Positions 1 to 64,000 of a stretch of 64,000 bases of DNA are shown here, in pieces. The stretch is taken from positions 9,532,882 to 9,596,881 of the forward strand of contig OZ199840.1 in assembly GCA_964304625.1 (NCBI GenBank), in the 5' to 3' direction. Source of the stretch: Kudoa neothunni. Lineage: Eukaryota > Animalia > Cnidaria. The position numbers and the translations under genes were made by a program. Numbering within the stretch: the first letter of the stretch is position 1; each line of letters begins with the position of its first letter. The notes beneath the pieces are model-generated. The model saw nothing but the letters and a program-made list of their open reading frames with translations, was not told the DNA's origin and made no database searches.

Positions 1-1969
1 TTGTAATTCATTTCTTTTAGCGAATTTAGTTCGTTGCCATTATTCACTTGGAGATTAGAATACGTTTATAGTTTATTAGTGTGTTTATAATGTAAAGCGT
101 ATTTTAATAAAATTGGATATTACTATCTATTCGTAGATAAATTAAATATTAAATAAAATCGTTTTTTGTCGCAAAATGAAAATTGGAGGAGAAAATTAAA
201 TAAATGAATTGATAAAATATAAAATAAGAACTATAACATTAATTTAAATCGTTATCTATTATACAGAATAGAAATGCAACATTAATATAATTATAGATTT
301 TTAAGCGAAATTAATTTAATTTTGATAATTATATTTAAGCTGAAAATCATCAAGGCGTGACAAAGTTAATAAAATAACTATTTGAAGCATTAAATTTTAG
401 TTAGTACAATGATTAATTCATTGAATAAATTAAAAACTGTTTAGAACATTCACTGAGTTTTTCTTAAATACCCCAAAAACCCTATGAAAACAAAAATAAG
501 TAATTATTACTTATTTTTGTTTTCCTGATTTTATATTAATTGAAACGGATGCGTTCTAATAGATTTATTCTTCAAATTAAAGTAAAATGTATAAAATACT
601 TCTAATGGATAGATTCCAGTGATTAATACCTCAAATAATTTTATGCAGTTATATATAAATAAATCAATCTGTGGTTATTACGACTATTCCATTTTTTCGT
701 ATCAATCATTCTGAGCTAAAAAATTTCGTTATTGCCTCCTTTGAAGGAGAGATCTAAAGAAAAAAATGTGTTTCTCGAGGACAGGAGAAGCTTTTCATCC
801 GTGAATTGTAAGAGTTTCTGATTTAGCTCTAAGGTTCAATATTTCGATCCGTATAATTCTTTATATAAATGTTTTTACAATTTATTTCTACTATTGAATA
901 CTTCAAGTTATTGTAGGTTTTAATTAAAACAATTTAAAAAATACATTAATAATAAGTCAGAACTTGTGCAAATTTTTTTGAAGTTAAATGTCGGAGATAT
1001 AATACTCTTTTTTTAGAGATTTGCTAAATGAAAACAAATATCACTATAAAATCTATTAAATAATATAAGAACATCAATGATTTATCGAATAATTTTGCTA
1101 TATTTAGAGATTGTTTTTTAGGAGCTAAATTTAAAATAATTTTTTCTATTGAATCAATGGTTATATTGTATTATTTTAACGATGGTTCTTATATTTATTC
1201 AACAAATATTAAATTTTATGTAATTTAAATTTATAATAAAAATAATTAATCTCTACAAAAAGTTAAATCATCATATAAAAACCTTTGAAAACAATTGGAT
1301 TAAAAATTAGTGAATTTTAAGAAAACTTATATTTTGATATCTAACATGTAATATCATCAGCTAATTGAAAACGCTACATTTATTCTTAGGATGCTTGGTA
1401 TTTAACCAAAACTTTATTCTAAAGTAATATTCGAATAATTGATGATAAAAACAAAAAATTAATTAATTACAATTTAACACCATTCATTGATAATGTTTCT
1501 CCAAGGTTGATATATCATACTTCATTTTTGTCACTACACATAATGCACCTCCCCCGATATATAATGAACACAGATAAATTTATACCATGAATAAATAAAA
1601 TTTTGTTTAAAAATGATAGAACTCCCAATAAATTTTGATCTAGACTGCTCTTAAAGTTTATTATTAATATGACATGACATTTGCAGAGTATGAAACAAAT
1701 TATACAAAAATGCGAGATGTAAGGGTAGTGATTATAAATCAATAATATAAACATGAGGAAAAATAATATTTTTGTATAATCATGTGTGCCCATAGTATCG
1801 TGGTATTTGAATATGCTAATAGCATTAGGAATTTTATCAACCATTCATTATGGCAAAAATCCGTATAACTTTAATGCATTTCGGCTTATAAATATAATCC
1901 AATTCGTCTCCATTCATATATTATAATTATCGATAGAAACCTGTCACACTCGTTGTACCAGAAAAAAAA

Positions 1970-3352
1970 ATGTTACAATATGTTTATATTATTTTAGGGA
2001 TTTTTACAGTTATCACTAAATGTGGTGAGCTTATCTAACTAAACAACAATTTTTGTGTAAATTCTTACATTTAGAGCTAGCTTTGGACAATTACGATTAT
2101 CACCCTAGCACTGGGAACTATTCATTTGTTAGATATCATATCGACAAGAAGTCACTGGTTTGCGTCAAGCATATTTTTAAGGGTGTATCTCCTAATTTCA
2201 ACAGTTTCCCTACATTGGAAGGTTGTGAAAAACACTGTAAATGCTCTTTTTTGTTTTTATCGCATTTTGAACGGTTGATTATGCCAAAAATTAATCCTGT
2301 ATCATATTCCTAGTGAGATTCACTCCAAAAGAACAACTTGAATCTTGCCACAAACCGAAACAAGCAGGCAGTTGTGAGGGATCATTATCAAGATGGTACT
2401 TTGATCAACAACAAAATAAATGCATCAAATTTATCTACACTGGATGTGGAGGGAATGGAAATGTTTTTGAAAGCTTCGAGGATTGTGAGAACGCTTGTAA
2501 TTGATATTTATTGTTAAACATCATCATATAATATAGTTTTCTATTAATTTCTCTCTATATACACGTATAAATGTATTTATATTAATCTCATAAAATGATT
2601 AAGATTACGAAATATAAAATTTTATATTTTTAAACATATTTTTTATTTTGAATCTATTAAAAAGTCACATTCTCAATTATTTATTTTAGGTAAACCAACA
2701 AATACTCCAAATAATTTTGACTGTAAAGTTGAACCATTCATTGGTGACAAAAATATTTCAATAGCGATTGTGGCTGATGTTAAAAACAGTCGCTGCATAA
2801 GCGCTTCAGTTGGTAGCAAAACTACCAGAGGAACTTTCCGCAGTGTTAGCGAATGCGTTGGTCGCTGTATACGTATTTTCCAGCCTCATTTTCTTAATAT
2901 ATTGTATTATTTTAGCAACTGATTTACGGGTTAAAGCTTGTAGATCTAAGCCCTATCAACCTAAGGCTGGTGACACTGAAAATAAGGAGATAACTCTTAG
3001 ATACTATTTCAATCAGGGAAATCAAATGTGTGAACCATTTTATTCAAGCCAAAAAACATTCGACCCGTTAGAAAATAATTTTCCTTCATTAATTCTATGC
3101 CAATCATATTGTGGAGGTAAATGATACGGATTTTTATCGATTTTAAAGTATTTGGTCATAGGGGATGATTTTTACAAAAATACGCCAATTAAAAATATCT
3201 GCGACCTTCCATTAAAAAATGGTACGGGCGAATTATCTCTCGTTAGATACTACTTTGATGGGAAAAAATGCACATCGTTTAACTATGGCGGAATTGGAGG
3301 AAATGAGAATAATTTCGAGTTCAGAGATTTATGCTCCGTTGTTTGCAAATAG
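1970..3352 (+). CDS. Secreted protein with five tandem Kunitz/BPTI domains (6 exons: 1970-2024, 2075-2236, 2314-2496, 2690-2872, 2916-3116, 3162-3352)
   Basis: Signal peptide MLQYVYIILGIFTVITKC. Five phase-1 GT-AG introns join the ORF-track fragments into one frame. Domain 2 is a canonical Kunitz (CHKPKQAGSCEGSLSRWYFDQQQNKCIKFIYTGCGGNGNVFESFEDCENAC); the others are degenerate (e.g. CDLPLKNG..RYYFDGKKCTSFNYGGIGGNENNF..C..VC). TATAAA near 1888. Confidence 0.88.
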
Positions 3353-4241
3353 AAAAATTGGACAAATTTTAATATACTCCATGTTTATCTTAGAATTGTT
3401 TTTTGATATAATATAGAATCTATTTTGTTGATAAAAATGACATTTTTTAGATTAAAAAATATTTTATTTATTGAAAAAGGGATTACGTGTATGTTTCATA
3501 ATCAAAAATAATAAAAGCCATTCTCGCTTTAAATAAAAAAGCCTCTTCTACTGAAACTGTTAACAATAACAATCCCATATTGATTAAATCTCACTTAAAT
3601 CTAATAATCAATATATTTTCCTTTGTTCAATTAGCATTGCGATAGGAATAATTTCATCTTATTAAACAATATAATCCATCGAAAGCATTGACGCAAAATT
3701 TTTTATGTTATACCTTGTAGATTAATTATGAGTTTGCTTTTTCAAATTGTCTTATAAATCCAGTATATTTATAAAATAAACATTTTTGGTTAGATATTAA
3801 TCTAATTAAATCTTATATTTACTTATATATTTGTTTTATCGACTTGCTGAGTTATCAACTGGCTTATATTGAAGTCAAAAATAATTTTAATCGTAAAAAT
3901 ATATCACCATAATTCTATTCTGATTTTCCTACCACTTCCCAATGATAAGTATTCTCTGAAATGAGAACAGCCTTAAAATACTAATACCTTAACGCTCAAG
4001 AGAAAAAACGTAATAGATGTCATTAAAATACTAATGAATATTAATAAATATATATAAAATTTATGAAAGTAAAATAGTTTGAATTCAAAACAAAATTATT
4101 TTTTAATAAAATATAATATTTAAGGTATACTTCAATAATAATTGTTATGTGGTAATAGCTATAGTCAACCCTATGATATTTTAAACTAACTACATCAGTT
4201 TCAAGTTACAGAAGTGTCTAATCTAGGCCATAACAAGAATT

Positions 4242-4869
4242 TTAGGGAATAGCTTTATCAGATCCACCTGGTTTCGATGAACTTATCTTATTATTGGAGA
4301 TTTTTGACGAGCGGCCTCTCATAACACACTTTATACGATAATCTTTTCCAGTGGAAAAATTGTTCATATTGTCACCATTTCCAGAATAGACGAATCCGAC
4401 ACATTTCCACTACGTTGAATCGAAGTAAAATCGTTTGATGCGATCTGATTCAATTCCGATCTCATGCGGTAAATGACAAGCACCAGGAAATTTGTTACGT
4501 TCATGACAGGGTTTTTCGGTGGAGTTTCTACGAATAGATTGACATAAAACTACTAAATAAAATATGAGGTTAAAATCATACGCCCAGAACAAGATTTTTC
4601 GCGATCTTCCTGAGTTGCGAAATTGTTCTCATTTCAATCACAACCATTATAGATGAGTTCTTCGCACTTCCTTTAATCCTTATCGTAATAATATGGCATT
4701 TCAAATTCGTCACAATTTCCTGCATCCGATGGTTGGAAACATTTATCCTCACTCTCTATATTAATTAACCAATTACTTAAAACTTTCTATCTTCGATATT
4801 ACCTTGAGCAGAGAAGGAAAATACATTAACGAACAAGGTTATAACAATAGCAACTTTGAGTGTATTCAT
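4242..4869 (-). pseudogene. Two-domain Kunitz pseudogene, convergent with the intact Kunitz gene
   Basis: Signal peptide MNTLKVAIVITLFVNVFSFSAQ. Domain 1 reads KCFQPSDAGNCDEFEMPYYYDKD*RKCEELIYNGCD*NENNFATQEDREKSC; domain 2 reads ACHLPHEIG..RFYFDST*WKCVGFVYSGNGDNMNNF. In-frame stops at 4673-75, 4634-36 and 4410-12. Confidence 0.82.
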
Positions 4870-5499
4870 ATTTCAGACGAAAATATGCATATACAATGTT
4901 TAATACAAGAATGTCCCCTACTATATTGTATCTTATAAGATTTAGCCAAATAAAGTTTGATCGATTATCAGACCCACCTACCATCATCTTCATGAAATGT
5001 GAATCTCAGTTTGAGTTTATGGTGAAGAATTCTTTTATGGTGCATAATGATTATTTTTAATAATTGAATGATTTTCGGTGCAGAATTTCTAACATATAGA
5101 TCAATTAATTAATCAATCAATCATAATAATATAAATTACTGTATTTAAGATTCTAAAAATCGTGAAATAATTGATTATAGTTATTAATCACAGTCTTAAG
5201 GTTCAAAAACTAAACTTACACTTAAAGCTATTAGAGATCTAAACAAAATAAAGACTTTTAAAATAAGATCGTTAAATCACTATTTATCTCCATATTTTAT
5301 TAATCTATTATTATTATATTCAACTTTCTTAAAAATCTAAATATTAATTGAACCTGATGAGAAAATATTTACAGTAGATCAGAATCGTACAGAGTAAGAT
5401 ATGGCGCGTTCACGCAATGTAAGAAAATAACCGATACAATCTTATAGATGAACAAAATATCTAAAATATTTCTAGTTTCCGATTGTATGTTTTGAATGT

Positions 5500-6800
5500 A
5501 ACTTCTAAACAAAAAGATACAATAATAGGAGCTCTAATTCAACCATCTCTTCCAATTGTTCCATTTTTGTTTCTGTCTTATCGTTACGAATTTTCGTACT
5601 TGGATCACAGAGCTGGTACTCAATTTCCTGTGCAATCAAACTTTGTTGTTCTGTTAGATCTGTAATGAATGTGATTAATTCTGAATATAATTGGTCAAAG
5701 GGCGGGAAAATGGAGATATAATATTTCTGCGTCGTTCAATTTAAGTTGTGTATGGTTAATCATGCTCCGAAAAGCATTCCATGATCCAATGTGATGCTTA
5801 CATTTTATGATAAAGTTCTTTTCGAATTATATGAAGAATAATTTGACACTAGGATCTTAAATTTTTCAATATCAATATACATTTTTTTGAATTTATCCTC
5901 AACAAAGTCTTTAAATACAAATGCGAGTGACGTAACCCACTTAAGAAGAACTTTAAAATCTACATCGCTTTGGTATTCTTTTGAAAGACCAAGTTTTTGA
6001 ATATTTCGGTAAATGCATTGTCTGAAATAACAGAACAGAATCGCTCATCATGTTTTAATGCTTGTTTAAAAACATTATATGCTGTTATTTCAAAATCGAT
6101 ATTCATTTTTTTTTGTTAATATTATATTACTCTTTTCTTTGATTATTTCAATAACCTTAGTGTAATTTTTCTCGGGCTTAACAGACATCAAAACGAGTGT
6201 TTATGAGAAAAACTGGTTGAATACATCGCCATGAATGGAGTATAGCCGAAAAAAGCTTAAAGAAAATCTTAAACGTTCCATCCTTAATCCAAAAAGCTGA
6301 ATTTTTGATCTGAGAAATATTACAAACGGTAGGAAAAATGACTATTCTGATGTTATTATTATCAGAACATGAATCGAACAAACTAAAGAATTCATTTCTT
6401 AGAATCTTGGTATCATTACAAAGATACGTGGCTGTATTAATTTGAATATTATTTCTCTTTCTTAAATTTTTTAATGTTTGTATATACAACGGGTGTCGAA
6501 ATAATCAGAAATTCATTTTTTTTTGTTCGATACGTAATGTTTCCACAGAGAGATTTTATTTTATTATGAAAAAATATTTTATTCTATCATCTATGATGTG
6601 ACCTGGTTGAAAAATCCAGTCTTTTAAATATTTTTTATATTAAATATCCTTAACCTTTCTCTACATTGTTTAATTTGACATATCCAGCATTGAATTTCAT
6701 TTTTTAATAATCCTTAAAAGAGAAAAAATTGTCACACTGCATTATATCAGTATGCATTGTGATTTTTAGCATAACAATACCTTTATTATAATTCCACATC
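5500..6800 (-). mobile_element. Decayed MULE (Mutator-like) transposase with FLYWCH-like N-terminus
   Basis: Fragments FWIKDGTFK, DFE and QCIYRNIQKLGLSKEY, plus N-terminal CWICQIKQC. Many frameshifts and stops; boundaries approximate. Confidence 0.72.
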
Positions 6801-8999
6801 CAATTTTGAGCAGATATTATGTAAATAATTTTTGTGTCAGTGCGCATGCGCGGCACACCCTCTTACAAACTTCCCATATTTTCTTCTTCTAATGGTCTAT
6901 ATTGAATTGCAGAAAAAAATATTTAATTTTTTCCGAGTTTTATTATCTAAAGATATATTTTGATTGAAATCATAAATTTAACTTTTTCATAGTATCTAAA
7001 TAGTCAAACTCATTCGATTAATATATTTATAATTAATTGGCTTTTCAAAAAAGTAAATAATACAACAACTAAAACATAACACGATAAATTCTTTCACAAT
7101 GATAGATTTTTGAAAAACTTTAGTAAGCGATATTTTTTTAAAATACTTTATACAATTCTAAACTATCGGTTTTACTTTTCACAAAATTTTAAAAATTAGT
7201 ATAAGATTAATAATATCAAAAAATGCCTTATTATTTCTGAAATGTTAAATTTACAAGGAAAATAACACAAAACCATTCTGAGTATTATAAATTATAATGT
7301 ACGCGCGCCGATTGAAGCCGAACGAGTATATTGATAAAAATTAAAGAACAGAATTATGCACCTATATTTTAACTAAAAAGTTTTAAAATAATAAACAATT
7401 GATTTTAAATAAAATCGGGACAGTCTAATTTGCTTAAGGAGGAAAAATGGAGCATACAAAAACTACCATTAGCGAAATTGAATAAACAATTATATTCTAA
7501 GGTTAATGTCTTAGAGAAATATGAACTAACAAAAAGTTTTGACCCATAATATTTTTATCATCGTCTCGAACCATAGTAATAATTCTCAACCCTAATTGTT
7601 ACATTAGTGAAATGCTGTAGGAGAAAATGACAAGGATACCTTCACGTATCGAGTGGGTTGAGATATTTGCGAAAAAAAGAACAACTTGATCATCTTCCGT
7701 ACAAATCTCAACTCTCAAGTTAGAAATGATGTTTTTCATCACCAAGAAAGAAGCGCTATTTGTAAGAAACTCAAATTTTCCAATCCGATAATTTTTTAGC
7801 CCTTCAAATAATTGAATAATCAAATAATCAACTTATATGTCAAACCCCAAATTTTATACATTCAATTTTTAAAGATAAATCTTGAATAATGGCAAATCGA
7901 TTAGGCGTTATATGGAAGAGTTTTATTTTGTTAGGTTGTTGGAATAGGGTCTCATTTATTAGCCTTAAAGCAATTAACTAAAACGATTTTGAGTTGTAGC
8001 ATATTTGCAAAGTTAATTTAAACCCACCTTCATTGTAAACCATGTATTTCGACTAAGACTGCAGCATTTTTGAAGGAGGTAACCACAACTATTTATCGAT
8101 AAATCCAATTTGATAAAAAATTGTACTTTCCATTTAACTCGAAGAATTTTGAGCACAACTGAACTGCTGATCCTACAGATTTATAACACTACAGAGTGTT
8201 ATTTATTAAAAAATACTAGAAAACTTCCTATCTTCCGATACAATTTGAATGGAATTATTCCAGAATCGAAGTAGATTCGTTGGAAAAATAGAAGCAGCAG
8301 TTTGAGGATTGGTTAGTCTTCTGGCTGAATGAGAAACAATCAGGCAATTTTCGGTGAACTTTTTCAGTGATAGTTTGGTTGGTTCATAGTCAATCAGTTG
8401 AAGAAGAGCTTCATGTGCAGCAGTAAAAAAGTCTAAAATAATCTTTCAGATAAACCAATACATTGTTTTTTGACTGATCGATCATGGTATTGAATGATTG
8501 GTACACATGAAAAACAATTCTATATATTTTATAATAAATCAAAATGTTCCTTTTATTTAAAAACCATCTTATATTTTTTTGTTTCGACGTTAATGAGTAT
8601 CTAAATACGCGGTAATTTGAATTTCTAATAATTTAACTTAATAAAGTTTTAAAACTATATTTATAATTAATTTAATTTAAATAAACAAATTTCTGTTGTG
8701 TTTATGACAATTTCTTAATAAAATAATAATTTTTCTTTTAAAAATATTTACAAATAAATAAAATGATTATAGATTATTTTATTATTAAATATCTAACTCT
8801 TAAAAGTTACTTTCCACTCTGAGACCAGCTAATTCGACCCTAAGTGTATAAAATACTTACAATTATTTGAATTATTCTAAAACTTTATGAAAATGTAGAT
8901 CTTTTCTATATTTACAAAAAATTATCAACTCGATTGGATCGATTTAATTTATCTTATAATTGTACTAATATTTATTTATAATTTCCTGATCAGTAGTCT

Positions 9000-11900
9000 G
9001 GTGGATATTGCTGTAAAATGCCAACTGACACACCACGTATATGCCCACCTATAGAATATACTTTGATACGGAATAGAAATGCTATCTAGTGTATAGTCCA
9101 ATAGACAAGGTATTGATTGAGAGGAACCAGAGCAACTATTTTTATGCTGATTATCGTTTTCGTTTCTTAGGTGGGTTGCAAACTGGTTATTGTCGTTGGT
9201 CTATATAGGAAGTGTAAAAAAATATGTCCTTTATTTCTAAGGAATTTTTTGAATATTCAGATTAACTAAAAGAATAAAACCATTAAAATAATAGTTAATT
9301 GAATGCTATATTAACATCGAAATTTATCTAAAAATGACACAACGAGAGGGATATAAAAGGAAATGGATTTAGGTGATACATGAGGGGTTGAAACCAAGAA
9401 ATCGAAATCCAATATTCCACCATTCAATTTTACAGCAGAGTTTAGCACTTTTAGGGGTAATCAATTTATGTGTACCTCAACATACATTACATTGCTTAAT
9501 GTTTGAATGAACAACCAAATGGTGGCTCAATTGATAGAACTCCATTTTGTATAAGGGTTTTTCATATTTCTTTAGAATTCTCATGGAGAAATATTTGTAG
9601 TAGTGATTAATTAAGCAATCTAAGGTGGAGAAGCGTAGAAGGTATTTGGGTTTGAGTTGATAGAGCGCTAAACCGTCCCCATTAAATGTTTGATGAACCG
9701 AAAAAGTTTTCAACTTTTCCCCTATTCTAAATTGTTTTTTAAATAACATAATAAACGTTTTAATATGACGATCACTTTAAAAACAATAGGACAGTCCTAT
9801 AGTCGCCATTCATCAAAATTTCTTCATCCTCCTCGATATGTTCTCCATACACGGTAAAAACACACTCAAGTTGGGATTGTTTTAAAAGACAAATCAGTTC
9901 ATTGCTAAGGTTATTCAAACTCATAATTCCAATCATATCAATTCACATTCCATTATTTTGATAGAAAACAGATTCGTCATATTTGTTTTTGATTGCCACC
10001 GTTCCATCCGAGCAAACTTCCAATGAAATAGGGACCAATTCCTATGATTTGTCGTTGAATATTACAACCATTATTTAATATATTTCAGAGTGTAGTTACT
10101 TTTTCGTTAACTTTTAAGTACATTTCATCCAACAATTCTAATTTAATATTAAATTAAAATATATTATCCTTTATCTCTTCAATGGTTGAGATATTTGGAA
10201 GAAAGCTTGTGTACACACCAATAATGGTTATTTTGTATTTTGATATTATTAACTATGCCACGAAAATACATTTGAATCTTATTTTGTATATTACAGGAAG
10301 GTTATTTCCCAATAATTCAATCAACTGTGAAGTTTTCTTAAAATATTATAATCTGCCAAGATTCGTGACTTATTGCAAATTATATAATTAAATCAATAGA
10401 ATTTTATTTGTTATTTTTTACATATTTAATAATTATCTAATAATTAAATATTTAGATTGTTTGAGTGGATTCATTCACAATATTATCATACCATATTTAT
10501 GGGTAGTGGTTGTGAGGTTCTTATCGAATAATGATGATTTTATCTAATCTCCAAACATCACCATTAATTTTACATGTTGATAAAGTTTCTAAGTAAATAA
10601 TTACATAGATGAGAATCTTATTTTTTAGTCGATGGGGTGATTTGAATAAATGATTAACATCCAGGTATCCACTATGGTTGTTCAGTTGATTAATCGCAAA
10701 AAAAGATAAGGCTCTAATGGTTACCTTATCAATTTGCTTTTTAATTTTTGTTTTATCGTTCGAATAAGAATATTTGCATCTATATTATTGGATTTTATTT
10801 TTAGAAACATGATTACTGGGAATCTAAATCACATATTAAGTCCAATAAATAATTTAAGCATTACTTTGAATGGACAAACGAATACTTTGAGAAAACCTCC
10901 ATCAATCTATCTAATTCTAGATATTGAGAATTAGGGCATTCTGATGATCTAGGTTTGGTCATAATTTTGTTTTTTTTCGAGCACAAATAAACTAAATAGT
11001 TTGTATTTTATTTCGAACTATATTTTATTTTGATTTTACATTCGAAGTATCTATAACCCGCGGTTAATGATGATGCGACGTTATCAGTGGTAAAAGGTTC
11101 ACTATTTGGTCGAATAAAATTAGATTAAAATTTGTTTCGAATTTCTCACATGGAACTTTTCCCACGTATAAAATAATTAAACAGCGGTTGGGTCATATCA
11201 TGAGTTACAAAGAGTTTTGGGTGACAAATGATTCCATTAATTTCAGAAAATAGATTTTTCAGCTCCTTCATTACACCAAGAATTTATTTATCTCAATAAA
11301 TTATGTAATACTTTTCCAAATAACAATCTAAACCACATTAAATAAATATTCACCTCAATCTACGATTACTTGGATTGGCAAACGCGCTCAATATTTATTT
11401 CTAACTAATATCCACATCAATATATGTATATGTAAATTTTGGGGAATTTTTTACATTTTTTGTTTCGAAGAAACCTTTAAAAATATTTTTGATATTGTTG
11501 ACACAATCGGAAACATTTTCGCAATGTCTAATTATAAGAAAATTATTTCAATTTTCTGTCAACAAGAACTTTTCATCGTGTAATATTCGGTGAATATATC
11601 TAATGAATAATTATAATTGAATAAAGTATTCAATTACACTAACGCTTTTTCAATCGCCGGTATATTCGAAATATATTTTGTTATTTTGGTTAAGATGGTG
11701 TAGAGGGATTTTTGTTTGGATGGATTAAAATCTTCAATATTAATGAATTGAATAAAATTTTTATCAATAATTATGTCAGAGATACTATTTTAATTCCTTA
11801 CTTTTTAGAATAAGGATTTGTTTTGACTTTTTCACATCATACAACAGTGCTATGAAGGAATGATAGTTGTTGTTATCGTCAAAATTAACTTCTACATCAA

Positions 11901-12550
11901 CTAAAATTATATAACAAACTTAAAATATTATAATAAATTATAATACAACTATTTGAGTTGATGTTTTCACGTTGGTATTGATTTTTTTTAGTATTCTTGT
12001 ATTTATTTGGAAATCGGTTGAGAATTCGTGTCAGATTACTCAAAATTGTAGAACCGCTTGACACAAGACTACTGCTGTTGGTATTCGACTGCGAACTGCC
12101 GATATTCAACAGTTTTCTCCTGTGTAGCATCAAATTTTTGATACTGAATAAATCACCTATCCGCCCATTAAAGAATTATTTTTTTATATGGAAATAAAAA
12201 AATAAAATTACATTTTTCTTTTATATTGCAAGCTAGATTAGTGTCATTTATGTACCGCCACCTCAATTCTAAATTTAAAAGGTCTATTTCTAGGCAGATC
12301 TGTTGTAGATGTATCTGGTTGTGAGGCAGAGTGTACATATGATTCAGGTATTTTATTTTTCCAGTCTTGATTGCTCTTTGTGTTCCAGTTATATCTTGGA
12401 TGAATTCGATGTACTTTTGCATTTTCTTTACCCCGAACCAATGCGACTATGTCAGTCAAATTAAACAATTAAGTAAACTAGCTAATTATTTGACTAGCAG
12501 TTTTTATTGATCAAACTTCGTTTAATTAATAAAAATATTGCATACAATGA
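9000..12550 (-). pseudogene. Large unidentified multi-exon coding-like region, probably a decayed secreted or membrane-protein gene
   Basis: Spliceable minus-strand exon blocks (e.g. ..LACNIKEK|gt; GDLFSIKNLMLHRRKLL..; VDVEVNFDDNNNYHSF..) and a hydrophobic stretch with stops near 9270-9310. No family recognised. Confidence 0.35.
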
Positions 12551-13302
12551 AATATAATCATTTAAAATTTAATTTAATTACATATTTTATTAATAATATT
12601 AAATTAGATAAATTTTTATTTTCTCAAATAATTAACAAACCTCATATTAGTTTTAAGCTCATAGTTTTCTTATTATAGCCTGTGTTAAAAAGATAATAGA
12701 AGTATCAATGTAGTAATTGTATTTCCTCATGAAAAACATCATTTGAATATTTTTACTAGGTTGGAAATTGTTTGTAAATACTTATTAAATAATAAATATA
12801 AATCTCCCCCGCAACAGAATAGTTACAGATGTACTTATATAAAAAAGAAAATTAACATTATTTTTCGCAAAACTCAGTAATATTTAAGATATATTAATCC
12901 AAAATATCTAATGTGTACCTATATAACAGTTTCCTTAATTATTTTCTAAACAATTTATGTTATATTGCATGATTATTTTTGAAAAAATGGTAAAAATTAA
13001 TAATTTAATGTTTAAAGATATAAATTTTTTTTATCGTTATAAAAATTTCAAAAAATGAATTAACACTCTAATATAATTTAGACATAACACTTTTATCTAA
13101 GATGCATCCATCTATTAAATATATTTTCATCCATTTAGTTAATAATTAATTATTATATAATGTAGAAAGTTCTAATAACAAAATTTTCACTAACAATTAA
13201 AACAATAAAAATATCTTATGTTTACACAATAACATAATTTGTGTGTAAAAACAGCCGAAATAAAATTGTCAGTAGTGTCATTAAATTAAGATCCTGGGTA
13301 TG

Positions 13303-13310
13303 TATATAAA
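13303..13310 (+). promoter_or_regulatory. Candidate TATA box (TATATAAA)
   Basis: Lies about 70 nt upstream of ATG 13378 and is flanked by GC-richer sequence. Confidence 0.4.
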
Positions 13311-13377
13311 CCCTCGATGTTCGACCACTTCGTTTGATAATCTAATACTAAAATTGAATTGTTAGCCCCATTGTAAA

Positions 13378-14617
13378 ATGAAGATCCTTGAGAGTAAAAT
13401 ACACCACGTCGGAGAATATTGCGTGAGAGCAATTTTGGATTTGGAACGAGTAGGTGATATCTATTGAAGGTAGAAAATTTAAAAATAACAATTTAGTTAA
13501 AACTTGACCCCGGTAGAGTATCAATTATGGTAAATATCCCATTGGCCACCGTAGAAACAATTAAATGGATTAACGATTCCACATACACCCCTGAAACCAA
13601 AAAACTAATACTGTCACGCATATACTACTTGGATAAAACAGAAGAGAACAATTTTTCGGTTATAAAATCAAGGATTGCAATGTGTGATGCTCAAGACCAT
13701 TACGAAACAACACAACTTTTGCTGCACAAGGTGTTGAAAGATGCCCCCTACACCACAGTCTCTATGCTACAAGCTATAGTGTCGGCAAACATGCGAACTA
13801 GTATGGCAGCTCAACCAATTATTAAATTGACTGAAGATTTCAAAATCAAGATGACCTACAATTTAAAATGCTCCCAGGCACTAAAATCACGAGATTTTGA
13901 CTATGAAAAGTATTGTTTTGATTTATTTTTATCCGCAGAAATCAACATACTCTGTTTAGCTATAAGGATGATGTGTTAAGGAAATTAGGCCCATCAGCTA
14001 TCAACCCAGATAACACCATTCTTGTCAATATCATCAAAATAAAAGTGATATCACGCTTCTACATAACCAATGATATTGAGAAATATGATGATTGTTGTGA
14101 GGAAAAAGTGCGCAATTTTAGATACGGATTCCATAACTTTTTTGTTTTGATCTCGCTGACCAGGAACAAAATAAACAACGTACAAATAAGAACTGGTTGT
14201 GGTTATAACAGTGACGATGTGGTCGAAGTGCTAAATGAACTTTTCAAAAAGTACGAAACAACAAAAGATCAAATGTTGTTTGTTATGGGTCCCGGTATTC
14301 CATGGGAAAAAGAACACATTTCCGCAATGACCAGAATTTTTGTTAACAATGAAGAACCTGTGGACTTTTTCTCTCAGGCTGGGGTATTCTGCGCTAGTTT
14401 CCAAGAACTCATACGTACAAAAAAATTCGAAGAAATATCGGGAAATGAAGCCACCTCACAATACATGTATCCACTGAAACGTTTGATGGATGACTTTGAG
14501 GTTTACATTCAAGATTGTCCAGTTATTGGGCCAGAAGAGGTTAATAGATATATAATCGAAAAATTTAAAAATTTCACCGAGTCTGTCTCAACCGAAGAAC
14601 TCTATTCCCCTAAATAA
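13378..14617 (+). CDS. Intact 387-aa protein with Tc1/IS630-transposase-like architecture but no catalytic DDE (putative domesticated transposase); exons 13378-13449, 13497-13909, 13939-14617
   Basis: A 47-nt intron (GTAGGT..TTTAG) and a 29-nt intron (GTATTG..CCGCAG) fuse ORFs 13527 and 13973 into one uninterrupted frame. Two HTH-like segments precede an RNase-H-like segment that aligns by eye with the Tc1 copy at 21172-21776. No TIRs seen. Confidence 0.7.
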
Positions 14618-15038
14618 ATCCAAACCCATTAGACTCTAGTTGTAGCCATATTTTCTAATCAAACAGCTTTTTTGGTATCATATGGATTTGTTCAATTATT
14701 TATTTTTATATTTATTCACACAGTATAAATTATAATTCTTCATATTAACTAATGACTAAAACCAGTTTTATACATTGTTTATCTTCTTTGAATGATTCAC
14801 TAATAAAGGTCACCAAACTTCTTTGATTAGTGTAGTTATGAGCTGGCATATTTTCATCGTTATAATATATATATATATTAATATTAATTAATTATGCATT
14901 TAATGATTATTAATATTTCCAAATATTAGATCTGGTAAATACTTATAAAATTTTATCTTTTAATAATTATGAAATTTTTTAGAAATTAAGAGGAACATCA
15001 TTCGTTAACTTCACATTAATTTTAATGACTCCCTAGAG

Positions 15039-15649
15039 CAGTGTTTCTCAACCTTGGATCATATGACCCACATACGGGTCATGGCAGATGTTGTGTAGGT
15101 TATGAAAAATTTTCTGATTAGTTAATATTTAAATGAAATTAAAGATTTTTTATTATTCAAACTAATGTGCATGCAAATATTTATCATCAACGAAATAAAC
15201 TTTTAAACATTTGATTTAACATAGAACTAGATTTAAGTTATAAAATATTCAACTTTGATAAATAATGTGCCTATGTTTAAAAATATAAGAAAGTATTGGA
15301 ATATCTACCAATTTTAATTTAAGGAGAAAATAGTAATGAATTTTTTCACATATTTTAGATTCAATAAGGAAAATTATATATAAAATAATTAAAATGCGAG
15401 AATATCACGAAAATCATTAAAAACATCATGTGGTAAGTCGATAAAGGAGTAGCCTAGTGGTTTAATAATTTTGGTTTCAAGCGAAATATTATTACTTCAA
15501 AGAGCAGCAAAATTAGAGCTAAATAATATTTTTAAATTAACGGAGTAAAAATAATTATGATAAAGTATACGACTTAAATTATCATATATAATACCGGATA
15601 TTTTTTTGAAAACAAATGGGTCACGGCTAAAAAAGATTGGGAGACACTG
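15039..15649. mobile_element. hAT (Charlie/Buster-like) non-autonomous element
   Basis: TIRs CAGTGTTTCTCAACCT / AGATTGGGAGACACTG with subterminal TGACCC/GGGTCA motifs. TSD not clean. A related copy starts at 28064. Confidence 0.7.
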
Positions 15650-15789
15650 CTTTAATGGTATATCTTTTTGTATAGTAAACCAATACCTATTAGATTCCTA
15701 TTATTTTTCTAATAAAGTTTTGTCTTTGGTTTGACGAAAAAAGTTTTTTCGAGCAATTATTGTATAAGTTTTAATTTTCATTTTATCTC

Positions 15790-16514
15790 GTAATGGTCGT
15801 TGGGGTGAAATTTACCCCATATTTTTTTGGATTAAAAATATTTCAAAAGATGTAAACAATTTATAACGTAAATATAATCAAATTCCTATGAGTAGTTTTT
15901 GTAGAAAGTAAGGAAATGTTAGATCAATTGATTAAGGCGCATGCGCCAATTATATGAAATGAGTGATTTTCTTAAAGAAGTCGTTGAACAATTAAACAAA
16001 ATGTTGTTGACAACAAATACCACTAACAAAGCAATAAAAATAGGTCTCAGCATTGTTTATACACCCCAACAGGAACCTCTTCTTAATGCAAAGCGAGAAA
16101 CACGTGGATACAGTGAGAGGAAAAATGATAAAAAATTTCTTAAACGGCGCGAATATTGTTATAAATTTTATTGTCAATTTCACTCATTTAAAAACTGTTT
16201 TAACTTACCGTAACTTTCAAGAATTCTTCGTATGTTTTGTTTTAATATTTCAACTGGCGCAACACATTTAATTCCGCTGCATCAACGCAATTACTTTTTT
16301 TAATGAAACATCGATGTGTACCGATATGGGACGGGTCGTAAACGAAGCTGATTATCGCGTGAATTACGTCAACATTTAATATACATTTACCAGTGTTTTA
16401 TCCAAAGGAATTATGAATTATTCTATGATATTGATTATTAGATTTTTTTAAAGTGTTATAATTCAAAAAAATGTGGGGTGAAATTTACCCCAAAGTCCAA
16501 TACACGTTCAAGGT
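15790..16514 (+). mobile_element. Internally deleted piggyBac-like element
   Basis: Subterminal palindrome GGGGTGAAATTTACCCC at 15802 and 16475. ORF 15941-16213 ends in a Cys/His-rich tail (KKFLKRREYCYKFYCQFHSFKNC) resembling the piggyBac C-terminal CRD. Confidence 0.55.
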
Positions 16515-17514
16515 TTTTGGTATCTAACATTTTTTGTTCGGATACCGAAATTTCGTTTAGACAAAGCTTACTGTGTGCGCTTGCGCGAAATGGAAATTTG
16601 GTGGTCGCTACAGGTTATATTTTTCACGATTCTAAGTTTGATTTATTTTTAAAATGCAATTTTACTATATATAAGTTAGAATAATGATTAAAAGGTAAGA
16701 ACATTGCTTTAAGATGTAGTAAAATCTAGATCTAATGTGGGATGCCCGCGCATACCATTGAGAAGTGAAAACATAATATTACTGCATTGTATTAGAATGA
16801 AACTTTCTAAATTCAACAACTGAGTTATTATTAATAAATTAATCATTTCTTTCCGATTCGTATATTGTAGGTTGTATAAATAAAGATCATAAGAATAATT
16901 AAAACACTAATAAGTAGAAGTTTCGCAGAGTTCTCCATAAAGATTTTTAATATTTCTTCTTTATTTAAGATAAGACTTACGCTAATGACCTTCTATTAAT
17001 TGGTGAAAATTACGACTCGCTAAGATTTTTGGGGGTGAGAGTGTTGCGGAAAAAGTACTAAAGTGTGATTATTGTTGGATTGAGCCAGCTCCATAGATAC
17101 ATTGATCTTATGAAATCACTGATAATTTTTATAAACTTGGAGAGTATAACCTCTTATTTGTTATATTAAATTACACCTGAAAATGTAGAAGGTAATTTGC
17201 CTCGCTCAAACATTGGTCTGTTCACAATGAAGATGGTTGCATTTTGAACTCCAAATATTATATTATTTATGTCCCATTGTCACTGTTAATCAACGATAAA
17301 ATTAAATTAAATAACAATCAAATGCATCGTAAAAATAAACCCACGTGACATTTAATCAGGCGCTAATCTTGACTTCAGCGTACTTTTATCCGAAAATTCC
17401 AACCAAAAGTGTTTCAGAGTGCACTTTCGGAAATATTGGTTAATGAAATTTTTCTATTTAGAATAAACGTTTATTTCAAGCAAATTTAAAAAAATCGTTT
17501 TAATTGCGCAATTT

Positions 17515-17621
17515 TTGGCTAATCTTCTTATATATGTTTACAAGTGATTATTATTATAACATTGAATACTGTATTATAATAATAATAATCACTTGTAAAC
17601 ATATATAAGAAGATTAGCCAA
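17515..17621. repeat. Perfect inverted repeat, 43-bp arms with a 21-nt spacer
   Basis: TTGGCTAATCTTCTTATATATGTTTACAAGTGATTATTATTAT (17515-17557) is the exact reverse complement of 17579-17621. Confidence 0.95.
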
Positions 17622-18498
17622 CAAAATTATAAATTACATGTATCAACAAGCAAGTCGATTGTATTAGTGTAGCAAAATTTTACTATTTTCTTATTTTTAT
17701 TGTATTTTTTATTTTGTAAAAGGTTCTTTCTACAAAAATGACACGTGAAAAAACAATGGATAGAATTTTTTTCTTACGAATTTTAATTGTAATTAAACTA
17801 TAAAGTTTTGCAAATTGTCGCTTTAAATATTTCATGACAAAATTTCTTCAATAAAATGAGTTTAACTTTTGTTGTAAAGCAAATAATTGAATAAAGAAAA
17901 TTTATAAACTAAAGCAATTATTAATTGATTGTTTCGAATTTTTACCAAGTTTGTAGTCGATTTATAAAAAATGATAGAGCAGATATTTTATAATATCATG
18001 GGTAAAATTTATTTAATGTTTGAATCGTGTAATTTTGGGAGCAAAATATTATTAAAATTGTTGTTGAAGAGTATCCATACTTTAGAAATTAATGTATGAA
18101 TATTGGTATGGATTTTCATTGGTTTTTTTAAATTTAACAACGATTTCACGTGTGTCGACGGCGTTGAATTCGGAATTTGGTAGAAAAATTAGAAATTATC
18201 TTAATTAGCTGAATCCTTTCTCTCGATATTATTTTATTTTATTATGAATTATAATGGGAGGATACACGGAAAAAGATGCGTAAAAATGTATTTTTAGATC
18301 CCTAATCCTATCCTATTACCAGATCAAAAACTCACATAAATTTAAAATAAACATTCGTTAACCCAAATTCCCCTAACACTAAAAATTAGCATACGCATTT
18401 AAATAATATAATTAACATATTTTAACCGATGGACAGCTATAATTAATGAAACCCTTAATATTAACACAGATCACGTGATCTAACATATATAATCCTCA

Positions 18499-18578
18499 AT
18501 GTGATACGTCAAAGTCTCAATTTTAGAATAAAGGATCGAAATACTTTATTCTAAAATTGAGACTTTGACGTATCACAT
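18499..18578. repeat. Perfect inverted repeat, 35-bp arms, 80-nt hairpin
   Basis: ATGTGATACGTCAAAGTCTCAATTTTAGAATAAAG, then GATCGAAATA, then the exact reverse complement. Confidence 0.95.
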
Positions 18579-19749
18579 CACATTTAGGGCTTATGTACCA
18601 TTTTCTTTATTCCATATTGTATATTGTCATGTTATTATTATTTTAGATATTGGCGATTGAACATTTAAATTATTAATTAATTACACTGTAAAAAATATGT
18701 TAGTGATGATTTTTGTCAATTAAACACTATTTGCATAGTCATTTTAAATGAACTATTATTGTAAAATATTTAAGGTTAGAAGCATTTGTGAATTCTAGAA
18801 AAAGTATTAAATCAACGTCACAAATTCATTCGATTAGAGAAACAGCATACATATAAAAACCGAAAAATTTCCTCAAAAGAATGTTTCGAAAGAAAAACAA
18901 AATAAAATACATTAAGCAATCCTGATTCCTATAGTATTATAATGATTCCTTATATATTTTACTTCACATTTCCATGTAAAGTTCGAAGTTCGCTAGGCAC
19001 ATTATCCAAGAATCAAAGCTAATTTCATTTCTAATGTTAACCTTGTACATAAAAACCCCACCGAAAACTTGCCATCATTTTTATGAGTACAATGTAAGAC
19101 GGGTAATAAATAATCTTTTGGGTTGTAGAGAATGTGCCGATCACCAGCAATGTTGAAGAATTGGCATTTTTAGTTCAAGCACAATAATTAACATATTGCC
19201 TTCCTAAAAATGGGTTCGAATAAATATACTTTCTTATCAAAAAAGTTTGTATTTTTAGTTTATATTTGATTGTTGGTCAAAAATACAAAAACTTCTCCAA
19301 GTTGATGTATGTATTCACATACAATAGGATAATTGTTTGGAAAGTAACCTTTAAGTTATTCGAGGCACTTAAAAGTTTCTTTCGAATTATAATATTCTTC
19401 ATAATTTTCCAAACAATCAGAACCAGATGAATTCCCCATAATATCCGGAATCTTCATTTTATATCGTAGTTGCCAACATATTCAGAACAACTAGTGACAT
19501 TCTCCTCGTTTATAGATTCAAGTAAATTGAAGAAATGTTTTAATCCGATAAGACCAAAGATTCTTCTTTATTTCCTGTTGTATCTAAATGATACTTATTT
19601 AACTAAAACCCTTTCATGGTCAATTTTATCACATACATCGAAAATAAATCCTACTTTAATAAAAAATAAATATAATTTATTTGTCACATTTACCTAGGTT
19701 CTTTTTTTCAAAATAAGGCATCTAGAATGTTTAAGGGCTTGAGTTCGTT

Positions 19750-20400
19750 GGAATTTAAATTAAAAAAAGTTGATCTCTTTATAAAATACACTTTTCGAAT
19801 GAGTATTAAAGGAATAATAGCACTTTGATCCATGGGTTATAATAATGAAATTGTGTTTCTAGGAAAAAAGGTTAATTCGATACTGGAGGATTCTAACGGT
19901 GGGTGGCCATTTACAACGGACTCATGTTTTTCATCTAACATTGTTGAACCTAATAAAGTGTAACATTTTTTTGAGCGGCTGGATCATTTAATTAACATCC
20001 CGTTAGAAAGGACATAACATCATCCTAAATAAAAAATTTTACCAAAAAATATATCTTGATGGATTAAAATATTAATTATAGTCTAGTGTTGTTGGTAGAA
20101 TAAAAATGTTCCACCTAAATTAAAAACTTGTTGAATATATAATTATACAAAACTTCAATTGCAATTTCCAATCATCAACAGCTTCTGCATCTTTATTAAT
20201 TTCAGTTTTCTTTGATAAGATTTTCTAAAGTAGATATAAACTTTAGACAAATTTTTAAGAGAATGGCTACTCGCTTTCGGAGGAAGTTGACATTTACGAT
20301 ACTTTACTACATTATGTTTCTCCTTAAAAGCAAATCGTTTATGAGTTTTTTATAATCAAATTGCAAAGCAGGTTGAAAACTGCGCCCATCCCTAACACGG
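19750..20400 (-). mobile_element. Decayed pogo/Tigger (DDE_1/CENP-B-like) transposase fragment
   Basis: GHPPLESSSIELTFFPRNTISLL*PMDQSAII matches the pogo motif FLPPNTTS.LQPMDQGII; EAVDDWK lies upstream. Confidence 0.65.
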
Positions 20401-20709
20401 CAAAAAATAAGCGCACACTACACAAAAATGACGATAATGGAATTTTTACGGCATAAATCGACAAAATAAATATTCTAAAATGTATTTTTTGTTTTATTTA
20501 TTAATTTAATGCAGATAAATTAATAAAACACATTAAAACTCACTTAATTTATGCGTAAGATAAAAAAAGTGCGAATTAGCCTTCACCCATCGTACGAGGA
20601 TTTTCGGCCATAAAAAACTTATAATCGCAATTAAAAATTCATCTGTCTCATCACAAATATTCCCAAAATTCAAAATGTCAAGTTTACAGTTTATCCCTAT
20701 GACTTAATA

Positions 20710-21847
20710 CAGTATTTCAACATCTAAATGCAACGGCGTCGGATTAAGATTAAACTGATTCGCGAAATTACAGATAACCACGTCGGATCATAACTCCCCA
20801 CAGCTAAACGTCACCGAAAGAAAATATGTTTCTTTAGACGGCCCAAAGAAAGAAATTGCCATTAGGTTATCCAAAGTATATGGCGTTAGTTAAACTGTTT
20901 TTGAGAGATGTTAAGGAAAATTGTACCTATGGCCGAATTGCCACAACAATTGGCGTTGGCGTTCACATATCAACATTTCCACGGTTCTTCAAAAAAAGAA
21001 TTCGAGGATGACGATGGGCCCGATGAAGAATGCATTCCTAACAAAAGAGACGGGGACAGGAGGTCAAAATTGACAACCATCCTCAAAAAATTTCAATGGT
21101 ACCTCCCTGTTGCGAGAAATTTTCAGGATTGCATATCAAAACGCAAAAGTGTTTTAATTAATTAACAACAAATGTTATATTTATTAGTTGTTTTAGAATA
21201 TCTGCAATGTAAAACACTCCATTTTCCTGTAATTCACATTGATGAGTGTGGCTTCTCGCTCTCTATGAGACGAATATTTGGAAGGTCATTTTCAGGTTCA
21301 AGAGCGAACTTGAAAATAAAAAGTATTCGATCCAAAAACATCACATTGCTAACCGCTATTAGCCCTGAAAAGGTTTGGACATTTCGGCTGGGAAATAACA
21401 CTGTGAATTAGCAGGTTTTCCATATTATCATAGAAGAACTTCTTGATGAATTATCGAACGACGGAATTCAAAGCGCGTTGTTAATTATGAACAATGTAAG
21501 GTTTCATAAAACAGATCTTATTCGGCAAAAAATTGGTTCAAATGGGCACACACTTTTGTCTCTGCCTCCGTATTCATCATTCCTCAACCCTATAGAGGAA
21601 TTCGTTCACCAAGTAAAATCGATTGTCTGAAGAAAAACGTCCACAAATACAGATGAATTAATGGAAGCTACATGAATAGTCCTGATGAAATAACATCTGT
21701 CCAACTTCAGAGTTATTCTAATCACACAAAGTCATATCTCCCAAGATGTTTAAATGTGGAAGAAATAGAAAATTAATACTTATATGTTTCCTAATTTATT
21801 AATCCATATTGACAACATCACTGTTGCATTCAAGTCTTGAAATACTG
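20710..21847 (+). mobile_element. Tc1/IS630-family DNA transposon (DD34E), inactivated
   Basis: TIRs CAGTATTTCAA..AATGCAAC / GTTGCATT..TTGAAATACTG flanked by TA. Motifs HIDECGF, LIMNNVRFHK and LPPYSSFLNPIEE with 34-aa spacing; second D is now N; stops and frameshifts present. Confidence 0.9.
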
Positions 21848-22290
21848 TATTATGTAGTTTTTGATTAAAAAATAATGGTGTATTAAATAATACATTCATT
21901 TATTCTTAATTTAATAACCAATACTTGATTATTAAATTCTAATTATATTCTAAACTTGTAATCTGCCAACGTTAGAATTCTTAGTGGGTTGCACGATGGG
22001 TATATCTATTAGGTATTCATCTAATGGAAATTTTTGGCTCGGCGGAAATTTTCAAAGTCAATTAATTTATTAATAAACAAAAAAATAGTTTTTTAACGAT
22101 CAATTTCGAATTTACCGGATATTTCTTTGAGGTAGTAAACTTCTACGGATAAGCGATTCACACTGGCTTATGAATAATAGAAGATTAACAATAAACGTTG
22201 GTAGAAATTGTACGGCGACAAAAAGTAACCACCAATAAACGAGAGCAATTGAAACAAGCGACTACTAATTATAGATTCACGAATAAATAT

Positions 22291-23789
22291 TTAGCTAATA
22301 TCTGTCTCGTCAGCGAAAGAAAGGTTGAACCAAACTTTGAGTTTATCACAGAAACTGTCGTGCAACCGCACTAAGGGTTTAGGTTTCAAGATTCTGTCTG
22401 GCAACCAGTGGACAGCGAAGATAGTCAAGATAAACTGCAAGAAAAAACGCTACAACCTGCGGGCATTGTTGTAAAAAGCCATAACCACCATATAGATTGA
22501 AACCAATTGAATAAACAAGGGGAACACAATAGGGACTCTGAATCTGGCGACTAAATCTTTCCTTTTGATTTTAAAGTAGATTAACCGCGGTCATCACCAT
22601 AAAGTAGAACATCCATGTGACAAAGGCGGCGTAATCTAGCAAAACTTCATATTTGGTCGGGACAAAGATGGAGGAAGACAGCAGAATGAAAAACAACGAG
22701 ACAATAGGGGTTCTTTGGGTGCGGTGGAGAAGCGAGAACATTCTTGGAATTTCTCTCTCGTATCCAGACACGAGTGCCACTCTAGCCACTGACCAACATT
22801 CCACCATTACAAGCACCGAAAGCCGAGCAGCAAATGAAGATTGGAATAATAAAGCTGGCCTTGCCGTACATTGCAGAGGCGAAATCAATAGCTACGGTAG
22901 CAGACGATGATACTGTATCATAGCCAAGCACGCTGATGTACGCAATTATAGTGGAGGTGTAGAGAAGAAGTACCACTATTACTCCAGATCCAATGGCAAG
23001 CGGTAGATCTCTGGAAGGATTGATCATCTCTTCCAACAATAGCACCAGGACCGTTCCATCCTTCATAACTCCACAACACGTTGATAAAAACTGTGCCAAG
23101 GAATAAGGGGTTGAATTCGGCGATAGTGAAAGGAGCTTTCAAATATTTCACATTTCCCATACCCATCCAAACGAATCCAGTAATGATAATAATCAATAAA
23201 GCCAACATTTTTGGTGACCGTGAAAAAAATTTGAGTCTTATTGGCCAATTTAATGCTGACCACATTAATAAAGAAGACAGTAACTAATATGAAGAAAATT
23301 TAGCCGGCAGAGAAAAACAAAAAACTCCTACAGAGAACGGCATATGCAACCAACATGGTTGGCACCTCCGTTTTTTTGCAGTTGGGAAGAAACATTTCGA
23401 CAAAGTACTTTCCAGTGGTGATACCAAGTGCAGCAAAGGTGATACTCTTCACAATGAACACATATGCATATGTGAATGTAACACCGAATCGATATCCAAA
23501 AGATTCGGCAAGATAGGTACGTTCACCACCGGATTTTGGAATAAGACCTCCAAGTTCAGCATAAGAAAAGCCCACCAGCCAACGAAAATCACTCCTCCTA
23601 TTGTCCAATAAATAATTAAAAGACCGATACTGGGAGGGGTGGGCCTTCATGGTGGACCCGACAGTCATAAAAATTCCAGAGCCCACAATACATCCAACAA
23701 CAATGGAGAATGCACCGAGAAACCCGATGGTTTTGTTGGATGAGCGTTGAATGTTTTTTTTTCTCGCCTTCCTCAATCTCCAAAGACAT
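22291..23789 (-). CDS. SLC7/LAT-type (APC superfamily) amino-acid transporter; frame broken by several +1 insertions
   Basis: Motifs IVGSGIF, YAELGGLIPKSGGERTYL, WSYEGWN, EEMINPSRDLPLAI and RTP. Intron near 23284-23331. Confidence 0.88.
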
Positions 23790-25574
23790 ACCTGCTAAAC
23801 ACTGCTCAATAGTAATCCACGCTTAAGATGTTATTCGCTTAAAGGATCAAACCGATTCTTACCACATCAATAACGACTAACATTAATCCATTAAATGAAG
23901 CTTTCCAGTGGGCGTTAGCAAGGCGCAATATAGATAAAATGGTGATGATATTTGGAGTATAATAGATAACTCTAATCGTCTGGATGTTCGAGCAAATTTG
24001 AGAATTCTCCCTCGTCGTTGTTGAAGGTTTATACACTAAAGCACCATCCAATTACAGCCCACATATATTTTTAACAAAATAATCAACAAGCTTCTCAAAG
24101 TACTTTAGACAATAATTGAAAAATGCAAATAAAATTAATGACATTTGTTTTGCAATATTCTTAAACATGACTGTGGGTTAATCCTTAAGGTATGTTAATG
24201 TAAAGTTTACAATGTCGAATTGATTGATATGATTGAAACTTTAAGGTTATAATACATTAATTGTTTAGTTGTATAATAAGAAAACTTTAAAAAGTCTCTT
24301 TTGGTGATTTACCGCAGAAGGAACTTAGGGGTCTTTCACCTCACAGGGATTAGGAAAACGTGTGAATGATTAAAATTTAATCGTTACAAATTATTTAGAC
24401 GAAATTAATTAAAAAACAATAATTTCATTAGATTTTGCCCAGGTGTAACAAATTTTTCATTTAATATAAATTTTTTCCTTATTTTTATCCTAATAATTAT
24501 GTAAATATAGGAATATCATAATGCAAATACTAGATTATAACATGCAATAACAATAAAATGTCTAGAGTTTGCCTAATCTGACAATCTAATTTTGTATACT
24601 ACACAATTAACTGTTTGATCCCGTGTCTTTAGGGTGTTATAGGTAAAAGTGCATAACAGGTAGGTCGGTAGATTTGTTATTAATCTCTGTGTTTATTTGT
24701 TGTGTTATTATTATTTAGCTATTCAGTGTTATTGATAAGTCGCATTATAAATGTGAGTAAAGTTGAATTTGATTTTAAGATGTATTACGACAAAAATATT
24801 GATAAAACTGACTTAATTTACATTCCACATCTGAAAGTCATAAAATGAGCTCATAAATTAATGCAAACTCCATGACTGTTTCCAATAGCTAAGAAAGCTG
24901 TGAATGAATCCAACGAATACAATTAAAAACGAAACTAATTGCTTATATTAAAATTTAAACTTTATTTGTATCCCATCTTTTTGATTATCATTTTAGTATA
25001 CACGAAGAATACCCCCAAACATTCGTGTTATAGTTAAAAATTTGTTTTAATAGGAATGTATACTTCAATTACTTCTAAATAATTTTTCTAATATGGATGA
25101 ACCTTATGATTGGTCACATATAGGTGGAAATTTTGCCAGCAATAAAAAAACATCGAAAATTCATTGAAAACCCGTAAAAATTTATTTTTGATATTACATC
25201 TGACAAATATGTTTTGATGGAAAAATTAATATTTCTATTTGTGACGTCTTCAATGATCTTTTTACCTCCAATACCGCATTTAATACCAAGGTCTTTATTG
25301 ATAGTTTGTTGGGATACATTAATTTTTGCGAATAATTCCTATTATCGTGATTAGTTGATCAGAATTTGTCAAAAAATGTATCTACAACCCATCAAAATGC
25401 TCTAAGTTTTTTTTTGCAATTAAGAGATTATATCACTAAGTTGTATATAACAGTATTCATGTTATAATATAGTAGTATCTACGGTTCAATAAAGAATGAC
25501 TAATTTTTCGATTAATAACATTGAAATACATAATTTGAACTTAAATTTTTAATCTATCTATATACATCTATATA

Positions 25575-26192
25575 CAGTCGAATCTAGATTATCCGGAATA
25601 AATTTTAAATATTATTTGGATATTATTGGCATTACGTGCCAATAAATGTTCGATTACCCGGAAATTGGAAGAACTATTTAATCACATTTCCGGATAAAAG
25701 TAGTGCAAATCACCGTACCACATATACAATGTAACATATATACCAATGCGACATTTAAAATGACACTATTTCTAGATTATTTATTAATGAATTTATCGTT
25801 TAAAACCTCAGTTAAGCATCTAGTTAATACATAAATTTGTACTATATCTGAACGTACACCTTTATATATATTAAACCTACATTAATCACCAATTATTTAA
25901 AAAAAACAGATTACTCCTCTGTTCTGTGGACGTGTAAAAACTGCCATAATTATGTACTGTTTTTCCTTTGAGTCTTCATATTCTTAGGTAATAAATATGT
26001 CAAAATTAATAATTTAAAAATTTTAATGGCAAAAGTTAAAAGATTTTACTTAATAAATAATTAAAAATTGCTTATTAATCAATTAAACAATACTTTATGT
26101 AGAAATTTAAAAAAACCATGAGCGTACAAGACTTTGTTTAGGTTAGATTAACCGAAATCTCGTTATCCGGAAAGAAAATCGAGGTTTGACTG
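25575..26192. mobile_element. pogo/Tigger-like MITE
   Basis: TA|CAGTCGAATCTAGATT ... AATCGAGGTTTGACTG|TA, with internal TTATCCGGAA repeats. Confidence 0.75.
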
Positions 26193-27525
26193 TACGTAAA
26201 GTAGTAATGTTCACTTGTGTGCGCATTAATCTCCTCCTTATACAGACTTTTTTGACTAATTGAGTTTTTTTAGTATACTGTAAAAAATACAAAAGTAACT
26301 AAAAAAATAAAACAAGATTGTCTGTTTGCTTATAAAGTAGTGAATTGGAGGTAGAAACTTTTTGTAAGCAGATTAGCGCTGGCGATAATAAGATTACTAC
26401 AGCATGTGGCTCTCAATACAATAAAGTGATGGGTGAAAATAAGTTTTATTTCCCGCAGCTGATTCAACTATAAAGCAGTGATATTATGTTTTATATTATT
26501 CGAACATAGTTGGAACGTTCTATAGCGTTTTTGCTTGCGTAGGCTGGGACGGCTAGGTAAATAATCACGTGTTATTTAAATGCGACACTGTTAACAAACT
26601 TAGAGATTAGTTGGTTAATGCGATTAATATGCCACACGAGTTGAAGGTAATTTTGATTTTTGATTAAGATAAAGTTCATTCCAGGAGAAAGTGGAGAAGA
26701 ACGGGATATTACCGTTTAGTTTGATTAACATTGTCTCCAAAAAAAGATACCGTTACTGCAGGTAACCGGTAGTACGTAATCCCCTGGGGACCATAAACAA
26801 ATTGCGTGCGCTTGATCATTTGTTTTACATTATATTTTAACTTTTTAACTTTTTATAATCAGGAAATCGTTAAATTTAATTTAAAAAACAATGAAAAATT
26901 ATATTATTGATTGTTTCCTTTCGTGATATTCAAAAAATAATTTCAATTCTTTTACTTAGTCCTGTTCTTTCTTAAAACTGACCGGTCTGTTGTCAGATGC
27001 TTCCATTGTCTGAGTTTCGGAGTCGATTATAACATTGTCAATATGGTTAACTTGACAAATATAATAAATACTATAAAAATTAATATTAAGGCTACCACTT
27101 AATGTAGACAGAGGAAATCTTTAAATGTTTGATTGTAGCAGCCTTGGCACCATTATAAGGAAAACTGAAGTAATATTTTATTATATTTTGTACTTAAAAT
27201 TATTACCCATTTTTAATAGTATAATATTCGAAAACCAAAGTCAACCGCAAAAAAATTGAGTACTATCCCCCCCCCCCCCAGTCACGTACAAACAAATGTG
27301 AAAGTCCCGCAGTTTTTTATTTTAATTATTAGATATTTTAAACATCAATATGATCATAAAATTATTATATAACTTATGCTAAATGACTATCGAAAATATT
27401 TTGAAAACAGAACAAATTGCGTACTATCGGCAACCTACTGTGTTATACTTTGCGTTTAATACTTTAATTGATGGGTCAGTTGAAAGATATAGAGATATTA
27501 CATATTACAAAACTGATTTCATTAA

Positions 27526-28063
27526 CCCTTAAACGATATCCTCGTGCGGATTGCACATCCGATACCCGTGGGCTCTAGAAGTCCACCCATTCTAAAAACG
27601 CATTATATAAATTAATTAGATCATGGGGAGGATTTAATTATCAAAAGCACGGTAACGCGTACGTATGTAGGAAAGTAATGTATATCATGAAATAAACATA
27701 CATATTATCGATTTAATGTGTTTTTATGTTCACCACAATTGTTGCAAACTTATTTTTTTCGTTTTCGTTTGAATCATAATTATCACATAAATATGTATCT
27801 AACTCATTCGAAGATACACTTCCAGGTTCAGAAGATAAAAAATTCATATGATAAACTGGGTTCCTGCATTTTTGAAAAATGATACGATTATGTGATTAAT
27901 TTGAGTTCGAAACTAGATTAATGTATTAAATTTTACAGAGATATAGAAGAACTAATTTTAGGAATTTACTTAAAATTCTAGTCTCAAAAATCGATTATTT
28001 AGAGGAGTTTTTCCCATTTTACTGTCCAAATGGGCTCGTGGAGTTCACGGGCATCGTTTAAGG
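27526..28063. mobile_element. piggyBac-like MITE
   Basis: TTAA|CCCTTAAACGAT ... ATCGTTTAAGG. The right end is abutted by a hAT-like element. Confidence 0.65.
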
Positions 28064-28870
28064 CAGTATTTCCCAACCTTGTTTAGCTGTGACCTATATT
28101 TTTTTCAAAAAAATAACTTGTGACCCACATTAATATCGGAATTTTTTAATAGAATTTAACGTTTACAATTTTAATTTTTTTATATATAATTTTTTTCTAT
28201 TCGAAAAAGTATGAAAACAACTGTAGCATGGTTTCTTGTAAATTCAATAAATTTAAATGTATACCAAATTCATTCGAATATAACTCGCCATTACCCAATA
28301 TCAATACATTTTAATATAAGAAAATTAATCATTTAATCCAGGAATAAAATCAAATATAATATTCACATCAGGATTATATACAGCAGCAGTTTGAAAATTT
28401 ATGTTTTTATTAAAATTTTTAAATGAGGTAAACATTATTACTCCTCTAAATTCTTTTGGTTTATAATATTTTTATTCATTTTGGAGGTTCTGACAAAATA
28501 CCAATTTATCATTTTCCATCGGGTGTCATGACTATTTAATTTTCCTAATTAAATAAATTATGCAAAGTCAAAAATATGTTTAAAATATGCAGATAAATAT
28601 TTATGTGCAATTCCATGTTATTTAAAATTATTCATTGACGACTTTTTTTTATTAAAAATCATATATATTTTATATCTATATTAATTTTCTTGTTATTAAA
28701 TAAACTAATTAAAAATTTTATTTCGTCGATTATAAATAATATGACCGGCATAAAAGGATAATAAAAAAATATAGTTAGGATGTGACGATTATATTTTCAT
28801 TAAATGTCTAAAAACACATTATTTTGTAAAATAAAAATCTTTAATTTCATATAAACTGATAATATTATTT
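28064..28870. mobile_element. hAT-like element related to 15039-15649, in the opposite orientation
   Basis: CAGTATTTCCCAACCTTGTTTAGCTGTGACC resembles the reverse complement of the 15620-15649 end; about 28830-28870 resembles the reverse complement of 15121-15155. Confidence 0.55.
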
Positions 28871-29856
28871 AATAAAATTCTTTCTGTGTGAGAATTCTGG
28901 GCGAATAATACTTTCAATGTCTAGATTTGGGTTATTGAATCAGCGAGTGAACTGAAGTGTTTGAAAATACCTTCAAGTTTTAATAGCTAAATTAAACATA
29001 AAATGTACTTTTTAAACATTCTCGTTCCACTTAGATATTTTGTGAATAATCTTAGTAAGTATTAAATAATTAAAAATAGAAAAAATTATGAACTCGAATA
29101 GCTGTGTCATAAAATTTAACGAGTCCAAGAAATACATGAATAGTTACGTGTCGAACATTTAATAGATAGAAAAATTAACTCTCATCTGTATCAGATTTTC
29201 AAGTTGAAGAATTTTTCCTGAGCTTCAAAAACAAACGAACAAAAGTGTAAGTACTGCCTGATCGGAACACGTGCTGATCATTTCAAGTCGCATGATGAGT
29301 TAAATTTTTACCAATTTCCTTCTTAAAATGTGTTATTTTACTCATAAAACAACAATACGTAACTTAACAATAATTTTAAAAATTCAGATTTTACTTTATT
29401 TTTGTGAAAGTTTGCACATATCTCTCGAAGGGACAAAAAGCAGGATGCTTTACCTTAATCCACCAGCTATTTTATTTCTTTTTGGCGACTAATTAACAAA
29501 CACCAGTATTTAATTTACACTATGATCGTATATTTTAAGAGGATAAATGATTGTAAGTGTAACATATGGATTATAAAGGTAGTAATCCACCAACCACATA
29601 TGTGCGCGACCGAGAGCAGAGCGGGAGGCATCCCCGTCTTTTAATGTTTATAATTAGGCATTGCCATTTTCGATTAAAATTGATTTTCGTTCATTTTATT
29701 GTCGATTTTTTTAATGAACGTCGAAAACGGCAATATTTATTTATAACGCAGGTTTGAATCCCAGTTTGTAAGTTGTGTCACAAAAAGGTTCATAAAATAG
29801 TGCTAAAATATCAGAAACATAAATCATTCCTCTCTTCCGCATATGATAATATAGAT

Positions 29857-30174
29857 CAGGTATGGTCGGACTTGCTTAAAATGGGAGTCGTATTTAATGA
29901 ATTTCGAATTTCTCGGAACGACTAGGAGTAAAAATTATAGTTCAGGGTTTTTAAAATATTTATATTTTGTCTACAAGTTTTAATTAATAATGAATTAATG
30001 CTAAATTTATGTATTCTTATTCAGAATAGCTGCATGGTCCTATGACTTTTAAAGTATCCCAATAATTATATGAGCAAAATTTAATGAAACGATAGGTCGT
30101 CTAAATTTGTCAAGAGCCGCACTTCAACATCCAGGAACCACATGCGTCTCGCGAGTCGGGGTTTGACTTCCCTA
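29857..30174. mobile_element. hAT MITE with 8-bp TSD
   Basis: TSD ATATAGAT at 29849-56 and 30175-82; ends CAGGTATGGTC / GACTTCCCTA; diverged sister copy at 55049-55367. Confidence 0.8.
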
Positions 30175-31904
30175 ATATAGATCTTTAACATTTATCGCCA
30201 AAGCAATGTTTTCTTCATTTAGATATATCGCAATAAATTCATTTGATTTAAATCCCATTATTGTCACGAAATAGTAACAAAGGGCGTGAATTTTCGCATG
30301 TATGTATCCCAAGCTGGAGAATGGAGAATCAACAAACATCCTATTTTGAAGGGGAAAAATTTGTCCTCATATTTATGTAGGTATTTTATCGAATAGTAGA
30401 TTATCTAAATTTTAGTTAGACCACGGCTTCTCACTTATGGATATAATTTCTATAGGGCCGATATTCATACGTTGAATCAACTAAAAAACCGCACGGTTGG
30501 CAAGCTTGCTTTGCACTTAATGTACAGATTCTACATAATCGGAATTTCTCTTAAAGTATATCATGTGCGATTCGTGCTCAATCGAATCTGAAATAAGGCT
30601 GTTAACCAATAGTCATCTAATAAAATTTCTCGCGATAAATTTGTTTTCAATCTACTATTGTCTATTTATTAATACATAAAATAAGAATAATTAATTTTGT
30701 GTGTTCATAAAAAATTACAAAATTCATTTCATAATTTGTTTAAAAAACAGTTAAATAATTACATCTTAATTAAAAAATAAACAAATTATAAAGAATATAT
30801 TAGAATGAGTTGAAATCATAAACATTGTATTATATATTACTTTAATTTTAATTAGTGTCATAATTAATTTTTTAGATTATTTTGTTTAATAATTTAAATT
30901 TATATGCTTCAGGTTAAAATCGATTTGCTTTCAAACTTTGCACTAACTAAAAATCTACATCCAAAATTTGATCGTATATTTGTTTCCTCATTTAATTTTT
31001 AAATTAATATTTAAAACAAAAATTACAAACATTGCGCGCGCATGTACATCAAATTTGAAAAGTTTACTTATTCCATTCTAACGAAAATCACATAATATAA
31101 TTATTTATCATTCCTCATCTTAACTAAAATATTGAATAATCCTTTCACTAATTAGTACGTAAAAATATCCTGTTAACATTAAATACCAATATTAAAGCGA
31201 AACTTAGTTTTGTTGTTCAAGATCACATGTTAATTTATACAACAGTCACAAAAGAAATATTATAATTGATTTTTTACCGAAAAACTCACAAATAATAGTT
31301 AAGTAAAGCGTTAAATGAATATTTGTAATTCAATAAAAAGCATTACGACATTATTAGATCACACGACCGATTACGCACGGCAAGGCACGGCACGAATCAG
31401 GTTAGAAATAATGTAAATGTAACCTACTGGGTTCAACTGCTTAATGATAATTTTAATAAATATATATAAACAATGATTGGTGACGATTGAATAAATGAGT
31501 TCTAATTGTCACAGATAAGCATCCATTTAATCTCTTATCCCAATCAATAAATAAGATTATGATTATTTACGAGTGGTGGTTTAAGTTAATCGCGGCTATT
31601 TTCTATTTGTACTTATATTTCCTGTAAGAAAAAGTGTGTTCTATAATGCGCGATTAAATTGAGGCATTATTCGCGGCAATCGGTTCACATGTATAAATCA
31701 CCAAGCAGTTAATTTTTGTAAATTACACATTTTAAAATTTTTAGAAAAATCCACCTCCATTTTTAACTTTAAACAATCCACAAATAAGTCATTTCGGCGG
31801 AATTAAGACAGGTGTAAGCGGCATTACTTATAACGAGAATGCACGACAACTAAGACAGGGCGGTACATTCCTCGGCGTGGATTTACATAGAACATACGAA
31901 ACCA

Positions 31905-34900
31905 ATGAAACTATTGTTGTTGTTATTTTTATGTTTGAACTTAATTCACAAATTGAGCTGTTATGTGAGTCTGAATACTCCTACTGTGCTTCTGCCATGG
32001 TATAGTAATTCCACGGGATCGGTCACTTATGAGTTGAAAGCGAAACCAGAAACAGCATGTTTACAATGGTAGATTGACCTAATTGGTTATCGGTTGAGCT
32101 TAATCTGATAACTCATAGGAAATCGCGTAATGATGATGTTGTGGCTATTTTAAAAAGTATACACTTCGAGAATGTCGATTCAACCTCTGTGGAATTGAAT
32201 TAACATCCCCATCTACATAGGAACACCTGAAGGAACAAGCTATTTGGGTGACACATCCAAGTGTTCCAATAGTATTCTATTAACTCCAATCTCGTCAAAA
32301 CCGGTACGACGTTCCTCAATAATAATGGTCAAGAATAGTATCGATACATGTAACCACCATGTTTTATGCTATTTCGGGTTGTTAAAATTTTGTTGCGAAC
32401 ACCATAGATTTGAGATGCGATGTGATTGTTGATACGATAAGGAGAATAGAGATTGTAACACGAACAAGAGAGCTCAATGTGGGTGAGATGTTTGAGAATA
32501 TTGAAATTGTTGGCTATGATAATCAAGGTGATTATCTCATTATAAAAAATTATAAATAAATATAAAAAATTATAAATAAATATAAACAATTATAAATAAA
32601 TATAAAAAATTATAAATAAATATAAACAATTATAAATAAATATAAACAATTATAAATAAATATAAACAATTATAAATAAATATAAACAATTATAAATAAA
32701 TATAAACAATTATAAATAAATATAAACAATTATAAATAAATATAAACAATTATAAATAAATATAAACAATTGAATTTATGACAATGATTTAATTGATTGA
32801 TTGTTAGATAATGTTTTCAACACGATGGTTGGATTAGCATTTCAATGGACAATTAAACCTTCACCTAATAGCGCAATTAGAGATATTAATTCTATTATGA
32901 AGTAGGTTTTTGAGTTGTTGCTTTTAACAACAATTCAACAACATTCCAATGTAGAATAACTAATTTCGACCAAACATCTTACACGGCCGACCCAAAAATA
33001 ATTGAATTGGAAGCTAAAGTATTTGCTTTGTTCGTGTGTCTTTCATTATTTTTAATGGATTAAACAAAGGGTTTGCATGGTTCTTCTATAATGATCGAAC
33101 CCATAAATACCGGTGAAGTTATTCTCACTGCTTCGTTCAAAGATCCCGCCTATTCGGTAGTTTTCATTATTTTCACTTTTTATACGTTACTAACGTACAA
33201 TATCGATATTGCTGTGTAGACCATCATATCTGATAGTGTAGTTATATTGGTGCGTGGTGATATTTTTATTGGTGATTCCAATGATGACATTGATAATGAT
33301 ATCTACGCTCTCACTAATACTCTTATTGATATTAAGCCGCGAAAATTTTTTCGTGGAAAATTCATGCGTAATTTCAATTTATTAATTGAATTTCTTATTG
33401 TTTCATAACATTGCAATATTGTGAGATAATCTGTCGATAACAATGATCTATTTAGCGATAACACTTCCTTCCACTCAATATCTAGTCAATGTATCCAATA
33501 GCAACGTGGTTGTCATAGAATATGGTAAAATAAGAACCAACACAATTGGTCAATCCAAAGTTGCTGTTATTGATAATTATATACCTCACGGAAAACATTC
33601 ATCCATACCTACTATACTATTTCACGTGGTTAATCCCAACGTTATTGGTATTGATTATTAATTGGTTAATGATTATATCAACTCTCCCTCCATTAAGATG
33701 TTCGTTTGAAAAATTGTGATGCGGGTGAAAGTTGTTGGTATTTCGCGTCGAAGTCAGTTGTTGATTTAACTGTGGACCTTTTCTACGACCTGAATCCGCT
33801 CAAAATCAACGACAACATTGTATTCGATTGTTTAATTAAGCTATTCAGACAAAGCTAGACACTTACTCGCCACATTCCGACATGCATTGAGCATTAGGGA
33901 GTACAATTACATGTGCTGACCTAATAAGGGTCAATAAGATTTAAATTTATTTTCGAGATATTGAATAGAGCTTACGTACGGCTTTCTCATACTTTTATAT
34001 TCTGTTAATTTAAGTCAAAATCATGCATGCTTGCGCTTGAAATATTTAATCCTTTAATTGGCGGTCGATTTTAAAAAATTAATACTTACATGTTGCTATA
34101 GTGATTTTGTCAATAAAAATCGTGTGTATTTAAAAACATGACATTTCTAAATAACTACGTAGCCGATCTGTGTGAGTGACTTTTTTTGTTTGAATCACCA
34201 AAAATTTTCGACTGATTAATTGAGTTGAATTAATCCAAATTATTTAATCAATTTAGGTGCTGCTTACCGAAATCAATATCTCAAATGCTAATATTGCAAA
34301 ACTCTCACAAATCCACAACAATGGGTCATTGTTCACTGTTAGCGCGCTTATTAAGGGAAAAGCCGAACTAACAGTGACAATCAAAGGTTACGTCAACGAT
34401 AAACGAGCTACAACAACTTTTGAAAAACCTTTACAATTCTTTAAGTCGTTCTTTGTTGTCGATCCTATCACCATAGTACCAGACGGAAGCGATACGGCTG
34501 TTGAGGAGATTTATTTGACCGAACTCCCCAAACCTTACAATCAACCTCTAACACTCCACCTTAAAGCATACGGTGGTACAGAGCAATTTCAATGGAGATT
34601 ACATGAGTTGGATCCACATCCCAAAGTTGTCTCCCTCTCAAATCAACAACCCGGCAAAATTGTCGTTAATCCTATTGCTGGTGTGTATAAGGTGTTGATA
34701 TCTGATACGGTGGCGTCGTATGCTGCAGGAATATCCAAAGTGTTGTCGTTGATTATTCAACCGATTGATCATTTTAAATTCTCCAAATCTCAATATGAAA
34801 TCTTCACCAATGAAACTTTGTCGGCCGACATCGACGTCTATATTAAACATCCCATATCAAAAACTTACCATCGTGTCTATAGATACGGATTATTACCTTT

Positions 34901-37900
34901 TATTTTTAATACTGATATGATGCGCCAAACCCTATTCCTATACAAAGATTCTACTCAGAAACTTTCAAATGGCGCGCAACTAATTTTAAGTGATCATGGC
35001 GATTATCAGCTTCACACAACTTTAAAATTTCCCAATCGCCCACTTCTTAAAACATCAACATTGGTGCGAGCCTACAATCATCTGGCCTTGGCTGGTGGAC
35101 AATGCGAAACGTTTAACGCTCTGCCTGGTAGCGATATTGTCATAACAACGGTGGGCGGTCCATTCCCCGCCCATACTCAAGGTGTCGAAGATAGCTTCTA
35201 TGCCAAAGTGGAACTGGTCAATACGTCCGATTCGGCCAACATCTTTTCACAAAAATTTCCTATTCTCACCTACGGAAACCTCAAGTCTGAAAACGACAGA
35301 TACACCGTCACTCTGAGTTGTCTGAAGGTTGGTCTGAACAGTTTACGAGTCACACTCGGCAATAAACAAACTAAAGCCAACTCCAACCACACCCCATTGG
35401 TTGAGAGTATTGTCGTTGCTGATGTCGAATGTGTTCATCCTGATGATTATGTTCTCAGCAGCGCGGTATCTATCGTAGGATATGAGGATGTCAGCACCAA
35501 TCGCCACTGTGTGAATACTTATCATTTAAGATTCGATAAGGACTTTGTGATGGAGTTACAGTTGATCCATCGAGTTAAAAATTCACCAATCTGTTCTTTT
35601 CCAAACTTGACTAATGCGCATGCTGTTCTGCGATCTACTGACACAACAAAAAAGGTCAAATTCTCAATTAAATACATAAAAAATGAAGGTAAGTTTGCTG
35701 ACTTGATTGTTGGATATTTTACAGCGATCTGATTTAAAATGGAATATATCCAGCGTAATTTCTTAGTGATTCTTCTCATTAATATTACCTCATTATTTAA
35801 TCATTGATCCCATTAAAAGTGAGTATTTGCATAATAATAATAATAATAATAAATATTAATTATAACAATATTCACTTTTGACTATATTTAGTTCTGTATG
35901 CTTCCCGCGAAAAATAATGTTTGTTATTAAAATTTTTCTCAGCGCGCATGTGCGAAGATATTTTAAGATTCGAATTTACTACGTGAATACCTCTCTTCCA
36001 ATCTCAGTTAATAATCTCAATTAGTAGTATTTTTTCACACACACTTATCCTTTGAATTTGGAAGGTGATATTGTTTGTTCGTATAAATGCGTCGACGATA
36101 TAATTCGAGTTGCTAAGTTACGCATAAGTTTTACCACACCAAAAAAACTCTAAACCGATTCAGTATAATTTAAAAATTAAATTTTATATTGATTTTAATT
36201 CAGTTTTATTTCGACTGTTAATTTGATTGGTTTTTATATTGCTCTAACAAATTTTTCAACCATATAGCTTTAATTCTTTAAATAATATAATTAAAAAAAT
36301 GTTGCATCATCTAAATATCCACAGATGTAAAGGATATTATCGCTTTATTTATGTCGGTAAGATATGATGTAGTTTGGGATTTTAATGCCAAGATAGATAT
36401 TTTTCATCTTTGATTAATACTCATCATTTTTTATTGTAACGTGTGGATTATAAAGGTTGCAATCCACCAATCACATATGCGCGATCTAGAACAAAGTGGT
36501 ATGGCACCACCGCGTTTATATTATTTTGTTGTTAAAATGGTGATACTTTGTGTATTTTCGCCTGAACTTTAAAGCACTTTCTACATTAATCGGTAAATAA
36601 TATTTTTTTTAAATAGGTGAAATTTTGTTGAAAATACATAAAATATAAGAGGCTTATTAACAGAATTTATTTAGAAAGTAATAGAATGATAGGTTCGTGT
36701 TACATTTATATGCAATTCTTTTGATTCGTAAATAACAGAAAATTATTTATTAATTTCATTCAATCAAAAATAACGGATTATAAGGATCATACCTCTAGGT
36801 TTTAATATGCTAACAAAAGTTTTTAGATTTTATAAGATTTACTGTATTTTAATTGATCAGTAATACAAGAAAATGCGAAGAGAATTAATTATAATTCTTT
36901 CTTATCAGTACTTTAGTACTTTAGAGCGCGAGTAGACATCTTCGAATTATAAATCAAACCAAAATCAGGTTTTAATTATGTTTCATTGTCTGTTGCTTCA
37001 TGCTTTCCTAAATCATCGTAAACTCTATGAAGTTACTCAATTTTTTGTAATAAAAAGAAATTTGTCCAATAGAATGTAACATATTCTGAAATGTGTATAC
37101 TCAGGAATCGATCGAATAATCACGTTTTATTTCAAATGGATGTCATTAATGTTTACTCTATATGAAAAATAATTGATAATTGATTTTTTATTATGAAAAT
37201 AAGAATCTCGTAAGTTAAATATGTAATTTGGATCGACTTGTTACAACCTAACTCCATAATTAGATATAGTAGTTGATTAAAAAAACAGTTTTAATTTTTT
37301 TCTTGATTGATTATGTTGGGTAAATTCCTTCGCTGTCTAAAAAATTATATTACCTTGCTCTGAAGAATATGAAAAATATATTATCACTTTTCTGTATTAG
37401 ATTCTGGCGCCAACGCTCTTGGATATTATTTGCTTTCAAACACAGACAAGTTTGTTGGCCCCTCAGTGCTTGAACTACAACTTTACTATTCTCACCTTTC
37501 GTACAAGGCAACCTACAAAAAAGAAATGTTGACAAATTTTGTTGGTGTTCCTCAGTTTGCAGTCAACTCCATTCACTTGATTCAACATGTTGACGATGTT
37601 GCAATTGTGCCGATTATTGGAGGATCGAACGTATTCAAGAGTGTTGTGTCTGATCCAAGCGTAGTTTCTGTTGCTGTCGAGCCATTTTCCAAATTCAAAG
37701 ACAAGATCAATTTGCAACAACGAGCTGTTGTCTCCATTTCTAAAGTGGCTGTTATTAAGCCTAAAAAGACCGTGGGTCAGGTTTCAGTGGTTTTAGTGGA
37801 TGAGTGTCTTCCACAACCCCCTAAGAATTCTCAATTAGACAAAGCAGGTTCGACCGTCGACTCTACTTTGGATGTGAGTGTTGATGTGATTCAACATTTG

Positions 37901-40900
37901 AACGTGAACTACACTTCTAAAGTTATGATTGGCAGTACATCACTTATTGAGATCAACTTATTTGACTCAAATATGAGACCGATCTCCAAGGAGAAATTTC
38001 ACCTTATCAACCTCACCTATGAGATCTCAAGTGAAGCTTTTATCAGTATCGAAACAGCATCCAGTTTGTGGCCGGACACTGACTACAGCCGTTATTGGTT
38101 GGTTCGTCCACTTGCCGTAGGTTCCACCACGTTGAGTATTAAAGCCGCATTGACCTCAGTACCGTCCACAATAACTCAAACTTCAAAATCAGTTTCTTCA
38201 ACTGTAGTCATTGAGACCTATGATCCTTTGCGTGTGTCGCCAGATGTTATTTATGCTATTCCGCACATGACATTCCAATTGAACTTGAGAGGTGGGCCAG
38301 CTGTGTCGTCAGACCACCGCATCGAATACCACTTTGATAATGAAAACATACATAAAATTATCGATTTTTCCGACCAACTACATTCTATATATACCAAAAG
38401 TGAAGGCGATGTGACATTGACACTTAGATCCGTGAGTATCTCCACCAATCAAGTGTTGTCACAAGCAATTGTGAAGGTGTATTGTCGGAAGCTAGAGAGT
38501 GTTCACATCGAATCATCCTCTCAGGTCATACTACAGAACAACACAGTGGTTGTCAAGGCGAAATTTCGTAACTCTAATGGCCAATTTACCACATTTGGCT
38601 TAATTCCACACGGCATTGCAATCCATTGGGATGTTCCTCATCCGAATGAGATTGTTTCCAGCTATTGGTTGAGTGGATTTGATAGTGTGGATGATGGATC
38701 TGAATGTATCAATCTTCAATTGAATGAACTAGGTAGATTTTCTTTACAGCTGAAAGTTTTTATCGCGCCAGAATATTTGAATTATATCGGAGGACCAAAA
38801 TTATCGCTACATCAATCCAAATCTCACAGTATCCATTATTTGTTCGCGAAACACGATTTTGAAACCGTTCCCCGCCTATCGATCGAACCCTCAAAGTCGC
38901 TTCAAAATGGTTGGTTTAACTGGAAAAATCACGACCAAAACATGATTAGTTCATTAGCACTGTTGGCCGATTATTCCTCATTGGAATATATGATACCTGT
39001 GGATGGTGCTGTTTACCTCATCAACTCAAACTACAATAATTTGTGGGTGGGTTCTGAGGCTTCCGCCAACAGCCATACCAACACCAACATTGACTCTGTG
39101 GTTCATTGGACTATTATCAACTCCAATCCATCCAATCTCATTCAAATCAACTGCCAAGACAGTGTTCATATGATTGAAAGCGCTGGCCAAAGTATTCAGT
39201 GCTCCAACAGAAATCTCCTCATTAAATCATCACATGTCAAAGGTGAAGCAATTATTGTTGCTAACCGAAGATTCCAATCACGTCCTATAATGGTCAAAGT
39301 GAAGAGTGTCAACCAGATTTCGTTGGTGTTTGTTTCCGAATTGAAAGCGGCTAAAGTGGTTGTAGAAAATAAACGTTGGTTCGCATTTCCAGTGGGTTAC
39401 ACTGCCAAATTTAAATTGGTTGCCATGGATGAACATGGTGGCATCTTCTCAGTTGTTCAAGGCAAAAGCTACATCACAGAATGTGTCAATTGTAAAAATG
39501 TTCTGCTGAAAAATACCCTTGAGTCAGATGGATCTCTTTCAGTGACAATGAAGTATCCCGGAAATGTTGCAATAAAAGTCAGTCATGTAGACGAACCACA
39601 CATAAACTTTTTGTTGCGTTTCATCATTATACACGGTCTTGATCCTTCTCACTCGCCACCATCATTTGTTGGTAAATATGAGATAAATGACAGTACAAAA
39701 CACCAAATGTCCGACCAACCATTACCCACCAAATCATCGACTAATGATACTGAGCTTGGTGATGATGATGATGATGATGATGATGACGACGACTTATCAA
39801 CAACAGTTGTGCATGAAATTACAATACAACGCCCTGTTGGAATGATTTATTTGTTGTCACCTGTGTTCACTATCGACAATCATCAACTTGAGTGGTTGGT
39901 GTCGGATGAAAACAACCTCAAACTATTATGGAAAAACCTCACTCATGCAGTGCTGTATTCGATTAAAGTTGGCGAAAGCAAACTAACAGTAGTTTCTTCG
40001 TCATCCAAACAACCTCACGGTTATGCTGTTATGTCCAATGTTTTACCCGATAGTATATCGTTTCAGTTGAAAACGTCTGAATCATCAACAAAAAGCGACG
40101 TGATGGTTATCTCCAACTATGACCACTTTGAAAAATGTCTTCCTATTCGCGTTCTAAGCAATGTCTTCCAATCCAATGTTACTTTTGATGAGTCCATATC
40201 TAATAATATACTCGAATCTGGTAACCATATTGAGCATCCATTTGTGTGCAATATGTTGTTCAATAATGGTGAATTTGATCATCCATTTTACACCTACATT
40301 CAACGCAATTTTATCAACAAACTTAAAATTGATCTAACTCGTATGACGGTAACCTGCTGTGTGAAATTTGTTGGAAAAGATTCGACTGAAGATTTACCGC
40401 CCGTAGATTATGATTCCGACAATAAAAATAACACACTTGACTCCTTTTTATTGGAAGCCCATCTTAAGGACAACCCCAATATTTTTGCTCGCCAATCTGT
40501 TCAGTTTGCTCAAAAATTCCGTTTACTAACACGCTCTGTTCTTTCCCTATCGGGTGAAATGTCTTATTTGACTGAATCGACTGATAACGTCGGCGAAACT
40601 ACGAATACGATGGTTGTGGTGGTACCTAAGGATGGCTCGATTGCTACAATTCAACTTGTTGGAGATCCATCCAGTTTTGCGTTTATTAAAGTGAAAAGTT
40701 CCCTTCCGAATTGTTTCAAAACTCAAATGGCTCCTGATTATTACAGCAACAGAACAATGCTTATCCGAGTGGGATTCACCAACTGTCAAACCCTCAACAA
40801 AGATGATTTCTATTGGGTTGAAGCGGAAAGTAGTTTGACTGGACAAATTGCGCAAATCCGCCTACTATTGTCAGATCAAACTAGCTTCACTTTGAACGAT

Positions 40901-41368
40901 AGCAAATCTACTTGGTATTATTTGCGAGCCGCATTCAATTCCCTTCCTAAAGCGATTTCCATCGATATCACCACCGCTTTCTTCACACTGCTATCTCTCA
41001 TAGGCACTGTGATTGTAATTTTTATGTTGGCTGGTGATGCTCGCCTTTCCGGCTTTGCAAATGATCTTAAAAGAGTGGCGCACAATGCTACCGGCTTGGT
41101 GCCTCAAGCTTTCCAATCATTCTACAAGAGACCAGCAACAACCGTAAATCCCAGCCGAAAAGTGGGAGGCGTTAATGTTCCCAATTACAACAACTTGTTG
41201 CATTCTTCCTACGGCATTAAATCCAATCCAACCTCTTCCAACAACTCATCCAAGACCACTGTTAAATCCGCTGGATTGATGTTTGACAAACCACACGCTG
41301 CTATTTACGATGATGATTTTGGTAAGGTGCCGAAACACAACTTTAAAACCTATAATGCTTCTCAATGA
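31905..41368 (+). CDS. NUP210: Nuclear pore membrane glycoprotein 210 (gp210/Nup210), multi-exon
   Basis: Signal peptide followed by LNTPTVLLPW..YELKA..CLQW, the gp210 N-terminal motif. Ig-like repeats with GGP motifs (TVGGP, LRGGP). Large exons at about 34257-35688 and 37401-41368. Single C-terminal TM (AFFTLLSLIGTVIVIFMLAG) and a Ser-rich tail. Confidence 0.85.
32548..32771. repeat. Intronic 20-bp minisatellite (AATTATAAATAAATATAAAC), about 11 copies
   Basis: Direct tandem array visible in the sequence. Confidence 0.95.
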
Positions 41369-41511
41369 CCTATTCCAATGTTATGTAAACTCTGATTAAT
41401 TGATATTTTGATTGTAAACTTCTTGCCATATATTCAATTATAATTATATCATGGTGTGATTTTTTTATCGCAAAATAATTATTATTCCCATTATATATAG
41501 CTTTTTCTTAA

Positions 41512-42864
41512 CCTTCTAAGTAACAATTAATCAGACCCCTCGGAGTAAACTATAACTGGGGTCCATTTTGACCCCAGAGTTTTTTTTGCGATTTCGTTTA
41601 ATAATAGTTTTTTCTATCAATATTCAAAATTATAATTTTAAGAAATGTTTTTTTCATTAATAATCTCTCGTTTTGTTTTACACAACGCATACGCCTCTAT
41701 GCAATGTTCCTATATAAATAGGACGACTGATTATTTCAAAATGACTGATACTGGAATTGGTTAGTGACTCCACAAACACCTAAGACAGACGCTGGATCTA
41801 CCAACAGATCCAGCATTTTAAGCCATATTTTTCTGACCTACTTTTTATATATTGTCTAAAGGAAACCAATTGCTCCTCAAGACATGTATTTTCTTTGGGA
41901 ATATAACATTTGTTAGCTACGTTGCCCAAATGTACCATATTTCTCTAAAGGAGCAAAATTTATCGAATAGCTTCCGTTTCTGCGTTATTAAAATAGGGCA
42001 CTCTGTTAGTTGCCAGAATCTGTACAAGGAAACAGGATCTTTTTATATCCTTCCAAATTTGGCACAACTAAACATTTCAACAGTTGGCTCTTGTCTGTCC
42101 TTATGGATAACCATGTACAATAAACAATAACTAGCCAATAAAACCACACATTTCATAACATCAAAATCTTCTCGTTTGTTTCTATAATGATTCTTACGAG
42201 GGGACTGATTTGAATATTTAATTGTTTGTTCCACTAATTCCATTGGGAAGAAATGATGGAAACATCATGCAATACTAAAGATTCTTTGTGTGGCGTACAT
42301 AGTCACACCTTGAAAAAAATTTATTTTATTGTCTGCCGCCGCATTGGCTGTTTTCTTTGGTTTGATTGCACTCAATAAATAGTTGTTTTTGTCTACATGC
42401 GAATCATCATTCTCATCGCTGACAGTCTCCTTCAAGTACACTAGGTGGGGTGTTTCATTTTCATTAGTGTCAGTATTAGTATCCTCGCCAATTTTCCAAA
42501 TGAAATCCATGTTTACACAATAGAAACTTGCATACATGCGCATGCGCATCGCAAAATTATTTGTTGGATTTTGGTATGTAAAATTGGTTTAAATTCAATC
42601 TCTGTTCAAAAATTGATATAAACAATAATATATTTTTAAAATATCGAAAAAAAGTCTGGGGTCTATTTGGACCCTAATTATATTCCGAAGATGTTTTTAA
42701 TGTAGAATTTGTTGACACAAAAATTCCAGTAAATGTATTCCTATAAAGATAAACGTGTTTTATGAGAATAGATGAAGTTTGGATTCTAATTATTATATAA
42801 CGTCTGAGAAAACAGGATGGCAATCTCGTTTGGGATCCAAATGGACCCCAATTTATTTAGAAGG
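41512..42864 (-). mobile_element. piggyBac element with decayed partial transposase
   Basis: TTAA|CCTTCTAA ... TTAGAAGG|TTAA. Subterminal GGGGTCCATTTTGACCCC-type palindromes at about 41558, 42658 and 42832. Remnants DKFCSFREIW, EQLVSF and KYGLK. Confidence 0.85.
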
Positions 42865-44469
42865 TTAAACTATTAATAATAATGCATAATTCTGGTTATT
42901 TTTAATTCATTTTTAAATCAACTATGTAATGAAGAAATTTTAATTTAAACTCCATGTATAATTTTATTTTCTGTGGAGAAGTTATTTTTAAAAAATTATA
43001 TTTTTATGAATAATAACATAATTCTAAATTGGAGTATTTAAATGTAAATATGCTTATATTAATTTTTACAAATGTGTATTGACTCCAAATAATTAAATCT
43101 CGTGCGTATAATTGACTATAATAAATTATCTCAAATCTTTGATAGTATGACGATGATTTTGAATTATTTTTATGGATTTTTAAAAATATATTGTATCCAT
43201 AACCCAAAACAGGAGTTGTATATATAAAAAATTTTTAATACGTTCATGTGCAAATTAAATTTAAGACTATTTTCGTACGGACCAAATGCGTTGATCTTTC
43301 GATAATTAAAAGTTGAAATCGATATTATCAGATATGTTAAAAATATAGAATAAAATCACTTTCCAATTAATATAGGTTGAGGCTTCATATATATTTTACA
43401 AGTTACAGTGAGAATGAAGGAATTGATTTAATTACTATTTATTTTTGATGTGATTTAATTCTCGGTTTGTTTGACTTAGAATATTTAAGGAAAAATTGCT
43501 ACCTTTTTTAAGAAGATCACGAGAACAACTAATTCATTATACGTTCGTAAAATTTTGTTGGATATCATTAGGTTCTCTCTAAATATAATTTAAATTTTAA
43601 ATGATTTCACATTATTTTTAAAGTTAGAGATTTCGCCAAAAATTATTTATCTCCGCTCATGCGCATGCGTTAATAATTACATTTTCATTGGAATGTCTTT
43701 AATGCAATTTTATGTCAAGATTTGATATGTATATTTTATTCAAATTTTATATAAATTTGTTCATATTTTAGGTCATCTCAATTTTAAGATTTAAAAAATG
43801 TTTGTGAATTTAAATTTAAAAATTTAGATATGAAATATTCTAAAACTAAATAAAGAATAAATCCCAGATTTTAATCATTTTATCTTAACTTGGACACTTA
43901 TAAGTTATAACGCTTAATTTAAAATTATCCTAATTCTTATTATAACTGTAAAAAATGTTTTTTATACGATAATAATATACAGGATAAAAATAAAATAATT
44001 CATCCAAAAGTCGAATAAGGATCAAAATCAATAAAAGGATAGTTTACACATGGTCACGTGATATCAAAAGCGTAACTAATCTGTTAATTAATTTATTTAT
44101 TTAAAATCGCTACATGTTAATTTTAGATGATTTTTTTCGTTAATATAAGAATAGATATAAATTAATAAGAGTAATTATTTTCGAATGTAAATGGAAAATT
44201 TTAATTAGCCCCTATTTCGTCCGACACAATACACCACATTAGCTATCCGAAGGTTAGAGTTCTAATAAATTGAGAAATTGTTCATTATATTAAAATATTT
44301 TATGTCAAAATCGTCATTGTTGTTAGTAACGCAACGTTTGATTGACAAAAATGGAATGTTTTTGAAACTGGGTTTTGTAAATAAAGTGACGCGTATGTGT
44401 GATGTAGCTATCACATTGCTATTGATATTTTGACACTAGATTCAATTGATATCGGCCAAACAAGAAAAT

Positions 44470-45300
44470 ATGGGATGGTTGTATTTTGTGCTAGTAATCT
44501 TCATGGGAAGCGAATGTAAAACATTTTTCAATAATTTTTTATTAATTCCCGAAGATTATATAACAAGTAACTGAAGTGTAATCGTAACTTTTAAGTAAAT
44601 ATATGCGTTAAGCAAAATCTAATCAGGAAGGAAAAACAGGATGTAGACGCAGTGAGATAACTCACAGTGATGTGGTTATGGGTCGTTCTCTCATCCCTCA
44701 TTTGCTCAATAGTACAGATACCACCTTTCTTGGTACAGTTAAAAATATGGGTGATTGTTTGGCGTTATGTTGTTCGGTGTTCAACTGCAACTTTGCCATG
44801 CTGAAGTAGCCATATCAATTTGTGTGGAAAAAATATTTATGTTTGTTTGGATTTAATTAACAGGAAGGGCTTATGTTATGGGACCAAATGTTTGGATAAA
44901 GAGTTGTGTCATTTTGACAATATAACAATCCCCGAAGAGGGTACCCAGTTGTCATTGTTGTTGAGAGGGAGTGATAGTAAAAATTACTGTAAGTTTTGAA
45001 GAAAATTGGAGTAGTCAACTCCATTTTTCTTTTGGATAATAATTATATTTTGTGAATTTAGTGTGGCTGCTCACATACAACATATTGGTGATTGTGTGCT
45101 TTGTCCTGACTGTTTGTGGTACGTTGGCTGGATTGTTTATGTTCTATAGGAAGTAATTGAATTGAATTTTAGTCTATTTGATAATAAATTTAAATAGCTC
45201 TACCATTTCCTCTTCCGCTAGCACCAACGAACACATATACATCAATCCTATCATGGATAATTCGAATGAAGAGAAAAAACCGTTACCTCCTCTAGTTTAA
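44470..45300 (+). CDS. Small type I membrane protein: signal peptide + MANEC/MANSC (PAN-like) domain + TM + short tail (exons about 44470-44515, 44613-44805, 44864-44988, 45062-45152, 45198-45300)
   Basis: Spliced translation MGWLYFVLVIFMGSE..GCRRSE..FLGTVKNMGDCLALCCSVFNCNFAMLKKGLCYGTKCLDKELC..WLLTYNILVIVCFVLTVCGTLAGLFMFYR..HIYINP..KKPLPPLV*. All introns are GT-AG and frame-consistent. Confidence 0.8.
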
Positions 45301-46321
45301 ATTTTATATCAATAGACACCTTTATTTCTTTGAAAACTGTTGAAAATAATACTCTTCTACCGGCTAGTATACAAGGCATATGAAATCAGAATTTTTGTGA
45401 TCCATCAATAGTTTTGAATAGTTCAACTCGGAATAATATTAAACAATATAGATAATTAAAGTAAACTTATATCCAATTTTTACAATAAACCCCTAAAAAA
45501 GCACATTCTAGTCGACTTTTTTGTGTAATAAAATCTTCAGCAAGAAATATAACTACGAAATTCTATTATATAGCTAACTACACCCTATGTACTGTAGAAA
45601 GCCTAAATTATATTTAGCTTCGTTGAAATCCAGATTGTATTAGATGAAAAATGTGAAATTCTAGCTGTATTTTATTAAGATAATAATATGGTATACAGTT
45701 ACGAAAATTTGGACTCATATTATGCTTCTTTTTTATAATTTTTCTGCGAATCATTATTATTTGATTTTTAAAAAATTATGATGAACAAATTATTTAAAAA
45801 TTTTCAAGTATATTATTTGTTCAATATAGTTGTTATCATTTCTTTTTTTTGGGGGTAAGCGGAATTTTGTTATCAATCGATTATTTAATTTTATTAAATA
45901 TTTAGGATAATGTTAAAAATTAGTCATAAAATTTACTTTTAGCACCATAAATGGTCATTATATGCCGCGTTATTTGCAATTATTTTATAAATATGGGGTT
46001 AGATTTCATCATGAACTCAAGCTACAAATGTTCCTAACTAACTATAACTATAACTATGGTTTTAATATTATCGCTTAAAGAAACAATTGAAAATTTGTTA
46101 ATTGCATTTTTTATAAATAGACTTAAGTATCGGGAATAAAATTAAAAAATAACGAAAGAGTCGTAATTCCCAAATATTTTACAACTGCATGGATTATGGT
46201 AGAATAAATATTGAATCAGCACTATAAAAATTCATACCCTTTTTAGAGTTTTCAATGAATCTTCAAAGCATATTAAAGGCTTATAATTTAAGCGATTATG
46301 CAGAATAAAAAGCTTTGAATT

Positions 46322-49300
46322 TTATATGACTGTTAGTCGAACAACTAGTTTGAGACAAATAAATGTTACTACACGTATAATGACGATAAACTGGAGAAGG
46401 ATCAAAGCATTGAACAAAAATCTAGAATAATCTCCGTTGTGCATGGTTTCATTGAGGCCGAAGAATGTAAGCACATCTTTTCCATTATTGAAAGAGCAGG
46501 AGTTATTTTTTAGTGCATTGCTAGAGATATGGGTTTGGAGACCAGTTGTTCCATTGTATGTGGTGGCGCCATTGTGTGAAGGAAGCTTACAAAATTGAAA
46601 TTGGCGGTTGTTTCCATATATCGATAGAAGTATATTTTCCCACCCATACTTTCCAAATGCAATATGACTGATCCATTTGATGTAGTTGTGTATGGAATGG
46701 ACATTAATAAAATAGCCACAAAATAACAGTAACGGGATTCCCACAATCGGCGCTACAAAAACAGCCACCTAAACATCACAGTTAAAAAAAACAAAAAAAT
46801 TTCAAGAAGTTACTGACGAGCTTGGTGCTAATGTTCCAATAAGCAACCCCAAAGATTGAGATATTTGAGAGAGTTGTATTAGTGTGAAAGTGAATCGTAA
46901 GTATCGATCCAAATTGCGGGGCTGGCCTGACGAAAAGTACACAATAGATGTAAATATAATTGGATTTATAGTCTATTGATCTACATAGAAAATTTCCAAA
47001 ATAATATAACTACATTGAAAGGAAGTTCCGCTATAGTTTTGCTCAAATAATACGATCCCAATGAGTACCAGTAGTTTTTGTGCTCTCGTAAAACACATAT
47101 TTTCTCCAAAGGAACTACACAAAGATCATTAAGATTTATACAGACACACTGTTTAAATTAAAATACACGTAAGAACTGTTGGCATTAGACCAATGAACAT
47201 GATAAAAATCATGGAGAAGAATAAACATCCCGTGTTATCGAAAATTTTGTTGCCATCATCTCCAATATTGTAATAGATCAGACAAATAAGTAGAGCGATG
47301 ATGATATTTGAAAAGAATTTTGTCGTAAGCAACAACCAATCTCTATACATGCATTGAAATTCTCGTTTAGAGAGAATACACATCTATTCACCAATAAAGA
47401 TTGATATACGGAGTGTGGAGAGTTTACGCGTTCTACATGGTTCAATCGACCTTTAGGATGGTCATAATCTTCAAAGAAAATGGCTGACTTAGTTGTGGAC
47501 AACAACATTGAGTGTCGATTAGGATTGGCTCCACTTGCATCAGCTGTACAATTTTCTTCAAAAATACATGAGTCTTTCTCGGCAGAAATTTTTTGGCTGT
47601 AACTTTCCCAAAGTTGTTTAAGATAGGTGATATCGTAATGTTCGCCATAGGCCAGCTCTAAAACTATAAACAAATTTTCCAACATTCAATTCAGTATAAT
47701 ATCCGCTTTTTAAATCAACCGAAGTATAATTGAAACTATTAAAACAACAGTTTAATCTTACAAAAATCGGCAGGATTGTAATATTTTGGGCAGTTTAATC
47801 GAATTGATCTGAGGTATTGCAAAATTCTAGTAAGTGTTCCGCTAAAAAGTATGCTCCCATTGGAAATGACTATAATCTACAGAGATAAATATCAAATCAA
47901 AAATACTTTAATTGTTTAAAAAACCAACTTGATCAAAATATGAAAGAATAGCAGAACTGGGTTGATGAATGGAACAGCAAACCGTTTTGCCTTTACTCGC
48001 CAACTTTTTGATGATTCGAATACATTGAATGGCACTAGGGCTATCCAATCCACTAAAATTTACACCAGGTATAATCAAAATATTGCAATACACACTCTTT
48101 ATCCCAATACCTAGTTGGTTCATCCAGATATATAACCGAAGGGTTTCGAATCAACTCCAACGCTATAGACAATCTCTTTTTTTGACCACCAGACAATGCT
48201 TGGGTATACACATTTTTACATATGTCTAGATTGAACGACTCTAAGTGATATTCAATCTAAAAATTAATCACAATTCTTTGCAGGCAAGTAATAAAATCAA
48301 GTGATATTAAAATATAACCAGCATTGAATAAAATATGACTTTAATTAATACAATTAGAAAATATTAAATTTTTTGAAAAAACGGAAGTAAATGCTTGTTT
48401 ATTTTCATGAGATCACGTTTTGGAAAATTAGAGTTCATACGATTGATTTAATATGTTGACTATGGAAACCATTCAGTTTGCAGTAGATCTGAAAAATAAT
48501 TTATTAGAAAATAAACAAAACATCGTGAATATTATAGAGATTAAAAAAATATAATGTTAAAAATACAAATTTTTTGTGTTGATAATAATCACAGTTATCG
48601 TTAAGATTATTTATTTAATCCAAAATAGAGTTTTAATTCTTTTTTAACTTTAATGGTTAATTAAGAATAATAATAATAATAATAACAATAAATAATAATT
48701 AACGATAATGATAATACAGATTGGTAAATTTATTAAATTTTTTCAACATTTTGAAAGACAATAATTCGTATAAATTAAACAATATTTTGCTAGCACTTAA
48801 GTTCATATATTAGACCAATCAATAAATAACAAGGAAAAATAATAATTATGCCAAAGCAATATCATCTTTATGACAGTTAAAAAGATTTTTTCAATTATTG
48901 ATTGATATAATGGAAGAATAAAATCCTTATTTCGAAATTTGTAATGGCCATTTATAGATTAAAGAATATTTGGAATATTGAGAAAGTGATTTTAGTAGGT
49001 CAAACTATCAACATGGTAGATTTTAATACTAATTTCACATACGCATACGCACGCGCAACATAATATTTATTTAATCAACCCTTATTACAAGTTGTATTCT
49101 GATTTAGTTTGTTAAATTTGTTAAATTCGCAATGTTTAATTATTTGTGGCCATCCCTTTGCTCTTAGGGTGAAGCAATAATTAAATATAACCAAAATTAA
49201 TGAGTGACACCCGCTTATTATTCACATTTACACTGCCAATACCCACTTTTAATATTTAATATATATGCTAAGTAAATATCTGTTTAGTATTAGTGTTTAA

Positions 49301-51196
49301 TATCACTTAATTTTTATATTATGGATTGTCTGTTTTTATTAGATATTGGTATTTAGGAAATTTACTAATGTATTGTTTGTGAATTAAGTCACATCAATAG
49401 TCCGATAAAAAACAGCTTAAAGTTCGTCTATTAATACTCTTATTTTAAAATATATTCAAATGATCGGATATAATACGTGATTAAATTTAACGAAAAAATA
49501 ATGCGTTTAAAATGACTCGAACTTTACAAACTTACAGTGTAATATTCTTTGTACCGATTCAACAATAAACGAACCGTTATAATTCAATTAATAGACCCAA
49601 TTATTTATTATTGACAAAATAAGCTAATTAATTATTTTGGTTTAAAACCTCTTGGTAGATTTTATATTATCTCTGGCCGCAAGGTGACCAAATTTCAATA
49701 TGATACAAGTCAATAAAATTTATATTATAATGTTATTTTTCATAAAATAATATTCTTTTAATTGAAACTATTTTTTGGTTTAATTTTTTAGAATCTTCTT
49801 AATTTAATTATATTTTATTAAAATCTTTGCTCTTAGCTCTTAGGAAGAAGTAATTAAATGTAATCGAAATTAATGGCACCTGAATATTGTTTAAATGCAA
49901 AAAGCCACTTTCATTGTTTGCCGAGACTGTAAAATTCGATAATATCAAATTCCTTGTGATTAAATAGCTAACTGCGTACCATAATTGTTTTTTAAGAAAA
50001 TAATTTGAAATAATAAATCCCTCTATGAACTAACAGAATTTTGACTGGATAGGATACTAATGTTTAAGAATGGACAAAAATATAATTTTCTACTAAAAAA
50101 ATTAACTTTCAGTTTTATAATTATTAATAATTGTTGAGCGTACATAAATACACAAAAAATGATTACACATAACGTTACATCGATATTATTTAAAATCAGT
50201 TCAGAAGAAAATATTTAATTTATCTTTGTATTGACTAGCGTTTAATAAAAATTATATAAATAATATAAATTGAGAATTTCAATATTTAAAACTTAAATAT
50301 TGTATTAAAAATCAAATCATAATAAAAGTATCTACTCACAACAACCAAATATAAATACATGCAAATATTCATGCAGCTGAATATTTGGAAGTAGAATATC
50401 ATCTTGGATAACGTAGGCTATTTGTTTTCGATTGTAGCTGTCATCGGAAATGTCGTCACTTTGAAGTTTTACATATCCATAGGTTGGTTTTCTAGTAAAT
50501 GCGGAAAAAAATAAAAAAACCCAATTGATCAGGATTCTCTATAATCGACTTGAAACAAAGATCGTAAATGGTGTATTTGGTACAAAATCTTCCATTTTTA
50601 AAAATTTTAATTCAAGCTAACAATTACATTCTCAATGCAAGCACGTTCAATAAGCTTGTTTTTCCGCACCCTTTCCGTAGTTCCGACACAAAACCAAATA
50701 AATAAAATATTTCCGTATGTTAATAATAAAATACCTGAAGGGCCTAGTATACATGTCAATTTTCCAGTTGGTACAACTCCCGTAACATTATCCAATATAG
50801 TAATAGTGTTGTCTAGTTATTTATTTCAATTTAAAACCGAATCGATGTACATAGATACTTGAGTTAGTTTTTAACGTTTTACACAATGTTATATGATTGA
50901 AGTAGACATTCATATTAAATAGCCACTGTTAATAAAACCAACAATGTACAGAGAAATTAATAGAGGGGTTGTTGGGAATTTACCCTTGGCAGAAAATTGT
51001 TAGTGTTTCTTTAACGCAATTATCGATAGAAAACAGCATCAAATTGGTTTTTGATCGAATTAACTTGCGTGAAAATTGTCTACTATAGTTTCGACGATTT
51101 ATAATTGAATGCGACAGTGGAAGGCTATCATCATCACAAAAAACGTCATCATTAAAAAACCATTCTCGAAATAAAATAAAATGAAACTCGATGCAT
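46322..51196 (-). CDS. ABCG/white-family half ABC transporter, multi-exon; start approximate
   Basis: Walker A GPSG|SGK, Q-loop AYVIQDD, signature [20 protein letters not shown]|SGLD, SIHQPS, YNPADF, EHKNYWY, and an ABC2 membrane domain ([20 protein letters not shown]). Confidence 0.92.
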
Positions 51197-51665
51197 TCTA
51201 ATAATAGATTGTACTGTATCAGTTATACATTAGAAAATTACAACTTAAACAACCACTGATAACAGCCAAATAATGTTTATCTCTATAACCACCATTTAAA
51301 CGACCCACACTCGTGATAAGCCCAATAATCATATTACAAAGTGCCTAATAATACCTTCCGACCGGCTAATATCATATATATAATGATGGTTAATATAGAG
51401 CTTATTTAGAATAAGATTAATTATACGAAGTCTATTGGGAATAATTTTCAACTTCATCTACTAGCTGTAGTAATATTTTATTGGTTTAGTAGGTAGAATT
51501 TTATTTTATTCGAATATGATGGTTTGATTATTAATAAAACGAAGGTCTTTATAATCTGTATTCTCTGGTGGAGAATCGACAAAGTGGTGAGTTATTCAAG
51601 TAGGTTTCAAATACGTTGCAACTGTGTTATTGTTGACGGGTGTGCGTAGAGAAGTAATTTATATT

Positions 51666-53851
<2,186 letters not shown>

Positions 53852-55048
53852 GACTACTGTGATTATTTTTATCGAATTGCCATAGAAGATCGATCAGCTT
53901 CACTTTGATTGTTGCTTCTGTTCACATCATATCTACAAAAACATTACATATCAACTTGGTTTATTTTTATAATATACCTTGAAGTTTTTATGTTTCAAAG
54001 TCTGTTGTTTTCTTAAAAATCTAAAAATCTAAAAAATTACTGAATTCTAGTTATTAAACAATCAAACCATTTTTAACTCGTATTATTCTTATTTTATTTT
54101 CATTATATATATATATATATATACATATATGTAATCACGCTTGCCGAATTAATGTATTAAAAAAATCATCCCATTAATATTGAATTCATTAGGGGATAAT
54201 GATTATTTGCACCAGAACGTTTAAAGTTGGGGATTTTCTGTCAACCTTGAGTTTGGGGGTGTTTTTTAATTTGTATACAAAACTAAGGTTGTATTGAAGA
54301 TTTAAGTATTTTATGAATTAAAAAAAAGTTCATAATTAAGTATAATTAATAGAAATACTAAATGGTCATGGTTTCATCATTATGCCTAATTAAAAAGTGT
54401 ATAACACTTCGAATGTGCCTCGTATTCAGGGAGGTAGCACGTTTTCCCCGAGAATTGCCTCGGTATTGCGTTTCCATGCGTTGATTATTGAGTTCTTTGA
54501 TTTTATTCGGTATTTCATCCGATTTCATTATTAAGTTAATCATTATGCCAACATTAACAAAATATTATCATTAGTTAATGATAATAAAGTAAAACAAACC
54601 AGCCTAATTGAAAGCGAAAACAATAGAATATATACCGTCTAGAAAAACAGTCGAATTAGCGAAATTACAATATGTGAATGAAAACATCACTCATCAAAAT
54701 AAATATTATAACAAATGAACAATAATGAGATGACTTCAAGGTATCTTATGCGTTTGAAATATCAGAGAAAATCTTAGAAATAAGAATTAATACAGGAAGA
54801 CGATGATTAGCCGATACTGTATATTGTAGACTAGAAGCAAGAGTTAAATACTATTTTCTATTTTAAATATTCTGATATTTTTTGAATTCTTAAGGTTTTC
54901 TAGTGTTTAACCTTGAGATTTATCGAAATTCTCATTGGACACTCTCATACTGACGGCTAACAGTTGACAGGCGTGCTTGACAATTAGACTTTGGACTCTA
55001 GAGTTTGTGAGTTCAAGTCCTGGCTTTAACAACATGCTGATTCTATAC

Positions 55049-55367
55049 CAGTGGTGAGGAAACTTGTTTAAAATAGGAGTCGCGTTATTTTAAATTCGAA
55101 TTTTTTGGAGTCATAAGACTTAAAAGTATATTTAAGGGTTTTTATTACATTTGTATTTTGTCTCAAATTTTTAACTATTACTGAATTAATGTTTAGTCTA
55201 TGAATTCTAATTTGTGATACATGCATTATCCTATAAATTTCAACATATCCAAATTAACTGTATAAAAAAATTTAATGAAACAATAAGCCAAGTCTAAATT
55301 TTTCAAGAGCCTCAATTTCAATTCCAAAGGCCACGTGCGCTAAAGATTCGTAGTTTGGCCATCTCTA
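55049..55367. mobile_element. hAT MITE, sister of 29857-30174
   Basis: Shared blocks ACTTG.TTAAAAT.GGAGTCG and GTCTAAATTT.TCAAGAGCC; degenerate TSD TTCTATAC / ATTTATAC. Confidence 0.65.
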
Positions 55368-57384
55368 TTTATACGATGAATCCCTATTCAGTAATTGATG
55401 CAATTGAAGTAATTGACGTAAATGAGGCTATGGTTAGAGCATAAGCGAATTAGTAGCGGGATTCATAATCAGTGGAGATGGTTGGATTAGAAGTTTGGTT
55501 CGTTGAGGTCGTAAAATGTAATTAAAACCTAGTTTTAAAGCAAAAATCCTTAATGTTTAGAAGATCAAGTTATGATTAGATTATGATAGTTCCATGACTA
55601 GGATGTTTCGGGGGGTTAAATTCCAACAATATCTCAAAATGATCAGGCGATGAACCATATGTGCCATCCTACAGTGTTACAGCTTTCATTTATTCGTTCT
55701 GACTGGTCAACATTTTACAGATTAATATTCAATGTTGATTTATTTTCTTTTGTAACAAAAAACCATAACAGGCTTTTTATTTTTTTCATTTTGTTGACAA
55801 AAACGCGTGGACGTAAAATATAAGATAATGTGGGGTTAGTTTATTGAATATAAAATAAAAACAAAATATCATTTGATTTGGAATTTTTATAAATGTTTAA
55901 ATAAAATTATAATTAATGAAAACAGGTATCTGAAAGTGTATAAAGTAGAGAACATAATTAAATCGTTATAAATACAAGTTTCATGCACAATCATTTCTCA
56001 TTATAATATTTTCTTCCTTTAATTGGAATAAAATTCTAATAAATCTTTTATAATTATTTTTGACGTTCATCCTTAATTTATGAATTAAATGGATTAATAT
56101 AAATATTTAAAAACTATAATTATTCGAATTACACGTTCAACATTGATAGGATTAATAATAACTAAATTCCAATAGTTTATACAATAATGGATCGGTCGTA
56201 CGTACCTATTTGCTTTTACCGCGTGATTAAATTAAGCGTTTTCTTTCTTTCTTTTACCGAGATTAAACAATCAGTAAGTTTTAATAGTTATATCAACGTA
56301 GTAGCTAGTTTAAAATGAAGGATAAACATAGACACATGTTATAGGTACACAGTGGTATGGTTTATAATGATGTCCTCTCTAATTCACAGAGATATCAATG
56401 ACGCAATGACAATCCCTCCCCAATAATTCAGAAACGGATAATGATTTTATTGATCAAAAATTGAGCCTTTCAGAGATGGTCTTATTTTATTTAGAAGGGC
56501 TTGGTAACTATTTTAAACATCATGATTCAAAAAAATGGAAATTAATATATGATTCTAGCCCATGTGTTTATTCATTTTTAAATTGTAATTAAAAAAAATA
56601 ATTGTATTTTCATTAATATTTAAGTTACAGCTAGTTTTGTGTTTTAATATTTCTTTATGCGCAAGCGCAAAAAATACATAGTACTTACAATTTCCTTGTC
56701 CCCAAGGGGATTACGTACGACCGATCCATTACTGTAGAAATCTTGTCTAAAATCGTATTGTTTTAAGTATGCGCAGGTCTCGATAATGTGTTATTTTTGA
56801 GGCCGAGAAACACTCACACAACATCGAATGTAGATTGTATTGTTCAGTTTTAATTTTATGTCAATTTATATGGTGCTTCCCAGAATATAAGGGAAGTCAA
56901 ATTTTTTTGTTTAATAGGGGGTATTAGGCCTTATTTTTGGGGAAAATTTTAAAGCCCAGGAAACACAATACATATAACTTTTTTAATGAATTTAGAGTGA
57001 TCACTACATAAATCTTTTGATCACCGGAAAAAAATTTATAATATTTTTCAACACAAAGGAATCTCTCGAGATGATAATTATTTAAGGTTGCAAAATTTAG
57101 CACCTACAAGGTTGAAACTGGCGTCTGGGAGATTTCTCCAAATTAGGTTGATAAAAAATTGGTTTATCCTGCGATGAGAAAATAAAATCCAATATATTTG
57201 TATAAAACGAAAATAATTTGACCGTATTAAAATAAAGGAGCTATTACCTCAATTAATGGTAATTTATACAGGTTATTGGATCCAAAACCGGATTCGTTGT
57301 AATTTATAATTTAAGCTAGATTTTTCAACATTGAAACCGGATTCGTTGCAGTTGTTGCTGGATCTAAATCAGGCGGCATTCAAG

Positions 57385-57675
57385 ATGTCAAGAAAAATGC
57401 ATCATCCTGAAGATAAGAGAGCTCTTGCTTGCCATCTTGTCGTTAACAGAGGAAAAGACCAGAAAGAAGTATCCGATGATTTAGGAGTTCCGAGGTCAAC
57501 ACTAGGAGACTTTGTTAAAAAATATAAGACCTCTAATTCCTCCAAAACGATTATTAGAGGAGATATGAGAAACGCTTGGAACAAGTTGACTGAACATAAC
57601 CCAAAAGGTTATTTTCAGCATTCGGAGATATTCCTTGATCAATGTTTTTCTCACATCGATATCAACCGTCATTAG
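57385..57675 (+). mobile_element. Truncated Tc1/IS630-like transposase N-terminal HTH remnant
   Basis: MSRKMHHPEDKRALACHLVVNRGKDQKEVSDDLGVPRSTLGDFVKKYKTS..RG; no catalytic domain follows. Confidence 0.6.
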
Positions 57676-58162
57676 GTTAAGATAATATGTATATTTGGTA
57701 CTTATATATATAAAACTTCTCTTTGTTTATCTAACGTTATTAAATAAATAGAAAAAATTGTCATTAAACGTGAGCTAAGGTAAGGTATTCCGGTATATTC
57801 TAAAATTTCCTCAGTTTTCCTCTGCTACAAAGCGTTCCCACTTATCTCTTAATAGATATGTGGTCAAATAATATAACGCGAAATGCATTAAAATCTTTTT
57901 CTAAGATTTAATACCCGGAAAATCTCACATTAAACACATACGTTTGGTTGGATAATGGACTTTCCGTGTGATCAGCAAAAAATTATGTATATCGTTAAAA
58001 AAATTTCAAAAGATAATTGTTCTAGTTATCGTCATGTTGAATAAATTCCACATCACAGTTATTAATGCCCGACTAAAAGACAAAATTCTGAAAATATACT
58101 CGAATATTAATAGAAACTAATTTCACGAATAAGAATTAAAAATAAAACATTGATTCCACTCT

Positions 58163-60278
58163 CTATTGAGGGGGGTTATCAATGGGGGAATAGTTGTAGC
58201 TAGGATCAAGAATGTTATTTTCTATAGCAATTTGAAAAGCTTTTTTAAGAGCAATCAAAGCAAGCCCATTGATCGAGTAGATTCCTTTCGACGATCCAAT
58301 AATGTGAAGATGAGGAATAACTTGGTTGACGGTGTTTTCAAAGGTGTCAAATTTCTCCAGATACATCGGTTTGAAAATCGGTAACGCATCGTTGCATATT
58401 TCAAATGAATGAGCGATTGGATTGTCATCAACATCGAAAAGTGTTTTCATGGTTTGTTGTATCATTTTGAAAACAGCACTCTCATTCGATGGATCGATGT
58501 TTTTATTGAGAAGTATTTCTTTCCGAATAAGAAACTAACAGTAAAATTGAAGTTGAAATAAAAATACAAATAAAGAAATTGATAATACAGTAAAGCCGTA
58601 AGTGGGGGGAGAGTCCGGTTTTAATGGAATGAATTCGGTCGATGAGCATCCATGCGAAAGTGTCCCATGATCAAATATACATCCAGATATTGGAAAAAGA
58701 TGTTGTTGATCGTACGGAACAATAAATCCAAATCCAACAACAGGTTGTTTGAAGCTTTTTCTTAAATAAAGCACAGAGAGAGTGATGTGAGTGCTGAATT
58801 CAAGCGAAGGCATCGTCTTCACTAAATCACCGTATGGCAGTATTTTCCTTAGTTGGTTCAACGAAATTGATGACACCACAACGTCAGCATCAACCATACC
58901 AGCACCATCTGTGGCAATTTCCACGGCCTAAATAATTATTTATGCGAATATAAAAAATCAATATTTTTTATTTTTTTCGAATCGATAAATTCGCATAAAA
59001 TTTTCTGTAGAAATACTGTTTCTTTGAGTGGTTCCATAATGGAACCTTTTTTTCTCCGTTCAAGATGTCTCGAGTAGTAGCGTCTAACATCAACATTTGA
59101 AGGATTGATTCTAGTGACGCCGGTGTTGAGTTCTATGGAGGTGTGCTTCTCCGGTTGAGACAGATAGGATGCGGTTTCTTCGATCAACGAGCAAAATCCA
59201 TATTTTAATGTCCAGAAATCGAATTTATTGTAGTAGAGGAATTGGTATAGTCGATAATCGATTGCTTGTTTTTCATCATTCCCACATGAGTGAAATAATT
59301 TTGGATCGAGATCTATAATGGCGAATGCATCTATCACACAGAACATCCACTATTACCTTCTTTTCGTTCCAATACACTATCGTGGAAAGGTATCGTGTAG
59401 GGATTCTCTGGTGCTCTGTAATAGGGTTTAAAATGGTGTTCTTCGAAAGTTTTTCTAAACAATCTAGCACCAAACTCTCGAAAAAATACTGCTGCCGAAA
59501 GTTCCTCAGTTCGGCAACCACAAATTCCCTGCACCATCGGCTCCAATGTGTACTTGATTATCTAGTTCAATGTTAAAAAGCCATCTCATCCAACAAATCT
59601 ACGTCCTCGGTAAAAGCCATCTTGAAAACATCATCCAAAGTTTTTTGTTTCAAATTTTTCAATCGGTATTCAGCAAGATGTGAATCCGTTGACAATCGTT
59701 TTAGAATGTACAAACCTGAAGCCATTCTGGGATAATATCCAAATGTGTATGGTTTCTGCATTGGTATTGGCGCCAATATAAAAGGGAGATTGGTGAGCGT
59801 GGGTTTCAACGGAATATCCACCAATTTGCTGTTGTAACACAGGTATCGGTCGTTAGAGCCATAACTTCCCTTATGTGAAAGCAACACATCATTTATCATT
59901 CCAAGCTCATATGCCTATAACAACATTCAACTTAATAATATGACATTAACGTTCGCTCGCTCACCATAGAAAGCAATATTCCCGCGGAAGTATCACCCAA
60001 AGAAGCAGTTCTAGCACCAACAAAAAACAAATGATCTCGTCCTATTTCCTCAGCCACCACCTGTTTGGTGTTGATCCATCCTCCTAAACGGTCGCCTCGT
60101 TCCAACACTCGTATCTAGGTGGTTTAATTAGATTGGAATTCAATTCATCTCTCATGTGACTAACATGAATTGAACCAGGCACGCACAATTTATTAAGATA
60201 ATAGGCAAATGTCATTCCCGATATTCCTCCACCCAACACAACACACTGAAGTGGTCGACTCCATGTGGTAACTGTCAT
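58163..60278 (-). CDS. PPOX: Protoporphyrinogen oxidase (HemY/PPOX), multi-exon
   Basis: FAD-binding VVLGGGISGMTFAYYL, RLGGWINT, GARTA, EPMVQGI, GFGFIVP and ALPIFKP; short introns including one of 26 nt. Confidence 0.82.
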
Positions 60279-61030
60279 TGTATGGATTTTAAAAATTCAT
60301 TGCGCGGACATATTTATTTTTTTATGATGAAAATATTGTCATTTTAAAATTTATTCGCTTTTCTCACTTTAACATCTTTATTAATATATGCTTAGTCATT
60401 TATTAATTCTCTCCTGTGATGACTTAAAAATATATTGAGCTTTATTAGTCGATAATAAATATGCTTACAACAAATTTGATTGACTTTTTATTATAAGTAT
60501 AAAAATACATAAATTGAAAAATGAATATATTTTAAATTGAGTTAGATGATTTCTTCCAATCAACGCCTAAATTGAATTTTGCGTCCTCGAATTATTTCCG
60601 GACTATAAAAATTAATATCATATTTTAAATGTTTAATTTACACAGATTTTAGTTTATTAGTACTTGTTTAATATTTTAAAAATTTTTGATTTATCGACTT
60701 ATTGTCAACTCAATAATAACAATGAGAAAAAAATATTAATTCAATATTTTTTTCTCCAATAAAAATATCGATTTATCTTTTTTTGTAAAATTAATCTCGA
60801 TTAATATTACCTTATAAATTTGTTGTGCTATAGATAATTAAACTTAGTTTAGAGGTTATTTTGTTATGATCACGTGGAAAATTCAACATTAAACATTGGA
60901 ACCTGATAAATATTATCCGAGTAGGAGATGTGAGTTACTTGAATTGTGATATTACAAAAATATATTTATTCTAATACTTTATTATTATTATTATTATTAT
61001 TAAATGGGTGAAAATTTTTCCTTAAGTATA

Positions 61031-61671
61031 CAATGACTTATGGGTCGTGCGTAATCAAAAATGGAAATTAAAATCATTTGGCACGGCACATAACTTTGCT
61101 CGTGAAAAAAGAAACAATTTTAAGAAATTAGGTTATATTTTGACCAATTAGAATAATTATTTAATTTAATATTTGACGTGATTTTTAACGCAACATGCGT
61201 TATTTTTTGAAAATTCACCAAAAATTTATTCGGCGAAATGTTAAATCTTTTTATAAAACCATAAACTAATTGGTAGATACAGGTATTGGTTGTGAGGCAT
61301 CATGATCATCATAAAGAATTCATTAGCTATACTGTTAAAAACTTAATGATAATCTTCTATCTCGTTTCACTCATAAGTTCAATCCAATTTCCGAATTTAA
61401 CGTTTGATTTACTCGCTCTTTTTTGATAAAATTCAATTAATTGAACTTTTGGGAAGGAGTTAGAATATTTTACCGCCTGTCGTCGACAAACAAGCCATAA
61501 TTGCACACGACATATAAAATGCATAAAAAATAGTGATAAGGTTATTTTCTGAAGTCAAATTGAATTAATGTGTTCCTTATTTTATAAAGTTTATAGGTTA
61601 TTTGTTAAATTTTCTAGATATCGATTAATTTGTGTTTTATTGCGACATTTCGTACGACCCATAAGTTACTA
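61031..61671. mobile_element. Tc1/mariner-type MITE
   Basis: TA|CAATGACTTATGGGTCGTGCG ... CGTACGACCCATAAGTTACTA|TA imperfect TIRs. Confidence 0.7.
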
Positions 61672-61876
61672 TATGTTCGTAATTATAATCTTCTCAGGAA
61701 GAGATTAGTTACAAAAGGTCTTCTACTTTTGTAATTTTTGATTTTCTTAACTAATAATTATAGAAATTATCAAATTGAGAGAAATTTTTCCTCGTAAGAC
61801 AACAGGGCTAAACTATAGTTTACGTGTGCCGACTTCTGGCTCTAAAGAAATTGCTCGGTAAAAATTGAGAACTTAT

Positions 61877-63202
61877 TTAAGTTGTGCATAATATCAATAA
61901 ATATTTACAAAGTATTCTTAGTTCTCGTTTGTAATACTTCCTTCGAAAAAGGTAGTTTGATATGTATTCAGGCGAAGTCTCTATATTTTTGTGTTTGCGC
62001 TTAAAAGCGCCCCAAATAGAATCAATCCGGTTGGTATGGGGTATGTGTTGGGTGGGTATCGTGACCAACCGTACGATATCTGTCAAAAAATCCGTAAGCT
62101 ATTTCAAGGGGACCAGAATTATCAGGCGGACCTACTCCGATTGCCAAAAGTGAGTAATGCGGTTAACCACAAAACGGTACAACTCAAACATGGGTAAAAT
62201 TCACACAGGAATACTCAGAGGTGAATGTACACATGTTTGGCCCAGCATTGAATCAGTTTTTGGCACCGCTCACCACATATAACGTTACTTTTTACTAACA
62301 TTAGCATTCTCTTTTTTTCGAGTCTTCTTCATTTGTTCTTTCTGCCGCGTGCACTCGAGGATACAACAGTATGGACCCCCACTCGAAACAAACTGGCCTG
62401 GACAATATGGCATAGTGGTGTTAGGTCGAGATCGCATACCCTGAGATTGCGAGTTCGAAGCCTAGTCCGGGCGTTCATGTACCCCTAATCCGAAATTAAG
62501 TAGGGAGACTGTAGTAATCTAATCGTAAGGATCTACGATTTATCGTGGACTTGCTGCAGTAGGGAGGAGAGCCTGGCGGAAGGGTAGAACTCGGACGCTC
62601 ATAAACTCATAAACTTTAAACGTTGGAGTACAGGAGCGAAATAAAACCCAGTAGGGGATTTCCATTGAGCCGATTCCCGCATTCAGACGACTTTCTCAGA
62701 CTAATTCTGGGTTAGTCCAGGGTGTGGTTGGGGAGATGGTTGCTCCGAAACGAGGATGTTTAATGGGTTAAAATCAAAATCACACACTATCACATAAACG
62801 TAAATGTAAGTCGCCTTAATATGACGCTGCGGCGCATAAAGCAAAGCGTAAATGGAGAAGGCTTAACCAGTCCCGCCTTCACAACCTAACAAGTTGCGCC
62901 AGGGGTATGACCTTGTAAAAAAATCAAATCTCGAATTAAAATTTTCCTCTCTGATATGGTAGACAAAGATGCAATATTGACATGATGTATTTCTTCATAG
63001 GCGACACTGAAGAAATAGGACAATATAGAGGAGAAAGACAAAACATTTCCACAATGGAGGGGTTGATTGTTCGAAAATACTGTTTTCTAATTGAGCATTT
63101 CTTTCGACAAAATTTGCAAAATAACTGATGACCTCCACCGGTTTCCTCTCTTGTCGCCATTATCATTATCTGGCTATGGAAACATTTACGATAATTCCTC
63201 AA
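61877..63202 (-). mobile_element. Decayed Merlin (IS1595/ISXO2-like) transposase interrupted by a SINE-like insertion
   Basis: C-terminal HTNRIDSIWGAFKRK..YISNYLFRR and N-terminal Zn-ribbon FCKFCRKKCSIRK. Confidence 0.78.
62395..62923 (+). mobile_element. tRNA-derived SINE-like element
   Basis: tRNA-like head 62396-62472: A box TGGCATAGTGG, B box GAGTTCGAAGCC, acceptor-like pairing GCCTGGAC/GTCCGGGC. GC-rich body and A-rich 3' end; splits the Merlin ORF. Confidence 0.65.
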
Positions 63203-63764
63203 AATTTCAACATTAAACAGAGTTTCGATTGTATAACCTATATCATCTCAAAAATAACCATAATCAACTATTTTTATAGTATCTATATTTTCCTAATTAG
63301 CCGTAGAAATTATTTTCGGAGGTTTAGTTTCTTTTTTATAACATCTAATTTAATTGGAAAATTAGGTTTCATACAATAGAATTAAATATATTTATTTATT
63401 ACAAATTATCAGCACATAATCGCCCAAAATAAATTTCGTTATTTTTTTCTGAAATCCAAATACCGCTGGATACATATTTATATATGTATTTTTAGCAAAA
63501 GTGCATTATTTATTTTATTTTTAAATTAATATTTTCAATAATTTATTACGGGTTCACTGAGGAAACGAACGATAAAAGGCATTTTTAGGCAGGCGCACGC
63601 ATGCAGGCCCAAAAATGGATCGGCCCACCGTATGCCACTATTATTTGATGGGAAGGTGTCGATATGGCGATAGTTGTCGATTTTACCATCCACCAGGTAG
63701 ATGGATGCCTAGTTTTATTTTTTAAGTTGTCGATTCTCCACAGAAAACGACCATGTAAACACAA

Positions 63765-63795
63765 ACAACAACAACAACAACAACAACTATAACAA
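63765..63795. repeat. (CAA)n microsatellite
   Basis: Direct observation. Confidence 0.9.
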
Positions 63796-64000
63796 TTATT
63801 CGTATAAGAGTTCGTCCAGTGGCACCAACACAGCCAAGTTTTGTGTCGGCGAAGGTTCGAAAAAAATATGGCTTACCCATCAGCAACTGTAAGCTGATTC
63901 ATCTCGGTGGAAATCACTAGCTTCATTTTAAAGGGAAAAATCCTACAAAAACTTTCTTCTTGAAGTTGATGCATTTCGAAGAGAAGACAGTTGGTTGTAT

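Follow-up and report, generated by a model that had tools for sequence, protein, structure and literature searches.

To our knowledge, few cases of domestication exist among Tc1/mariner transposases, and those best known either keep one module or are fusions with a host domain. SETMAR, which is mariner-derived (DD34D) and SET-fused, has kept most of its active site (DDN) and some nuclease activity, and it still binds the terminal inverted repeats (TIRs) of Hsmar1. SETMAR, also called Metnase, arose in primates when a SET gene captured the mariner transposase of Hsmar1 (PMC2847698). In Drosophila, the Tc1/mariner-derived genes CG14478, CG4570, cag and toy have been described; in the passages of that study covered here, either the DNA-binding or the catalytic module was co-opted, and CG14478 is reported to keep a canonical DDE endonuclease fold (PMC13548663). 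A preprint on Sphaerospora molnari, again in the passages covered, describes domesticated MULE transposases serving as transcription factors in myxozoans (10.64898/2026.02.11.705288).

The gene analysed here, which lies in a 64,000-nt stretch of DNA (referred to as the window), is a lineage-specific new case of this known kind of transposase domestication. Like SETMAR, it derives from a transposase of the Tc1/mariner superfamily and has retained its DNA-binding domain as well as its catalytic one (the SETMAR catalytic-domain structures 3k9j and 3f2k are among the best structural matches of the gene product); unlike SETMAR, it has no host-domain fusion, it has lost all three catalytic residues, and its source was a Tc1 element. 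It is recognised by the same features as the Drosophila genes (no TIRs, conserved orthologues, microsynteny and constraint), but it differs from them, as far as the covered passages describe them, in keeping both modules in one protein, in having lost the triad and in belonging to a five-member family. With the S. molnari genes it shares transposase domestication, probably the same parasite group, and a setting in which DNA transposons, Tc1-IS630-Pogo elements among them, have expanded (10.64898/2026.02.11.705288). However, those genes are of the Mutator-like superfamily, and in the passages covered Tc1/pogo elements appear as abundant repeats rather than as domesticated genes.

The gene can also be compared with a Tc1 DD34E subfamily of the same genome (loci L007 to L009 and one broken copy in the window). 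The domain order (HTH1, HTH2, RNase H fold) is the same, the profiles are colinear in both halves, and the two introns are in the same places, one (phase 0) inside HTH1 and the other (phase 2) in the linker that precedes strand 1. In contrast to these elements, the gene has N, G and K instead of a DDE triad, with a D2-to-E spacing of 63 rather than 34 residues, and an acidic insert instead of the basic linker between the two HTHs; it stands without TIRs, as a single copy at a fixed locus, and its sequence has diverged too far to be matched by Pfam DDE_3. What sets the case apart is that: a whole transposase, HTH head and RNase H fold together, was kept for long after every catalytic residue had been lost; and it gave rise to a small family of genes, in a gene-poor, fast-evolving parasite genome where the parental elements still abound. 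If a function in element control or gene regulation is found, this would show how a reduced parasite genome turns transposons of its own into regulators.

Gene structure and loss of mobility

The gene consists of three exons and carries the following features:

13303-13310, + strand: candidate TATA box TATATAAA, 68-75 nt 5' of the ATG
13378-13449, + strand: exon 1, 24 codons, terminating in helix 1 of the first HTH (..VRAILDLER)
13450-13496, + strand: intron 1, 47 nt, GT-AG (gtaggt..tttag), phase 0
13497-13909, + strand: exon 2, carrying the remainder of HTH1 (about 13506-13577), an acidic insert of low confidence (about 13629-13694) and also HTH2 (about 13689-13835)
13910-13938, + strand: intron 2, 29 nt, GT-AG (gtattg..cgcag), phase 2
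13939-14617, + strand: exon 3, remnant of an RNase H-like (DDE-type) catalytic domain, with the stop codon at 14615-14617
14613-14618, + strand: AATAAA, a possible poly(A) signal overlapping the stop codon

Translation of the joined exons gave 387 stop-free codons (24 + 137 + 1 split codon + 225). This is the frame that the first-pass annotation had put together from the same exons, and its two introns, for which no shorter GT-AG pair would preserve the frame, recur with the same positions and phases in L044, the orthologue of the gene in a second species. Exon 1 and the first exon of L044 share 42% identity, and the counterpart of exon 1 in the intron-bearing Tc1 copies is the ..MRNMVVNLAK end of their exon 1. 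The upstream TATA box, also noted before, is present; like the AATAAA, it was read from the sequence, and it counts for little because the genome is AT-rich (28% GC).

The absence of TIR ends likewise held up, as a search for terminal inverted repeats round the gene yielded only AT-rich chance pairs. The Tc1 end motif CAGTATTTCAA occurs in the window at 20710 and 21837 only, plus a one-mismatch site at 59008, and none of these is near the gene. The gene body is unique at the DNA level, i.e. single-copy; it has no near-identical copies, and the protein paralogues reach an identity of just 21-26%. The gene has lost its mobility.

Descent from a Tc1-type transposase

Exons were searched one by one, and structures were predicted separately for exon 3 and for the N-terminal part; both models are of middling confidence (pLDDT 67-68) and were built from 5-7 sequences. 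The AlphaFold2 model of exon 3 (pLDDT 67, pTM 0.68) has the topology b-b-b-a-b-a-b-a. With this model, the top 12 Foldseek matches in the PDB were all catalytic domains of Mos1, SETMAR/Metnase and Sleeping Beauty (E 3e-4 to 5e-3, probability 1.0), and VIA placed Mos1 first (Z 11.7, rmsd 3.5 over 160 aa). In the ESM Atlas, DDE_3 accounted for nine of the ten family sets nearest to exon 3 (TM 0.42-0.59). The N-terminal model has helices at residues 5-12, 16-27, 65-82, 88-99 and 105-113; it gave no significant fold match in Foldseek, and a wide VIA search returned generic HTH domains only (Z up to 5.5). Structural support for the N-terminal HTH region is thus weak.

Direct sequence searches found little. 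No exon or paralogue matched a Pfam family at threshold (an HTH_SB match was sub-threshold), and exon 3 and its paralogues did not match DDE_3 (PF13358) or Transposase_1 even at E ≤ 10. The locus was absent among the best 150 of 436 candidates scored in a loose DDE_3 scan of the genome. No relatives of exon 3 emerged from a word-based protein search, an ESM Atlas feature search gave no usable match, a PDB sequence-profile search returned chance matches only, and a HMMER profile search of 1.84 billion proteins recovered two orthologues and no transposase. The 387-aa product consists of transposase-derived parts only, and Pfam domains of other kinds were not found in it.

The link to Tc1 came from comparing the family with the transposases of its own genome. 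Profile comparisons based on just four or five sequences gave low probabilities (4-5%); once the second species and paralogue L004 had been added, they became informative. In hhalign, the N-terminal profile of the family then matched these Tc1 transposases across HTH1 and HTH2 with E 1.2e-6, or 2.7e-4 in the same register when L004 was left out. The N-terminal part of L004 itself matched the Tc1 alignment with a probability of 95% (E 2.5e-8), matched Tc1 by BLASTP at 9e-8 over 91 ungapped residues, and matched 27 Tc1 N-terminal exons in the genome. The C-terminal profile matched at E 1.4e-4 over 171 colinear columns, with a probability of 52% that is modest when taken alone, and in this alignment N30, G117 and K180 of exon 3 fall on D, D and E.

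It is very unlikely that the gene is instead an RNase H-fold protein of another origin (a retroviral-type integrase, or a pogo/CENP-B-like or mariner-derived protein). Integrase cores scored nearly as well in VIA (Z about 10.5 versus 11.7), the best solved structures are of mariner (Mos1) rather than Tc1 proper, and Pfam DDE_3 has no match. However, the VIA alignments with Tc1/mariner domains are longer (160-179 residues versus 120-137 for integrases), at E < 5e-3 Foldseek ranked no domains other than those of Tc1/mariner, and the Atlas neighbours are DDE_3 sets. The sequence links lead to the DD34E Tc1 elements of the genome for each half, with the order of the halves preserved, CENP-B-type N-terminal and DDE_1 domains had no Pfam match in the exons or paralogues, and the common intron positions indicate one particular Tc1 subfamily. 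The gene is therefore a full-length derivative of a Tc1-type transposase (IS630/Tc1/mariner superfamily, DD34E) that has kept the two-HTH region and the RNase H-like fold, and the descent proposed by the first-pass annotation stands on the fold matches of exon 3 together with the colinear profile matches in the HTH and catalytic halves.

Members of the subfamily in question still populate the genome, and one copy lies in the window:

20710-21847, + strand: broken copy of the intron-bearing Tc1 subfamily, with inverted CAGTATTTCAA ends and stops in frame

Its DDE_3 match (G000:C3:9554110-9554538) contains two stops. The position and phase of intron 1 are shared by L044 (35 nt), L004 (41 nt) and the Tc1 copy L009 (39 nt), the latter two read from frame translations; at this place, candidate introns of 54-57 nt, whose donors are weak, are seen in the Tc1 copy L007. 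At the equivalent of intron 2, all members of the family have a phase-2 intron of 29-49 nt, and L007 has one of 39 nt. The catalytic exon of the intron-bearing elements matched the family at E 0.0023, and the intronless set matched the family at E 1.4e-4. As this comparison did not discriminate any better, the assignment rests on the intron positions and on the best matches of L004, which make the intron-bearing subfamily the likely source lineage. Both introns were inherited from it, and so they are no sign of taming. The introns had been taken to set the gene apart from transposons; this cannot be upheld, as the broken copy in the window belongs to a subfamily with introns at the same two positions and in the same phases. 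As a methodological warning, introns do not mark host genes in this genome, because the parental transposon has the same ones. The companion claim that every true transposon in the window is broken holds for the one copy there that was checked. Across the genome, open Tc1 frames of 335-366 aa are numerous among at least 436 DDE_3 candidate sites.

The former active site and constraint on the family

In the hhalign alignments, the three catalytic positions are as follows:

14027-14029, + strand: former D1 position, now Asn (N30 of exon 3; ILVNII versus FLDEVG)
14288-14290, + strand: former D2 position, now Gly (G117 of exon 3; LFVMG versus VFVMD), opening the invariant GPGIPW
14477-14479, + strand: former E position, now Lys (K180 of exon 3; YMYPLKRLM versus FLNPIENVF)

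The DD(34)E/D triad is thus absent, here and in the rest of the family. The first position is N in five of the six members that cover the region and G in L003; the second, which ends a strand of the model (113-116), is G in all seven; and the third is K, D, V, Y, V, V or I. Between the second and third positions there are 63 residues, compared with 34 in Tc1 elements. The profile alignment upheld most of the motif assignments made earlier by eye, namely HTH1, HTH2, D1 (the N of ILVN), the NFFVLISLTRNKI strand and D2 (the G of LFVMG). However, the E position had been misplaced at FQE, its homologous site being K180, and the C-terminal IGPEEVNRY falls, by one helix, upstream of the motif with which it had been paired. 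As aligned, all three catalytic carboxylates are replaced (D to N, D to G and E to K), in agreement with the earlier description of the transposase as catalytically dead, and the product is predicted to be incapable of cutting or joining DNA. An enzyme that is still active as a transposase or nuclease with non-canonical residues is extremely unlikely: the fold is kept and the surroundings of the former active site are the best conserved part, but the residues at the metal-ligand positions are N, G and K/V/I, in most members none of them is acidic, and the gene is a single copy without TIRs.

Together with four diverged paralogues in the genome (identities of about 17-35%), the gene forms a family in which at least two lineages have orthologues in the second, more AT-rich species, which is represented by the Logan assembly of run SRR31175926. 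In the tree, the gene pairs with L044 (89/92) and L003 with L045 (83/84). L044, which shares both intron positions and phases, also retains the upstream neighbour of the gene:

12168-12422, - strand: upstream neighbour, divergent, one exon; BLASTP versus L044:325-870(-), E 1e-9, 37% identity over 71 aa

This synteny concerns one neighbour in one other species, on a 2.3-kb contig. Silent sites between the gene and L044 are saturated (pS 0.72-0.91, with dN 0.5-0.6), so that there is no reliable dN/dS ratio. Retention as a host gene is borne out by the orthologue with its introns and neighbour. Both frames are intact, with stops expected at about 8% of random codons by our estimate from base composition (28% GC), which argues for constraint. 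Conservation in the family is strongest round the former active site (LxVxGPGIPW, EEIxG and YMxPxxxLM), and this points to selection on a remodelled RNase H-fold groove, not on the HTH head alone.

These data bear on whether the gene might be a decaying relic of a non-autonomous transposon, or a pseudogene, whose frame is open by chance. Every catalytic residue is lost, and paralogue L005 seems to require frame changes. RNA reads over 12900-15100 were zero in three runs with the same species label; as this was the one stretch compared with those runs, the zero says nothing about expression. In one DNA-like run, only short repeat pieces matched. However, a relic of this kind is highly unlikely, given that 387 codons are open through three exons in a genome of 28% GC, that the orthologue is intact despite saturated silent sites, that intron positions, intron phases and a neighbour are conserved, that the gene is a single copy without TIRs, and that motifs such as LxVxGPGIPW are invariant across seven sequences. 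Weighed rival by rival, a pseudogene, an active transposase and an integrase origin were all rejected. Most probably, the gene is an immobile host gene under long-term constraint, i.e. a domesticated transposase, because the triad is lost, TIRs are absent, the gene is single-copy, and the orthologue has the same introns and neighbour.

Possible present roles

Our best guess is that the product now acts as a non-catalytic binding protein. It might be a DNA- or chromatin-binding regulator, an assignment that we consider plausible but tentative. The N-domain carries a charge of +2 here and of -3 in the orthologue, compared with +1 to +11 in Tc1 DNA-binding domains, and the basic linker between the HTHs is lost, with the acidic insert in its place. 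As the positive charge usual in such domains is gone, binding to DNA is doubtful, and the near-neutral N-domain and the missing linker both weaken a DNA-binding role. The probability not taken up by a regulator or by the repressor discussed below would fall, as a best guess, to another protein- or RNA-binding role.

A more far-reaching reading is that the five-gene family is an old innovation of the parasite lineage, in which the dead site was rebuilt as a GPGIPW/EEIxG/YMxP groove with a new ligand-binding function, beyond a generic HTH transcription factor. We regard this as rather improbable; if true, the groove might, for example, guide or restrain hundreds of Tc1 copies, or take part in the rearrangement of DNA or chromatin.

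The first-pass annotation had also considered a dominant-negative repressor of resident Tc1 elements, a competing view of the function that still presupposes domestication: as a poison subunit or competitor, the protein would restrain related elements by binding their TIRs or by forming mixed multimers with active transposase. Many of the DDE_3 candidate sites in the genome have open frames; the family derives from one of the resident Tc1 lineages; the HTH region and the catalytic or multimerisation fold are both kept; and just 6 kb away there is a broken copy from the source subfamily. However, the family is old, as seen in the low identity of its paralogues, the cross-species orthologue pairs and the saturated silent sites, and its HTH region is recognisable by profile only and has lost its positive charge. 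Specific recognition of the present-day TIRs or transposase is therefore not expected, and a repressor of this kind appears unlikely. Moreover, the presence of five long-diverged paralogues suggests roles that go past the restraint of one element family.

The gene, its paralogues and an orthologue in a second species

The window (G000:C3:9532882-9596881), from a four-contig genome of 40.3 Mb, is AT-rich, with a GC content of 23-40% (mostly about 28%). Every GT-AG interval that leaves the frame open was listed by script as an intron candidate, and the two introns proposed in the first-pass annotation proved to be the shortest such solutions (47 nt, phase 0, and 29 nt, phase 2). The predicted gene product comprises 387 amino acids, and the features of the locus are:

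13303-13310, + strand, putative promoter motif TATATAAA (weak evidence at such a base composition)
13378-13449, + strand, coding part of exon 1, 24 codons from the ATG
13497-13907, + strand, coding part of exon 2, 137 codons
13940-14614, + strand, coding part of exon 3, 225 codons and then TAA, preceded by a codon split by intron 2
overlapping the stop codon, + strand, AATAAA (weak evidence at such a base composition)

Three RNA runs contained zero reads at the locus, and their species label may denote the host instead of the parasite. Among the runs under this label are very large WGS and RAD-seq sets, as well as metatranscriptomes without reads of the locus.

Sequence searches were run with single exons as queries. 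Pfam gave no match for any exon, and neither a word-based protein search nor an Atlas feature search matched the gene. A search of the genome with exon 3 located four diverged relatives (21-26% identity):

C2:6765.6-6766.7k, exon 3 relative
C2:6772.0-6773.2k, exon 3 relative
C2:9432.8-9433.8k, exon 3 relative
C3:4745.2-4746.2k, exon 3 relative (paralogue L004)

A profile search of the genome added no members to these four and the gene. In every member, a C-terminal exon comes after an N-terminal one of about 115-150 aa, and the family alignment contains invariant G117, P118 and I120 (motif LxVxGPGIPW), G168 (EEIxG), and M176 and P178 (YMxPxxxLM), numbered within exon 3. In the tandem paralogue L005 at C2:6766k (G000:C2:6764873-6768157), two frame changes are needed at about 1150-1310, in the stretch from the FSFPKD motif to the strand-3 region; this is either a decaying copy or one with extra short introns.

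When 1.84 billion representative proteins were searched exhaustively with an HMMER profile, only two more proteins matched (E 2e-24 and 4e-11), both from Logan assembly SRR31175926, whose source organism is even more AT-rich. Contig L044 of this assembly carries an orthologue of the gene: identity is 42%, 33% and 35% for exons 1, 2 and 3, intron 1 is in the same place (phase 0), intron 2 is in an equivalent place (phase 2), and the divergent upstream neighbour matches window positions 12168-12422 on the − strand (E 1e-9); orthology and synteny were assessed in one other species and with one syntenic neighbour. A maximum-likelihood tree paired the gene with L044 (89/92), the C2:9433k paralogue (L003) with a second contig, L045 (83/84), and the tandem paralogues L002 and L005 (100/100). 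L045 carries the orthologue of L003, and since the tree unites both of these cross-species pairs, the family duplications are older than the split of the two species.

Descent from Tc1/IS630 transposases and the former catalytic residues

Exon 3 was modelled with AlphaFold2 from a shallow, five-sequence alignment (pLDDT 67, pTM 0.68), giving three strands, a helix, a strand, helices, a strand and helices, which is the RNase H fold. When this model was compared to the PDB with Foldseek, the top 12 matches were all Tc1/mariner catalytic domains (Mos1, SETMAR/Metnase), with Sleeping Beauty at rank 15; the Tc1/mariner matches had E values of 3e-4 to 8e-3 and probabilities of 0.99-1.0. VIA-align placed Mos1 at Z 11.7 (rmsd 3.5, 160 residues), as compared to about 10.5 for retroviral integrase cores, in which just 120-137 residues were aligned. 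DDE_3 (Tc1/IS630) transposases made up nine of the ten nearest ESM Atlas family sets (TM 0.42-0.59, with 0.56-0.59 in eight, and 164-169 aligned residues in eight).

DDE_3 candidate sites in the genome number at least 436, and many have open frames. Eight aligned copies, each reading as a complete transposase of 329-366 aa, served as the comparison set; because they are complete, Tc1 elements of this genome may still be active. The N-terminal exon of L004 matched the Tc1 alignment (probability 95%, E 2.5e-8), one transposase by BLASTP (9e-8, 91 ungapped residues) and 27 N-terminal regions among the genome's Tc1 copies; L004 is the bridge between the family and Tc1 elements. The seven-sequence N-terminal profile of the family aligned with Tc1 across HTH1 and HTH2 (E 1.2e-6), keeping the same register when L004 was omitted (E 2.7e-4), and the corresponding C-terminal profile aligned over 171 colinear columns (E 1.4e-4, probability 52%). 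Each of these matches is modest, and they occur in the correct order and agree with the fold result. Tc1/IS630-type descent, as first proposed from the sequence, is thus borne out by the fold matches and by colinear profile matches in both halves, and the earlier placements of HTH1, HTH2, strand 3 and D2 were reproduced. The HTH region of L004 (G000:C3:4744118-4747675, 1056-2703) is strongly basic (net +16) and clearly Tc1-like, and its catalytic-domain exon continues as a 421-aa frame that includes a long tail rich in Ser and Asn.

In the C-terminal profile alignment, the triad positions fall as follows:

14027-14029, + strand, D1 replaced by N30 (ILVNII aligned with FLDEVG)
14288-14290, + strand, D2 replaced by G117 (LFVMG aligned with VFVMD)
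14477-14479, + strand, E replaced by K180 (YMYPLKRLM aligned with FLNPIENVF)

The D1 and D2 positions agree with those first assigned. The E position had been placed in FQE, and since YMYPLKRLM rather than FQE aligns with FLNPIENVF, both this assignment and the C-terminal motif equivalence were misplaced. In the model, strand 26-41 contains N30, G117 comes immediately after strand 113-116, and helix 177-191 contains K180; these are the usual triad sites of the fold. Of the six family members that cover D1, five have N and L003 has G; all seven have G at D2, and the E position holds K, D, V, Y, V, V and I. The D2-to-E spacing is 63 residues in the gene and 42 in the shortest paralogue, versus 34 in Tc1.

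Introns shared with a resident Tc1 subfamily

The open frame is only about 200 aa long in many of the best DDE_3 matches, and in Tc1 copies such as L007, L008 and L009, the N-terminal frame is separate from the catalytic frame. In L009, a 39-nt GT-AG phase-0 intron, read from frame translations (the intron script listed no candidate there), splits HTH1 at most one residue from intron 1 of the gene. Within exon 2, the I-A pair of the recognition helix sits at residues 7-8 (L009, L004) or 8-9 (L007, the gene). In L007, the candidates for intron 1 measure 54-57 nt and have weak donors, and a 39-nt phase-2 intron 2 lies four residues ahead of the ..EY.. motif, exactly where L004 has its intron 2 and three residues from that of the gene, which carries a small insertion there. 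The best genomic matches of L004 are N-terminal exons of this intron-bearing subfamily, with intronless copies scoring lower.

The introns do not set the gene apart from transposons, since this subfamily has equivalent intron positions and phases, and the introns of the gene came from the transposon. Introns also occur in other Tc1-like elements, such as Tc1 and Tc3 of C. elegans. Both intronless and two-intron Tc1 elements are present in this genome, making at least two structural types. The compact copy at 20710-21847, with inverted CAGTATTTCAA ends, is a member of the intron-bearing subfamily (two short introns at fixed positions) and is broken by stops, whereas L007 and L009 read open across their exons.

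Immobility, constraint and possible function

The gene body is unique in the genome at the DNA level. The gene lacks terminal inverted repeats, as first noted: no credible pair flanks it, and the motif that ends the window's Tc1 copy is confined to 20710 and 21837, with one further site, at 59008, carrying a mismatch. Just downstream, the sole part with other copies is 15034-15400, a dispersed repeat that has no relation to the gene body and may be a MITE-like element; its roughly 40 partial matches (68-95% identity) are spread over all three large contigs. A small non-autonomous element may be bounded by a 62-nt inverted repeat whose arms, 15794-15855 and 16438-16499, are 77% complementary and separated by 582 nt.

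Between the gene and L044, silent sites are saturated (pS 0.72-0.91), which precludes a reliable dN/dS, and dN is 0.5-0.6. As stops are expected at about 8% of random codons, by an estimate from base composition, the two intact frames of 380-410 codons are hard to explain without constraint.

With the triad lost, the gene product is predicted to be unable to catalyse transposition by the known mechanism. The first-pass proposal of a DNA-binding protein is less secure than was assumed, because the N-domain is nearly neutral (net charge +2 in the gene and −3 in the orthologue), an acidic, low-confidence insert stands where Tc1 has its basic inter-HTH linker, and residues 64-120 of the N-terminal model, likewise built from a shallow alignment, gave only generic HTH matches in a wide VIA search, including the second HTH of Tc3 (Z 4.7), the Sleeping Beauty RED subdomain (Z 4.5) and the SETMAR DNA-binding domain (Z 4.3); Foldseek with this model gave no match. 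N-domain charge in the family ranges from −10 to +3, except in L004 (+16), as compared to +1 to +11 for Tc1 DNA-binding regions. Since the strongest conservation in the family surrounds the former active site, we favour the view that the product would be a non-catalytic binding protein. Its single most likely role, tentatively, would be that of a DNA or chromatin regulator; next comes a poison subunit or competitor of resident Tc1 elements, which seems unlikely.

Domesticated Tc1/mariner transposases are an already known kind, SETMAR being one (PMC2847698). Five domesticated Drosophila genes each keep one module, DNA-binding or catalytic (PMC13548663), while the gene studied here keeps both (HTH and RNase H fold); a 2026 preprint on the myxozoan Sphaerospora molnari reports domesticated MULEs and abundant Tc1-IS630-Pogo repeats and, in the parts consulted, no Tc1-derived genes (10.64898/2026.02.11.705288). 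In contrast to the known Tc1/mariner cases, the gene has lost its whole catalytic triad, lacks a host-domain fusion such as that of SETMAR, and has expanded into a five-member family.
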